Assembly (NCBI GenBank): GCA_964567555.1
Contig: CAZMNA010000001.1
Span: 24,911 to 88,910 of the forward strand
DNA length: 64,000 nt
Origin: an uncultured Candidatus Saccharibacteria bacterium
GTDB taxonomy: Bacteria > Patescibacteriota > Saccharimonadia > Saccharimonadales > UBA10212
Direction: 5' to 3'
In this document: piece by piece, positions 1 to 64,000 of the stretch
How the letters are laid out: the number at the start of each line of letters is the position of its first letter
Numbering within the stretch: the first letter of the stretch is position 1
Position numbers and translations under genes: made by a program
The notes under the pieces: generated by a model
Seen by the model: only the letters and a program-made list of their open reading frames with translations
Told to the model about the DNA's origin: nothing
The model's database searches: none

Positions 1-54
1 GACCGCTGGTTGTTCTGTAAACTAAAAGCCCATAGCTAAATTTCTTCATATTTG

Positions 55-131
55 TGGTGGGCAATACAGGACTCGAACCTGTGACTTCAGCAATGTGAAT
101 GCTGCGCTCTAGCCAACTGAGCTAATTGCCC
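55..131 (-). tRNA. tRNA-Val (anticodon CAC)
   Basis: Reverse complement GGGCAATTAGCTCAGTTGGCTAGAGCGCAGCATTCACATTGCTGAAGTCACAGGTTCGAGTCCTGTATTGCCCACCA has a 7-bp acceptor stem, D arm, anticodon loop TTCACAT, T arm GGTTCGAGTCC and an encoded CCA. Confidence 0.9.
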
Positions 132-143
132 CTCTCTTGCTAA

Positions 144-1445
144 TTATACTTCGCTATTAACTAGCGAAGAGACATCTTTCTCAAAAAACACGTTCATGCA
201 TAGAAGCAAGCAAGTTCGTAGAAATTGCAGTTTTTCCTGATAGTCTCTATTTTGCCAGCCAACCGAAAGATCGTACTTGCCATCTAAATTTTCTTTGTGT
301 TGTTTATAAACTTCAGACACTCCACTAGTCGCCTCGACAAATATTCTTACACTGGGGATAGGTTTAGTTTTGCTACCCGCTATGGTCTTTTTAATGCCCC
401 GCTTGAGATCACTCATAAACGGCTGCTCTATCAACCATGCTGCATAACGAAAGCTCAATGCTCGTTCGCGATTGGCGTTAAGAGTCCTACGCTCTATTTC
501 CGCCTCGTTGAAACCCAACTCATCAGTAAAATACCTAACACTATCTCGCTGTTGCCTGGATCTAAGTTCGGTGCCGGAAATATGCTTGCCAGTATCAACC
601 ATATCCTCTAGTGAGACCGAGGGGTAATAATCTGCGGATTCTGCACCCTTAAGACGTCTTTTTTCATCTACGAGGTGTAAAAATAGGTCAATTAACGCAA
701 CTCGATCGAGACTTCTATCAGCCCATAGTTTCTCAAGTAAACGCAAATCACCTTCATTGTGGGCGCCCAACATTTTTAAAGTCTGTTCCGCGTTTCGTAT
801 ATCCGCTTCTTTATGGCTCCTTACTTCACCGGCCGTCCGAGAGGAGCCTCTTACCTCGAGAAAAACTTCTTCAAGAACATCTTCCACGCTCTCGTCTAGT
901 GGGTCGTGTGCACCCGGTGCTAGTTTTATTTCATTCATAAGAGCAATAAAGCCAGTATTGAGGATGCTTGCTCCCCCGAGGGACGAATCATTTTCATAAT
1001 CTTTACGTAAATCTGCAGTAAGCTCATAACTAGATTCTGATCTTTCTAGCCTGATTCCAAATTTCTTGTCGGAAGGCCGCGTTTCTAGCAATGGATTTCT
1101 TTTCTTAGCATCACGATCAATGGCGTCGCCTAAATCGCTGCTCATCATAAAATCAAATCGGCCGCCCGAGTATTCGGCGGCATCGCCTTCTTCAAGCCGT
1201 TCGGTTAGAGCACGGGCTAGCAAAACAGCCGGGGGTAAAGTAAGAAACCGTAACTTTATCGTTGATCCAGAAACTGTAGACTCTAAGGTTGTCTCTTCCT
1301 GCAATAGATATTCGGCATTCTCAAAAAACCGATCGTTCGGTTCTATAGACGAGTGCGGGCGATTAGTTGTCTCTGCCATAGGTATATTATGACAACTTTT
1401 GTATATTTTTGCAATGGTATAGGTACTCCATGCAATGTTTGACAA
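144..1445 (-). CDS. hypothetical protein (orphan, no motif recognised)
   Basis: Long uninterrupted ORF between tRNA-Val and tmRNA. An alternative start at Met23 (nt 1379) is plausible. I recognise no catalytic or domain motifs. Confidence 0.5.
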   Translation of the reverse strand: MSNIAWSTYTIAKIYKSCHNIPMAETTNRPHSSIEPNDRFFENAEYLLQEETTLESTVSGSTIKLRFLTLPPAVLLARALTERLEEGDAAEYSGGRFDFMMSSDLGDAIDRDAKKRNPLLETRPSDKKFGIRLERSESSYELTADLRKDYENDSSLGGASILNTGFIALMNEIKLAPGAHDPLDESVEDVLEEVFLEVRGSSRTAGEVRSHKEADIRNAEQTLKMLGAHNEGDLRLLEKLWADRSLDRVALIDLFLHLVDEKRRLKGAESADYYPSVSLEDMVDTGKHISGTELRSRQQRDSVRYFTDELGFNEAEIERRTLNANRERALSFRYAAWLIEQPFMSDLKRGIKKTIAGSKTKPIPSVRIFVEATSGVSEVYKQHKENLDGKYDLSVGWQNRDYQEKLQFLRTCLLLCMNVFFEKDVSSLVNSEV

Positions 1446-1541
1446 AGTACTCTTATCCTTGCTTGATATTTTTTGGTGAGAGTGGTAGAATGTAACTGTT
1501 AAGCCATCTGCCCAAAGTTCATTGATAAAAGTGGGTTTTGG

Positions 1542-1950
1542 GGGGCTGATTTAGCTCGACGTTTGGACCTTAACAGTTTAGTGTGGCAGGCCGGATTGAT
1601 CTGCACGTTAGTCGGATCAAACCAACAAATGCAAATCGCATTTCAAATGCAGTAGCTAATGCGAAGGAGGCTATAATGGCTTTCCTGAGCACTCCAGCTC
1701 CTGTATCAGTTCTAGCTTAATTGCAAGAACCGCACTGCGGATGACATCAGATAGTCCAAAAGTGCGCCATATTTTCTGGATGCTCTATAATCAGTGGCCC
1801 GCTGATTGTAGCTAAGACTGCCGGGCTCCAAGCCGGATGGCTTTTGGCCATTTCAATCATCCGGTTTTAGACAAAATTAAATGGTCTAAGCCTGTAGTCA
1901 CCTGGATTGTTACCAAGCGGACGTGGGTGCGATACCCACCAGCTCCACCA
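1542..1950 (+). ncRNA. ssrA: tmRNA (SsrA)
   Basis: 5' end GGGGCTGATTTAGCTCGACG and 3' end GGACGTGGGTGCGATACCCACCAGCTCCACCA form a tRNA-Ala-like acceptor with a G3:U pair. An internal tag frame ends ...CCT GTA TCA GTT CTA GCT TAA (..PVSVLA*, stop 1718-1720). Confidence 0.85.
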
Positions 1951-2120
1951 AATGAACATCAGAAGCTAATTCTGGTGTTTTTTTGTGCCAGTAAACAAAA
2001 CTTACGCTTAGATGGTACAATCATAAGTAATTTAGTCCGTCAGAATATTCTACACTTAGTATCCTCACAATCTGCGTAGCTTAAACTGCCAACACTAAAG
2101 CTAACGATTGGAGGAAAGAT

Positions 2121-2966
2121 ATGAAGTTTATTAGAACAGCTATAGCGGTCTTATTTTTAACTATAATTACAAGCCCGGCAGCTTTGGCGGCGACTTCACC
2201 GACACTAGTCGGGTCGGCCAGCTATTCGGCATTGGGTGGTGCTGGCGTAACTTGCACCGGTTCTACTACTACGACCGGTGCTGTGGGTGTTAGCCCAGGC
2301 ACCTCAATCACCGGCTTCCCTAGTCCATGTAGCGCTGGTGGCGGGACACATTCTAATGACGCGAGCGCGATAGCCGCCCAAGCCGATGCTCTGACTACGT
2401 TTGGCACCCTTGACCAAACTTGCGACCACTCTTACGGGGCTCAAGACTTAACCTTGCTCTCGCCTCTTGGGCCAGGGGTTTACTGTTCTACTAGTAGCTT
2501 CAGCTTGAGCGGTAACCTGACCTTAATCGGCTCTGGTGTCTGGATTTTTAAGACCGTATCGACCTTGATTACGTCATCCGGTTCATCAGTTACTGGTGGC
2601 GACCCCTGCAATGTGTGGTGGAGAATTGGCAGCTCTACTACTCTCGGTACGACTACTGCGTTCATCGGAAATGTGTTTTCGCAAAATGGTGTTAACGCCA
2701 TGAGTACAGGCGCAACCTTGAATGGTCGGTTTCTGGCCTTATCTGCCGGGACGGTAACATTAGATTCCAACACTATCAGCGGGCCAACCTGCACTACAAG
2801 CTCCTCAGGCGGAACTAGCGGTAGCTCGCCCGGTAGCTCGCCAAAGCTGCCAAATACGGGTTTCGGCCCTAGTCATCATGGTAACAGCTCCCCTTGGGGC
2901 ACCATTATTCTAGCTGCGACCGTTGTAGGCGGAGCTTACTTGATCCGCAAGAAACGGGCAATCTAG
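2121..2966 (+). CDS. ice-binding-like (DUF3494) surface protein with LPXTG anchor
   Basis: Signal peptide, then GAGVTCTGSTTTTGAVGVSPGTSITGFP...HSNDASAIAAQADALTTF, typical of the DUF3494 family. C-terminal LPNTG plus a hydrophobic stretch plus RKKRAI. Confidence 0.75.
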   Translation: MKFIRTAIAVLFLTIITSPAALAATSPTLVGSASYSALGGAGVTCTGSTTTTGAVGVSPGTSITGFPSPCSAGGGTHSNDASAIAAQADALTTFGTLDQTCDHSYGAQDLTLLSPLGPGVYCSTSSFSLSGNLTLIGSGVWIFKTVSTLITSSGSSVTGGDPCNVWWRIGSSTTLGTTTAFIGNVFSQNGVNAMSTGATLNGRFLALSAGTVTLDSNTISGPTCTTSSSGGTSGSSPGSSPKLPNTGFGPSHHGNSSPWGTIILAATVVGGAYLIRKKRAI

Positions 2967-3006
2967 CCCAACCAACTCTCGGCCAGCAAACAAACACACT
3001 TTTCAT

Positions 3007-3678
3007 ATGAGCATATATGTAGCCGCATCAAGGCGAGCAACCAAACACACTTTTCCGATGAGTAAATATGTAGCTGTATCAAAACGAGGGTTAATATTAC
3101 TAGGCTTCACAGCGGCGGCTCTGTGCCTGACATTTGCTCTGTACTTTATATTAATGAGCCCAAGCCAAAGGCCAAACTGGACGCCCCCGGCAAAAAATAC
3201 TGTTGCTTTCTATAAACCACAGGTAAAGACTTATGCGCTGCCAGCACGTCTTAAGATTCCGAAGATTAGCGTTGACGCCGCCGTTGACCACTTAGGCCTT
3301 GCGCATCAGGGCTCGCTCGATGCACCCGCCGACCCAACTAGTGTGGGATGGTTTGAACTCGGACCCCGTCCAGGGGAGCCGGGAAACGCGGTCATTGATG
3401 GACACTTCAGTTGGGTGCATAACATACCTGCAGTGTTTGACAATTTATCTAAATTACAAAGGGGGGACAGTCTGTATGTGGAAGATGAAAAAGGTGTGTC
3501 AATTACATTTGTCGTACAGCGCTTACGACTATATGGCCAAAATGAGAATGACTTTGCCGTGTTTAACTCAAGTGACGGAAAGGCGCACCTTAACCTTATA
3601 ACTTGCGGAGGGGTTTGGAACTATAGCCAACATAGTTATTCGAAGAGGCTCGTGGTATTTGCAGATAAATCTACTTAG
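3007..3678 (+). CDS. sortase family transpeptidase
   Basis: TM anchor, catalytic His context VIDGHFS, Cys motif LNLITCGG, and a position directly downstream of an LPXTG substrate. The true start may be Met18 (nt 3058). Confidence 0.8.
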   Translation: MSIYVAASRRATKHTFPMSKYVAVSKRGLILLGFTAAALCLTFALYFILMSPSQRPNWTPPAKNTVAFYKPQVKTYALPARLKIPKISVDAAVDHLGLAHQGSLDAPADPTSVGWFELGPRPGEPGNAVIDGHFSWVHNIPAVFDNLSKLQRGDSLYVEDEKGVSITFVVQRLRLYGQNENDFAVFNSSDGKAHLNLITCGGVWNYSQHSYSKRLVVFADKST

Positions 3679-3814
3679 TGTTCCACTCTCAAGGCACATA
3701 GTCACTCTTATCTCACATCCACGGAACAGCTAAAATCCTCTGCCACCGCCCCAGTTCTTCGTAGATTTGGTGCCAATTTTTTTGGAGAAGCTCCACCAAA
3801 GTTCTTATGCTTAA

Positions 3815-3848
3815 AATAACCTCTGTTATTGGAGGTTATTTTGTTATT
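3815..3848 (+). terminator. candidate intrinsic terminator after the sortase operon
   Basis: AATAACCTC-tgttattg-GAGGTTATT hairpin followed by TTGTTATT. Confidence 0.4.
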
Positions 3849-3856
3849 ATCAGGGG

Positions 3857-5251
3857 GTGAATAAGTTGGCGGCCCACAGTCGGGAAGTAGAGGGTGTGCA
3901 AAAACAAGTTTCCGGATTTTTTGCGCACAAAAAACAAGCCAGGATTTTCCACGGAGGGACTAACTCAACTCGTTCCCGTGAGGTAGACCTCTCAAAATCT
4001 ATAGATATCCGTCGTCTGAGCAATATCATAGAAATCAACACTGATAAACGATATGTTCTTGTTGAACCAAATGTCAGCTTAGAACGACTAGTTGATGCCA
4101 CGCTAGCGCTTGGTTTCATACCGCCGGTTATAAGCGAGTTTCCGGCCATTACAGTTGGTGGTGCAATCCAGGGTGGCGCCGGTGAAAGTAGTTCGTTCAA
4201 ATATGGATGCTTACATGAACCCTCTTTGGAATTTGAGGTTGTTCTAGGCAATGGCTCTAGGGTCACAGTAAGTCCCGGTAAAATGTCTGACTTATTCCGG
4301 GGTATTTCCTGTTCTTGCGGCAGTCTAGGCATAATAACCTTAGTTAAACTACGACTAATCCCGACCACTCCCAACATAAAACTCGCATATCATGAGGTTG
4401 GTAGCTCCAAAGAGGCCGTTGAACTTATAGGCAGTTACACCAGCCTGGCTAAGGGGCCCGATTTCATTGATGGCATTATGTTTTCAAGAACTGCAGGTGT
4501 GATAATGCTGGGCTATTTCAGTAACGAGACCAATTTGCCAAAAGCCAGTTTCCATAAGTTCAGCGATGAGTGGTTTTACCTGCACGCCCAAAAAGTAAGC
4601 GGCAGAAAGCCGGTATATGAGGAGCTGATACCGACAAAGGACTACTTATTCCGTTATGACCGTGGAGCATTTTGGACGGGGCGTGAGGGGCTCGGCATAC
4701 TCCATATGCCTTTTAATCGTCTTACCCGTCTGCTACTTGCACCGCTGTATAGAACCAGCACTATGTACCGCTTTTTGCACGGAGCACGCTTGGGTCAGCA
4801 GTTTCTAGTCCAAGACATGTGTCTTCCTAGAAAGGGTGTCGTGCCATTCATAAAGTTTGTTGATAAAAACCACAATATTTATCCGCTTTGGCTCTGCCCG
4901 CTAAGACCATCAGAAACGGACATATTGTCTCCAACCTACCTAAATACCGACTTAGTCATCAATGTTGGTGTTTGGGGAAAGATGCAGGTAGACTACGACA
5001 GCTTTGTGCGGCGCAATCGCGAATTGGAAAACGAAGTCCATAAACTGGGCGGCCGGAAAGTTCTATATGCACACGCCTACTACAAGGAGTCGGATTTCTG
5101 GAAAATATACGATGAGAAACAGTACCGACAGTTACGGCAAAAATATGCTGCCGAAGTAGTATTTCCTGATATTTACACTAAAACTTATGTCTCGGATAAA
5201 TATAAGCCGTTAATTGCTCGCGGCTGGTGGAAGTTGCTTACTAAATCTTAA
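3857..5251 (+). CDS. FAD-linked oxidoreductase of the DHCR24/DWF1 (delta24-sterol reductase-like) family
   Basis: By-eye collinear similarity to human DHCR24: VLVEPNVSLERLV.., ITVGGAIQGGAGESSSFKYG, LVQDMCLPRK, NIYPLWLCPL, LYAHAYYKESDFWKIYDEKQYRQLRQKY. GTG start. No N-terminal TM. Confidence 0.75.
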   Translation: MNKLAAHSREVEGVQKQVSGFFAHKKQARIFHGGTNSTRSREVDLSKSIDIRRLSNIIEINTDKRYVLVEPNVSLERLVDATLALGFIPPVISEFPAITVGGAIQGGAGESSSFKYGCLHEPSLEFEVVLGNGSRVTVSPGKMSDLFRGISCSCGSLGIITLVKLRLIPTTPNIKLAYHEVGSSKEAVELIGSYTSLAKGPDFIDGIMFSRTAGVIMLGYFSNETNLPKASFHKFSDEWFYLHAQKVSGRKPVYEELIPTKDYLFRYDRGAFWTGREGLGILHMPFNRLTRLLLAPLYRTSTMYRFLHGARLGQQFLVQDMCLPRKGVVPFIKFVDKNHNIYPLWLCPLRPSETDILSPTYLNTDLVINVGVWGKMQVDYDSFVRRNRELENEVHKLGGRKVLYAHAYYKESDFWKIYDEKQYRQLRQKYAAEVVFPDIYTKTYVSDKYKPLIARGWWKLLTKS

Positions 5252-5281
5252 GCTAGTATGGCTGATGCTTTTTGATAGTGG

Positions 5282-5410
5282 CTAGCAGACGCCACCTTCG
5301 CAACACTTGGTTTTATAACCGCACTCTGGACAGACATAGTGAGCATGTTCCGGTTTGATCGGATAATGGCCGCAGGCGTCGCAAGCCAAGGCTTCGTCAG
5401 CTTTTTTCAT
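5282..5410 (-). CDS. 42-aa Cys-rich zinc-ribbon-like small protein (below ORF-track cutoff)
   Basis: Translates to MKKADEALACDACGHYPIKPEHAHYVCPECGYKTKCCEGGVC. It has CxxC...CxxC plus a CC..C tail. Its ATG overlaps the MarR stop (ATGA at 5407-5410). Confidence 0.5.
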   Translation of the reverse strand: MKKADEALACDACGHYPIKPEHAHYVCPECGYKTKCCEGGVC

Positions 5411-5793
5411 AAGTAATTCTTTATTTCTTTTTCAAAAATATTTTCCATTGAGGCAAGAGTGGCTTCCGCTTTTTCATACTTGCTTTGACCCTGAGCAGTA
5501 AGTGTAACGTCGCGCTGGCGGCCGTCTTTTTTATTTTTGACTATGTTCACTAGGCCGGCTTTTCTCATGACTTTTAGCTGTCGGCTAACGTTGGCCTCTG
5601 TTTGGCGCAAGGTTACAGCTATAGCTCTTTGGCTGGTTGGGGAGGAGCCCAGGGCGCTCATTATCCTGGCTTGGCTAAGGCCAACCCCTGCCTCCGAGTT
5701 AAGGCGGTCATCGGCTAGTTGTTGTAAATGATACGTCAAGTGGAGCAGGGGAGGAAAACTGGTTTTAGACAGACGTGGTAAATCATTTTTCAT
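5407..5793 (-). CDS. MarR family transcriptional regulator
   Basis: Winged-HTH pattern ..SQRAIAVTLRQTEANVSRQLKVMRKAGLVNIVKNKKDGRQRDVTLT.. of typical MarR size. Confidence 0.8.
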   Translation of the reverse strand: MKNDLPRLSKTSFPPLLHLTYHLQQLADDRLNSEAGVGLSQARIMSALGSSPTSQRAIAVTLRQTEANVSRQLKVMRKAGLVNIVKNKKDGRQRDVTLTAQGQSKYEKAEATLASMENIFEKEIKNYL

Positions 5794-5856
5794 AATGGTT
5801 TAAGCATAAGCGCACAATACTTGACGTGTCAAGTATTTGGGGCAGGGGAGCAGTGG

Positions 5857-6627
5857 CTAAAAATTTTTGTAAAGGCTGTACCAATCTTTGAGGGACAGCT
5901 CCTGGGCACGTACATCCGGGCTCACGCCGGCTTTTTTAAATAGCGCATCGGCCTCTGCTCTGCTTAGGCGCAAGCCACCTGCTAGTGAGCTCTTTAGTTT
6001 CTTACGTTTTTCACCAAAGCCAGCTTTGACGATGCGGAAGAATTTATCATTGTCCAGACTTTTGAATAAAGGCTTTTGGTGATGGCGCAGCACCACAACC
6101 TGGGAATCAACCTTGGGCCTAGGCTCAAACTTATCGGCAGGAACGTGGACGGATAGCTCGCAAGTGTAATAAAGCTGGACACTTACGGCCAAAACACTCA
6201 TCTGCCCCGGCACAGCACACAGCCTTTCGGCCACCTCCTGTTGGACCAGTAAGACCATCATGGCAGGCGGGTTAAGTGATTCGCTGAGGGTCCTGAGCAG
6301 ATTACTGGTCAAGTAATATGGGATGTTGGCCACGACCTTGTAGCCAGACGGCAAGCTGTTTAAATCAAACTGCAAAATGTCGGCGGTAATCACGGACAGG
6401 GCCGACCCCCCGAAGGATTTGGCCAACTTTTTGGCTAATTCTTCGTCTTTTTCTACGGCCACAACGTGGCGGGCCTGACGCACCAGATAGTGCGTTAGAT
6501 TGCCTAGACCCGGACCGACTTCCAGAACCGTGTCGGAAGGTTTAATCTCCGCGGCTTCGGCAATTGCCTCCAGCGCTTCAATATCTTTTAGCCAATGCTG
6601 GCCAAGTGATTTTTTAGGCTCACTCAT
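5857..6627 (-). CDS. rsmA: 16S rRNA (adenine1518/1519-N6)-dimethyltransferase
   Basis: LGQHWLKD N-terminus, SAM motif LEVGPGLGNLT, NIPYY motif. Confidence 0.9.
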   Translation of the reverse strand: MSEPKKSLGQHWLKDIEALEAIAEAAEIKPSDTVLEVGPGLGNLTHYLVRQARHVVAVEKDEELAKKLAKSFGGSALSVITADILQFDLNSLPSGYKVVANIPYYLTSNLLRTLSESLNPPAMMVLLVQQEVAERLCAVPGQMSVLAVSVQLYYTCELSVHVPADKFEPRPKVDSQVVVLRHHQKPLFKSLDNDKFFRIVKAGFGEKRKKLKSSLAGGLRLSRAEADALFKKAGVSPDVRAQELSLKDWYSLYKNF

Positions 6628-6663
6628 ACCTTTATTTTACTCTTGAAACTGGCAGGTGGATAA

Positions 6664-7884
6664 TTACCAGCTACCCAAAGCTACCCAGTGATAGTAAGCA
6701 CCCGCCCAGCCGCCATATTTATTGGCGTAGCCATTAGCCCAACGCAGTTGGCAGACCGCGTCGCCTAAACTACAGCCAGATTTACCGCACGGATATTCTT
6801 GAGCTAAACCGCAGGCACCACTATAGGCATTGACCGAGTATGGGTTCCAGTTGGATTCATGACTGATTATGAAGTCCACGTAGCCGTAACTGCCAGAAGA
6901 GATACCAGCTGTAGCCATAACCGAAGTCTTGTCACTTGCCACAAAAACGGTCGTACCCCGAGCGACAATCTGCGCCACCGGCTGAGTGATAACAGTCACC
7001 CGAATTTTGGTTTTAGAAACAACTTCGCCCTTTTTAGTAACTACTTTGTAGGTGACTTCTTCTTTACCGGGTGAGCCGTTTTGGCGGACAGCAGTCGCGC
7101 CGAGTGTTAGACTCGGATCATTAACATATTGGATTGGGGCAGCGATAGCTTGCTCTACATTGATCACTTGGGTACCGTTCCTAACCAAGGAAACGACCGT
7201 CGCAGCTGTAATCGGTGTGTTGATTGCTGGTTTTAGCGTGTCGTCCTTAGTTAGAGTGATGTGTTTTTCTTTTAGCAAGTCCGCCACCGTTTTGGCATGA
7301 GTGCGGATAGTTACCTCAGTGCCATAAAGGCTAAATTTAATAGGCGTAGCCGGGTCTATCACAACTTCTTCGCCCAAAATGTTTTTAGTGACGTCGCCGG
7401 GCGCAAAGTTAGTATAGTCTTCTGGATAAACCGTCTGGCCGGCGGCCTGAGCCACAACCCTTGCGCTGCGCTGGGCAGTGACGGTGACAATTTTTTGGCC
7501 GCTGGCTTGATCTATAACAGTTACCGGGCGCGCCCGGTAGATATTAATCCTAAAATTATCCTGGACAATGGGGGTACTTAAAGATGGTTCCACCACATCC
7601 TGCGGTATCAGCTGGAGCTGCGGTAGTTTTTTAATCAAAGCGCCGACGGTTTTAGCTTTGGTATCTAGCGTTTCGCGCTGACCGTTATCAGACACAAAAA
7701 CTACGTGGGATGAGCTGGGGCGCAAGCTGTCGCTTGGGCGCGAAAGCACGATAGCAAGGGTTAAAATGCCGCCCATTATCAACCCAAGCAACGGCACAAG
7801 GTACGGCCGCGCTTTGACATGCTCCAAGCCGGCTTCGTTAACCGCCTGGGTACGCTTCAAGAACTTTAAAAAGGTAAGCTTCAT
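6664..7884 (-). CDS. RpfB/YabE-like cell-wall protein (DUF348 repeats, G5 domain, C-terminal lytic-transglycosylase-like domain)
   Basis: N-terminal TM, repeated DUF348-like segments, and G5-like VTYKVVTKKGEVVSKTKIRVTVITQPVAQIVARGT. C-terminal ISHESNWNPYSVNAYSGACGLAQ is an ES..N....SGA.GL.Q pattern. Adjacent to rsmA, as rpfB/yabE is in other bacteria. Confidence 0.7.
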   Translation of the reverse strand: MKLTFLKFLKRTQAVNEAGLEHVKARPYLVPLLGLIMGGILTLAIVLSRPSDSLRPSSSHVVFVSDNGQRETLDTKAKTVGALIKKLPQLQLIPQDVVEPSLSTPIVQDNFRINIYRARPVTVIDQASGQKIVTVTAQRSARVVAQAAGQTVYPEDYTNFAPGDVTKNILGEEVVIDPATPIKFSLYGTEVTIRTHAKTVADLLKEKHITLTKDDTLKPAINTPITAATVVSLVRNGTQVINVEQAIAAPIQYVNDPSLTLGATAVRQNGSPGKEEVTYKVVTKKGEVVSKTKIRVTVITQPVAQIVARGTTVFVASDKTSVMATAGISSGSYGYVDFIISHESNWNPYSVNAYSGACGLAQEYPCGKSGCSLGDAVCQLRWANGYANKYGGWAGAYYHWVALGSW

Positions 7885-8025
7885 CTATTTTATCTGTCTT
7901 GGGTTGGGGGGTATCAGGTACCCAGGAACAGGCAGGAACTATTATAACAAATGATTTTTTTACAACAAGCTAACAGTTATCACACCCTTGACTGAGGGCT
8001 TCAGGCTCGAGCAACTAGATAGAAG

Positions 8026-8222
8026 TGAGCGGGTCCGGGCATGCGAAGCGAGCCTGATTGGGGCTGATGCAAAACAGTCTGGGCTTGACTTCCTGAAGAT
8101 GTCTGACGAAGTAAATATGCCGGGAGCATATTTATGAGGAGTTCTTCAGGCAAAGACTGGTTTTACTATCAGCTCATCAAGCGAGCGTAGGGCCCGGCGG
8201 TTTGCCACACTTTGCCGCTCAA
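8026..8222. ncRNA. candidate structured RNA (rod-like fold; identity and strand unresolved)
   Basis: Nested pairings by hand: 8113-8120/8126-8133 (AAATATGC/GCATATTT), 8092-8099/8143-8150, 8061-8080/8154-8175, 8035-8040/8191-8196. These flank a purine-rich internal loop with AAGCGAGC on both arms. No ORF. Confidence 0.3.
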
Positions 8223-8252
8223 AGTGTGAAGATTTGGTTCTTTGGAAAAGAA

Positions 8253-10535
8253 CTACTCAATTTTGGTGAGCGGTGCAAAAGCGATGTTTAATTTTTTTGT
8301 ACCCTTGCCTTTGAAAAAGATAGTGGCTGTATCGCCCTCTAGTTCAAGTACGGTACCGGGGCCAAAGATATCGTGCTGGACACCGTCGCCTTCTGCTAGC
8401 TCTGGTATGTAGCGCGGCTCGTCCGGAGCGCCTAATCCCAGAGCCGGCCTTTCCTCTGTTCTTGCGGCCTGGCCATCAATATCTATTAAAAACCGGCTGG
8501 GCGGATTGGCGCTGCGGCTACCAAACAGCGCCCGCTGGATGGCGTAGGCCAAGAAAAGTTCTTCGCGGGCGCGCGTCATACCCACATACATCAACCGGCG
8601 TTCTTCCTCTAGCTCTGTCGCGTCATAAAGCGCCCGGCTGTGCGGCAAGACTGATTCTTCTAGGCCGGTTATAAAGACGACTGGAAACTCCAGGCCTTTG
8701 GCGGAGTGCAGAGTCATTAGCGTCACAGCGTCGGCACCGGTTTGGGTTTGCTCAACTTGGCTAACCAGCGCTACCTCTTCCAAGAAATCACTTAGCCCAC
8801 TTTCAGAAAATTGGCTCGCAACACTTAAAAGTTCGCGTACATTCTCTGCGCGAGCCTCGCCCTGCGGAGTACCATCGGTTAGGTAGTTTAAATAATCCAG
8901 GCGCTTGAGTAACTTATCAATCAGCTCAGCGGCGTTTAGGTCGTCTGCCTGCCCACGGAAACTTACTAAAATATCGTTCAAGCCCACTAAGCCGGCACGG
9001 GCTTTGGGCGTCAAACCTTCACAGTCGCTGACCTTGGACAAAGCTTCACTCAGCGTCAGATGCGTTTCCGCCCGCCAACGCCCAAATGTCTCCAGCGATT
9101 TTGCACCCACGCTGCGAGCTGGCACATTAACGATGCGCTCAAAACTGGCACTGTCATCGGGCTGATAAATAAGCCGTAAGTAAGCTACGATGTCCTTAAT
9201 TTCTTTGCGGTCATAAAAACGCACGCCGCCAACAATCCGGTAGGGAATAGAATGGTGTAAAAAGACTTCTTCAATCGCGCGGCTTTGAGCGTTGGTCCTA
9301 TAAAGCACCGCAAAATCCTGCCAGGCTCGGGCATGCATGTCTACCTGGGTTTTTATACGTCTAGCAATCAGCTCCGCCTCGTGGCGCTCATTGCCGGCTT
9401 CTAAGATTTGTACGGGGTTGCCCTCACCAGCCTGGGTCCAAAGTTTTTTGTCGCTGCGTTTAGAGTTGTGGGCAATCACTTTATGGGCTGCGTCCAAAAT
9501 ATTTTTGGTGGAGCGGTAGTTTTGCTCCAGCTTAATTACCACGCAGTTTTTATAATCTTTTTCAAAGTTTAGGATGTTGCGGAAATCCGCGCCGCGCCAA
9601 GAATAAATACTTTGCCAGTCATCCCCAACCACAGCCAAGTTTTTATGTGGCCCGACTAAAAGTTTGATGAGCTTGTACTGGGCTGAGTTGGTGTCCTGGT
9701 ATTCATCAATCATCACGTAGCGGAATTGGTCTTGCCACTTTTTGCGTATGGCCGGTTGGGCCTCCAGCATGCTCACTGTGCGGCCAATCAAATCATCAAA
9801 ATCAAGCGCCGCGCTGTCATGCAGTAACCGCTCGTATGCCGGGTAGGTTTTGGCGGCAGCAATAGCCGCCGGCGTATTACCGGCATGGGCGGCAAACTCG
9901 GCCGGACCAACCATCTCGTTTTTGGCGCTGGAAATTAGCGATGTGAGCAGGCGCGGCGGAAACTTTTTCTCATCAATCACCAGGCCGCCGCTGACTTGTT
10001 TGACGGCGGCTTGCCGGTCAGCCTCGTCCCAAATCACAAAATTGCGCGGTATGCCTACCTGCTCCCCGTCTTGGCGAAGAATGCGTACGCAGATGCCGTG
10101 GAAGGTACCAAGGAATGGCATCCAAAGACCACGCACCGCCTTGCCCTGCCTGCCTGCAGAGCCGGCATCACTGGCAAGAGCTTTATGGCGCATTGCTGCG
10201 TCAGCTGGCGTCAGTCGCTCGCTCGAAGTAGTATCTCTACGTTTCGCTCGCTCCACACCTCTGCTTCCTTGCACTGCATCCAAATGAGAGTCTTTGGCTA
10301 TGCTAAGCAAATCTTCAAGACGCTCACGCATCTCATTGGCAGCTTTGTTAGTAAAAGTCACCGCCAAGATGTTAAGCGGTGTGGCTTTGCGGGTCTGCAG
10401 AATATAAGCAATGCGGTGGGTTAAGGTTTTGGTTTTGCCGCTGCCGGCGCCGGCCAATATTAAAAGCGGCCCTTCGGTGGTTTTGACCGCCCTGGCCTGC
10501 TCTGAATTTAACTCCTCAAAAAGATCGCTTGGCAC
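8253..10535 (-). CDS. pcrA: UvrD/PcrA-type ATP-dependent DNA helicase
   Basis: Walker A AGAGSGKT, TFTNKAANEM, VDEYQDTN-like IDEYQDTN, QNYRS, and C-terminal Tudor-like tail. Confidence 0.9.
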   Translation of the reverse strand: MPSDLFEELNSEQARAVKTTEGPLLILAGAGSGKTKTLTHRIAYILQTRKATPLNILAVTFTNKAANEMRERLEDLLSIAKDSHLDAVQGSRGVERAKRRDTTSSERLTPADAAMRHKALASDAGSAGRQGKAVRGLWMPFLGTFHGICVRILRQDGEQVGIPRNFVIWDEADRQAAVKQVSGGLVIDEKKFPPRLLTSLISSAKNEMVGPAEFAAHAGNTPAAIAAAKTYPAYERLLHDSAALDFDDLIGRTVSMLEAQPAIRKKWQDQFRYVMIDEYQDTNSAQYKLIKLLVGPHKNLAVVGDDWQSIYSWRGADFRNILNFEKDYKNCVVIKLEQNYRSTKNILDAAHKVIAHNSKRSDKKLWTQAGEGNPVQILEAGNERHEAELIARRIKTQVDMHARAWQDFAVLYRTNAQSRAIEEVFLHHSIPYRIVGGVRFYDRKEIKDIVAYLRLIYQPDDSASFERIVNVPARSVGAKSLETFGRWRAETHLTLSEALSKVSDCEGLTPKARAGLVGLNDILVSFRGQADDLNAAELIDKLLKRLDYLNYLTDGTPQGEARAENVRELLSVASQFSESGLSDFLEEVALVSQVEQTQTGADAVTLMTLHSAKGLEFPVVFITGLEESVLPHSRALYDATELEEERRLMYVGMTRAREELFLAYAIQRALFGSRSANPPSRFLIDIDGQAARTEERPALGLGAPDEPRYIPELAEGDGVQHDIFGPGTVLELEGDTATIFFKGKGTKKLNIAFAPLTKIE

Positions 10536-10555
10536 TAACTAATTTTAGCAGTTAG

Positions 10556-11569
10556 CTAATTAAATGATTGCAGCACGAGTACAGTGTCTTTATACAAGTC
10601 AGTACCGGTATACGCACTCATATTTAAGATTGACGGATAGCCGTTACCAGTTGAATCATCAGTAGAATCGACAGTAATTTGATAGGTTTTGCCGTTAACT
10701 ACTACGAACCCTTGCTCACTCATCGCACCATTACTACCGTCATACACCTGGTTCGTTACAAGCCCTTGAGTAGGAAGCTTATTGGGAATATTTTTAATGA
10801 CGTTGAGCTGGCTAAGAAATGTTAAGTATTTACCCTTAAATAGTCCAGACGAAACTTGTCCGCTTGTCTTGAGATAGTTGTACGGTGTTGGTTGGTTATA
10901 CCCGATGCCACCACTGTAAGACAGATACTGTGAGGTGGATATACTAAACTCCTTAATGGTAACTGTATAGCTGTTTGTTTTGCTGTAGCTGGCTGGTGGG
11001 TTCACGAAAGCCCCTATGTTAGTAGGAACAGTGTTTGGATTTATGTAAACGGCTGTGCCCCAAACTGCGTTATCTTGTCCAAAGTTACCTGCCTTAGCAT
11101 TCCAGTCGGCAGGATACTTGAAATTAAAACTAGTGCCGGTATACGTTTTCCAGCCGGCGTAGGGGTCGGTTGTGATCGGAGTAGTTGTGGTGGCGGTTTT
11201 GGCAGGTGTGATTGCTGGAGCGGTTGCCGTGACTGGTGCTTGGAAGAAATGAAATGGCAAGTGCGAATAGCCTTTTACCAAGCCGGAGTCCACTGCCAGA
11301 TAAAGTAAAATACCAGCAAGTAGCAGGGCTAAGACTGGCCAAAGGGTTTTTCTTAGCAAGCTTTTCTTTTTTGGAGTTGGGTCTTTGGTCCCGGAAAAAA
11401 GTGGATGTTCATCAACTTTTGGCTGGAGCTCGCCAAACTTCGGAATGTTTTCTGGATCAACATCTGCTGGTGGCATAGGCTGCGGGGGAGGCATTGGATC
11501 AGCTGACGGCTGTATAGTGTGGCCTGGCATTACATCATTAATTTTTTGTGGTTCTTGACCTTCCGGCAT
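10556..11569 (-). CDS. hypothetical membrane-anchored protein (Pro-rich N-terminus, one TM, extracytoplasmic domain)
   Basis: Long ORF with TM LWPVLALLLAGILLYLAV. Its start abuts the tpiA stop. Confidence 0.6.
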   Translation of the reverse strand: MPEGQEPQKINDVMPGHTIQPSADPMPPPQPMPPADVDPENIPKFGELQPKVDEHPLFSGTKDPTPKKKSLLRKTLWPVLALLLAGILLYLAVDSGLVKGYSHLPFHFFQAPVTATAPAITPAKTATTTTPITTDPYAGWKTYTGTSFNFKYPADWNAKAGNFGQDNAVWGTAVYINPNTVPTNIGAFVNPPASYSKTNSYTVTIKEFSISTSQYLSYSGGIGYNQPTPYNYLKTSGQVSSGLFKGKYLTFLSQLNVIKNIPNKLPTQGLVTNQVYDGSNGAMSEQGFVVVNGKTYQITVDSTDDSTGNGYPSILNMSAYTGTDLYKDTVLVLQSFN

Positions 11570-12354
11570 TAGTTCTCTCCTTTATCCCTCTGCCAACGGC
11601 GGACGCCGTCAATTATTTGCGAAAATTCATGGTAGTTTAAACTTTCATGTCCGACCAAAAAGCCGTCCACACCCGGCACATCCAAATAGCCGCCGATGGA
11701 TTCTGCTACTACCCCGCCGCCATAAAGCACGCGCACTCCCTTACCAGCTTTGGGGCCAAACACGTCGCTTATGTAACCGCGGATGTAGGCAATGGCGTCC
11801 TCAACTTGCTTGGGCTTAGTAACATTTTCTTTGCCGATAGCCCAAACCGGCTCGTAGGCAATAACCATCTTGCGGACTTCCGGCGCAGTCAGGTTAGAAG
11901 TAGCGCTCATTAGTTGGTCGTGCAAAACCTGCTTTGTTTCATGATCATCGTGTTCAGTCTTTGTCTCTCCAATGCACAAAATCGGCATGATTTCATTACG
12001 CACGGCGGCCGCAACTTTATCACGGATCATAGATAGACTTTCGTCAAAGATATGTCGGCGCTCGGAATGGCCAATGATAACGTAGTGGACTAAATCGCGC
12101 AGCATGGTAAAGCTGACTTCGCCTGTGTAGGCGCCTTCGTCTTTAAAATACGCGTTCTGGGCAGCTAAGCGGAACTTCCGGCGGTCCAGCTGGATAGACA
12201 ATGGTTGGAGCGTCAGCATGGGCGGCGCCAGCACCACTTCAACGTCGCGCAAAATGGGGATACGCTCTTGCAAACGGTGCAAAAGCAAACTAGCCTGCGA
12301 CGCGTTCAGGTGCATTTTCCAATTTCCGACGATTAATATTCTTCTCATGCCCAC
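11569..12354 (-). CDS. tpiA: triosephosphate isomerase
   Basis: GNWKMH, IIGHSERR, YEPVWAIG motifs. Confidence 0.9.
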   Translation of the reverse strand: MGMRRILIVGNWKMHLNASQASLLLHRLQERIPILRDVEVVLAPPMLTLQPLSIQLDRRKFRLAAQNAYFKDEGAYTGEVSFTMLRDLVHYVIIGHSERRHIFDESLSMIRDKVAAAVRNEIMPILCIGETKTEHDDHETKQVLHDQLMSATSNLTAPEVRKMVIAYEPVWAIGKENVTKPKQVEDAIAYIRGYISDVFGPKAGKGVRVLYGGGVVAESIGGYLDVPGVDGFLVGHESLNYHEFSQIIDGVRRWQRDKGEN

Positions 12355-12375
12355 TTTTTGCTTAAGCTAATTGTA

Positions 12376-13686
12376 CTATTTATCATTCAATGCTTCCAAG
12401 CCAGGCAACTTGCGGCCGGCCATTAACTCCAGGCTAGCACTACCCCCGGTTGAAACAAAGCTAAAATCACGGGTCCAATTTTTTGACTCTATATAGCTAA
12501 CCGTATCGCCGCCGCCTACTACACTGAAGGCTTTATTAGCATGAGTGTTTGAGGCGCCAATTATTGCCTCTGCCACTAGCCGGCTACCGTGGCCAAACGG
12601 ATCATGCGCACCGGCAATGCCTTTAATCTCTGTCATGCCCAGTGTACCGGACCAAATTACAGTCCGCGATAGATCCACGGCGCCAGTAATGCGGGCAGCG
12701 CTAATCGGCCCAATATCCAAAATCATTTCGTCTGCGCCAATGTTATAGGCTTTAGCCTTTGGTTTTTTAGGGTAAGCCTCAATATCGGCCAGACTGTCAC
12801 TGCCAAAATCTACAACTCGCGTAGCGGCGCGGCCATCGGCTGATGTAGACACTACCCCATCTACTGGAATTATAAATTTAAAGTTTCGCTCTCTTTCGGC
12901 TTTACGGGCTTTGGTTAAAATTCGGCGGGCCAAGTCAAAGTCTTGGCTATCCACAAGGCTCTTACCGACCTTTACTCCTTCGGCATGTAGAAAATCATTA
13001 GCCAGCGCACCACCCACAGCCACACAGTCAGCTTCTTCAATAAACCTATTCAGCACGCCGATTTTATCGGCAATCTTGGCGCCGCCAACGATTGCTGTCA
13101 TTGGTCGCTCTGGCTTTTGAATGGCTTGTTCAATTGCGCTCACTTCTTTTTCCAGCAACAGCCCGGCAACCGAAGGCAGCAATTTGGTAATAGCGTGAGT
13201 GCTGGCATGTTTGCGGTGCACCACGCCAAAGCCGTCCTGCACAAAGATATCGGCTTTGGTAGCCTGGATTAGCGCATTGGCAAAATCGTCAGAGTCTGCC
13301 TCCTCGCCCGGGTTAAAACGCAGATTTTCTAAAAGAAGCACCCCGCCCTTCGGCAACTGTTCGGCCGCTGATCGGGCAGTTGGCCCAACTGTATCGTTGA
13401 CAAAAAAGACCCTGTGGCCCAGCAGTTTTTCCAACCGCTTAGCTACCGGTGCCAGCGAACAAGCCCTGTCATCCGGGCCGGTTGGGCGGCCCAAATGGGC
13501 GATGATAATTAGCGCCCTGGGCTTTTGTTCAAGAATGTATTGGATGGTTGGCAGCGACGTCTGCAGACGGTAATCATCACCTATGCGGCCGCCGCTTATC
13601 GGTACGTTATAATCCGCCCTCAGCAGAACACGCTTGTTCTTTAAATCTATGTCCTTGACTGTTTTTTTATCAAATTTCCCCACCAC
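12376..13686 (-). CDS. pgk: phosphoglycerate kinase
   Basis: RADYNVP, HLGRP, STGGGASLE-like VSTGGSASLE motifs. Confidence 0.9.
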   Translation of the reverse strand: MVGKFDKKTVKDIDLKNKRVLLRADYNVPISGGRIGDDYRLQTSLPTIQYILEQKPRALIIIAHLGRPTGPDDRACSLAPVAKRLEKLLGHRVFFVNDTVGPTARSAAEQLPKGGVLLLENLRFNPGEEADSDDFANALIQATKADIFVQDGFGVVHRKHASTHAITKLLPSVAGLLLEKEVSAIEQAIQKPERPMTAIVGGAKIADKIGVLNRFIEEADCVAVGGALANDFLHAEGVKVGKSLVDSQDFDLARRILTKARKAERERNFKFIIPVDGVVSTSADGRAATRVVDFGSDSLADIEAYPKKPKAKAYNIGADEMILDIGPISAARITGAVDLSRTVIWSGTLGMTEIKGIAGAHDPFGHGSRLVAEAIIGASNTHANKAFSVVGGGDTVSYIESKNWTRDFSFVSTGGSASLELMAGRKLPGLEALNDK

Positions 13687-13819
13687 ATATATCCTTGATT
13701 TCAGTATAAAGGATTAGACCGTAAAATGGTGAGCTCCGTTTCCAATAGGTGGAACTCGCTCTACCCTAGTTTACTATTGATGCACGAAAAATTAGAGAGT
13801 CTAGGCCTAGTTTACGCTA

Positions 13820-14332
13820 ATGGCGAGATTACTTACCTGGAGCCGGAGGATAGCAATGTTTAGCCTGCGCAGGGTCTCCCCCGAGGGCCTATTAACCTCC
13901 CAACTGTTCGATGAGAGAACATTCTACAGTAGCTTTATTCATGACCTTAAAAGAGCTAAGAATGAGGTTATTATCGAGAGTCCCTACATGACTACCAGCA
14001 GATTGGCTTGTTTGGAGCCAATCCTGATAAGGCTCATCAGAAAAGGCGTCAAAGTTAGAGTAGATACTCGCTTTCCCGGCCACCACGATGAATTATTAAG
14101 GATTCAGGCCTGGATAGTAACTAAACGCCTTAAGCAAATAGGCGTTAAGGTTCGGTTCTTTAATGATTACCAGCATCGCAAAATAGCCGTGCTGGATGAA
14201 CGTATTCTTTGGGAAGGCAGTCTCAATATCCTGTCGCAAAGCAATAGCCGCGAAGTTATGCGGCGGATTGAGTCCGAGGAGCTAACCAAGCAGATGATTA
14301 GATTTCTGGGATTAAAGAGGTTCTATTGGTAA
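13820..14332 (+). CDS. PLD-superfamily (HKD) Nuc-like nuclease/phosphodiesterase
   Basis: Single HKD motif HRKIAVLDERILWEGSLN (HxKxxxxD x6 GSxN) in a ~150-170 aa protein. Confidence 0.7.
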   Translation: MARLLTWSRRIAMFSLRRVSPEGLLTSQLFDERTFYSSFIHDLKRAKNEVIIESPYMTTSRLACLEPILIRLIRKGVKVRVDTRFPGHHDELLRIQAWIVTKRLKQIGVKVRFFNDYQHRKIAVLDERILWEGSLNILSQSNSREVMRRIESEELTKQMIRFLGLKRFYW

Positions 14333-14333
14333 A

Positions 14334-14552
14334 ATGCTAGACAAGATGACTAAAGAATACGAACCTAGCGAGAAAGATATTAATACTGTAATAAGTATTT
14401 TAAAACGTACTGACCCCAAGCACGCTACACCCGAATGGGCGAACCTCATCTTAGATCATATACATGCAGCGCTGGATGATATGTCATTTAGTAATCCAGA
14501 AAAGCTAGAGGGCATTATTCAAGATATCGAAAAGAAACGGCTGAGTTCTTAG
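14334..14552 (+). CDS. hypothetical small protein
   Basis: ORF begins 2 nt after the PLD stop. No motif recognised. Confidence 0.4.
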   Translation: MLDKMTKEYEPSEKDINTVISILKRTDPKHATPEWANLILDHIHAALDDMSFSNPEKLEGIIQDIEKKRLSS

Positions 14553-14761
14553 TCCGGAAGGATGTCGCGCCAGCGGATTCCTAGAGCTTTGACTAGTTTT
14601 TCCAGCGTTTCAATGGATGATTTCAGTTCCCCGCGCTCAATTTTGGCGTAGTAATTAGTGTTAATTCCGGCTTTTTCGGCTAATTCAGCTTGAGTTAGAC
14701 CTTTTTGAAGCCTAATTTTCTTTAGGGTTTGAGCTATCTGATTGTTGGTCTTATCTGTCAT
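14549..14761 (-). CDS. XRE-family HTH transcriptional regulator
   Basis: IRLQKGLTQAELAEKAGINTNYYAKIERGE is a classic Cro/C1 HTH. Confidence 0.8.
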   Translation of the reverse strand: MTDKTNNQIAQTLKKIRLQKGLTQAELAEKAGINTNYYAKIERGELKSSIETLEKLVKALGIRWRDILPD

Positions 14762-14928
14762 AAGGCGATTATATCACCTCATTTGTATCTGTTGAAGGAA
14801 AGGATCAGCCGAGGAGGACACTACCGGCCCTCATGAATTACAGTTCAGCTGACCTTTTCCCAAAAAATAATTTCGAAGAACAAATAGAAAAGAATAAAAA
14901 AAGAAAAACAATTAACAAATAACAAAAA

Positions 14929-15933
14929 TTAGCTCACTGCGAGGCGCGGCCGCCCGTTGCCGAGCTGGTAATCGGCGCGATTCAAGTAGGACCTGACCCG
15001 GTCACCGAGCCAGCCGCCGTTCGGGACGTACGGACCGCCGTTAACATCCAGTCTGTTGGCTAAGAACCAGGAGTAATCCTTGCTGGATAATTGTCGAGGG
15101 TCTTCTTGAAGCGTTAAAGCGATCCATTCAAACACTCCCATGGCATCAACTTTTTGTCCGGTAATTTCTAGGTGATTATCACCATTGACTGTGAGCTGAT
15201 TTGGGCTTTGGCCTTTGAGTCTAAGAATGCCAGCCTGTGGACTTGCCTGGGCTAGGATAACACCCCAAGGCCCGTCCCTGGCTATTTTTTGAGACAAATA
15301 CTCACTTGGCCTAAGCAGCTTGGAGGGGGTTTCCGAATCACGGTACATGGGCTGGTCTTCTCTGATTGCTTTGGCTAGATGGTCGTTGATGTAATCATCC
15401 TTCGAGGCTACTTGCTGTGCTCCACGCAGGCGATTTATCCAATTTGGAAAGTCAGCTAACTCATCGTAGATTGCTTGCCAGGGTATTAGTACTAACTTCA
15501 TACTATCGCCCACCTTTTCGCCCGCTTGATCAATTTCACCGGGAGTTTTGAGTGCCTGTTTAGCATTGTATAGCCGCTCCAGGGTTGGGTAGAAGTTGGG
15601 GTTAGAAGAAACTAGTTCGGCGAAAACGCTATGGGGCTTGGGGGGACCCTCGGGCTTGCCGATTGGATTGGAGTATTTTTGCCATGCAGTGCTGGCTTCG
15701 ACCAATGAAGGGCCGGCCCAAGCCTGCAATTCCTCGGGCTTAACATGTTCCGGTTGGGCGATGTTCGGCGCTTGTTGCTGTAGCTGTTCCTCGACGATCT
15801 CTTCTAAATCCTCTCGCCCAGCTTCGGTGATAGGCGCAGCGATACCCTCGGCTACATTTCTTTCATAAACCGCATCTAGCTCATCGTCTAGCCCGGGATA
15901 AATGTCTGGTGATGGATGTTGATTAGGCCCCAT
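14929..15933 (-). CDS. DGR variable protein 1 (paralog of 19716..20699; C-terminal VR)
   Basis: Shares PPDIYPGLDDELDAVYERNV, LIPWQ, DGPWGVILAQ, GVFEWIALTLQEDPRQLS and DYSW.LANRLDV blocks with the paralog. The last 105 nt before the stop match the TR except at adenines. No signal peptide or TM. Confidence 0.85.
   Translation of the reverse strand: MGPNQHPSPDIYPGLDDELDAVYERNVAEGIAAPITEAGREDLEEIVEEQLQQQAPNIAQPEHVKPEELQAWAGPSLVEASTAWQKYSNPIGKPEGPPKPHSVFAELVSSNPNFYPTLERLYNAKQALKTPGEIDQAGEKVGDSMKLVLIPWQAIYDELADFPNWINRLRGAQQVASKDDYINDHLAKAIREDQPMYRDSETPSKLLRPSEYLSQKIARDGPWGVILAQASPQAGILRLKGQSPNQLTVNGDNHLEITGQKVDAMGVFEWIALTLQEDPRQLSSKDYSWFLANRLDVNGGPYVPNGGWLGDRVRSYLNRADYQLGNGRPRLAVS
14935..15039 (-). 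repeat. DGR variable repeat VR1
   Basis: Hand alignment to the TR gives 17 differences. Sixteen are at TR adenines and one is T>G. The 3' cggccgcgcctcgcagtg is identical. Confidence 0.9.
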
Positions 15934-15941
15934 GATTTACC

Positions 15942-17705
15942 TTACGGATTAGGTTGGCTATCTTGTGTTGGTTTTAGGAATCCATTACCCTCGAGGATCA
16001 AACGGGTTTGACGTCTATCATTTTCACTCTTTATACCTTCTACAAACTGGCGTAGGACTTGGTCGAGGGATAGCTTGCCGTAAGAATCTCGGACTTTCTC
16101 TAAAATAGCCACCATGGTGCGAGGAGCCAGTACAGTTTCCTCCAGTCCCGGTTTTCTATCAACCATTTGTTCGGGCGAGACATACTCTGAGAAGCCATCT
16201 CCAAAGTTGCCGTTAAAGACTTGCTGGGAAATATGGGCAGCGCGGATGAAGCTCTCTAGTTCCTCTTCAGGAATCACCGGCATCACTTCGCCTGAGCTAT
16301 CCGATAAGGCCGCTCGGGCGATAATTTCGTTCTCAATTGGTTTGCCTCCGAAGGGCACATCGTTATCCGGATAGTGCACCCGAATAATGTTGGCCCCGAA
16401 ACGATTTTGGAACTCTACGCTAAGGTCTTCCACACCCTTATAGCGTTTTGACTTTTCGTTAGCCGTGGCAATAATTACGAAGCCGGGTTTAATGAGGACT
16501 TCATGGCCGGAATTTTCCTGGATGGTGAATTTGTCACCCGGACGCATCTGCAGGATTTTATTTAGGCGCTTTAAGAACTCTGGAGGCATAGCCGTAATCT
16601 CATCAAGGATAAGAGGTTTTCCGGATTCCATCGCTCTTACTAGCGGGCCGTATGCAAAACCAGTGACAGGAGTGCCGCCTTCGTTTTCCAAGGTAGTTTT
16701 GCCCACCATTTGGTAGCTATTAACATCCCCGTATCCAGCAATGAACTCAGGCTCTTTGCCAAAGTAGACTCGGGAAATGAATTCAGCTAAGGCTGTTTTT
16801 GCTCCACCCGTCTCTCCAACTAGTAGTGCCGGACGTCCTTGGACTAATGAGGGCAAAAGCTCGTCAATAATCTGGCGCATTTGATCGGTCAATACTATGC
16901 CGCGCTCATAGTCCCGGCGACGTTCACGGTTTATAAGCTTGTGTATGACCTCCCGAGCTCCAGCGTGAATTTCGGGAGTAGTGATGTATTTGCCACGATT
17001 GGCTCTGACTTCAGCTTGTTGGGCTTCAAGGCGCTCGATGTGTTTTTGTTCGGAAGTAGTTAGGGTACGGTTAGACTCACCGGCCGTTCGGTAGATTTTG
17101 GCAATATCGCGGGCCAGCTCATCCATTTTCTTGTCCCCACGGAAGAAATCGACACCGGCTTTAATAACTTCCAATTTTTCGGCTCGGGTGTCCTCGACCT
17201 CTCTTCGGAGTTGCTCGTCGCTCGCTAAAATTCGCAGCTTGTTATCTAGCTCTTGTAGACCCTCCAGATTGATTTGCATATGTTCCGGCCATTGGCCCGT
17301 AAAGGCTTGCCAGGCGGCTTGGTCTTTTTCGGAATCGCCCTTGGGCATATGGGCATGCCAATCCGGCCTAAGCATTTGGGCTAAGGTAGGCGCTGCAATG
17401 GTGGATGGATCAACTGGCTCGGCTCCCTGCTCGGCTCGTTTTTGATTTATTTGTTCGATATGAGCTTGGGACATTCTTTCCAGCTCGGCTGGAGTTAGCG
17501 ATGCTAGATAGTGCCTAAAGTCCAGGTTCAGCGCTCTATCCGTTTCCCTATAATCCCACTCTACTTCAAGATAAGCCTGAGGAGTTCTTTCCCACTCAGC
17601 TGCTTCCGCATTTTCGGGCTTAAAATCAGGGCCATCACGCGTTAAAACCTCCGGGTAATGACCGGCTTCGTCCTCAGGAATATTCTCAACAGAGTCTTCA
17701 GACAT
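15942..17705 (-). CDS. MoxR/AAA_5-type AAA+ ATPase with long coiled N-terminal extension
   Basis: Walker A LLVGETGGAKT, Walker B PLILDEIT, sensor-like VIIATANE. About 270-aa charged N-terminal region. Directly upstream of variable protein 1. Confidence 0.85.
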   Translation of the reverse strand: MSEDSVENIPEDEAGHYPEVLTRDGPDFKPENAEAAEWERTPQAYLEVEWDYRETDRALNLDFRHYLASLTPAELERMSQAHIEQINQKRAEQGAEPVDPSTIAAPTLAQMLRPDWHAHMPKGDSEKDQAAWQAFTGQWPEHMQINLEGLQELDNKLRILASDEQLRREVEDTRAEKLEVIKAGVDFFRGDKKMDELARDIAKIYRTAGESNRTLTTSEQKHIERLEAQQAEVRANRGKYITTPEIHAGAREVIHKLINRERRRDYERGIVLTDQMRQIIDELLPSLVQGRPALLVGETGGAKTALAEFISRVYFGKEPEFIAGYGDVNSYQMVGKTTLENEGGTPVTGFAYGPLVRAMESGKPLILDEITAMPPEFLKRLNKILQMRPGDKFTIQENSGHEVLIKPGFVIIATANEKSKRYKGVEDLSVEFQNRFGANIIRVHYPDNDVPFGGKPIENEIIARAALSDSSGEVMPVIPEEELESFIRAAHISQQVFNGNFGDGFSEYVSPEQMVDRKPGLEETVLAPRTMVAILEKVRDSYGKLSLDQVLRQFVEGIKSENDRRQTRLILEGNGFLKPTQDSQPNP

Positions 17706-17853
17706 ATTGACCTATGAAGCAATGCTTACTAACTTTTGATTGGTACATTTTACTTCTTTATTTTACTGCGATTGTCTTATATAATAGTACTACTGTAGTT
17801 AGCATAAAATCAATAGTAAAACAAACCTAAAAAATCATTCTGGAAGTGTTTTT

Positions 17854-25200: not shown

Positions 25201-26553
25201 ATGAGAATAGCGATTATCGGCTGGGGGGTTGAGGGCCAAAGCGCCTACCGCTTTTTTGGCCCAGAGCACGAGTACCTTATCTGCAATGAGGAGCCGATTG
25301 TAGAACCGCCGACTGGTGAAAATATCAAACTACAATTTATAAACCAACAGCGACCTGCCGGCACAACCGGCAACGTTAAAGACTACGGTTATCTTTCTGG
25401 CGTTGAGAGCTGCGATAAAATTTTTTATTCCCCAACTGCTGCCAATAATCTAGAGGAACTGTTTGGCAATAACAAAGATTTCTGGGACAAAACTATTACC
25501 TCTATCCAGCTGTTTTTCGAGACAGTAGCCTCAAAAAACATTATTGGCGTTACCGGTACCAAAGGTAAAGGCACAACCTCTACATTGATTGCCAAAATGC
25601 TGGAGGCCGACGGCAAAAAAGTCTGGCTAGGCGGCAATATCGGCAGCGGATTCTTGGATTTCGTGCAAGAGGTTAAGGCTGATGATTGGGTGGTGCTAGA
25701 GCTTTCCAGCTTTCAGCTGTATAGGCTCAAACGTAGCCCGCACATTGGCGTTTGCCTGATGATTACCGAAGAGCATCTTGACTGGCATCCCGATATGGAA
25801 GATTACATAAACACCAAGGCGAATCTCTTCCGTTGGCAAAAGCCGGATGATATTGCCATCTATCTGGCCGGTAACAGTTACACAGAGCAAGCCGCAGGAT
25901 ATTCAAATGGCAAGAAAATCCCTTTTGGCATACCCCCTGGTGCATATGTACGAGATGAAGGTGTAATTTCTATCGGCGACGAAGAAACGGAAGTGATAAA
26001 AACTAGTCAGCTTAAACTTATAGGCGAACATAACCTACAGAATGTTTGCGCCGCCGTAACGACCTTCTGGCAAATAAGCCAGAACCTGGAGGCAATAGAG
26101 AAGGTACTCACTACCTTTTCCGGGTTGGAGCATCGCTTAGAGTTTGTCCGCGAAATTAATGGTGTTAAATTTTATGATGATTCTTACGGCACCAACCCAG
26201 ACACTGCCATCGTAGCGCTGGAAACCTTCGTCCAACCAATCATCCTAATAGTCGGGGGCTATGACAGAGGCATCGCCATGGACAAACTAGTAGCAGAGAT
26301 TTTAAAAGACAGAGTCCGGCATGTCGTTGCCATAGGCCAAACAGGGGCAAAAGTGGCCGAAATGCTAAAGGCCAAACGCTTTACCGCTATTGATGAGGAG
26401 TTAAAGACGATGCCCGAAATTGTAGCCGCTGCTGCCAAAGCTGCTCAGCCCGGGGATGTGGTTCTACTGTCTTGTGCCGCGACTAGTTTTGATATGTTCC
26501 CTAACTTCAAGGTTCGTGGCGACGAATTTAAAAGGGCAGTCAACGCCTTATGA
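25201..26553 (+). CDS. murD: UDP-N-acetylmuramoyl-L-alanine--glutamate ligase (MurD family)
   Basis: N-terminal IIGWGVEGQS Rossmann-like motif, P-loop GVTGTKGKGTTSTLIAKML, Mur ligase C-terminal domain. Confidence 0.9.
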   Translation: MRIAIIGWGVEGQSAYRFFGPEHEYLICNEEPIVEPPTGENIKLQFINQQRPAGTTGNVKDYGYLSGVESCDKIFYSPTAANNLEELFGNNKDFWDKTITSIQLFFETVASKNIIGVTGTKGKGTTSTLIAKMLEADGKKVWLGGNIGSGFLDFVQEVKADDWVVLELSSFQLYRLKRSPHIGVCLMITEEHLDWHPDMEDYINTKANLFRWQKPDDIAIYLAGNSYTEQAAGYSNGKKIPFGIPPGAYVRDEGVISIGDEETEVIKTSQLKLIGEHNLQNVCAAVTTFWQISQNLEAIEKVLTTFSGLEHRLEFVREINGVKFYDDSYGTNPDTAIVALETFVQPIILIVGGYDRGIAMDKLVAEILKDRVRHVVAIGQTGAKVAEMLKAKRFTAIDEELKTMPEIVAAAAKAAQPGDVVLLSCAATSFDMFPNFKVRGDEFKRAVNAL

Positions 26554-27836
26554 GCAAATATCAAAATTTTGTTTTCGAAAGTTATCAGATTAGCGAACAT
26601 ACCAAGGAGCTTAGCCTTAAATATTCATATGACGGAACCCTAAACTTTACTGAAGTCTATAAATTTGACTTTGGGTGGAAAAAAGACCGTGACCCGCAGG
26701 CACTGGATAGGGCTTGTCGGCTGGTCTTTTTCTTGGCCGGCGTATCTTATTTTAAAGCTTATCTTGCACCGAATATTATAGTAAAAGCTGGTGACATAGA
26801 TGAGAAAATGTCGCAATTTTTGAGTAAAACCTACCGAGAAGGGTTAGGAGAATTTTTCTACATCAATGGGCTTGATCCCAAAACGCCAATTGACTTCCCC
26901 GTCAACGCTAAAAGTCCTGAGAAGCTGTATGTAAAATCCGACGGTCTATTGGTAGGTATTGGCGGTGGCAAAGATTCGTTGGTATCTGTTGAACTGCTGC
27001 GAGACAAAGTAGAAGCAATGACTTGGAGTTTAAATCACCGACCTCAGCTAGAGCCGCTGGTTGAACGTATAGGATTACCGCACGCTTTCATAGAACGCAC
27101 ATGGGACACTCACCTTCTTGAGCTCAATAAGCAAGATGCCCTTAACGGCCATATACCGATATCGGCAATTATCGCTGGCGTCGGCACAGTAGTGTCCATC
27201 CTAACAGGGCGCCAAGATAATGTAGTATCTAACGAAAGTTCCGCCAGCGAGCCTAACCTTATCTACCAAGGAGTTGAGATTAACCACCAGTACTCAAAAT
27301 CTCTAGAGTTTGAGCGCGATTTTCAGGCCTGCCTAGAGCATCTGTTCGGCGGCAGTCTGCGGTATTATTCCATCCTGCGGCCATTTAGCGAACTAAGAAT
27401 AGCCGAGTTATTTGCCCAGACTGGCTTTGATAAATATAAAGATGTATTTAGTTCCTGCAACAAAGCTTTCACCCACTTTAGTGACCATATCTTTTGGGAT
27501 GGTACCTGCCCAAAATGTGCCTTTGTCTTTTTGGCACTAACTCCCTTTGTCGGTAAGGACAAGCTACAAAATTTGTTTGGCGGTAAGAATTTACTGCTTG
27601 ACGATAAGTTAGAGCCAACATACCGCCAATTACTGGGCATTGAGGGCGATAAACCCTTAGAGTGCGTGGGAGAAATCAAAGAAAGTCGCAGCGCTATGGC
27701 GATGGCTAAGAAAATCTACCCTGAACTTGATAAATATCAGTTTGAGCTGGCGACAGACTATGATTTTAGGGCTACTGGCCCAAACCTTATGCCTGACAAT
27801 ATCGCACAAATTATACTCCAAGCGTCTAGTATCTAA
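26550..27836 (+). CDS. PP-loop-like protein translationally coupled to murD; candidate MurL-type UDP-MurNAc-L-Ala-L-Glu epimerase
   Basis: ATGA overlap with the murD stop. GIGGGKDSLVSVELL resembles the SGGxDS PP-loop. Cys cluster SSCNKAF...CPKCAFVF. The functional assignment comes from gene context and remembered literature and is not verified. Confidence 0.45.
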   Translation: MSKYQNFVFESYQISEHTKELSLKYSYDGTLNFTEVYKFDFGWKKDRDPQALDRACRLVFFLAGVSYFKAYLAPNIIVKAGDIDEKMSQFLSKTYREGLGEFFYINGLDPKTPIDFPVNAKSPEKLYVKSDGLLVGIGGGKDSLVSVELLRDKVEAMTWSLNHRPQLEPLVERIGLPHAFIERTWDTHLLELNKQDALNGHIPISAIIAGVGTVVSILTGRQDNVVSNESSASEPNLIYQGVEINHQYSKSLEFERDFQACLEHLFGGSLRYYSILRPFSELRIAELFAQTGFDKYKDVFSSCNKAFTHFSDHIFWDGTCPKCAFVFLALTPFVGKDKLQNLFGGKNLLLDDKLEPTYRQLLGIEGDKPLECVGEIKESRSAMAMAKKIYPELDKYQFELATDYDFRATGPNLMPDNIAQIILQASSI

Positions 27837-28639
27837 GATTTTGTCGCATTTTGAGCCGCAGTTAAAACATTGTCAAACAACGCGCAGACAGTCAGCGGAC
27901 CGACGCCGCCTTTTTTGGGGGTCAGCGTCAAGTCATCTCGATTGTAGACGTCTTCGGCTAGATCGCCCACTGTTTTACCTTCGTCAGAGGCCGTGCCGGC
28001 ATCTACTACTACAGCCCCTCGCTTAATCATGCCTGCTGTCAAAAGCCTTGGGCTGCCGGTGGCCGTGATAATAATATCGGCTGGCAGGGTTTCTTTTTTA
28101 AGGTCTTTGGTACGTTCGTCGGCAGGGCTTACACTTACGCCTGACCTTATCAAAAGTTTGGTTAAGGGAATGCCAACCAACCTGCCGCGGCCTATTACCA
28201 GTACTAGTTTGTCTTTTAAGTCAATGTTGTAGCCAGCCAATAGCCAGAGGATTGCCATCGGGGTAGCCGGAGTAATCTCTGCTTTGGGACCCAGGGCATC
28301 AACGTCCTTGCCGGGCGCAACCTTAGCGACTAATTCATCGGTCTTGGAAGTATCGGGTAGGGGAAGTTGGAGAATAATGCCATGAACTTTGTTATCGGCA
28401 TTTAATTTTTCAAGTAGGCCAGGGATTTCAGGCTGGCTCGGTTTAAAGACCTCCACATCTACGCCGATATCAGTGCCGTATTTTTGTTTTAGGGCAACAT
28501 AAGTATTGATTACTGGGTCGTCTTTGGCTTGAACAATTGCCAGCTTGGGCTGAATTTTTTGACCCAAAAGTGAGCGCACCTGACGAGCGTGCCGCTCTTT
28601 TATAAAACCAGCTAATTCCGCTCCATTTAGAAGTTTCAT
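27833..28639 (-). CDS. folD: bifunctional methylenetetrahydrofolate dehydrogenase/cyclohydrolase
   Basis: MKLLNGAELA.., VIGRGRLVGIPL, GGVGPLTV motifs. Confidence 0.9.
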   Translation of the reverse strand: MKLLNGAELAGFIKERHARQVRSLLGQKIQPKLAIVQAKDDPVINTYVALKQKYGTDIGVDVEVFKPSQPEIPGLLEKLNADNKVHGIILQLPLPDTSKTDELVAKVAPGKDVDALGPKAEITPATPMAILWLLAGYNIDLKDKLVLVIGRGRLVGIPLTKLLIRSGVSVSPADERTKDLKKETLPADIIITATGSPRLLTAGMIKRGAVVVDAGTASDEGKTVGDLAEDVYNRDDLTLTPKKGGVGPLTVCALFDNVLTAAQNATKS

Positions 28640-28710
28640 ACCTCGTTATTGTACCTCAGCCAGTCTTGCTAAAACAGGGGTGATTTGCTAAAGTTTGCAA
28701 GTACCGATGC

Positions 28711-28890
28711 GGGCCTGTAGCTCAGTTGGTTAGAGCAGCGGCACACTTTCCGCCGCGTGTCGAGGGGGAGAAATGCCTGACGGCATTTCGGACGGCCGGA
28801 GACCCGGTGCAAATTATTGCCCGAGTCGAGGCGGGGTCGCGAGTTTGCGAAGCAAAACTTGTGACCGAATCCCAGGACTCGAACCTTTAT
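28711..28890 (+). other. tRNA-like 5' half followed by a highly structured ~130-nt segment (disrupted tRNA, intron-like insert or novel ncRNA)
   Basis: GGGCCTGTAGCTCAGTTGGTTAGAGCAGCGGC-ACACTTTCC-GCCGC is a perfect acceptor 5' strand and D arm plus an anticodon-like stem with a 9-nt loop. No T arm or CAGGCCC 3' acceptor follows. Instead there are hairpins GAAATGCC-tgac-GGCATTTC, CCGG-agac-CCGG, GCAA-atta-TTGC and CGAGTC...GACTCG. Confidence 0.4.
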
Positions 28891-28908
28891 AATGTTTAAG
28901 TCACTTAC

Positions 28909-28985
28909 GGGCCATTAGCTCAGCTGGTTAGAGCACCTGCCTCTTAAGCAGGGTGTCCGGGGTTCGAGTCCCCGATGGCCCTCCA
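28909..28985 (+). tRNA. tRNA-Lys (anticodon CUU)
   Basis: GGGCCATTAGCTCAGCTGGTTAGAGCACCTGCCTCTTAAGCAGGGTGTCCGGGGTTCGAGTCCCCGATGGCCCTCCA forms a cloverleaf with loop CTCTTAA. Confidence 0.9.
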
Positions 28986-28989
28986 GATT

Positions 28990-29475
28990 ATGAACAAGAA
29001 CGAACTGCGTACTGTACTGCGACAGAGCCGGGAAAATCTTTCGGCTAGTGATATAGCCGCCAAGAGTGCCAAAATTACCGAACTGGCGCTGGATAGCATC
29101 GATTGGTCCGCCGTTAAGAACCTTCATATTTATAGCTCAGTGGATGAGTGGAGCGAAGTTGATACAAAAGATTTAGTCCGTAAAATTTCTGTGCGCTGGC
29201 CGGCTATTAAAATCGTACAGCCACAGCTTTCGCGGGATAATCCAATACTCAAAGGGGCTTTCGATGTAATTATTGTACCGACATTGGGCTTTGATAAAAC
29301 CCGTAACCGCCTGGGCTTAGGCGGTGGCTGGTACGATAAATTCTTGGCCACCCAGCCAGAAGCTCTAAAGGTCGGTCTGGCTTTTAATTCAGGGTTAGTT
29401 GAAAACGGCCTAGAGCCGGAATCTCACGACATTAGCTTGGACAAAATTATTACTGAGCAGGGTATAATCGCCTGA
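28990..29475 (+). CDS. 5-formyltetrahydrofolate cyclo-ligase
   Basis: Start moved to MNKNELR because the ORF-track start lies inside tRNA-Lys. VPTLGFDKTRNRLGLGGGWYDKFL matches the family motif. Confidence 0.8.
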   Translation: MNKNELRTVLRQSRENLSASDIAAKSAKITELALDSIDWSAVKNLHIYSSVDEWSEVDTKDLVRKISVRWPAIKIVQPQLSRDNPILKGAFDVIIVPTLGFDKTRNRLGLGGGWYDKFLATQPEALKVGLAFNSGLVENGLEPESHDISLDKIITEQGIIA

Positions 29476-29694
29476 TTAAGGAGATTATATGACGAGCCCG
29501 AGAAAGCGAGCCGCTAAAGAACAAGGATTTCCCGGCGCGAAGCTATATAATCTAGGGATTATGTTGATAAATAAGCACGTGCATACTTGGTCTGGTTTTG
29601 CTGAGCCTTCCTAACTTACTTAATCCCAGACAATACTTAATGAGTTAAGTATTTTACGGGACAGGCATATCAAGTAATTAGGAGCTTCGTTAAA

Positions 29695-30372
29695 ATGAAA
29701 ACTATTCGTAAATTTGACCTCATCGTGGCGCTTTATATCTTTGGCGTTATCACCGCCGAACTAATGGGCGCCAAGACCTTTAAACTCACAGACTTTTCTT
29801 CTGCTCACCTTAATGCCTCGGTGGCAATTTTTGTTCTTCCCCTGCTCTTTACCTTGGTGGATGTAGTAGTGGAAGTTTATGGCAAAGCTCGGGCCCGCAG
29901 CATGGTTTATAGCGGCCTGATTGTAGTGGCACTGCTGATTGGCTATGCCGCATTGACGACTGCCCTGCCCCCTTCACACCGCTATGCGGCTACTAATTCA
30001 GCCTATAAAGCTATCTTTCATGCCTCTATCCGCATTTCGGCAGCCAGTTTGGCGGCCTTTGCTGTCAGTGAGCTTATGGATGTAGCCATCTTTGCTAGGC
30101 TGCGCTCTGCCCTGTCCGGCAACGCCCTGTGGCTACGCAATAACCTAACCAATTTTGTGGCCCAGTTCTTTGACAGCGCCGTCTTTTTGAGCCTGGCCTT
30201 TTGGGCGACCAGTTTTGGTTTGGGTTCTAACGTCAGTTTTCTTTGGAGCTTGCTCTTGCCTTACTGGCTAATCCGCTGTGGGCTGTCGGTAATTGAAACA
30301 CCATTAGTTTATTTGGGCGTTTGGTGGCTGCGCGGCTCGCGTGATCCTAAGGTTAAAGCTAAAGAAGCATGA
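29695..30372 (+). CDS. VUT/YhhQ-family transporter (queuosine-precursor / vitamin uptake type)
   Basis: Multi-TM protein. FVLPLLFTLVDVVVEVYG and NLTNFVAQFFDS resemble the YhhQ (DUF165) family. Confidence 0.7.
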   Translation: MKTIRKFDLIVALYIFGVITAELMGAKTFKLTDFSSAHLNASVAIFVLPLLFTLVDVVVEVYGKARARSMVYSGLIVVALLIGYAALTTALPPSHRYAATNSAYKAIFHASIRISAASLAAFAVSELMDVAIFARLRSALSGNALWLRNNLTNFVAQFFDSAVFLSLAFWATSFGLGSNVSFLWSLLLPYWLIRCGLSVIETPLVYLGVWWLRGSRDPKVKAKEA

Positions 30373-31127
30373 AAGTTGCGGCAATTCACACCGAGAAGGT
30401 GTTCCCAAATCAAAAATCTATCTTTGAACTGCTAGATGAAAGTGTTGATTCACTAGAAGATGGCTCTGTGCTGGCAATTACTTCTAAAATCGTTTCGTTG
30501 TGCGAAGGCAGAGTCGTCCCGCTTAAAGGTAATGATAGGGACGAGCTTGTTAAACAAGAATCTGATTTATTCTTGCCACGACGATTCAGCAAATGGAACT
30601 TTGAGCTTACAATAATTCAACGCACGATGGTTATGTCAGCTGGCATAGATCATTCTAACGCCGGCGGAGACTACTATGTGCTATGGCCTAGAGACGTTCA
30701 AAAATCTACTGAGGAGATATGGAAATACCTCACCAAAAAATACCAGTTAAAAAACCTCGGCGTAATTCTTACGGATAGCATCATCACTCCTCTGCGATGG
30801 GGTACAACTGGAGTGGCTATCGCTTATTGTGGTTTTGAGCCAAAAAACTCCTACATCGGCGAGCCGGATGTGTTTGGTCGCAAATTGGAAGTTAGTCAAT
30901 CAAATATTGCCGGCGGGCTAGCCACAAGTGCTGTGCTGTGCATGGGTGAAGGTAGCGAACAAACTCCAATGGCGTTGATAACTGAACTACCTTTTGTGAA
31001 TTTCCAAAATAGGACACCCAATCAGCAAGAGCTAGATACTTATTTCGTCACTGAGATGAAAGAGGATGTTTTTTATCCGTTTTTGAAGGGTGCGAACTGG
31101 CAAAAAGGCCGCCGCAAAAATCAATAA
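30369..31127 (+). CDS. CofE/FbiB-like gamma-glutamyl ligase family protein
   Basis: LAITSKIVSLCEGR, AGIDHSNA, GVILTDS, GEGSEQTPMALI motifs of the F420-0:gamma-glutamyl ligase fold. ATGA-coupled to the transporter. Confidence 0.7.
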   Translation: MKVAAIHTEKVFPNQKSIFELLDESVDSLEDGSVLAITSKIVSLCEGRVVPLKGNDRDELVKQESDLFLPRRFSKWNFELTIIQRTMVMSAGIDHSNAGGDYYVLWPRDVQKSTEEIWKYLTKKYQLKNLGVILTDSIITPLRWGTTGVAIAYCGFEPKNSYIGEPDVFGRKLEVSQSNIAGGLATSAVLCMGEGSEQTPMALITELPFVNFQNRTPNQQELDTYFVTEMKEDVFYPFLKGANWQKGRRKNQ

Positions 31128-31203
31128 TGGTACCCGCGGCAGGATTTGAACCTGCGACCCCTTGGTTCGAAGCCAAGTACTCTATCCACTGAGCTACGCG
31201 GGC
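31128..31203 (-). tRNA. tRNA-Arg (anticodon UCG)
   Basis: Reverse complement GCCCGCGTAGCTCAGTGGATAGAGTACTTGGCTTCGAACCAAGGGGTCGCAGGTTCAAATCCTGCCGCGGGTACCA. Confidence 0.9.
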
Positions 31204-31214
31204 GCGCCCTTAGA

Positions 31215-31742
31215 TTATATGTGATTAATGTAGCCAATAACTACTGCAAGGGCGATAGCGCCCAGTAGCCAGCCGCCCAGTACGTCGCTTGGAAAATGGG
31301 CGCCTAAGGATACGCGCGATAAACCAATTATAAAAATCAGGCCGGCGGCCAGTAAGTACGCCAGCCATCCGCCAGTGAGGTAAGCCAAATATCCATAGAC
31401 TAGGAACGACGTATAGGCATGCCCGCTCGGGAAACTAAAGTGGTCAAAGCGCATTTTGCGTACATAAATGGTGTCTGGGCGCTGCCGGCGTGTGAAGAAC
31501 TTTATAATATGAGCCAAGGGTATGAGACCGAGCACCAAAAGCCCGCTGGAATCCAAATATTTATCGGTAACATTGAATTGGTTATGGACAGGCCAAAGCA
31601 GATACGCCACTAACGCAGCCAGTGAGCCTACTATAAAAAGAGAGCCAAAGTAAGAGGCCAGCCCCAAAACCTTGGCCGTGTCACTGGGAACCCGCGCTAC
31701 CTGCACGGCTATATTTTCATCAAAATGCCTGACAGTCTGCAT
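31215..31742 (-). CDS. PAP2-family phosphatase (undecaprenyl-diphosphatase-like)
   Basis: KFFTRRQRP, SFPSGHA, SRVSLGAHFPSD tripartite PAP2 motif. Multi-TM. Confidence 0.8.
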   Translation of the reverse strand: MQTVRHFDENIAVQVARVPSDTAKVLGLASYFGSLFIVGSLAALVAYLLWPVHNQFNVTDKYLDSSGLLVLGLIPLAHIIKFFTRRQRPDTIYVRKMRFDHFSFPSGHAYTSFLVYGYLAYLTGGWLAYLLAAGLIFIIGLSRVSLGAHFPSDVLGGWLLGAIALAVVIGYINHI

Positions 31743-31760
31743 AAAAACTATTATCCCACA

Positions 31761-31835
31761 TGGTACCCCGTGCAGGACTCGAACCTACATCATCAGCTCC
31801 GGAAGCTGACATTCTATCCATTGAACTAACGGGGC
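31761..31835 (-). tRNA. tRNA-Arg (anticodon CCG)
   Basis: Reverse complement GCCCCGTTAGTTCAATGGATAGAATGTCAGCTTCCGGAGCTGATGATGTAGGTTCGAGTCCTGCACGGGGTACCA. Confidence 0.9.
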
Positions 31836-31864
31836 TTGGGGTGTGCGAATAAAATTGTATCAGT

Positions 31865-32389
31865 TTAGCTCGACAGGTGGCCATTGTCCGCTTCGGCACT
31901 TGGGACTTGGCTTGCCTTTGGCTCGGTTTGCGCCAGCGTGACTTGCAAAATCTTAAGCACGCTTTTGGCGTGCTCACGGCTCATACCGACACGGGCGACT
32001 TGGTGAGCCGACTTGCCAGCGCCGGCGCTTTGGCCAAAGTTCATAACCACACCGTAATTATTAACAACTATATCTACAACGTCTGTAAAAAGTACTTTTT
32101 CCGGGTGGCTGTCTTTGGCGGCAGGAGTTTCGGGAACATCAGTTAAATCATAGCCGGCGGCTTCCCACAGTTTGAGCGCCTGCTCTTCTGTTGCTTCAAA
32201 GTGGCTTATCAAAAGCAGCAGCACTTCCTCAGATGGCCGCTTAGCACCTAGTTCAAATGAGGCCAGTTCGTGGGTCTCAATCTCTACCGCTCCGGCCACC
32301 TCGGCCAGGCTCTCGCCCACATTATTTCGTAAAAGTTTTAGTTTTCGCCCCAGTGCAGCAAACGGCTTTTGGGCCTCACCTTCACTCAT
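31865..32389 (-). CDS. XRE-type HTH domain protein with C-terminal domain of unknown function
   Basis: LGRKLKLLRNNVGESLAEVAGAVEIETHELASFELG is an HTH. Start taken at MSEGEAQ. Confidence 0.6.
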   Translation of the reverse strand: MSEGEAQKPFAALGRKLKLLRNNVGESLAEVAGAVEIETHELASFELGAKRPSEEVLLLLISHFEATEEQALKLWEAAGYDLTDVPETPAAKDSHPEKVLFTDVVDIVVNNYGVVMNFGQSAGAGKSAHQVARVGMSREHAKSVLKILQVTLAQTEPKASQVPSAEADNGHLSS

Positions 32390-32587
32390 GTGTTTATATT
32401 GTAGCACCCGATGCCTATCCCGGTAGTAGACTTCTTCAGCCAGTTGCCGCTAGGCATAAATTTATTCGGCAAATTAGCCCTATGCAAATATTTTAAGACT
32501 TCCTTTAAAAACGGAAACTACATTCGCCAACTGACGTTACGGCTTCGCCGAATAATCTCAAAAGCTCACTACCGGGTATAATCAAAG

Positions 32588-33619
32588 GTGATGGAAATAA
32601 AAGAAAATGTCAGTCTAGCGGGCTATTCTACGATGCGCCTTGGCGGAGTGGCGCGCTATCTGTGCGAGGTATCAAGCGAAGTGGACTTGGCTAAGGCTGT
32701 AGCTTGGGCGCATGATAAAAAAATTCCGTTCATAGCTATTGGCGGCGGCAGCAATATCGTCTGGCGGGATGAAGGCTTTGCCGGGCTAGTAATCGTGAAT
32801 TGCATACTAGGCCGGCAAGTTTTGACAGAGGATGCGCACTCGGCAGTGGTTAAGGTTGGCGGCGGTGAGGTTTGGGACGAGGTAGTTGCTTGGACGGTAG
32901 ATAAAAATCTGTCCGGCATTGAATTTTTATCCGCCATACCCGGCAAGGCTGGCGGTGGCCCGGTTCAAAACATTGGCGCGTACGGCGCTGAACTATCGGA
33001 AGTTTTGACCGAAGTATCGGTTTTTGACACAGCCGAAAACACTTTTGGCAGTATTGCCAAAGATGCCTGCGAGTTTGGCTACCGCACCAGCCGCTTTAAA
33101 ACCACTGACAAAAAGCGCTTTTTGATAACTTCGTTAACTATGAAGCTGGCTAAATCTAACCCCTCCCCACCGTTTTATGAATCACTCCACGCCTATTTTG
33201 ATGAACATGGCATAAAAGAATTTACACCAAAAACCGTCCGCGAGGCGGTAATTGCTGTGCGAAGGACCAAGCTGCCGGACCCTAAAGTGGTAGCTAACAA
33301 CGGTTCGTTTTTTACTAATCCATTTGTGCCTGTTGCCCAGTTTGACCAGCTAAAAGCAAAGTTCCCGGGGATAAAAGGCTGGCCGGCTGATGACGGCCGG
33401 GTCAAGCTTGCCGCTGGCTGGCTGGTAGAGCAAGCCGGCTACCGCGGCGTACATGATAAAGAAACTGGCATGGCAACCAACCCGGACCAAGCATTGGTGC
33501 TTATAAACGAACATGCCAAATCCACGGCGGACCTTTTAAAGTTCAAGCAAAAAATCGTTGACGCGGTTGAACAAATGTTCGGCGTTACGCTTGAACAAGA
33601 ACCAGAGCTTTTGCCCTAA
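32588..33619 (+). CDS. murB: UDP-N-acetylenolpyruvoylglucosamine reductase
   Basis: FAD-binding N-terminus LAGYSTMRLGG, IGGGSNIV, and C-terminal MurB domain GSFFTNP. Confidence 0.85.
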   Translation: MMEIKENVSLAGYSTMRLGGVARYLCEVSSEVDLAKAVAWAHDKKIPFIAIGGGSNIVWRDEGFAGLVIVNCILGRQVLTEDAHSAVVKVGGGEVWDEVVAWTVDKNLSGIEFLSAIPGKAGGGPVQNIGAYGAELSEVLTEVSVFDTAENTFGSIAKDACEFGYRTSRFKTTDKKRFLITSLTMKLAKSNPSPPFYESLHAYFDEHGIKEFTPKTVREAVIAVRRTKLPDPKVVANNGSFFTNPFVPVAQFDQLKAKFPGIKGWPADDGRVKLAAGWLVEQAGYRGVHDKETGMATNPDQALVLINEHAKSTADLLKFKQKIVDAVEQMFGVTLEQEPELLP

Positions 33620-34056
33620 AAGTTCAATTCGGAGTAACTCTCATTTTGATCAATTTTTGCCAAAACCTGCTTCACACCCGGCACTGTATTGTCAGGCAAT
33701 GCTTGGAGGTCAAACCAAGAAAAATCATCGCATTTATTCGGCTCGGCGTTTTTTAACTGGCCGCTGTATTTCAAAACTTCAAAGAAAAAATCAACTCGTT
33801 CATGATCGCCATCATCGCCACGACGGTGGACTACATGTACAAACTTTAAATTGTTAGGGTCTACGTCTACGCCAACTTCCTCTTTAGATTCTCGGGCAGC
33901 TGCAGCCCGAGCTGTTTCGTTGCCATCAAGATGACCTGAAGGTAGTGTATATTCACCGTCCCGCCAACCAGTATCAAATCTTCTCAGAAGCAGAACTTTG
34001 CTTTCTTTTCTGAAGATCATATACACGGCTGGAGTAAGTTGGAATCTACTTTTCAT
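33616..34056 (-). CDS. NUDIX hydrolase
   Basis: Nudix box GHLDGNETARAAAARESKEEVGV. Start taken at MKSRFQ to limit overlap with glyA. Confidence 0.8.
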   Translation of the reverse strand: MKSRFQLTPAVYMIFRKESKVLLLRRFDTGWRDGEYTLPSGHLDGNETARAAAARESKEEVGVDVDPNNLKFVHVVHRRGDDGDHERVDFFFEVLKYSGQLKNAEPNKCDDFSWFDLQALPDNTVPGVKQVLAKIDQNESYSELNF

Positions 34057-35326
34057 CACTCGGTAGTGGATACTGCAGGCAGAATTCTTTGACCTGCGCA
34101 TGCAGCCGGTTCAATTTTTTGTCGTCGCGCCGATTTTTGATAGCTTGTTGCATCCACTCGGCAATCAAGGCCATATCTTTTTCCTTCAGGCCGCGGGTCG
34201 TCATAGCCGGTGTACCCAAGCGGATACCGCTGGGCCTAAACGGCGGCAGAGTGTCCTCTGGGATAGAATTTTTATTGAGGCTAAGCCCTACCGCATCCAG
34301 CGCTACTTCGGCTTCTTTGCCGTCAATGTCAAAGCTGGTTTTAACGTCCGCCAAAATCAGGTGGTTGTCCGTGCCGTTGGTCACAAGCTTGAAACCGCGC
34401 TGCATAAGCTCATCGGCTAAAACCTTAGCGTTGGCTAAAATCTGCTTGGCATAGGTTTTAAACTCCGGCTTCATTGCCTCGCCGAAGGCAACCGCCTTGG
34501 CGGCAGTGTTATTCATGTGCGGCCCGCCCTGAAAGCCTGGGAAGACTTCGCGGTCAATTAAGGTTGGCAAATTATCCAGCGTCTTTTCAACTTGTTTTAG
34601 CGGGTTGCCGACTGTGCCTTTGGTTAAAATCATGCCGCCACGTGGACCGCGCAGAGTTTTATGCGTAGTGGTCGTGATGACATGAAAGCCAAAGTCAAAT
34701 GGGTTGGGCAAAGCGCCACCGGCAATCAGGCCAGCAATATGGGCCATGTCTGCCATAAGCATTGCGCCGACTTCTTTGCCAATCTCCGCAAATTTAGCGT
34801 AGTTTAAGTTGCGCGGATAACCACTAAACCCGGCTAAAATAATTTTGGGCTTTTCCTTTAGGGCAACTTGGCGCATTTGCTCATAGTCAATCTCGCCGGT
34901 TTCCGGGTCTTTCATGCCGTAACGCACAAAATTATATAGCTTGGCCATGGTGGTGACCGGGTGGCCATGAGTTAAGTGGCCGCCGTGATCCAGCTTCATG
35001 CCCAGCACCGTATCGCCCGGCTCTAGCCACGCAAAGTAAACAGCCACATTGGCCGGCGCACCCGAATGCGGCTGAACGTTGGCGTGATCGGCCTTAAATA
35101 ATTTTTTGGCGCGGTCTATGGCCAGCTGTTCTACCTTGTCTGTAAAATCCTGGCCGCCGTAATACCGCCGGCCTGGGTAGCCTTCCGAGTATTTGTTGGT
35201 AAAGACGCTACCCAGAGCATCAAGTACATCTTTACTGACATAGTTTTCGGAAGGGATTAGTTCCAGCCCCTCCCGCTGCCTCTTGTTTTCAGCATCTATT
35301 AATGCCGCTACTTGCTTGTCATCCAT
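34046..35326 (-). CDS. glyA: serine hydroxymethyltransferase
   Basis: ELIPSENY, PLP-lysine context TTTTHKTLRGPRGG. Confidence 0.95.
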   Translation of the reverse strand: MDDKQVAALIDAENKRQREGLELIPSENYVSKDVLDALGSVFTNKYSEGYPGRRYYGGQDFTDKVEQLAIDRAKKLFKADHANVQPHSGAPANVAVYFAWLEPGDTVLGMKLDHGGHLTHGHPVTTMAKLYNFVRYGMKDPETGEIDYEQMRQVALKEKPKIILAGFSGYPRNLNYAKFAEIGKEVGAMLMADMAHIAGLIAGGALPNPFDFGFHVITTTTHKTLRGPRGGMILTKGTVGNPLKQVEKTLDNLPTLIDREVFPGFQGGPHMNNTAAKAVAFGEAMKPEFKTYAKQILANAKVLADELMQRGFKLVTNGTDNHLILADVKTSFDIDGKEAEVALDAVGLSLNKNSIPEDTLPPFRPSGIRLGTPAMTTRGLKEKDMALIAEWMQQAIKNRRDDKKLNRLHAQVKEFCLQYPLPSDEK

Positions 35327-35522
35327 CTTTTGAAACTCCTCTTTTATTTAATCCTTATTTAGGGCGGTTAAAGAGGGAGCTATAACATGCTTTTATTCTA
35401 GCAGATAGCGGTTGGCAGTTAGCTAATAGCTATCGGCTAATTGCTAACAGCCCTGTAACATATCACCAACCAGGAAAAACCATCTGGAAAATGTTTACCA
35501 TATATGGTATTATCTCTGGTAA

Positions 35523-37049
35523 ATGCCGAATACAAATGCTCAGATTGGCCATCTTATTGCTCAGATAAGACAAGAACGCGGCCTTACCCAAGCTGAATTT
35601 GCCCGCCGGCTGGCCACCAGCCAATCCGCTGTTAACCGCATTGAGCGCGGTAGGCAAAACTTGACTCTAGATACGCTTGGCCACATTAGTCAGGTCTTAA
35701 ATAAGCAAATTATTTCGGTTGGCGGTGGCGCAGTAAATCTGCGTATTGAAGGCGGCCGGCCGCTTTCCGGTGAAATTGAAGTCAAGACTTCCAAGAACGC
35801 CGCCGTGGCGATTTTATGCGCTAGTTTGCTCAACAAAGGTACGACCCGCCTGCAAAAAGTTGCCCGCATAGAAGAGGTCAACCGCATCATTGAAGTCCTT
35901 ACCTCCATGGGCGTAAGCGTCCGCTGGCTGCCCGGGAGCGATCTAGAGATTAAACCGCCCGCCAAACTAGACATTGGCAATCTTAATAAAGAATCAGCCC
36001 GCAAAACCCGTACCGTCATCATGCTAGCCGGACCGCTGATGCATGAATTTGGTAGTTTTCATATTCCTTACGCTGGCGGCTGCGAACTTGGCAAACGTAC
36101 GGTTCTGCCGCACATCTACGCGCTGGAGAATTTTGGCACCAACATTGAAGCCCACAGCGGTGCATACCAAATTAGCGTCCACAAAAAACAGCCCGCCCAG
36201 CCGGTGGTTTTATACGAAGCCAGCGATACAGCCACCGAAAATGCGCTGATGGCTGCTGCGCGCTTTGAGGGCGAAACCGTTATAAAAATGGCCAGCGCCA
36301 ACTACATGGTGCAGGACCTTTGCTTTTATTTGACTAAGCTCGGCGTCAAAATTGACGGCATTGGTACCCAGACTCTGCGCGTACGTGGTGTCAAAAATAT
36401 TAAAAAGAACGTCACTTACAGCCCGAGTGAAGACCCGGTGGAGGCGATGACTTTTATCTCTGCCGCCGTAGCCACAAACTCGTCCATTACTGTTAGGCGC
36501 GTGCCGGTTGATTTCATGGAGCTGGAACTACTCAAACTAGAAAAGATGGGTCTAAAATTTACTCTATCTAAAACCTACAAAGCCGATAACGGCGAGGCTG
36601 ATCTAGCCGATATGAGGATCCAAAAACATAACGGCTCGCTAATCGCGCCTGAAGAAAAATTGCATCCTTTAGCGGGCGGCGTAGGCATCAATATTGATAA
36701 CCTGCCCTACTTTATTCCGATTGCCGCCGTCGCCCGCGGCCGCACCCTTATCCACGACTGGGTTTATGAAGACCGCGCCTTAATGTACACCGAGATGAAA
36801 AAGATTGGCGTTGATATTGAGCTGGCCGATCCGCACCGCGTTTTTATTAACGGCCCGACCCACTGGCGCGAGGCTGAAATTGTGGCGCCATCCGGTATCC
36901 GCCCAGCCGTGATTTTACTGATTGGCATGCTGGCCGCTGACGGCGTGTCCATGTTGCGCAATATTTATACAATCAATCGCGGTTACGAAGATTTGGCCGA
37001 ACGTCTAAACCAGCTTGGCGCCAAAATTACCGTCGTGCACGAAGCCTAA
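35523..37049 (+). CDS. murA: UDP-N-acetylglucosamine 1-carboxyvinyltransferase with N-terminal XRE-type HTH domain (fusion)
   Basis: Residues about 1-65, IRQERGLTQAEFARRLATSQSAVNRIERG, form an HTH. The MurA body follows: LRIEGGRPLSGEIEVKTSKNAAVAIL and the catalytic-Cys loop YAGGCELGKRTV. Confidence 0.85.
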   Translation: MPNTNAQIGHLIAQIRQERGLTQAEFARRLATSQSAVNRIERGRQNLTLDTLGHISQVLNKQIISVGGGAVNLRIEGGRPLSGEIEVKTSKNAAVAILCASLLNKGTTRLQKVARIEEVNRIIEVLTSMGVSVRWLPGSDLEIKPPAKLDIGNLNKESARKTRTVIMLAGPLMHEFGSFHIPYAGGCELGKRTVLPHIYALENFGTNIEAHSGAYQISVHKKQPAQPVVLYEASDTATENALMAAARFEGETVIKMASANYMVQDLCFYLTKLGVKIDGIGTQTLRVRGVKNIKKNVTYSPSEDPVEAMTFISAAVATNSSITVRRVPVDFMELELLKLEKMGLKFTLSKTYKADNGEADLADMRIQKHNGSLIAPEEKLHPLAGGVGINIDNLPYFIPIAAVARGRTLIHDWVYEDRALMYTEMKKIGVDIELADPHRVFINGPTHWREAEIVAPSGIRPAVILLIGMLAADGVSMLRNIYTINRGYEDLAERLNQLGAKITVVHEA

Positions 37050-37396
37050 ATTCCGCTGGCAGACTTACCCGGCTTGACCTTTACGGCTGTGCCGTAAGCT
37101 ACTACCTCGTTCATGACGTTAGCTATATCGCCACTATCAAAGCGCATCATTAGTACTGCATTTGCGCCTTTGGCAGCTGCTTCTGTCCGCAATCTTTCTA
37201 GTGCTTGCTCGCGTGTATCGGCAAGAAGGCGCGTATAGCCCTTGGCTTCTCCCCCAAAGATAGTCCTAAAAGATGCACCTATATTAGAAAAAATGTTGCG
37301 GCTACGCACTATCAGCCCAAACACTTCGCCGTAAACTTCTATCACTTGGTAGCCCGGCATATCATTAGTTGTAACGACCGTTACATTTTGGTCCAT
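37046..37396 (-). CDS. YbjQ/UPF0145 family protein
   Basis: VTTNDMPGYQVIEVYGEVFG..VRSRNIFSNIGASFRTIFGGE is the family pattern. Confidence 0.8.
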   Translation of the reverse strand: MDQNVTVVTTNDMPGYQVIEVYGEVFGLIVRSRNIFSNIGASFRTIFGGEAKGYTRLLADTREQALERLRTEAAAKGANAVLMMRFDSGDIANVMNEVVAYGTAVKVKPGKSASGI

Positions 37397-37441
37397 AATT
37401 CCTCCATTTAAATTTCATTATACTCTGCCAGCGCAGCTAAC

Positions 37442-38032
37442 TTAGTTTTCATTGAAGCGATGCCAGTTAGATTTCAACAGACGGCTTAAGGTTACCAGCA
37501 AATAGATACTTACTGCTGCTACAGCGATTGCGCCGGCCAGATAGCCAATCCCCTGCCTTAGAGCCGAAGCGTTAAGTGCGTGGCCCAGCAGTCTGGATGC
37601 CCAGGGCAAAAGCACCTGGAAGAATAAATATATAAACCCTATCCAGCCCAGCGCCCAACCAGCAGTTAACAAAGTAAAGCTTTTTGCTCCGCCGTTGCTA
37701 GTAGATTGGGCGGGCCGAACATAGCCAGCTAGTTTGGCTTCTTTCCTTGCAGAAGAAAAAGCTTCTTGGATCCAGATGGCCAAAATATAACTGGCGCCGC
37801 CAATTAACATCCAAAACAGCATCAGCACTGGTGCGCCGTACTTGTCCAAAAAATTAAAGATTGGCTTACCGACATTTGAATAGTTTGTGTTGGCCGCAAG
37901 CTGCTGGCCCAAAATGTGAGAGCTAGAAAACTGCCAGACATTGTGCAGGTTAAGCGCAAAAAGCAGTGCCGCAGCCAAGACTATATAAAAAAGCGTGGTG
38001 ACTGTCTTTTGGCTAAAACTACTTTTTTGCAT
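37442..38032 (-). CDS. hypothetical integral membrane protein
   Basis: Four or five predicted hydrophobic helices. No motif recognised. Confidence 0.6.
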   Translation of the reverse strand: MQKSSFSQKTVTTLFYIVLAAALLFALNLHNVWQFSSSHILGQQLAANTNYSNVGKPIFNFLDKYGAPVLMLFWMLIGGASYILAIWIQEAFSSARKEAKLAGYVRPAQSTSNGGAKSFTLLTAGWALGWIGFIYLFFQVLLPWASRLLGHALNASALRQGIGYLAGAIAVAAVSIYLLVTLSRLLKSNWHRFNEN

Positions 38033-38234
38033 AGTACTTATGTTAAGTATATTAAACCAGAGTTTAAAAAATGGTACCCCCGAATTAAATCATGACAAAT
38101 TTATTAGACTCGTTCTCGCGGCTGCTCGGCCTATCGGCCAATTAGAACGTGGCTGTTTTGGTGCTGTAGCCAAATCATAATAGTAAGGGCGGCAATAATA
38201 ATTGCTAGCAGCGCAATTGTTTTGTGCCACTCTT

Positions 38235-38837
38235 TCATGGCAACCTCCTGGCAACCAAACTGGCGGTAACCACTAGGCGATCTTTGGCGCTCCACAGGGG
38301 TGTGCAGGTGTAGATAGTCAGTTGAGGTTGGGGAGTCGGGTTGTTAACCGATACCTCTGTGGGTGGCACTACTTTACTACCAAATACTTTGTAGGTGTAC
38401 TCGACGCCGTTCCAGTCAATAGTAATACGGTCGTTGGCTTGAAGTTGGTCAAGGTGGTAAAAGGGACCATATGGGCCAAAGAAACCAAAACGATGACCGG
38501 CGATAACCATGTTGCTGCCTTTATCTGGGGTACTCGTACCCCAAACGTGCCATGGACCTTGATCAACTTCGGAAACGGACGGACCAGTGAGGATTTTTCG
38601 GTGTAGTTCCATGCGCGGAATGTCTAACCAATAGCCACCGGGGATTAGGTTGGTGCTAGGGGCTGTTCCTTTGACTACTTGTACAACAGTGGGGTTCGGG
38701 TGGCGGGAAAAATGGCCAGCCCACCACCATACGGCCGGCCAAAAGGGCGACAGGATCAGGTATAACCCCAGGCTAGCTGCCACGATGGCCAGACCATTGT
38801 TGAGGCGATGTAGCTGCTGGACATTTACTTTAATCAT
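38235..38837 (-). CDS. sortase family transpeptidase
   Basis: TM anchor, VIAGHR catalytic His context, LTIYTCTP Cys motif. Divergent from a large surface-protein gene. Confidence 0.8.
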   Translation of the reverse strand: MIKVNVQQLHRLNNGLAIVAASLGLYLILSPFWPAVWWWAGHFSRHPNPTVVQVVKGTAPSTNLIPGGYWLDIPRMELHRKILTGPSVSEVDQGPWHVWGTSTPDKGSNMVIAGHRFGFFGPYGPFYHLDQLQANDRITIDWNGVEYTYKVFGSKVVPPTEVSVNNPTPQPQLTIYTCTPLWSAKDRLVVTASLVARRLP

Positions 38838-38965
38838 TTTGACTCAAACACTATTATAGACAACAACGCATCGGTTGGATCTCTAAAGTGCTAATGCTAT
38901 AAAACTTACTTGCGTTTTTAGCAAAATCTCAATATAATCCAGAACATCTTGAGGAGCGAGGTGCT

Positions 38966-41900
38966 ATGAAGCTTTTGAGCAAATTCCGCGGTTTACGCAA
39001 ATCGGTATTTTTATTTTTGGCATCAGTCCTAGTGCTAAGCACGATTGCGCCTCTCACTAAAGTTTTTGCCGATGCCGCCGACCCGATTCCCGCTGCCACG
39101 ACTGGTAGTTTTGTCGTTAATCATAACGGTACGATAACCGCAACTGTCCAAGGCGGCTGGCAATGGACTACACATCACACTGACTGTAATACCAACAGAT
39201 ACGCGGTTGGCTACGCAGTTGATTGGCACGATACAACTCAACCTGGCAACCTGGTTCAGAACGGCTCAATAACCGCGCACGTCGGCACACCAACCGATAA
39301 TCATGTCCACTATATACACCTCCTTACAGACGCTAATCCGACTGGCGACCCCACCGGCCCCACTCGCTGCGGTACTTATGCCCAGCATGGCGTTGATTCC
39401 CACGGTCACCCGATTTTCTATAATACCGGTAATTGGGGTCCGATTTCCCACACCTACCCGGCCGACACCAAAACTATACTGGCTTGCGTCGTCACTTACG
39501 ATATGCACCTTGTCAATAACAATAATCCAAACAGCGGCTTAAAGGCAGGAGACAAAATCGCAGGCGGCGACTTTCACAACGAAGACAACTCAATCGAGAA
39601 AAACGGCAACACCCCCCAAGGTAACGGCTGTTTCTCCGCCAATGTCCAAAACCTAATCGTCGTCAAGCACGTCATCAACGATAATGGCGGCACCAAAACG
39701 GCTAGTGATTTTGCTATGCACGTTAACGCGGTTGCTCCTTCCCAAACCGATTTTCCCGGCAGTGAGACTGGCACCACCGTTCAGGTCGGTGTTGGCAGTT
39801 ATAGTGTCAACGAAGGCTCTCACACTGGCTACACCGAAACACTTAGCTCTGGTTGCGCTGGCTCAATCACCGCCGGCCAAACCAAGATATGTACCATTAC
39901 TAACAACGATAACGCACCAAGTCTGACGCTTAATAAGATTGTCAGTAACACACATGGTGGTACAGCCCATGAAAGCGCTTGGACAATTAGTGCCACCGGG
40001 CCAACAAGTATCTCCGGCCCAGGTGCCGCCGGCTCTAACGATGTAGTCAGCGGCTCTGATTTCAAGGCCGGTACTTATACCCTGAGCGAAAGTGCTGGCC
40101 CCAGCGGCTATTCAGCCAGTGCCTGGAGCTGCACTAACAATGTAGCCGTTAACGGCCAACGCCAAATCACTTTGGCTAACGGCCAAAGCACAGTTTGTAC
40201 TATTACCAACAGTGATGTAGCGTCAACGCTGACTCTCGTTAAAACCGTTATCAACAATAATGGCGGCACCAAAATAGCTAGTGATTTCCAGGGAAAGATT
40301 GACGGCAACAACGTTGCCTGGTCAACCGCAGTTCCACTAAGTGCTGGCGCCCATACTGCCAGCGAGCTCGGACTACCTACTTATGCGGCCAGTTCTTGGG
40401 GTGGTGACTGTGCCACCAACGGCAGTATTACTCTAGCCAATGGGCAGAATGCTACCTGTACTATCACCAATGACGATATTGCCCCAAGCCTGACGCTTGA
40501 CAAAATCGTCAGCAATACTCACGGCGGCAATGCTCCTGAGAGCGCATGGACGCTGCATGCTGACGGAGCCAGTCAACAAAATCCTACTCATCTATTCGGA
40601 CCGGGCGCAGCTGGTAATACTGACGTAGTTAGCGATTCTCACTTTAAAGCCGATACCTACACTCTTTCTGAAACTGGTGGCCCCAGCGGCTATTCAGCCA
40701 GTGCCTGGAGCTGCACTAACAATGTAGCCGTTAACGGCCAACGCCAAATCACTTTGGCTAACGGCCAAAGCACAGTTTGTACTATTACCAACAGTGATAT
40801 TGCGCCCTCCCTAACCGTTACTAAGTTGGTGATCAATCCTTACGGTACGCCTGCGCCGGTCTCATCCTTCCCTCTGTTCGTTACCGGCAATAGCGGTATT
40901 ACGCAAGTGACTAGCGGGCAGAGTAATCAATTTAGTGCCGGCAATTACACTGTCAGCGAGACTCAACAGAATGGATACCAACTCACCAGTGGTGTTTGCG
41001 ACGGCCAGAATAGCCTGTCCCTCACACTGAATGTTGGTGATAATAAATCCTGCACTCTGACTAACACCGCTATCCAGCCCAAGCTAATCGTCATCAAGCA
41101 CGTTATCAATGACAATAGCGGCGGTAAATCAGCTAGCGACTTTATTATGACCGTTACCGGTAACTCCCAAACTGTCACGCCATTTTCGGGTAGCGAAAGT
41201 CCTGGTACCACGATTGGTTTGAACGAAGGTAATTACACTGTAGACGAGCAGTCGCATGTTGGCTACACAGAGACCAAGAGCGCTGACTGTAGCGGCACGA
41301 TATCCATCGGCGAAACCAAGACCTGCACTATAACTAATAATGACATTCCAAATCCTGGCATACACATTGTTAAAAGCGGCCCCGCCGTTGCTCACGAAGG
41401 TGACTTGGTAACCTACACCTATGCAGTTACCAACACTGGTGATACTGACCTTAGCAACGTTACGGTTGATGATAACATTGCCGGCCAGGCTGTCTACCAG
41501 TCCGGCGATACCAATAACGACCACATACTTCCGAAGACCAAGACCGAGACTTGGATATTCACCAAAACCTACACCGTTCCAACGCCTCAAGTTCCTGATG
41601 TCGTAAACATTGGGACGGCTTGCGGCGACTACAGTGATGGCACAACATCTGGAAATATATGCAGCCACGATACCCACACTTTGGATGTTATACACCCGGC
41701 TATCCAAGTCAAAAAGTTTGGTCCATCAACTGCTTTTGCCGGCGATACCGTAACCTACGAGTTTGATGTCACCAACGCTGGTGATACGCCCTTGAGCGGC
41801 CTAACTGTCAACGACAACGTAGCCGGCATAGGCAACTTCCAATCCGGAGATGCAAATAGTAATGGTAGATTGGATCTCAGCGAAACCTGGGTCTACACCA

Positions 41901-42514
41901 AGCAATTCACTATTCCTTCAAACCAAACTAGCGATATCACCAATACCGTCACAGCCTGTGGTAGTGATAGCTTACAGCTTCAGGTCTGCAATACGGATGA
42001 TCACACAACCACCGTTCTGAATCCTGGCATCCACGTCGTTAAATCCGGTCCAGCTACCGCCGAGCCCGGCCAAACCGTGACCTATACCTTTACAGTAACC
42101 AACACAGGGAACACGCCACTTAGCATAACTAAAGTCAATGACAATGTGGCTGGAGACGGAGTTTATGTATCGGGTGACACCCATGACCTTGGCTTCTTGG
42201 ACACCGACGAAACCTGGATTTACACCGCTAGCTACACCATCCCGGCTAACCAGAACGTCAGTGTGACAAATACAGTTACAGCCTGCGGTCTTTCTGGTAA
42301 CCCACTGAACGGCAACATCGCCCTGGTCATAACCGGTCACCAAGTCTGCGACCAAGATAGCCACACCACCAACATCCCTCAGGTTTTGGGTACTTCAACT
42401 AGCACACCACAACTGGTAAACACTGGTCAGGATGCCTTGCTGGGTATCTTCGCCGGTTTAGCCATAATCGGCCTAGTCACTACCGTCTATCGCCTGCCCA
42501 TCAAAAAACGGTAA
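38966..42514 (+). CDS. large cell-surface protein (prealbumin/SpaA-like and DUF11-type repeats) with LVNTG sorting-signal variant
   Basis: Signal peptide. Repeated ...CTITN(N/S/D)D(I/N/V)APSLT... modules. Three or four DUF11-like units (VKSGP..GD.VTYT..VTNTGDT.L..V.V.DN). C-terminal QLVNTG plus TM plus KKR. Confidence 0.85.
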   Translation: MKLLSKFRGLRKSVFLFLASVLVLSTIAPLTKVFADAADPIPAATTGSFVVNHNGTITATVQGGWQWTTHHTDCNTNRYAVGYAVDWHDTTQPGNLVQNGSITAHVGTPTDNHVHYIHLLTDANPTGDPTGPTRCGTYAQHGVDSHGHPIFYNTGNWGPISHTYPADTKTILACVVTYDMHLVNNNNPNSGLKAGDKIAGGDFHNEDNSIEKNGNTPQGNGCFSANVQNLIVVKHVINDNGGTKTASDFAMHVNAVAPSQTDFPGSETGTTVQVGVGSYSVNEGSHTGYTETLSSGCAGSITAGQTKICTITNNDNAPSLTLNKIVSNTHGGTAHESAWTISATGPTSISGPGAAGSNDVVSGSDFKAGTYTLSESAGPSGYSASAWSCTNNVAVNGQRQITLANGQSTVCTITNSDVASTLTLVKTVINNNGGTKIASDFQGKIDGNNVAWSTAVPLSAGAHTASELGLPTYAASSWGGDCATNGSITLANGQNATCTITNDDIAPSLTLDKIVSNTHGGNAPESAWTLHADGASQQNPTHLFGPGAAGNTDVVSDSHFKADTYTLSETGGPSGYSASAWSCTNNVAVNGQRQITLANGQSTVCTITNSDIAPSLTVTKLVINPYGTPAPVSSFPLFVTGNSGITQVTSGQSNQFSAGNYTVSETQQNGYQLTSGVCDGQNSLSLTLNVGDNKSCTLTNTAIQPKLIVIKHVINDNSGGKSASDFIMTVTGNSQTVTPFSGSESPGTTIGLNEGNYTVDEQSHVGYTETKSADCSGTISIGETKTCTITNNDIPNPGIHIVKSGPAVAHEGDLVTYTYAVTNTGDTDLSNVTVDDNIAGQAVYQSGDTNNDHILPKTKTETWIFTKTYTVPTPQVPDVVNIGTACGDYSDGTTSGNICSHDTHTLDVIHPAIQVKKFGPSTAFAGDTVTYEFDVTNAGDTPLSGLTVNDNVAGIGNFQSGDANSNGRLDLSETWVYTKQFTIPSNQTSDITNTVTACGSDSLQLQVCNTDDHTTTVLNPGIHVVKSGPATAEPGQTVTYTFTVTNTGNTPLSITKVNDNVAGDGVYVSGDTHDLGFLDTDETWIYTASYTIPANQNVSVTNTVTACGLSGNPLNGNIALVITGHQVCDQDSHTTNIPQVLGTSTSTPQLVNTGQDALLGIFAGLAIIGLVTTVYRLPIKKR
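40096..40216 (+). repeat. intragenic 121-nt perfect direct repeat, copy 1
   Basis: Identical by eye to 40678-40798 (offset 582 nt, in frame). Confidence 0.85.
40678..40798 (+). repeat. intragenic 121-nt perfect direct repeat, copy 2
   Basis: Identical by eye to 40096-40216. Confidence 0.85.
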
Positions 42515-42563
42515 AGCCGCGGGGGGTTTGCCCAGTTCAAATTGGCAATCAAATTAGCCCGGC

Positions 42564-42818
42564 TTAGTGACGAATAGCACTGAGCAGGACGATTAGTACG
42601 GCCAGACCAACAATGGCATACTCCAGCACCATGTCCTTAGATAAATAGTTTTTTCGGCGGTTTAAATAAGTGTTGATTACTACCCCGACCGCCAATATCA
42701 GCGACGCAATTAGGATAGACTTACTGGGCTTGAACTCGGCAATAGCCACCAAGCTGACAATTATGGTTAGGGCGTAAATACCGTAAAACAGCTTTATGAA
42801 ATGCCGCGACCGCCTCAT
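42564..42818 (-). CDS. small membrane protein
   Basis: Three hydrophobic helices. Its start overlaps the stop of the upstream CAP-domain gene. Confidence 0.5.
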   Translation of the reverse strand: MRRSRHFIKLFYGIYALTIIVSLVAIAEFKPSKSILIASLILAVGVVINTYLNRRKNYLSKDMVLEYAIVGLAVLIVLLSAIRH

Positions 42819-43822
42819 TTGGTTACCCCGAAGCCGCTAGTGATAGTAACCAGAGCGACTACTAGCAAGAGACTGGCTTGCATCAGCGGGTGGGCTCTAA
42901 GCCAAATTTGATGCCGGCCGCGTTTCTTCAGCCGCCAGACGACTGTGTGTGCCAATAAACTAGCTAGCATTAGCGAGCTGGCCAGAAAGATTGTGGCTCG
43001 CTGACCCCAGTTAAGTGCACTAATATTGCCTACCATGGTAGCCAAAGATAACCTATCGCCAAGGACTTGGCCAGAAGCTTGACTACCGGCAGCTAGCTGC
43101 TTGGCAGCAGTATTTGATGATTCAACAGCCGGCTTCCTGGTCGGCTGGCTAGTTGGCTTGGTGGGACTAGCGGGCTGATGTGTGGTTGTTGCCGGCGAGG
43201 TCGGGCTTTGGTTTGTGCCGGTGATGCCGGGAGCAGCCTTAACTGGCTGTTTGGCGGCAGTTGCAGGGGCGGCATACATCGCTACCACTAGAGTAGTCTG
43301 CGATCCAAGCAAACTGCCATTCATAACCGCAAAGCCAACGTCTTTATAGGCCGGGTTCAACATATTATCACGGTGTTCGCTACTATCCATCCAGCCGGTG
43401 ATGACACCAGATGATGTCAGGAAATCTTTAGCCAGGTTTTCAGCTGCCGCGGTATAGCTATATCCGGCATTAGTAATAAAAGACCAAGGCTCAACGCCCG
43501 TCGGTGATACGTGGGCCCAGTAGTCATTAGCAAACATATCTTTAGCCTTGTTCTCGGCCGCGGTTGACAGGCGGGAGTTTAAAGACAGAGCCGGCACGCC
43601 GGCTGATTGTCGCTCGACGTTCGTCAAGCTATATATGTTATAGGCGCTAATGTCCGTTGCATAACCCAGTACTTGCGGCTTGTGCGCGGAGGATAGGTTA
43701 TATGCAAGCGGCATTAGAGCCACAACCACCAAAAAAATAGCCAAACCGAGCGGTCTAAGAGCGTAAGGGCGATATTTGTTTTTTTTATGCGGCCAAAGCC
43801 ATTTTTTGATCTTTTTGATCAT
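42815..43822 (-). CDS. CAP/SCP (YkwD-like) domain membrane-associated protein
   Basis: NVERQSAGVPALSLNSRLSTAAENKAKDM..YWAHVSP..ENLAKDF..GWMDSSEHRDNML is the CAP-domain pattern. Pro/Thr-rich linker and C-terminal TMs. Confidence 0.8.
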   Translation of the reverse strand: MIKKIKKWLWPHKKNKYRPYALRPLGLAIFLVVVALMPLAYNLSSAHKPQVLGYATDISAYNIYSLTNVERQSAGVPALSLNSRLSTAAENKAKDMFANDYWAHVSPTGVEPWSFITNAGYSYTAAAENLAKDFLTSSGVITGWMDSSEHRDNMLNPAYKDVGFAVMNGSLLGSQTTLVVAMYAAPATAAKQPVKAAPGITGTNQSPTSPATTTHQPASPTKPTSQPTRKPAVESSNTAAKQLAAGSQASGQVLGDRLSLATMVGNISALNWGQRATIFLASSLMLASLLAHTVVWRLKKRGRHQIWLRAHPLMQASLLLVVALVTITSGFGVTK

Positions 43823-43897
43823 GGTAGTACAGGATAATTATAACTTAGAAACTCTGTCAAGTAGCCTCAAAGCGCTTCCCCGATCTAGCATCATAAA

Positions 43898-43912
43898 TGG
43901 TACCCCGGGCAG
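43898..43912 (-). repeat. 15-nt duplicate of the 3' end of tRNA-Arg(UCU) (att-like remnant)
   Basis: TGGTACCCCGGGCAG is identical to 44045-44059, in the same orientation, 133 nt from the tRNA. Confidence 0.6.
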
Positions 43913-44014
43913 ACTAAAGCACATCTACAGCCGTGCTCTAAGTAAACTTATGCGCGCGGCTTTGATGACCGAACCTTGGCTCGAATCCTGGCGAGAATAT
44001 CTCGCAAAATAAAT

Positions 44015-44041
44015 ACCGCTCATAAAAAGCGGTTTTATTTT
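44015..44041 (+). terminator. intrinsic terminator
   Basis: ACCGCT-cataaaa-AGCGGT followed by TTTTATTTT. Confidence 0.5.
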
Positions 44042-44044
44042 CCG

Positions 44045-44121
44045 TGGTACCCCGGGCAGGATTCGAACCTGCAACCTAGTGGATAGAAGCCACTCGCTCT
44101 AATCCGTTGAGCTACCGGGGC
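44045..44121 (-). tRNA. tRNA-Arg (anticodon UCU)
   Basis: Reverse complement GCCCCGGTAGCTCAACGGATTAGAGCGAGTGGCTTCTATCCACTAGGTTGCAGGTTCGAATCCTGCCCGGGGTACCA. Confidence 0.9.
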
Positions 44122-44275
44122 GCAGCATTTCTATTATATAGAAATGCAAGCCAAAAAAATGGGGTCCCCGAAAAGCTGTGCTTTTTGGGGAAGAGTAGTA
44201 GCCATGCAAGACCCCGCTAAATTCGCGCCACTTGACTCGGGCGAATTTATAGCGGGGTTGAATTGTGCTAGGACG

Positions 44276-44350
44276 TGGTGCGGGTGGAGGGAGTCGAACC
44301 CTCGTCGCCAGTTTGGAAAACTGGAATAATGGCCGTTATACCACACCCGC
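44276..44350 (-). tRNA. tRNA-Gly (anticodon UCC)
   Basis: Reverse complement GCGGGTGTGGTATAACGGCCATTATTCCAGTTTTCCAAACTGGCGACGAGGGTTCGACTCCCTCCACCCGCACCA. Confidence 0.9.
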
Positions 44351-44430
44351 TTCACCCCAATAATTCTACAAGTAATTAGAGCTACTGCGCAAAGTTGGTT
44401 TTTTAGGTAACCTATGTTTTACTGAGATTA

Positions 44431-44667
44431 ATGGCTGGTGAAACTGTTCCTTTTGGCGAGAGGGAGAGGGAGGACGGCTTTGCAGTACGTCTTCGTGTGA
44501 GTAGTAAACTTGAAGAGCTTAGACAGCGGCAATATCAGCGTGAGCTTGCTGAGGCAGAAGCTGAAAGAGTCCGACGGATTAAAGAGAAGGAAACCAAGGC
44601 ATACAGCGTTGAGACCGATGCTGCGATTGGCAGAACCGCGCTAAGAGAAGCAGTTGACTCGGCTTAG
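44431..44667 (+). CDS. hypothetical charged/coiled small protein
   Basis: 78-aa ORF between tRNAs. No motif recognised. Weak support. Confidence 0.3.
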   Translation: MAGETVPFGEREREDGFAVRLRVSSKLEELRQRQYQRELAEAEAERVRRIKEKETKAYSVETDAAIGRTALREAVDSA

Positions 44668-44826
44668 GTAAATCACCCCTGTTGGTGGTACAATTTGACG
44701 GGTTAATGTGCTAATACAATTTTGCAAGCCAAGCAGAGCTTCTTGTAAAATTGAGAGGAGGAATCTAGGCTCAAGCCAAAGCTTTTACTGCAGGTAAAAC
44801 GAGGCAGAGCCGTCAGTTCCGACGAG

Positions 44827-44903
44827 GTGGCTGTAGCTCAGCTGGTTAGAGCGTCAGTTTGTGGTACTGAAAGTCGTGGGTTCAAATCCCATCAGCCACC
44901 CCA
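44827..44903 (+). tRNA. tRNA-His (anticodon GUG) with encoded G-1
   Basis: gGTGGCTGTAGCTCAGCTGGTTAGAGCGTCAGTTTGTGGTACTGAAAGTCGTGGGTTCAAATCCCATCAGCCACCCCA. The extra 5' G pairs with C73. Confidence 0.9.
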
Positions 44904-44913
44904 GAATTAAATC

Positions 44914-45450
44914 ATGCCAAATTTATTAAACCCATTCTCTAAACCTATTGGCCGCGGCGGCCAGCGCCCCAGAACCGAAGCGGAATATAACCGCTACATA
45001 TTGCAAACTATCCAGCCGGGCCTGGCTGGTCTTATGGATGGTTCTGTCTCTACCCTTGCGCCAATATTTGCTGTAGCCTTTGCCACCCACAAACCGCACT
45101 TTGCTTTTGTGACTGGCGTTGCCGCAGCGGTGGGTGCCGGTATATCCATGGCCTTTGCCGAAGCATTAAGTGACACTGGTGAACTAACCGGCCGCGGCCG
45201 GCCACTGCGCCGCGGCATCATCATTGGCGCCATGACTTTCTTGGGTGGTATTTTTCATACCCTGCCCTTTTTGTTTGGCAACATCCACCACGCTCTAATT
45301 GTGGCTTATTTTATAGTGGGCGTTGAGCTCATGACCATTGCCTACATCCGCTATAAATACTTTGCCATGCGTTTTTGGCTTAGCATTTTGCAAGTTATCG
45401 TCGGCGGCGGGCTGGTCTTTGCCGCCGGCATCTTGATAGGTACCTCCTAG
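44914..45450 (+). CDS. VIT1/CCC1-family membrane protein (short form)
   Basis: GLMDGSVSTLAPIFAVAFAT and GAGISMAFAEALSD resemble VIT-family motifs. Three or four TMs. Confidence 0.6.
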   Translation: MPNLLNPFSKPIGRGGQRPRTEAEYNRYILQTIQPGLAGLMDGSVSTLAPIFAVAFATHKPHFAFVTGVAAAVGAGISMAFAEALSDTGELTGRGRPLRRGIIIGAMTFLGGIFHTLPFLFGNIHHALIVAYFIVGVELMTIAYIRYKYFAMRFWLSILQVIVGGGLVFAAGILIGTS

Positions 45451-45520
45451 TTATCCACAAACGAGCAGCTTAAGAGTTGCAAGCTGAGCGTTTTTGCTTA
45501 TGCTTAAGGTATAGATTTAA
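45451..45520 (+). promoter_or_regulatory. conserved upstream module of leader-family cassette 1 (TTATCCACA ... TTGCAA ... TTTTTGCTTATGCTTAAGGTATAGATTTAA)
   Basis: The same ordered blocks recur at 46279-46350 and 48775-48845. Confidence 0.5.
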
Positions 45521-45541
45521 AAAATTAGAATCAGAATAAAA

Positions 45542-46243
45542 ATGAAAAAGTTTAATAAAAATATGTTTGGTTACGCTCACCATGTGCTACTTGGTGTTTT
45601 GGTGGTAGCGGTTATAGTCTTAGCCGGTGTTAAAGTCTTGACCGGCACACGTGCCCAAACACCGGCTGTTAGCGCGAGCATTGGTACTGCAGCCTCATTT
45701 ACTGCGACGCCGGACCAGCTAAAAGCTCTTGCTGTCAGCAACAAAACGACTTTGTCTTCAGCAGAAGCTGGCCGACAGGTCTGCCCGGAAGTATCGGGAG
45801 AGAAACAGCTCAAATCGCTAAATAAACAGGTCCGCAATGCAATCAACGACTTCCGCAAGAATAAAAGTCTCCCGACGCTCAGCCGTTCCCTCAAGCTCAA
45901 CGCGTCGGCCCGGCAGCACTCAGAGGAAATGGACGCAAAAGCGTACTTCGACCATCCCTGCTATGACGGAACGGTGTTTTGGAAGCGGATCCAGCGCTAC
46001 TACTCCTCCACGAACTATTCGTACTGGACTGTTGGCGAGAATCTCGTGTGGTCGACGGGTAGCTTAAGCGCGGCCGACGCCCTGAAGCTGTGGATTGGAA
46101 GTCCTGAGCACCTGCGAAACCTGAAAGACCCGAACTGGCGTGACCTTGGTGTCTCTGCGGTACAAGCGACCAATGCGGGAGGCGTCTACGGCAACGGCAC
46201 CGTCACGATCATCACTACCGACTTCGGCGCGCGGCACAACTAG
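45542..46243 (+). CDS. leader-family protein 1: conserved N-terminal signal-anchor plus CAP/SCP domain
   Basis: MKKFNKNMFGYAHHVLLGVLVVAVIVLAGVKVLTG leader. CAP motifs NDFRKNKSLPTLS..HSEEM..YFDH..GENL..SPEHLRNL. The 3' two-thirds is visibly more GC-rich. Confidence 0.8.
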   Translation: MKKFNKNMFGYAHHVLLGVLVVAVIVLAGVKVLTGTRAQTPAVSASIGTAASFTATPDQLKALAVSNKTTLSSAEAGRQVCPEVSGEKQLKSLNKQVRNAINDFRKNKSLPTLSRSLKLNASARQHSEEMDAKAYFDHPCYDGTVFWKRIQRYYSSTNYSYWTVGENLVWSTGSLSAADALKLWIGSPEHLRNLKDPNWRDLGVSAVQATNAGGVYGNGTVTIITTDFGARHN

Positions 46244-46278
46244 TCTTTTTAGTCGGCACCTTACATTGGCAATTCAAA

Positions 46279-46350
46279 TTATCCACAAGTGAGCAATTTA
46301 GTTGTTGCAATTACCTCATTTTTGCTTATGCTTTAAGCATAGGTCTATAA
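46279..46350 (+). promoter_or_regulatory. conserved upstream module of leader-family cassette 2
   Basis: TTATCCACA (46279-46287), GTTGCAA, TTTTTGCTTATGCTTTAAGCATAGGTCTATAA. Confidence 0.5.
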
Positions 46351-46371
46351 GAACAAAAACAGGATTAATAA

Positions 46372-47226
46372 ATGAAAAGTTTTAGTAAAAATATGTTCGG
46401 GTTCGCGCATCATGCGCTGCTTGGTGTAGTTGTGGTAGCAGTGATTGCCCTTGCGGGTGTTAGAGTTCTAACTGCCACACACGCCGCCAGCGGAACAACT
46501 GGTGTATTGGGCTATTTTCAGACAAATGATAATCAGGCATGGCCAAACTCTCAACACTACGCAACACTTGACGTTGCCGTACCATATGCTCGACATGCTA
46601 AAAAGGTTGTATGGTATCGAGATAAAGTCAGTGATGCCACGCGTATCGCAACTACTTTCACGCATACTAAGGCCACCGTAAACAATGGCTACATGGAGCA
46701 TTTCAAATACATATGGAAGATATCTTATGCTAGTGCGAATTTATACCGCTGGGTGGCAGTGATATATCCCTCCTCGGGCAATCCACTCCCTGCTGTGGCT
46801 ACTGACGAGCATGGCAAGACGATAAATTACCTTGATACGCTTGTTACAGGGAATGGGGGTTTTTGGGATAGCAAATTTATTCATCCGGCAAATAATGCTG
46901 TTTGGAAGGCGTGCGACCAAAGCAACTTCCTTCGGGTAGAAATCCGTGCTCAAGACGTTGATGTCCAAAATATTAAGGCGGTACAGTTCATTAACAAATC
47001 TGACACCGATGCTATACAGTACACGGTCACCAGCCCTGCATATGTCCACGACGGCCCTTCGTTTCATAAATATGTTGGCTATGACTACTACCCGGTGGGT
47101 GCCGGATGTTTGAAAAAGGGTCCTTACCACTGGATAGCTAGGGTAATAGGTACCAACGGGGGCGTCAATTTAGCTTTAGATCACAGTAATGCTGGTGTTT
47201 ACTACCTGGACTTAACTGCGAAATGA
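46372..47226 (+). CDS. leader-family protein 2 (secreted/anchored, unknown function)
   Basis: MKSFSKNMFGFAHHALLGVVVVAVIALAGVRVLT leader. Shares the YRWVAVIYPSSGN / YLDTLV block with members 3 and 4. Confidence 0.75.
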   Translation: MKSFSKNMFGFAHHALLGVVVVAVIALAGVRVLTATHAASGTTGVLGYFQTNDNQAWPNSQHYATLDVAVPYARHAKKVVWYRDKVSDATRIATTFTHTKATVNNGYMEHFKYIWKISYASANLYRWVAVIYPSSGNPLPAVATDEHGKTINYLDTLVTGNGGFWDSKFIHPANNAVWKACDQSNFLRVEIRAQDVDVQNIKAVQFINKSDTDAIQYTVTSPAYVHDGPSFHKYVGYDYYPVGAGCLKKGPYHWIARVIGTNGGVNLALDHSNAGVYYLDLTAK

Positions 47227-47274
47227 ATTAAAGGTAACTAAAATGAAAAGCTTTACGAAAACGAAGGGATAAAA

Positions 47275-48036
47275 ATGAAAAAACTAAACAAAAATCTAGC
47301 CGGCTTTGCCCATCACGCTCTTTTAGGCGTAGTAGTTATAGCTGTAATTGCCCTAGCGGGCGTTAAAGTTCTGACCGGAATTCATGCGGCAAACGTCCCT
47401 AGTGTCGGCTCTTTTGCGTTCGCAAAGGAACTGTCATATGTGGAACCCAAAAATAGCAATCAGTCAGCATGGATTCAGCTTGCTGTACAAATTTCCAACA
47501 CTATAAAAGTTAAAAAAGTAGAGTTTTATTCATCTAATCTAAACAAAAGTTCTTTGGTCGCTGCCGTTTATCAACCGACTAAAAACGTAAATAACGATAG
47601 GGCGAATAATTATTTCGTCTATTTTTGGGATGCTTACCGTGCCCGCGCTGGCGGTTACCATTGGCTTGCAGAAATTTACCCCGCTCATGGCAGTAAGTAT
47701 TTGGCTGTCAACAACAAACTCAAACCGTACTTAGATATACTCAACATCGGACATGGTCCAGTGCATGGTAGTTATGCAGGCACTGCTTGTGGCGGTAACT
47801 ACACAGCAATCAATGTTGACGACTATTACAAAACCAGGCAGATAGATTTGTACTACCTCGTAAAAGGAAAAGACTTTGTTAAATATCACAGCTCTACTCA
47901 GGCACACTCTGTAAACAATAAAAACAATACGGCGGTCTATTGTGCTCGATACCCATCGGGGAATGTTAACTACGATGACGGCCCATATTACGTGGTTGTA
48001 ACTAATTCTGGGTTGACCAGGCTGGTACCATATTAA
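47275..48036 (+). CDS. leader-family protein 3
   Basis: MKKLNKNLAGFAHHALLGVVVIAVIALAGVKVLTGIHA leader. YHWLAEIYPAHGSKYLAVNNKLKPYLDIL block. Preceded by a 9-codon leader fragment (47243-47272, MKSFTKTKG*). Confidence 0.75.
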   Translation: MKKLNKNLAGFAHHALLGVVVIAVIALAGVKVLTGIHAANVPSVGSFAFAKELSYVEPKNSNQSAWIQLAVQISNTIKVKKVEFYSSNLNKSSLVAAVYQPTKNVNNDRANNYFVYFWDAYRARAGGYHWLAEIYPAHGSKYLAVNNKLKPYLDILNIGHGPVHGSYAGTACGGNYTAINVDDYYKTRQIDLYYLVKGKDFVKYHSSTQAHSVNNKNNTAVYCARYPSGNVNYDDGPYYVVVTNSGLTRLVPY

Positions 48037-48106
48037 CCTTTTCTATCAAACCTCTGCGAACAAGAAGATATAAAAAAACTTCAAGAAAAATATGTACGGT
48101 TAGAAA

Positions 48107-48742
48107 TTAAGTAGCAAGCTTTAGAACTAAAAGTGTTGCTAACGGCACGGTTAAGTTGTCCAGCCCAAGAGGGGTGATGTTTTCCACTGCCGCTAGTGCC
48201 GGCGGTAAGAAAATTAAAAGTAATCCATAGTTATGGCTGCCGGTAGATAGTAATCCTATCCCTAAAATTAAGACGGAAGCCAGCCAAAAGGCCATTGTCC
48301 CAATTACTGTCTTGGTTTGGCCAAATGCCTTGTAGCCCCAATTCTTTCCAAAGCGAGTGCCAAATACCGCCGCAAAGCCGTCCGCGAGTGACGTCTGCAA
48401 AATAGCAAGAGAAAAGAAAACCTTATCGTGAGTCAAAAAAGCGCAAGTTATAACGGCTAAAGCCAAGCAAATCCCGCCTAAGCTTTTTTTTCTAAGGTTG
48501 GCTCCGTAATGCAGTACCCTATCAACATAATTGTTAGTACCGAGCACAACCAACATCAGCACACCCATGATTTGGATTTGGTGCCAAGAAAGCAGCCACG
48601 GCCAAGTGGCAAAAAAGGTACCAGCCAACACGTGGACGAACTTACGCTGGTACTCACCCCGCAGTACATTTGCCCGCCAAAGCAGTTCCGCAAAAACCAA
48701 AATCCCCAGTACGCCGCAAAAACAAGCAATAAACGCAAGCAT
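48107..48742 (-). CDS. CTP-dependent cytidylyltransferase/polyprenol-kinase family membrane protein (CdsA/dolichol-kinase-like)
   Basis: RKFVHVLAG and LADGFAAVFGTRFGK motifs. Multi-TM. Start trimmed to MLAFIAC because the ORF-track extension covers cassette 4's conserved upstream module. Confidence 0.6.
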   Translation of the reverse strand: MLAFIACFCGVLGILVFAELLWRANVLRGEYQRKFVHVLAGTFFATWPWLLSWHQIQIMGVLMLVVLGTNNYVDRVLHYGANLRKKSLGGICLALAVITCAFLTHDKVFFSLAILQTSLADGFAAVFGTRFGKNWGYKAFGQTKTVIGTMAFWLASVLILGIGLLSTGSHNYGLLLIFLPPALAAVENITPLGLDNLTVPLATLLVLKLAT

Positions 48743-48774
48743 TACATTCAATTGTATATTAATGTCTCTTTTGG

Positions 48775-48845
48775 TTATCCACAGTGCGCTTAATTTGACC
48801 TTGTAATCTGTCAGGTTTTGCTTATGCTTAAGGTATAGATTTAAT
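48775..48845 (+). promoter_or_regulatory. conserved upstream module of leader-family cassette 4
   Basis: TTATCCACA (48775-48783), TTGTAA, GTTTTGCTTATGCTTAAGGTATAGATTTAA. Confidence 0.5.
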
Positions 48846-48856
48846 AGAAAGTTAAA

Positions 48857-49678
48857 ATGCAAAAACTATCAAAAAAACTCGGCGGCTTTGCCCATCACGC
48901 TCTTTTAGGTGTAGTAGTTATAGCTGTAATTGCCCTAGCGGGCGTAAAAGTTTTGACTGGTATTCATGCTGCCAGTCCGCCAAATAGTGTCGGCTATTTC
49001 GCCCCCGATGAAAATACTGCTTTTGCTAACAAAAATAATGTGGAACAACTTGCCGTAAGGGTCGATAAGAGCATTAAAGTCAACAAGGTCGAGTGGTATC
49101 TAAACAACACGAAGCCTAGTTCTCTTCAAGCAACTACAGATAGAGGTACCACAATAAGCAACGTTAAAAGTTATGCATATAACTGGAAAGTCACGAATCT
49201 GGGTGCCGGTTCTTACCATTGGCTAGCAAAAATTTACACCCCTACTGGTAATAGCTTGGCACTTAACAACCAGGGTAATCGGCATTTGGATGCTTTAGTA
49301 ATTGGAGCGGGTGGCTGGGCCGGTAAATTTGCACAAAAACAGCACGAAGATGTCTCCAATAATAAACCAACAGCACCAATAGACGTTGTAACTAACGAGT
49401 GTAATTACCCCAAACCGCCCGTAGTGGAATGGTATATCGGCAACACCAAGGTAGCGTCTTCAAGCCATCCCATTTCGGATGTGGTACCTATTGTCAATAT
49501 AGATTGCGGTTTGTTTAACAATCAGCAACACCATATATTGACTTTCCGGTACAATTTTCCGACGACTGGTATAACTGGCCCTGTCACGTTTTATGCAAAA
49601 GTCATTGACTCAAATGGTAAAGCTAGGCTCGCTACCAACAATCAAGGCGATTACTACTTAACAATACACATACATTAA
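48857..49678 (+). CDS. leader-family protein 4
   Basis: MQKLSKKLGGFAHHALLGVVVIAVIALAGVKVLTGIHA leader (nucleotide-identical stretch with member 3). YHWLAKIYTPTGNSLALNNQGNRHLDALV block. Confidence 0.75.
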   Translation: MQKLSKKLGGFAHHALLGVVVIAVIALAGVKVLTGIHAASPPNSVGYFAPDENTAFANKNNVEQLAVRVDKSIKVNKVEWYLNNTKPSSLQATTDRGTTISNVKSYAYNWKVTNLGAGSYHWLAKIYTPTGNSLALNNQGNRHLDALVIGAGGWAGKFAQKQHEDVSNNKPTAPIDVVTNECNYPKPPVVEWYIGNTKVASSSHPISDVVPIVNIDCGLFNNQQHHILTFRYNFPTTGITGPVTFYAKVIDSNGKARLATNNQGDYYLTIHIH

Positions 49679-49776
49679 CAATGGTAAAAAAGCATATTGT
49701 CTGAACGGCACACATGTTTGGTTCCAGTGTTCAAAGAGCTTTACGATAAAGAAATAGATAAAAGAAGCAAAAAAGG

Positions 49777-50231
49777 ATGAAAAACTTCAAGAAAAATATG
49801 TTCGGTGCGGAACGGGTATCTCTAAAAAAATTATAGATGGGAAGAAAGTAATCGTGTTGGGGCCAGCCACCCAGAAGAATACTCCAACAGCAAAGACTAA
49901 TCCCACCAACCCGTCCTCTCTAAGAAACTTTATAGCACATACAGGCCAACATTACTGGACATGCTATGTTGTCAGAGCCCCCGAAGGAGATAATGGTGTG
50001 TATTTATATAACGTATCTCTTAAATACAATACCGACGTTAGTGTATATGTTCTTACAGGAGTTAAGACAAAAGTTCCAAAAACCTCAAAGTTTCATCAAC
50101 ATTGTACAAACACGAATTCACAGGAAGCTCCTAAATCTTATCTAAAGGCGTCCTTCTTTGCAGTTGAAAATTTGGATCATAAACATAACATTTACGTCAA
50201 AGGCATGACTATTTATAGGAAGGCCAACTAG
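49777..50231 (+). pseudogene. degenerate fifth leader-family member (leader fragment plus detached body)
   Basis: 49777-49836 encodes MKNFKKNMFGAERVSLKKL* behind an AAGGA RBS. The separate ORF 49854-50231 carries a family-like block GQHYWTCYVVRAPEG. Confidence 0.45.
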
Positions 50232-50288
50232 TGCAACCCAGTAGCTAAGCCATGAAAAAAGTACCACTGATTGCTGGTACGTTTTTCA

Positions 50289-50365
50289 TGGTCGGGGTGA
50301 GCGGATTTGAACCGCTGGCCTCACCGTCCCGAACGGTGCGCGCTACCGGGCTGCGCCACACCCCG
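50289..50365 (-). tRNA. tRNA-Pro (anticodon CGG)
   Basis: Reverse complement CGGGGTGTGGCGCAGCCCGGTAGCGCGCACCGTTCGGGACGGTGAGGCCAGCGGTTCAAATCCGCTCACCCCGACCA. Confidence 0.9.
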
Positions 50366-50571
50366 CCAACTTTGAAGGACAACCTACGGTGCCATCACCC
50401 CACAAAAATAAATTTTGTGGGGACTCCGTTTTCCTTCAACGCTCGACCGGCAAAGCCGGGTTTGCAAGCAAACAAAATCGAGCTACTACCTTTCCCTCAA
50501 GGAAACAGTACGAATAGAGGTAATTATAACAAAGCTTTGCGGATTAAGATTATTCTTGGTATAAACCTCTT

Positions 50572-51366
50572 ATGCCTTTAAAACAAACATTTGCTGGTTC
50601 TTGGCAGGTTATCGCAATCAGCTTTAAAACCGTAGCGCATGATCCTCAGATTATTCTCTACCCGCTTTTGGCAGTTATTATTACCCCACTGCTCGGAACA
50701 TACCTTGGCAGGTCTATTTTTAGCCGTCTTTATAACGATGTTTTTAACACTGCCGGCATGGTTGTACCGCATCACGTCCGAGCTGTAGTTGGTTTGGTCA
50801 CCTTCTCTGCTTTTTACGCGGCCTTTATGGCAGCGCTTTTTACCTGCGCTGTATCCGCGGCAGTTATGGCCCGGCTGGAGCGGCGCTCGTTTAAACCGCT
50901 GGAGGGATTAACCCAAGTGCTGCATCACTTCTTTCGGGTTGCGCGTTTTGCCGTGTTGAGTGTCTTTTTATTCCCAGTTGGCATTTACTCACAGCGGCGT
51001 AAATTGCCCAAAGGTATGGTGGGCGTGCTTGGTAGCTCGCTGACCCTACACATGGCAAACCTGGCACCGGCTATTTTAACTACCAAAACGGCTTACGGCG
51101 CAACCGTCCGCGATTCTATAAATATTTTAGGGGCCAAATGGAAAGAAGGCCTGCTGCTAAAGGTTGGTATGTACGCCACCTTTACGCTAGCGGTGATTCT
51201 GCCCAAACTAATCCAACATCATTTCAGTCCGACAGCTAGCAACGCGGGCTGGGTGCTCAGCTTAGAATTTGGCGCCTCCGGCCTGGTGGTCTTTAAAGTT
51301 ATAAACGCTATTTTTACGACCGTGCTTTATCACCAAGCCAAAACTGATCAAGAAGCTAATCAATAA
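50572..51366 (+). CDS. hypothetical integral membrane protein
   Basis: Six or more hydrophobic segments. No motif recognised. Confidence 0.6.
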   Translation: MPLKQTFAGSWQVIAISFKTVAHDPQIILYPLLAVIITPLLGTYLGRSIFSRLYNDVFNTAGMVVPHHVRAVVGLVTFSAFYAAFMAALFTCAVSAAVMARLERRSFKPLEGLTQVLHHFFRVARFAVLSVFLFPVGIYSQRRKLPKGMVGVLGSSLTLHMANLAPAILTTKTAYGATVRDSINILGAKWKEGLLLKVGMYATFTLAVILPKLIQHHFSPTASNAGWVLSLEFGASGLVVFKVINAIFTTVLYHQAKTDQEANQ

Positions 51367-51369
51367 ATT

Positions 51370-51447
51370 TGGTCGGGGATGCCAGATTCGAACTGGCGAC
51401 CTCTCGCTCCCAAAGCGAGCGCGCTAGCCAAGCTGCGCCAATCCCCG
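51370..51447 (-). tRNA. tRNA-Pro (anticodon UGG)
   Basis: Reverse complement CGGGGATTGGCGCAGCTTGGCTAGCGCGCTCGCTTTGGGAGCGAGAGGTCGCCAGTTCGAATCTGGCATCCCCGACCA. Confidence 0.9.
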
Positions 51448-51825
51448 GTCTTCATGGCCTTCCTCATAATGTACAATTCTATGGCAATTTGCGCAAAGTA
51501 AAGTGCATTTTTCTACTTCCTCCTGCAATTTTTTGAAGCCGGCTCTATAGCGGAAGTCTGAAATGTTAAAGTCTTTGTTCTTTAGGTCTTTGTGGTGAAA
51601 GTCAAGAACGCGAAAATCTGAATTTCCGCAACTTTCGCACTTTCTTTGTTTCTTGTATTGCTCCAGCCAAGCCCTATGTCGCCTAATCAAGTCTCTTTTC
51701 GTTTCTCTGTAGCAATATCGGCATTTATGACGACGATAAACCCTGTCGGGTAAGGTAGCGGCCACCCCAAAATCTTTCTCGGGATATTTTTTGTGGCAAT
51801 AACGACACTCTTTAAGCACTATCAC
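51424..51825 (-). CDS. HNH endonuclease (Cys-rich)
   Basis: CRYC..CRYC..CESCG..DFHHKD..N..LLCANCHRIVH is an HNH/zinc-finger pattern. The last 8 codons overlap the 5' part of tRNA-Pro(UGG). Confidence 0.75.
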   Translation of the reverse strand: MIVLKECRYCHKKYPEKDFGVAATLPDRVYRRHKCRYCYRETKRDLIRRHRAWLEQYKKQRKCESCGNSDFRVLDFHHKDLKNKDFNISDFRYRAGFKKLQEEVEKCTLLCANCHRIVHYEEGHEDRGLAQLG

Positions 51826-51864
51826 ATTATAGTATTTTGGGATGCATTAATAAAGTCCCAAATA

Positions 51865-53322
51865 CTACTTGGCGAACTCTATGGCGCGGGTTTCGCGGAT
51901 CACATTGACCTTTATAGTACCCGGGTATTGCATAGTGGATTCAATCTTGTTGGCAATATCGCGTGCTAGGCGGATGGCTTGCAAGTCATCTACGTTTTTT
52001 GGTCTTACAAACACGCGGACTTCGCGGCCGGCGCTGATTGCGTAAGCTTTTTCTATACCGTCAAAGCCAAGAGCCGTATTTTCCAGCTCTTTCATACGTT
52101 CGGCAAAACCTTCTGTGCTGACATTGCGTGCACCGGGACGGGCGCCAGAAATGGCATCCACCACGCGGACAATCAGACCCTCTACGGAAGTTACGTCTAC
52201 GTCATCATGGTGCTGTTCGGCAGCAGCGGCCACTTCTTCTGGCGCGCCATATTTTCGCAGCATCTCACCGCTAATATGATGGTGTTTGCCTTCCACTTTG
52301 TGAGAAAGCGCTTTGCCCATATCGTGCGTCAAGGCCGCGTACTTGGCTATTTTGACATCGGCGCCAAGTTCCTCTGAAAGCACACCGGCCAGCTGAGCCA
52401 TTTCAACGGAATGTTTGAGCACGTTTTGGCCGTAGCTAGTGCGGTATTTTAGCTCACCCAAAAGCTGCAAAATCTCTTTGGGGATACCAACTAGGCCAAC
52501 CTCGCGCGCGGCATCTTCCCCGGCCCGGACCACATCTTTTTGGACTTGTTGTCGGGCCTTTTCTACGACTTCTTCAATCCGGCCCGGGTGCACCCGGCCG
52601 TCTTTAAGCAACATCTCCATAGCCTGGCGGGCGATTTCGCGCCGCACCGGGTCAAAGGATGAAAGCACAATATAACCGGGCGTATCATCTACCAAAATGT
52701 CCACGCCGGTTGCCCTCTGCAGGGCTTGAATGTTACGGCCTTCTTTGCCGATGATACGGCCTTTCATTTCCTCGTCTTCCAATTTGACAGAGGCTACGGT
52801 ACGCTCGGCGGTAACTTCCGAAGCCATGCGCTCCATGGTGCTGGCTAAAATCATGGCCGATTTTTCCTCGGCGTTGTCTTTGGCCTCGTTCTGGAGTTTG
52901 TTTACGAGCTCAATCAAATCATGTTTGATATCGCGCTCGGTCATCTGCATCAACTTCTCGGTCGCATCTGCCTTGGATAGCTTAGCGATTTTCTCCAGCT
53001 TCTCTTGTTGCTTGGTGCGGATGTCACGGATCTCGTTTTTAAGATCTTCTACTTCAGCTTCGGACTTACGCAGGTTTTCGCTACGCTTATCAAGTTCATC
53101 CAGCTTCTTGTCTAAACTTTCCTCGCGGGTAAGCAAGCGAGCTTCAAGTTCTTTTAGTTCGTTTCTGCGTTTTTGTTCGTCTTTTCTTGCTTCTTCAATA
53201 CGCTTGGCCGCATCTTCTTCTGCTTTTCGGATAGTTTCGGCTGCTTCTTTTTTAGCCTGAGCCAGTTCTTTTTTAGCCTCGGCAACTGCAGCCTTACCGG
53301 TAAAAAGGTCCAGTAATGACAT
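51865..53322 (-). CDS. rny: ribonuclease Y
   Basis: Start at MSLLDLF behind AAAGGAGG. Coiled-coil region, KH motif GRIIGKEGRNI, HD domain LTHDMGK. Confidence 0.9.
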   Translation of the reverse strand: MSLLDLFTGKAAVAEAKKELAQAKKEAAETIRKAEEDAAKRIEEARKDEQKRRNELKELEARLLTREESLDKKLDELDKRSENLRKSEAEVEDLKNEIRDIRTKQQEKLEKIAKLSKADATEKLMQMTERDIKHDLIELVNKLQNEAKDNAEEKSAMILASTMERMASEVTAERTVASVKLEDEEMKGRIIGKEGRNIQALQRATGVDILVDDTPGYIVLSSFDPVRREIARQAMEMLLKDGRVHPGRIEEVVEKARQQVQKDVVRAGEDAAREVGLVGIPKEILQLLGELKYRTSYGQNVLKHSVEMAQLAGVLSEELGADVKIAKYAALTHDMGKALSHKVEGKHHHISGEMLRKYGAPEEVAAAAEQHHDDVDVTSVEGLIVRVVDAISGARPGARNVSTEGFAERMKELENTALGFDGIEKAYAISAGREVRVFVRPKNVDDLQAIRLARDIANKIESTMQYPGTIKVNVIRETRAIEFAK

Positions 53323-53504
53323 ATATTGTCCTCCTTTAAGGACACCGCTGCTAAAAAGATTACGCAACAATCACTATCACATCTTTAGTTGGTCAACTCT
53401 TAGCAGTAAGTATCAAAAAATTAATGAATCGTTATCGGATGTTTCCCCAAAATCCAGAAATATCCTATCCATTAATATAAGTCCGCTCCCAGTCTTTTGG
53501 CAAG

Positions 53505-53897
53505 CTATTTCTTTGGCTTGGTTATGTGTGGCGGCGAGCCGTACTCGGGTAGAGCGATTTTATCGTTCTGCCCAGCTGCCATTTTTTTGCAGCCAGTTTT
53601 AGCCCAGTCTTTGCCGTCGGCCGCCACAATTGGGATATTAAGCGCGTATGCCATAGTGTTGGCCACCGCAAAGCCTATACGCAGGCCGGTAAAGCTGCCC
53701 GGACCTTTGTAGATCACTAAGCCTTCCAGTTCTTCCATTTTTTTGCCGCTTTTATTCAGCAGTTCCTTGATTTTTAAATGAATAGTGTCAGACAGCTCGC
53801 GGTGGGCCTGCCATTTGATAGCGGATAGCTGTTGGCCGCTATCAATTAGCGACAGCTCAGCCTCTGGTTTATCTGTTCGTATCGTTAATGCTAACAA
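53505..53897 (-). CDS. tsaB: tRNA t6A biosynthesis protein TsaB (short form)
   Basis: YKGPGSFTGLRIGFAVANTMA motif. Only about 130 aa (N-terminal domain). Confidence 0.7.
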   Translation of the reverse strand: MLALTIRTDKPEAELSLIDSGQQLSAIKWQAHRELSDTIHLKIKELLNKSGKKMEELEGLVIYKGPGSFTGLRIGFAVANTMAYALNIPIVAADGKDWAKTGCKKMAAGQNDKIALPEYGSPPHITKPKK

Positions 53898-54165
53898 CTT
53901 CTACTCCTAGTAATTTTTTTATCGGTGGTTTGCCGGGGAATAATCTGCCCAGTTCACCATACGGCAGCGGAAGGTGAATACCCATCCTTTGCATGTAAAG
54001 CACATCTTCTGCTCTAAATGTACCGGCATAGTTTCTAATAATTACGGGGTAGCTGCTTGGGTAGCTGTCGGCGGCTCTGGCTTCCTCGATAAGTTCCGCG
54101 TAGCCTGCAAACATGTCCTTACGGTCTTTATCTGTTTCTACGTCCATCTGAAGCAGTTCGCTCAT
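53869..54165 (-). CDS. hypothetical protein between tsaE and tsaB
   Basis: 98-aa ORF overlapping the tsaB start by 29 nt. No motif recognised. Confidence 0.4.
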   Translation of the reverse strand: MSELLQMDVETDKDRKDMFAGYAELIEEARAADSYPSSYPVIIRNYAGTFRAEDVLYMQRMGIHLPLPYGELGRLFPGKPPIKKLLGVEVVSINDTNR

Positions 54166-54214
54166 ACGCCTCTACCCCATTAAAAACAAAGTATAGAACT
54201 AATGGGGCAATCTG

Positions 54215-54712
54215 TCACGGGCGGCTGGCCTGCCAAGCACTTTCAACCTGGCGCACTTTACCGCTAAAGCCTTCCGGATATTTGATTGTAATCTCGCGCT
54301 CGTCCGCAAAGTTGGCAGTTGGTTCAAATTTAATGCTCAGGCGATTCGCCGGCAAGACATCCTTAACAATGTCACTCCATTCAATAACGGTAACGGCTGA
54401 TTTGTCTTGGATAGATTCAGCCAACTCATCACGCATTATGCCGGCACCATCCAAACGGTAAAAGTCGTAGTGATAGATGCTGAGTTTAGGACTTCTGTAA
54501 ATTTTCTTGAGGGTAAAGGTTGGGCTGGCCACTGTGTCTCTGCTACCCAGTCCCTGCACCAAACCTTTAACAAAGGTTGTTTTGCCACCGCCCAAATCAC
54601 TCACCAGCTCAATTACTTCGCCGCCGGATAATTTACTTCCCAGCAGATTGCCGAGCCGCAAAGTATCTTCGGAGCCGGTAGATATGGTTTGCCAAATCAG
54701 CGCGGTATTCAT
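54215..54712 (-). CDS. tsaE: tRNA t6A biosynthesis ATPase TsaE
   Basis: P-loop LVSDLGGGKTTFVKGL, SPTFTL, YHYDFYRL motifs. Confidence 0.85.
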   Translation of the reverse strand: MNTALIWQTISTGSEDTLRLGNLLGSKLSGGEVIELVSDLGGGKTTFVKGLVQGLGSRDTVASPTFTLKKIYRSPKLSIYHYDFYRLDGAGIMRDELAESIQDKSAVTVIEWSDIVKDVLPANRLSIKFEPTANFADEREITIKYPEGFSGKVRQVESAWQASRP

Positions 54713-56009
54713 ATCCAGCGTATAGTAGCGCGGCAGCGGCTACGCCGGCAAGCGTCCAGGGGTGGATAGGTGCCGGCTGAGTGGAGGCACTGCTACTGCC
54801 GGCTCCAGATGAGCCAAGCCCGCCGGACCCGGTCGATAGCCCTGCCACTGTGGGCGTGGTATTTGTCTTTGATTTAGAGCTGCTGCTTGAACCAGCAATA
54901 ATATTGGCAGCACCAGGTGTTGGTTTGCTCGTCCAATACCATTTACCATTAGCAAGTGCCCAAGACTGACCATCCTTGGCTGAGCCATAACCATCGCTTT
55001 GGCTGATGATGCCGCCATTTGGATCAAGCAGCCACGCCTGACCGCCGGTATTGCTTAGTGTTAGATGCGTGTCGGACGAATAGTAAGCCGCGAATGTCTT
55101 TGCAGGGATGGCCGAGCCATCATCAAAAGTATAGTCATGCTTTGTGGTCAGACCAACTTCAATCGTAAAGCCGGACAAGTCAAAAGCTTGGTTATTTGAA
55201 TTATAAATCTCCACAAATTCATCGGTGCTATCGTTGCCGGTGCCGGTCGGGTTAGCTAAAAGCTCTGTAATTAGGGGCGGTGCAAGGCCGATATCGTCTG
55301 AGGGAATGCCGCTAGACTGGACACTAGCGGCCAGTATTTCTGCGGGCGGTTCCGGACCACCTGAGCCTAGCTGATTTAGGTTGCCGGTACTGGCTGAACT
55401 TGCGGCCACGTCAAGCTGGCAGCTGTCCGAGCTGTCTTGGTCAGCTTTTTGCCAAGCAAACGCCAGCGCCCCGCTTTGGTAGCGATAGTAAGCATTGTTG
55501 GGGTCAGACGTGCTGGAGGGTACGCTCTTGATGACACCAGAAGCAGAGCCAGAGCTCCAACTGACATTATCGCCAGCGGTTTGAACTAGGCTACCGCCGG
55601 ATATGCTTTGCTTAACTATTTCCAAATAGCCGCCAGAGTCGGTTAGGCTGATAGAAAGCTTGGCCACCACAGCCGCACCGCAAGTACTGCCACCACTAGC
55701 AGAAAGTAAGATTGTCTGCCCGCTGTTAATGGAGGCTGACGGTAACTGCTGGGTAGAACTGCCTACGCCGGTGGCAAGTGGATTAGTGTTATTAAAATCA
55801 TAAAGCCAGTAACTAGAAAGGTCGTTTATGGTAGCGCCGGTATTATTTTGGATAAGTATAAATTCGTTACCGGTGATTTTAACTTCCGCCAAGCTTAGCC
55901 CGGCCGGAGTAGCGATTGCCGGCGCCGCAGCCAAAGCATAGCCGCTAAAGCAAGTCCCCAAAACAATCAGGCAGGCCGCCACCCAAGAAAATATCCTTGG
56001 AAACTTCAT
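54633..56009 (-). CDS. secreted lamin-tail-domain (LTD) protein with C-terminal TM
   Basis: Two LTD-like units (LAEVKITGNEFILIQNN..; ITELLANPTGTGNDSTDEFVEIYNSNNQAFDLSGFTI). Signal peptide. The 3' end overlaps the annotated tsaE start by 80 nt. Confidence 0.7.
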   Translation of the reverse strand: MKFPRIFSWVAACLIVLGTCFSGYALAAAPAIATPAGLSLAEVKITGNEFILIQNNTGATINDLSSYWLYDFNNTNPLATGVGSSTQQLPSASINSGQTILLSASGGSTCGAAVVAKLSISLTDSGGYLEIVKQSISGGSLVQTAGDNVSWSSGSASGVIKSVPSSTSDPNNAYYRYQSGALAFAWQKADQDSSDSCQLDVAASSASTGNLNQLGSGGPEPPAEILAASVQSSGIPSDDIGLAPPLITELLANPTGTGNDSTDEFVEIYNSNNQAFDLSGFTIEVGLTTKHDYTFDDGSAIPAKTFAAYYSSDTHLTLSNTGGQAWLLDPNGGIISQSDGYGSAKDGQSWALANGKWYWTSKPTPGAANIIAGSSSSSKSKTNTTPTVAGLSTGSGGLGSSGAGSSSASTQPAPIHPWTLAGVAAAALLYAGYEYRADLANHIYRLRRYFAARQSAGK

Positions 56010-56087
56010 TTAGAAAAAATTTTAAGCAAGTGAACAACAAAGTGCAAGCAGTAGCACGATAAAACCTTAGCGACTATAATCAAGGGT

Positions 56088-56606
56088 ATGTTGAGGTTAA
56101 GCTCATCTTTGATGAATCAACCAGTCGTGTCCTTGCGGACTGGCGGTGGCATAGCCACGGCCGTCGAGCCTGTTATCAACCCTCATAACCTCAAAATTTT
56201 GGGCTGGTGGTGCAAAGAACGGTCCCGCAATGAGCCTGTCATACTACTGGTAGAGGACGTCCGCCAAATGACGCCGCAAGGTATTGCGATAGATGGCGAG
56301 CACGATTTAAGCGCACCGGCAGAACTGGTCCGCCATAAAGAAATTTTGGATATAAAGTTCCAGCTAATCGGCAAATCCGTCAAAACCAAACGCCGGAAAA
56401 TCGGCAAGGTCAATGACTTTTCTTATAACGATGGTATGTTCGTACAAAAGCTTTATGTGTCTACACCAATCGTTAAACTACTGGCCTCTACAGACACCCA
56501 CCTTATAGACCGCACCCAGATAATAGAGATAACCGACAATTATATTTTGGTGTCCGACACCGAAGTACCGGCCGGCGCCGAAGAGATGGTTACCGCCCCG
56601 GCATAG
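56088..56606 (+). CDS. PRC-barrel-like domain protein
   Basis: NQPVVSLRTGGGIATAVEPVINPHNLKILGWW and a second similar half. Tentative call. Confidence 0.4.
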   Translation: MLRLSSSLMNQPVVSLRTGGGIATAVEPVINPHNLKILGWWCKERSRNEPVILLVEDVRQMTPQGIAIDGEHDLSAPAELVRHKEILDIKFQLIGKSVKTKRRKIGKVNDFSYNDGMFVQKLYVSTPIVKLLASTDTHLIDRTQIIEITDNYILVSDTEVPAGAEEMVTAPA

Positions 56607-56696
56607 CGGCTCCGCCTTATGAGACAAAACCAAATGGTTTTTTCTCATCGCACCGACAAAAAGTGTGATTTTTGCTCGGGCTGCTCTTTTTCCTTT

Positions 56697-57290
56697 TTAC
56701 TTACTATCCAGCTCCTTTTTGATGAGATCGTAAGAAAAACCTTGGCTGATTAAATACCGCCTGAATTTAATTGAGTCTTGGTAGCGGCTCAGGGTCTTTT
56801 TTTTGGCAATTATCGCTCGCAGGCGCTCACTTTCATCACCAAATTCTAGCAAGGCCTGCTCTGCTAACTCACGGTTGATGCCTTTTTTAAATAGTTCAGC
56901 ACGGATTTGCCGGTTGCTCTTGCCCGCACCTGCCTTGAGTTCTACTAACCAACCTGCAAATTTTTCATCACTTAGGTAATTTTTACCTTTAAACTCATCT
57001 GCTAATCTCTCGGTTAAACTAGGGTCAGTTTTTTTGCGGCGCATATAATCGCTAAATTCACGGACGGAATGCGGCCGGTTGAGTACCCATTCTAGTGCCC
57101 GCGCACTGGTCTTACCGTCTTCAGATACCTGTTTAAATTTTTTGGCCTCTGCCGGACTCAGCTCATCGCCATTTTTAAGGCCGTACTTTACAAGCTCGCC
57201 CAATGAAAGCGAAAACTCGTACTTGTCGTCCAAAAAAACACTAACCCGCTCTTTATTTTTAACTTGCTGTTTTAGGGCAGTAATTTTCAC
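56697..57290 (-). CDS. recX: RecX family regulatory protein
   Basis: Helical-repeat pattern with conserved aromatic/acidic spacing (..YLSDEKFAGWLVE.., ..IRAELFKKGI.., ..RRYLISQGFSYDLI..) in the recA operon. A GTG start at 57290 gives a GTGA overlap with the upstream stop. The ORF-track ATG start at 57368 is also possible. Confidence 0.7.
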   Translation of the reverse strand: MKITALKQQVKNKERVSVFLDDKYEFSLSLGELVKYGLKNGDELSPAEAKKFKQVSEDGKTSARALEWVLNRPHSVREFSDYMRRKKTDPSLTERLADEFKGKNYLSDEKFAGWLVELKAGAGKSNRQIRAELFKKGINRELAEQALLEFGDESERLRAIIAKKKTLSRYQDSIKFRRYLISQGFSYDLIKKELDSK

Positions 57291-57736
57291 CGGCGAGTTA
57301 TTAGGTAGGTTAGTAAAAATGCTAGCCAGAAGGCTTCTACTACGCTGCCCTGGTGTGTTTCGCTCCATTGGATTTTGAGATGCCAGCGGGTAAAGGCACT
57401 CATCGGTTCTGCTAAAAGTTTTTTATAATCACGGCGCAAGTAGTAACGCCAACCCCAAACCGCATCCGGCACCGCGCACAAAAAAGCGCCCGCTAAAATT
57501 AGCCAGGTGGGTGCTATATTTCCCAGCCACAAGGCCATAAATATTGATAAGACGCCTGCTACAGCCACGTCAGAAAAGGCAAAATTGCGGGCGGCCTTAC
57601 TATGGTCTGGCCCAACGTCAAAATGCGGGATGGCATCCATAACAAAATGTGCCGCAAAAGCTAGCGGCAGGGCCCACGCCGAGCCAACCGCCACTACAAT
57701 GGCTACCCCGGTCAAGGCATGGTTGGTCGCCGTCAT
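57287..57736 (-). CDS. small integral membrane protein (YdjM/DUF457-like, tentative)
   Basis: HALTGVAIVVAV...HFVMDAIPHFD His-rich TM pattern. Lies between recA and recX. Confidence 0.45.
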   Translation of the reverse strand: MTATNHALTGVAIVVAVGSAWALPLAFAAHFVMDAIPHFDVGPDHSKAARNFAFSDVAVAGVLSIFMALWLGNIAPTWLILAGAFLCAVPDAVWGWRYYLRRDYKKLLAEPMSAFTRWHLKIQWSETHQGSVVEAFWLAFLLTYLITRR

Positions 57737-57743
57737 TTAAGGC

Positions 57744-58757
57744 TTACTCCTTAGAGGCAGCTATGATTTCTTTTGTAATTTTGTCTAAGACCTTGGGGTT
57801 TTCGCGTAAATACTTCTTGGCGGCTTCACGACCCTGAGCGATTTTTTCACCGCTGTATTCATACCAGGCGCCAGTCTTATCTACCACACCTTTGGCTACT
57901 GCCAAATCAATCACGTCGCCGGCTCTTGAAATACCCTCGTTATACATAATGTCAAATTCGGCCTCGCGGAATGGCGGTGCGATTTTGTTTTTAACCACTT
58001 TGACGCGCACGTGATTGCCTATAGCCTGGTCACCAGATTTTATTTGGGCAATACGGCGGATGTCCATCCTAACAGACGAGTAAAACTTCAAGGCATTACC
58101 GCCAGTGGTTGTCTCTGGGTTGCCAAACATGATGCCGATTTTCATCCTAAGCTGGTTTACAAAAACAACCGTACACTTGGTGCGAGAAATTATGCCAGTA
58201 AGCTTGCGTAAGGCCTGGCTCATCAGCCGGGCTTGTAGGCCCATGTGGGCGTCGCCCATGTCGCCCTCAATCTCGGCCTGCGGCACTAGTGCCGCCACAG
58301 AGTCTACAACAACGATATCGACAGCGTTGGAACGCACAAGCGTTTCTAAAATTTCTAAGGCTTGTTCGCCGCTGTCGGGTTGGGAAATAAGCAGGCTGTC
58401 AGTATCAACGCCCAGACGCTTGGCGTAGGCTGGATCGAGGGCGTGCTCGGCGTCAATGAATGCGGCTGTACCGCCGGCTTTTTGAACCTCCGCCACGGCG
58501 TGCAGACAAACAGTCGTTTTGCCGGAGCTTTCCGGGCCGTAGATTTCTACCACTCTTCCTTTTGGAATACCGCCGCCCAGTGCCAAGTCCAGGCTGATAG
58601 AACCGGTTGGGATAGTCTCTACATTTGTCGCGTGGGCCTCGCCCAGGCGCATGATAGAACCTTTACCAAATTGTTTTTCTATTGAATCAACTGCCAGCTT
58701 AAGAGCCTGGGGTTTGCCGCTTGCAGCCGGTGCAGCGGCCTTGGTTTTGTCTGCCAT
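57744..58757 (-). CDS. recA: recombinase A
   Basis: GPESSGKTT Walker [18 protein letters not shown], canonical RecA throughout. Confidence 0.97.
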
Positions 58758-58895
58758 TTTTTATAAACTCCTCATTCACCAGACAGTATATCAACAGATA
58801 CTCAAGCTTGAATAGCCCCGGAAAATGGCTGTGCTAGAATGGAGGTACAAGCTTCCTTGTTAAAAAACTTCGCAAAAATAGACGGGCAATAATTT

Positions 58896-59372
58896 ATGAA
58901 GCAAAAAAATAGGCTGGGGTTTTCTACGATTGAACTCCTGATTATTTTTGCGGTGGTCAGTTTGTTGGTTGCCTTTATTGCCACACATTACGCCTCGGTG
59001 CGGCAAAAATCACGGGACGACAGCCGCAGGACCAACATCTCTAATTTGCAGTTTGCCGCCGAGAGTTATTTTGCCCAAAGCGGCGACTACCCAACTTTGG
59101 CACAATTTAACAGTGCGCTCTTTCGGAATAAGAATATGCCCGCTCTGCCCAACGGTTCCTGGCAGGACCCTTCCTGGCCAACCAAAAAAAGTGAATGCAA
59201 GGTTGCCAGCGTGGCAGTTTTAGTTGATTTGGAGACCCCGGCGGTTGGTTGCTATGGTTACGTACCCACTCCAGCCGGCTGCGATAATAAAAAAACCATC
59301 TGTACCGGTTATGAGTTCTCCGCCCACTTAGAGGGTGGTGGTTATTACGTCAAAAATTCAAGCGGCGCTTGA
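58896..59372 (+). CDS. type IV pilin-like protein (prepilin N-terminal methylation motif)
   Basis: KNRLGFSTIELLIIFAVVSLLVAFIA is a G/FxxxE prepilin motif plus a hydrophobic helix. Confidence 0.75.
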   Translation: MKQKNRLGFSTIELLIIFAVVSLLVAFIATHYASVRQKSRDDSRRTNISNLQFAAESYFAQSGDYPTLAQFNSALFRNKNMPALPNGSWQDPSWPTKKSECKVASVAVLVDLETPAVGCYGYVPTPAGCDNKKTICTGYEFSAHLEGGGYYVKNSSGA

Positions 59373-60047
59373 GGAAACCGTCGCCGCAGGCCCTGGGTGC
59401 TCGCCATACTGCCTCACAAATTGCTGACGGGCCTCCAAAATCCTATTGGCATAATTGTCTGGGTCCGGACAGTAGGCAAAGACAAAGTTATCTACCTCGC
59501 CGGCAGTCTGTATAACTAATGTTCCGTAATTAAAGTAGGTTTGTAAAATGCCCTGTTGTGTAACATTGACGTCTTCCACGTTGCTCATAGACAGTCGGGA
59601 AATCTTGCGGTTGAACAATGCCTTTTGCAGAATTTGAACAACTGATTTGTCGGTTACAACCAAGCGGCATTGGTGGTACACGTAAACAGAAACCAGCAAT
59701 ATGATAACCAAAAAAGCCACCACAAAAACGGCACCAGCAGCTATGAGACCTTTGGTACTGCTGGATAGATTATTAAAGAAGCTATATATAGCAAGCAGTA
59801 CAATGGCTACGACCGCCGCAATGCCCGCGCCCATTTCGGCATAAATGCCGACTATGCCGATGGGGTGGCGGCGGACAATTGTAACTAATTTCTCGCCTGG
59901 CTCCAATAGTTTTTCATCGGACTTAGCAATAGCAAAAGCACCAATCTTATTTACCGTTGGCGGCTGAGCGGGCGCTTCATCTGCATGAACTACAGCCATT
60001 GCCCCAATGTTGAGCTGTTCTTTATCTCGCAAGTTTTGGTCTTCCAT
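59358..60047 (-). CDS. membrane protein with bacterial PH (bPH_2/YdbT-like) domain
   Basis: Start taken at MEDQNL just after the ruvB stop. VTIVRRHPIGIV, two TMs, then ..VVTDKSVVQILQKALFNRKISRLSMSNVEDV. Confidence 0.55.
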   Translation of the reverse strand: MEDQNLRDKEQLNIGAMAVVHADEAPAQPPTVNKIGAFAIAKSDEKLLEPGEKLVTIVRRHPIGIVGIYAEMGAGIAAVVAIVLLAIYSFFNNLSSSTKGLIAAGAVFVVAFLVIILLVSVYVYHQCRLVVTDKSVVQILQKALFNRKISRLSMSNVEDVNVTQQGILQTYFNYGTLVIQTAGEVDNFVFAYCPDPDNYANRILEARQQFVRQYGEHPGPAATVSSSAA

Positions 60048-60054
60048 ATAGCTT

Positions 60055-61092
60055 TTATAACAATGAAGGCTGGTTTTTACCAGCTCTGGTTTTAGGTGAT
60101 TTGCCCAGGTGGGTCCAGGCTCTAGGTGTAATCTTGCGGCCACGCGGTGTGCGCTCAAGCAGGCCGATTTGCATCAGGTATGGCTCATAAAAATCTTCAA
60201 CCGTACCGCGCTCCTCGGCCATGATGGCGGCTATCGTGTCCACGCCAACCGGGCCGCCATTGTGGTGATCAATTATGGCGCTAAGCAGCTGGCGGTCAGC
60301 CGGGTCTAGGCCAAGCTCGTCAATTTCTAACAGCTCCAAGGCTTTGAGCGCTACTTTTTCATCCACTATACCGTCGCCGTTCATGTCGACGTAATCTCGT
60401 ACACGGCGCAGCAAGCGGTTGGCAATGCGCGGTGTTAAACGCGAGCGGTGGGCCAATAAATCAGCTGCGGCCTTGTTCACTTTTACGTCCAAAATCTTGG
60501 CGGAGCGGTTGATAATTTGGCTGATTTCGGAAGGATCGTAAAATTCCAGCCGGTGGATTAGCCCAAAGCGGTCGCGCAGTGGTGCTGCCAGTGAGCCGGT
60601 GCGAGTGGTAGCGCCAATGATTGTGAATTTGGGCAAATCCAGGCGCAGGGATTTAGCGCTTGGGCCTTTGCCGAGCATGATGTCCAGCTTAAAATCTTCC
60701 ATGGCGCTATAAAGCACTTCTTCAATCACGCGGTGCAATCGGTGAATTTCGTCAATGAATAAAATATCGCCGTCTTGCAGATTGGTCAAAAGCGAGGCCA
60801 GATCACCCGCCCGCTCAACCGCGGGGCCAGAGGTTACGCGGATCTGGGCTCCCATTTCGTGGGCAATCACACCGGCCAGGGTTGTCTTGCCCAGTCCCGG
60901 CGGTCCATACAGCAAAATGTGGTCAATCGGCTCACCGCGCTTTTTGGCGGCGCCGATGGCTAACTTTAAGTTTTTTTTAATTCGCTGCTGGCCAATATAG
61001 TTAGTAAAATCATGCGGCCGCAGAGTTTGTTCTAATTCTTCCTCACGCTCTTCGTCCTTTGCTGAGGTATCCGCTATACGGTCAATCGCCAT
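60055..61092 (-). CDS. ruvB: Holliday junction branch migration helicase RuvB
   Basis: [30 protein letters not shown] motifs. Confidence 0.95.
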
Positions 61093-61119
61093 ATCAACAG
61101 TTTAACAATTAGCTAGGGC

Positions 61120-62976
61120 TTAATACAGAGCGGCGGCTTTGGGCATTTGGGAGCCCTTGAGGATTTTCAAAACTTGGTCAGCTTCAACGGTTTCTTTTTC
61201 AAGCAACGCCACTTTTAATTTTTCCAGTTTATCCATATTGGATTTGAGCACGGTCCGGGCACGCTGGCCGGCTTCTTTAATAAGGTTCTCTACCTCATCA
61301 TCAATGACCTTGGCCGTTTCATCGGAGTACTGCCGTTCGTGTACCAGTTTTTCTAGCATCATACCCTCATCCACATGGAAGACTTGGTCTCGCAAGACTT
61401 TGCCCATACCTTGATTAACAACCATGTCGCGGGCAAGTTCGGCCGCTTTTTGCAGATCACTACCGGCGCCAGTCGTAACACGGTCCACACCGTAAACCAG
61501 CTCTTCAGCCATTCGACCACCCAACATGCGGGCCAGTACATCTTTAAACTCAATTATGCTGTGGTAGGATTTATCTTCCGGGGGGATGAACCAAGTGACG
61601 CCGCCCGTGGCACCGCGCGGGATGATAGTGACTTTATGGACCATGTCGCTGTCGGGCAAAACGTGTCCCACCACGGCATGACCAGCCTCGTGGTAAGCTG
61701 TTAATTCTTTTTCTTTTTCGGTCATGACTTTAGACTTGCGCTCCGGGCCAATAGCCACCTTTTCAAAGGCCTGCACGACATCTTCGTTTTCAATCACTTT
61801 GCGGTTATGACGGGCGGCCAAAATTGCCGCCTCGTTGGCGATGTTAGCCAAATCCGCGCCGGAAGAGCCAGCCGTTTTGGCGGCCAACGAACCCAAATCC
61901 ACGTCTTTACTAACCGGTTTTTCTTTAAAGTGTGTTTCTAAAATCAGCTTACGGTCTCGGCGGTCAGGTAAATCTATATTAACGCGTCGGTCAAAGCGGC
62001 CGGGCCTAAGCAGCGCTGGGTCCAAAACATCTGCCCGGTTAGTCGCCGCCAGCACAATTACGTTTTGGCCCTGCTCAAAACCATCCATCTCTACCAAGAT
62101 CTGGTTAAGAGTCTGTTCGCGCTCATCATGTCCGCCACCCATGCCCGAGCCGCGGCGGCGTCCCACCGCATCAATTTCATCAATAAAGATAATACACGGA
62201 GCGTTCTTCTTGGCTTTGTTAAATAGATCCCTGACGCGGGATGCACCGACGCCAACAAACATCTCTACAAACTCTGAACCAGAGATAGAGAAAAACGGCG
62301 CATTGGCCTGCCCGGCCACAGCCCGGGCCAGCAGAGTTTTACCAGTTCCTGGCGGGCCGATTAAAAGAACGCCCTTGGGGATTTTAGCGCCAACACCTTC
62401 AAATTTTTTGGGGTACTTTAAAAACTCTACAACTTCTTCCAGGTCCTGCTTGGCTTCGTCATTACCGGCCACATCAGTAAATGTGACTTTGCCTTTCTCT
62501 GTGCCATAAAGACGGGCGCGGCTCTTACCAAAACTGAGAGCCTGATTACCTTGCCCCTGGGCGCTTCTAAACATCAATATTAAGATGAAAGCAATCACAA
62601 TTACCGGTAGCACACCCACTACCAGTTGGCCCCAAAAGCTATTGCCATTATTGTTTGGTTTATTAACTAACGTAACCTTGCCTTGTTTTAAGCCCTGTTC
62701 ATAAATACTGGAACCTGATTCCATAAAAGATTTTTCCGTCGGGCTGGTTTTGCCTTTAGGCGTTATATCTAGTTCATCACCCTTAACAACTATGCTGGAG
62801 GTTCTACCGTTATTAGCATCAGATATAGCCTGGGAGAACGGAACCTCTTTTAGGTTAGCCGGCTGTTTAAAGGCGGCATAGAAAATCAAGGCAAACAGTA
62901 GTATAAGCGCCACGAAGCCGGCATTTTTAAAACTGCTGCCTTTGTTCCCACCGAATTTGAACTGTTTCCTGTCCAT
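61120..62976 (-). CDS. ftsH: ATP-dependent zinc metalloprotease FtsH
   Basis: [30 protein letters not shown] motifs. N-terminal TMs. Confidence 0.95.
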
Positions 62977-63001
62977 ATCCTAGATAATTATACCAGTACC
63001 T

Positions 63002-63886
63002 TTACCACCTTATTACAAGTGTGGCGGCGGTTTGAGTGTTTTTTATAACTAGATGCTTTCCGGCTTCATATACCTTACCCGGTCCGCCAATTCTAATGAA
63101 TGCGTTTGCTCCGGTGATTGTTCCCTTATCAAAGTCCCTAAGCCCTTTTTGCCTAAACCAATCGGCAACGAACTCATTGGCTACTTCTACCGGTAAAAGA
63201 GCAAATAATTGACGGTCAATTTGATTACCATTTAGTAAATACTGTGAATAAGTCGCGATTATTTGTTCTGTCTCCTCACGGTTTTTTGCAACTTTTTCTA
63301 TATTTTCTACCAAGCCGTCTCTTTGAGAGGACGATAGTTTATTAACAACGTGCCTTCTTAGGTAATTACGCAAGTATTTATCTTCTTGGTTGGTTTTATC
63401 CTCCCGCCAGTGCAGCTTGTTTGCTTGAGCATATGCTAGGATTTCTTTTTTTCTGAAACCAAGTAGTGGCCGCTTCATTCCATCTTTATCTGCCAGTGAC
63501 ACCAGCCCCCGGGGACCAGTCCCTCTTAAAATGTTAATGAAGGCTGTTTCAATCAAATCATCCTTATGGTGGGCAGTAACGATGTCGTCAGCTTGATATT
63601 TTTTTCTAGCTGTTTCAAGAAACTGGTAGCGAGCGTTTCTGGCAGTTTCCTCTGAGGCGTTTTTGCCCAATCTTGCCTGTCCCAGTTCAAAGACTAGGCC
63701 ATATTTTTTGGCTAACCTGGCAACAAACTCTCCGTCATCGTCAGAATCGAAGCGGATTCCGTGATCAAAATGAGCTACCACCAAATCCAGTTCCGGCTGT
63801 TTGGAGAGTAAATCAAGCAAAACCACCGAATCTACTCCGCCACTGACGGCCAGAATATATTTACCGGGCTTTAGCTTAACTTCCAT
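63002..63886 (-). CDS. tilS: tRNA(Ile)-lysidine synthetase
   Basis: PP-loop LAVSGGVDSVVLLDLL, HFDHGIR motif. Confidence 0.85.
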   Translation of the reverse strand: MEVKLKPGKYILAVSGGVDSVVLLDLLSKQPELDLVVAHFDHGIRFDSDDDGEFVARLAKKYGLVFELGQARLGKNASEETARNARYQFLETARKKYQADDIVTAHHKDDLIETAFINILRGTGPRGLVSLADKDGMKRPLLGFRKKEILAYAQANKLHWREDKTNQEDKYLRNYLRRHVVNKLSSSQRDGLVENIEKVAKNREETEQIIATYSQYLLNGNQIDRQLFALLPVEVANEFVADWFRQKGLRDFDKGTITGANAFIRIGGPGKVYEAGKHLVIKNTQTAATLVIRW

Positions 63887-63909
63887 ATTACTTATAATCT
63901 TAACTCAGG

Positions 63910-64000
63910 ATGAAAAAATTGTACTTTGTACGTCACGGCGAAAGTGAAGCTAATGCCAAAAGGCTCTTTGCCGGACGCTGGGATGTTCCGCTGACCGAGA
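63910..64000 (+). CDS. histidine phosphatase (phosphoglycerate mutase-like) family protein, 5' partial
   Basis: MKKLYFVRHGESEAN contains the RHGE catalytic motif. The ORF runs off the window. Confidence 0.6.
   Translation, partial: MKKLYFVRHGESEANAKRLFAGRWDVPLTE

Follow-up and report, generated by a model that had tools for sequence, protein, structure and literature searches.

A conserved leader on exported proteins of a Saccharibacteria gene array, probably a lineage-specific extended signal peptide

Surface proteins of staphylococci and streptococci reportedly carry YSIRK-G/S signal peptides, and autotransporters and TPS proteins carry the extended signal peptide region (ESPR). Long signal peptides are usual in Gram-positive-like envelopes. 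In Mycoplasma, the vsp and vlp genes encode lipoproteins with repetitive bodies and are switched by a site-specific recombinase or by a promoter poly-A tract. Class III signal peptides have been described on non-pilin cargo, as in the sugar-binding proteins of the Sulfolobus bindosome (PMC3047682). Here, we analyzed a 64-kb stretch of DNA (the window) from a tiny-genome member of the Saccharibacteria (TM7, Saccharimonadales), whose RecA has its nearest named relatives among Candidatus Saccharimonadales / Saccharibacteria (84-87% identity). The occurrence of an LPXTG protein and of sortase contexts agrees with a Gram-positive-like envelope. The window contains an array of genes that begin with a shared leader. 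From its sequence we read this leader, with a probability of roughly 0.6, as a lineage-specific extended Sec-type signal peptide, the export tag of a co-regulated array that would have been built by duplication and decay at a tolerant site in the backbone. The array and its surroundings are laid out as follows.

44827-44903, plus strand: tRNA-His(gtg) (ARAGORN, Rfam), backbone, outside the array
44914-45450, plus strand: gene for a VIT1/MbfA-like iron exporter (Pfam VIT1, 2.6e-13; NCBIfam MbfA, 3e-66), backbone at the left edge
45451-45541, plus strand: candidate promoter module 1, with Box A TTATCCACA (45451-45459), -35-like TTGCAA (45477-45482) and -10-like TATGCT (45499-45504), then the 5' UTR
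45542-46243, plus strand: member 1, leader (45542-45655) and CAP/SCP domain
46279-46371, plus strand: candidate promoter module 2, with Box A (46279-46287), TTGCAA (46305-46310) and TATGCT (46327-46332)
46372-47226, plus strand: member 2, leader (46372-46485) and two Ig-like (Big_7-type) repeats
47243-47272, plus strand: spacer S, directly 5' of member 3, with a leader-start-like mini-ORF (MKSFTKTKG, then stop)
47275-48036, plus strand: member 3, leader (47275-47388) and Ig-like repeats
48074-48100, plus strand: leader stub A (..KNFKKNMYG, then stop), without an ATG, abutting the 3' end of the minus-strand membrane-protein gene
48107-48742, minus strand: membrane-protein gene, 211 aa, weak CTP_transf_1 match, backbone
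48775-48856, plus strand: candidate promoter module 3, with Box A (48775-48783), TTGTAA (48801-48806) and TATGCT (48823-48828)
48857-49678, plus strand: member 4, leader (48857-48970) and Ig-like repeats (Big_7, 5.3e-6)
49777-50231, plus strand: member 5, a P0008-like pseudogene or truncated remnant
50261-50280, plus strand: terminator-like hairpin 3' of member 5, from a consensus scan only
50289-50365, minus strand: tRNA-Pro(cgg) (ARAGORN, Rfam), backbone at the right edge

The two tRNA genes bracket the array, and the backbone runs in the order tRNA-His, mbfA/VIT1, membrane gene, tRNA-Pro. A preliminary description of this DNA had taken the tRNA genes as the bounds of the region; both were located, but the VIT1/MbfA gene (44914-45450) stands between tRNA-His and the array. 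Its four intact open reading frames, beginning at 45542, 46372, 47275 and 48857, were found at the coordinates claimed. The minus-strand membrane-protein gene likely starts at the ATG at 48742, and the JGI annotation also gives it 211 aa; an alternative TTG start (48862) would carry the reading frame through promoter module 3.

The leader has a 38-residue consensus, MKxFxKNMFGFAHHALLGVVVxAVIAxAGV[KR]VLTG[ST]HA, followed by [ALQD][TS]P. Alignment of the four window copies revealed 22 invariant columns in the first 38 residues, which upholds the shared leader proposed earlier, but not its MK(K/S) start, as member 4 opens with MQKL. A leader HMM and tblastn found exactly four complete leaders in the 64-kb window, those of the intact members, and none elsewhere in it. 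Searched exhaustively with the HMM, 1.84 billion proteins gave only 35 clusters at E<1e-3, of which 16 reach E<1e-10, and in every cluster the leader is at the N-terminus (residues ~1-50). The cargo behind it consists of unrelated extracytoplasmic types, namely CAP, PD40 propeller, FN3, GH5, GH12, GH16, neprosin, cohesin and BNR. Identity is 63-89% in the leader versus 25-50% in the mature parts of eight ortholog or paralog pairs. In a per-position profile, G10 (34/34), G29 (36/36) and A38 (35/35) are invariant, and N7 (30/31), H13 (33/35), H37 (32/35) and a basic residue at position 31 (33/36) nearly so. Conservation ends abruptly at A38, after which Pro never occurs at +1 but is present at +3 in 18/30 sequences, and a Ser/Thr/Pro-rich linker comes next. 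Neither Pfam nor NCBIfam has a model that the leader matches, even at E<=10, and the other exported proteins of the window have ordinary signal peptides unrelated to it. The same-codon fraction of the leader equals that of the body in five of the six member pairs; synonymous sites are at background, and selection therefore acts at the protein level. Purifying selection on the leader peptide implies that it does more than generic Sec targeting, perhaps in sorting, timing or dedicated processing. The rarity of the leader, its unrelated exported cargo, its conservation above that cargo and its difference from the ordinary signal peptides of the window support the dedicated N-terminal sorting signal suggested in the preliminary description, with sorting itself a predicted role.

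In the reading that we prefer, the extended Sec-type signal peptide would consist of a Lys-rich n-region, an invariant G-F-x-H-H at the n/h boundary and a hydrophobic core of ~16-19 residues ending in G-V-[KR]-V-L-T ahead of an [ST]-H-A site. Export would proceed via Sec, and signal peptidase I would most likely cut after [ST]-H-A (A38). So understood, the leader resembles the YSIRK-G/S peptides, which are likewise long signal peptides of Gram-positive type with a conserved Gly-containing motif where the n- and h-regions meet. Both occur within a single lineage on some of its exported proteins, which are unrelated in their other parts, and in both the conservation would imply a role in the place or timing of secretion beyond Sec targeting. 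The leader differs in its motif (KNxxGFAHH versus YSIRKxxxGxxS), in being conserved through the whole h-region and c-region, in having no Pfam match and a function predicted from the sequence, and in that the window members lack an LPXTG anchor. With the ESPR it shares a conserved N-terminal extension, an unusually long signal peptide and the limitation to a class of exported proteins. However, the ESPR is unrelated in sequence and is found in diderm Proteobacteria on cargo of one architectural class, whereas here the cargo is varied and a single membrane probably surrounds the host cell.

Certain features of the leader count against its cleavage by signal peptidase I. The hydrophobic stretch F11-L33, at 23 residues, is long enough for a membrane anchor; the short basic segment runs into an invariant Gly and then Phe, as at a prepilin-peptidase site; and the conserved basic residue at -8 and the His at -2 are atypical of signal peptidase I substrates. 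We regard it as rather unlikely that the leader is an uncleaved signal anchor, which would yield type II membrane proteins displaying their domains at the cell surface, with the conserved helix serving oligomerization or membrane docking. An anchor would suit the basic residues on the N-terminal side of F11-L33, the single helix that AlphaFold places at residues 7-36 (with low confidence) and the conservation across the whole helix beyond its end motifs, but the invariant A38, the small residue at -3, the exclusion of Pro from +1 and the linker form a classic signal peptidase I context, and conservation is lost abruptly at A38. A class III (prepilin-like) signal peptide, cut after Gly10 by a PilD-type peptidase so that the helix from Phe11 anchors the cargo or loads it onto type IV filament machinery, is improbable to a similar degree. 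The parallel would be the Sulfolobus bindosome proteins, which give a precedent for non-pilin cargo and likewise combine a short basic leader (here a nine-residue Lys-rich segment), an invariant Gly (here followed by F/Y/L), Phe, a hydrophobic helix of ~20 residues and enzyme or binding-protein cargo. A genuine pilin-like protein (G/FSTIELL, with the slash at the cut) is encoded in the same window, and the strong conservation of the whole helix would suit a retained helix with interaction partners. Yet the leader has A, V, L or Y instead of Glu at +5, matches no pilin N-terminal or N-methylation model even at E<=10, and carries enzymes and binding domains in place of pilin folds; moreover, the signal peptidase I-like site at the helix end, the conserved [ST]HA/x-x-P, would be left without a role.

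Inspection of the bodies behind the leader confirmed one CAP domain, on member 1 (Pfam, 2.7e-14), and the Y(H/R)W(L/V)A.IY...G / LD.L block common to members 2-4. These three are paralogs that have diverged to 50% and 39% identity, which contradicts the idea of swapped bodies, and the HYWTCYVV sequence is no degenerate version of the YHWLA block but belongs to another, P0008-like family. The degenerate fifth gene is real. Its leader stub (49777-49806, stub ORF ending at 49836) is identical to P0008 over codons 1-10 (10/10). A deletion has removed the hydrophobic core together with the cleavage region. The body, a GTG ORF (49854-50231), is out of frame with the stub, and its C-terminal ~130 codons align with P0008 at 28% identity (E=1e-14). 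The isolated leader fragments reported earlier were borne out at 48074-48100, where stub A and 49780-49806 agree in 26 of 27 bases (chance expectation, 0 matches); the intact P0008 gene of the related genome L006 occupies the equivalent position. The fragment at 47243-47272 was not, because spacer S is ~89% conserved in another organism, upstream of P0015 (L019), and is thus old sequence, not fresh debris. The array probably represents a clade-specific secretome islet of a CAP/SCP gene, three two-Ig-domain paralogs and one decayed gene for a small beta-rich protein.

The upstream module, TTATCCACA-N17-TTGnAA-N16-TATGCT, reads as a sigma-70-like promoter. Described as conserved before five genes, it is present before members 1, 2 and 4 but absent before 3 and 5. 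Box A, -35 and -10 stand at fixed spacing in nine units from the window and five other genomes, while the intervening spacers are scrambled, and the module precedes leader genes in at least five other genomes. The composite pattern occurs in the 64-kb window only at the three array sites (0.065 expected). The hexamers, assigned from conservation across 8-9 units in five other genomes, agree with the consensus at 8/12 positions, one copy having a -10 improved to TATACT, and a generic scan did not flag them. Box A is exactly TTATCCACA in 7/9 promoter units, with TTATCTACA in one and TTATCCGGA in one; lying 17 nt upstream of the -35, it probably binds a regulator. We take TTATCCACA to be the DnaA box consensus, which the exact 9-mer and its fixed distance from the -35 resemble; however, each promoter here has a single box at a non-origin site, a putative binding site only. 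The shared promoter and conserved 9-mer imply a small co-regulated gene set. Since the spacer before member 3 contains no module, members 2 and 3 are probably on one transcript, and the predicted transcription units are member 1, members 2-3, and member 4 with the member 5 remnant, each from its own copy of the promoter.

The preliminary description proposed contingency or antigenic-variation-like behavior, in which frequent recombination or gene conversion would switch or shuffle the expressed surface proteins. Like the Mycoplasma vsp/vlp loci, the array has clustered genes with a strongly conserved 5' UTR or promoter, a common signal peptide and differing bodies. A conversion-like tract of ~116 nt is also present, in which positions 47272-47387 of member 3 share 89.7% of their bases with the leader of member 4; identity is clearly raised, although 'almost identical' overstated it. 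The same-codon fraction of this pair, the sole exception among the six, is 0.79 in the leader versus 0.48 in the body (Fisher p=0.005). The duplicated 27-nt stub, the decayed member 5 and gene-content differences between species would fit as well. Against this, the contigs of five samples show 100% identity with the window from 46275 to 49036, without variation among them. All copies lie on one strand, without inverted array copies, and the only inverted repeat is a tRNA match. We found no switch-type tandem or homopolymer tracts in the array, no recombinase, transposase or invertible element in or beside it, and no lipobox. Synonymous identity is at background in the other five leader pairs. 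The bodies, enzyme or binding domains without relation to one another, have stable counterparts with the leader in other species, and one supposed stub is the conserved spacer S. Antigenic variation is not supported, given the identity across five samples and the lack of a recombinase, invertible element or repeat tract, and we consider it very unlikely. The conversion-like tract, the duplicated stub, a gene-sized deletion and interspecies gene-content turnover are recombination events on evolutionary timescales. Even less probable are integron-like mobile cassettes of Box A, promoter, leader and body, with TTATCCACA as the boundary recombination site. Homology between units always begins at Box A, and units occur at varied backbone sites (after VIT1, after murA in L016, elsewhere in L014), between convergent genes in both sites examined; but no locus showed an integrase or recombinase nearby, the 3' ends have no matching site, and the fixed 17 nt from Box A to the -35 suits a transcription-factor site better.

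Comparison with other genomes points to an array that would owe its present form to duplication and divergence, to decay, and to the gain or loss of genes at a tolerant site flanked by the backbone. The more distant relative L012 has the identical backbone of tRNA, VIT1, membrane gene and tRNA-Pro with the array absent, and the closer relatives L006, L008 and L020 have differing sets of leader genes at the same site, with VIT1 directly upstream. The minus-strand membrane gene has orthologs beside the array in L006 and L008, and its L012 ortholog lies directly next to VIT1. Both the P0008-like member and member 1 have leader-bearing counterparts at this locus in other species, those of member 1 being the CAP proteins P0011 and P0013 of L006 and L008. 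The order tRNA-Gly/Arg/His-VIT1 is also found in L006, L011 and L012, and the placement of tRNA-Pro relative to the minus-strand gene is the same in L008, L010 and L012.

The ORF listing places four intact genes on the plus strand of the array, in agreement with the preliminary description. Residues 1-38 of these genes, the leader, align without gaps and contain 22 invariant columns.

Features of the array
45542-46243, plus strand: member 1
46372-47226, plus strand: member 2
47275-48036, plus strand: member 3
48074-48100: stub A, a leader fragment
48742 (likely ATG), minus strand: gene for a 211-aa membrane protein
48857-49678, plus strand: member 4
49777-50231: member 5, a decayed remnant

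Six-frame tblastn and a leader HMM identified these four leader copies in the 64-kb window, with a 10-residue remnant at 49777-49806 as the sole further match. A repeat finder recovered a 119-nt leader family, a 90-nt upstream family (members 1, 2 and 4) and a 27-nt pair of stubs. A genome-wide HMM search for the leader had been called for in the preliminary description. Here a profile built from the four copies was searched through a set of 1.84 billion representative proteins. It matched 35 clusters at E<1e-3, 16 of them at E<1e-10. The leader stands at the extreme N-terminus in all 35 database matches, starting within the first ~15 residues, as it does in the window copies. The core consensus is MKxFxKNMFGFAHHALLGVVVxAVIAxAGV[KR]VLTG[ST]HA, followed by [ALQD][TS]P, and a remoter variant reads ..LNQxGFxH..P..VVAVIA..GV[RK]VLT.SHA. 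Conservation is highest at G10 (34/34), G29 (36/36), A38 (35/35), N7 (30/31), H13 (33/35) and H37 (32/35). Position 31 is basic in 33/36 and, counted from A38, Pro is found at +3 in 18/30 and at +1 in none.

The domains behind the leader, assigned with Pfam in 36 members, are exclusively of extracytoplasmic types: CAP, PD40 propeller, FN3, GH5, GH12, GH16, neprosin, cohesin, BNR and inhibitor I36. In eight ortholog or paralog pairs, identity is 63-89% for the leader and 25-50% for the mature parts. The usual pattern for signal peptides is the reverse. Other exported proteins in the window have ordinary signal peptides that are short and unlike one another. A second gene of the CAP/YkwD family (42815-43822, minus strand, Pfam CAP 1.4e-20), 1.7 kb upstream of the array, has an N-terminus that is not the GFAHH leader; thus, one genome uses two different signals to export the same type of domain. 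Leader-only queries gave no Pfam match at E<=10, full proteins matched no signal-peptide model in Pfam or NCBIfam (NCBIfam, E<=0.1), and literature searches returned no description of this leader. Scans of genome and metagenome contigs with the 42-aa leader alignment gave 103 and 21 pattern hits, of which tblastn confirmed none; a short, hydrophobic query may account for this, and the negatives carry no information. We conclude that the leader is a putative lineage-specific extended export signal that marks a subset of the secretome. A dedicated N-terminal sorting signal had been offered earlier as an alternative, and it is favored here because the leader is rare, N-terminal, attached to extracytoplasmic cargo and unlike the other signal peptides in the window.

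The anatomy of the leader resembles that of a Sec signal peptide, with a basic N-terminal n-region (3-4 Lys within residues 2-7 of the window copies), a hydrophobic h-region (residues 15-30 all A/L/V/I/G), small residues at -1 and -3 without Pro at +1, and extracytoplasmic cargo. Around A38, position -1 is Ala in 35/35, -3 is S/T/I/G and +1 is A/L/D/Q/S. With 16-19 residues the hydrophobic region is among the longer ones, as in Gram-positive signal peptides. From the n/h/c anatomy and the Ala at -1, we infer that signal peptidase I would cleave after residue 38. Prepilin-type (class III) cleavage at the invariant G10|F11 would account for the Gly at -1 in 34/34 after a short basic leader and for the residues at position 11 (F29/Y3/L1/S1), and the G|F feature is common to the leader and class III signal peptides. 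However, the Glu at +5 is absent, the position being A/Y/L/V/W, and no pilin model matched in Pfam (leader alone, E<=10) or NCBIfam (E<=0.1), which makes this cleavage improbable. The F11-L33 helix, at 23 residues, would be consistent with a leader that stays uncleaved as a membrane anchor, a reading to which we give little credence. In function, the leader would be most like the motif-bearing extended signal peptides YSIRK and ESPR; a motif or profile match to the YSIRK, ESPR or KxYKxGKxW families is absent, and it belongs to none of them.

The strong conservation of the leader, with three near-invariant His and two invariant Gly, suggests a partner in export or sorting. A more far-reaching proposal, which we regard as speculative and on balance unlikely, is that the leader is the address tag of a dedicated route in a small Saccharimonadales clade, with the cargo forming a regulon switched via a factor that binds the DnaA-box 9-mer. 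Such a route could consist of a specialized signal peptidase or membrane partner reading the G10-F-x-H-H ... G29-V-[KR]-V-L ... H37-A38 face, or it could involve dual processing at G10|F11 and A38. If true, host-interaction and polymer-degrading exoproteins would be handled as one regulon.

Behind the leader, member 1 has the CAP domain that was first noted (Pfam 2.7e-14), and its counterparts P0011 and P0013 carry leader plus CAP at the same locus in other species. Members 2-4 contain the common block reported for them (YHWLA..IY..G / LD.L) and two Ig-like repeats each, with Big_7 at 5.3e-6 in member 4 and a visible internal repeat. Identities to member 3 are 50% and 39% (E 9e-30 and 4e-21), and by sequence comparison the three are true paralogs. 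A homology search with the mature part of members 2-4 found no homologs besides this genome's own copies, and PDB sequence searches with a profile of members 2-4 and with member 1 gave no significant match. The AlphaFold2 model of member 4, from a 4-sequence alignment, has a mean pLDDT of 47.5 and shows only a helix at the N-terminus, with all-beta content after it. A decayed fifth gene had been proposed. Its codons 1-10 match the leader-bearing protein P0008 at 10/10, its C-terminal ~130 codons match P0008 in a different frame (28% identity, E=1e-14), and its hydrophobic core is deleted; it is a decayed P0008-like gene. The leader fragment described at ~48074 is also borne out, as stub A agrees with 49780-49806 at 26/27 bases, with 0 such matches expected by chance. 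The proposed swapping of bodies, by comparison, is inaccurate inside the window, which contains one paralog family (members 2-4) and two unrelated families (members 1 and 5).

We compared the fraction of identical amino acids encoded by the same codon in leader and body for the six gene pairs. Five pairs showed no leader excess (0.17-0.46 in the leader, 0.33-0.48 in the body), indicating that the peptide, and not the DNA, is conserved. The exception is the pair of members 3 and 4 (0.79 leader versus 0.48 body; Fisher p=0.005), which are 89.7% identical over 116 nt beginning 3 nt before the ATG. This tract is best read as the trace of one local gene-conversion or patch-replacement event. Elevated leader DNA identity, noted earlier for members 3 and 4, is confined to this pair, and the remaining five show background values. 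The suggested contingency or antigenic-variation behavior is not supported: neither locus variation nor a switching device was found, pointing to evolutionary turnover rather than programmed variation. Five contigs, each from a different sample, match the window at 100% identity where they cover it (46275-49036), a comparison of limited power since these are assemblies and not reads. The repeat finder detected no inverted repeats or inverted copies within the array, TRF found no switch-type repeats there, only one trivial 18-nt repeat, and Pfam and NCBIfam identified no recombinase domains in neighboring ORFs. The locus is superficially similar to the vsp/vlp clusters of Mycoplasma, but has none of their switching devices.

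The upstream module noted in the preliminary description is present before members 1, 2 and 4, but not before members 3 and 5. We aligned eight units (window; L006, two units; L008; L014; L016) together with that of L020, the L-numbers denoting loci from other genomes. Across the nine units, three blocks are conserved and the spacers between them are not. Box A is exactly TTATCCACA in 7/9 units, and the remaining two are TTATCTACA and TTATCCGGA. A -35-like element, TTGnAA (TTGCTC in L020), follows 16-17 nt downstream, and a -10-like element, TATGCT (TATACT in one unit), exactly 16 nt beyond it. Thus, eight units conform to TTGnAA-N16-TAT[GA]CT and L020 has TTGCTC-N16-TATGCT, with flanking spacers not conserved; the ATG lies 35-50 nt after the -10-like element. 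The composite pattern occurs in the window at the three array sites only (0.065 expected), and TTATCCACA occurs 4 times (0.43 expected). The module can be read as a putative sigma-70-type promoter with an upstream factor-binding site. A generic promoter scan did not flag it, so the promoter call relies on cross-genome conservation. Rfam found only tRNAs and tmRNA in the region, and the module is not a known RNA element. The Box A 9-mer equals the DnaA-box consensus and is a candidate DnaA site. Within the speculative regulon proposal above, the factor at this DnaA-box-like element, which lies at about -60, could be DnaA itself; an obligate epibiont would then tie its exoprotein production to replication status. 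The conserved promoter with this element provides a testable regulatory hypothesis.

An RNA hairpin, TTATGC-N5-GCATAG, was considered within the module and rejected, because the proposed -10 overlaps its 5' arm, which would be untranscribed, and because the 3'-arm sequence is not retained in the L014 copy; a DNA operator at this site is possible. The fourth TTATCCACA of the window, at 22290, lies between the inverted-repeat arms of a gene-free stretch of ~520 nt (21940-22460) that adjoins tRNA-Glu and has no Rfam match. The arms are 22198-22221 and 22395-22418 (24 nt, 92% complementary), and the left arm also pairs with 22323-22345 (87%).

Members 3 and 5 and stub A (48074) are preceded by a short spacer, CTTTACGAAAACGAAG..ATAAAA, in place of the module, which suggests two multi-gene transcripts, members 2-3 and members 4-5. 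The segment 47243-47272, previously taken for a leftover leader stub, is instead a mini-ORF within this spacer. Window 47227-47274 is ~89% identical to positions 90-150 of L019, upstream of P0015 in a different organism, and this exceeds the coding identity. The spacer is therefore an old, probably functional intercistronic element. Since its peptide is not conserved (MKSFTKTKG* versus MKKL*) while its nucleotides are, it would act at the nucleotide level; we suggest a ribosome-binding region.

The array lies between tRNA-His and tRNA-Pro, as proposed, but a VIT1/MbfA gene separates it from tRNA-His. The backbone order is tRNA-Gly, tRNA-Arg, tRNA-His, VIT1, the 211-aa membrane protein (opposite strand), tRNA-Pro(cgg), a 264-aa membrane protein and tRNA-Pro(tgg).

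Gene order at the same locus in other genomes
L012 (remoter relative): identical backbone; tail-to-tail overlap between VIT1 and the membrane gene; no leader genes
L006: VIT1, P0017, CAP, P0004, P0008, membrane gene
L008: VIT1, PD40, CAP, membrane gene, tRNA-Pro
L020: VIT1, then a PD40 gene

Only in the window do members 4 and 5 lie beyond the membrane gene, and stub A is at the place of the intact P0008 gene of L006. These two positions imply at least one duplication or translocation and at least one gene-sized deletion. A transposon-like insertion was rejected as the simple explanation of the 27-nt direct repeats flanking 48101-49779, since the enclosed membrane gene is ancestral there (L006, L008, L012). 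In its longest ORF, from TTG 48862, the minus-strand membrane gene would cross the promoter module of member 4. The start is likely ATG 48742, giving 211 aa as called by JGI, which leaves a 114-nt divergent promoter region (48743-48862). A narrow-pattern scan of GTDB contigs with this membrane protein gave no match, a result that says nothing on absence.

Other sites also bear leader genes with the same promoter: in L016 the site follows murA, and a further one is in L014, which belongs to the same MAG as L020. In L016 (1-1921), a leader gene with full module lies just after murA and before an oppositely oriented gene; at the counterpart site in the window (35523-38032), murA and ybjQ abut and no leader gene is present. 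The site downstream of murA is a second place for such units. The window MurA ORF (35523-37049) has an N-terminal HTH/antitoxin-like extension (NCBIfam Y4mF-family antitoxin, residues 7-62, 4e-11) before the MurA match at 72-505. The extension may reflect a fusion, or the ORF caller may have read through a small gene upstream.

Saccharibacteria live as obligate epibionts, have very small genomes and meet the host bacterium through the proteins that they export. The leader, easily recognized and slower-evolving than its cargo, would offer a sequence handle for one co-regulated secretome subset in a clade where such proteins (CAP proteins, Ig-like binders, propellers, glycoside hydrolases) are mostly unannotated. 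The locus illustrates how a streamlined genome can accumulate new exoprotein genes, and let them decay, at a single tolerant site. Among named relatives, the window RecA is nearest to Candidatus Saccharimonadales/Saccharibacteria MAGs (84-87% identity), and a 733,923-bp contig as well as metagenome contigs from JGI and ENA carry the same sequence. The envelope attributed to this phylum is Gram-positive-like and piliated, and the LPXTG-anchored protein and type IV pilin-like protein encoded in the window fit this. The type IV pilin/pseudopilin-like gene (58896-59372) has a canonical G|FSTIELL site, and the ATHYAS at the end of its helix resembles the ATHAAS end of the array leader, which may be coincidence.
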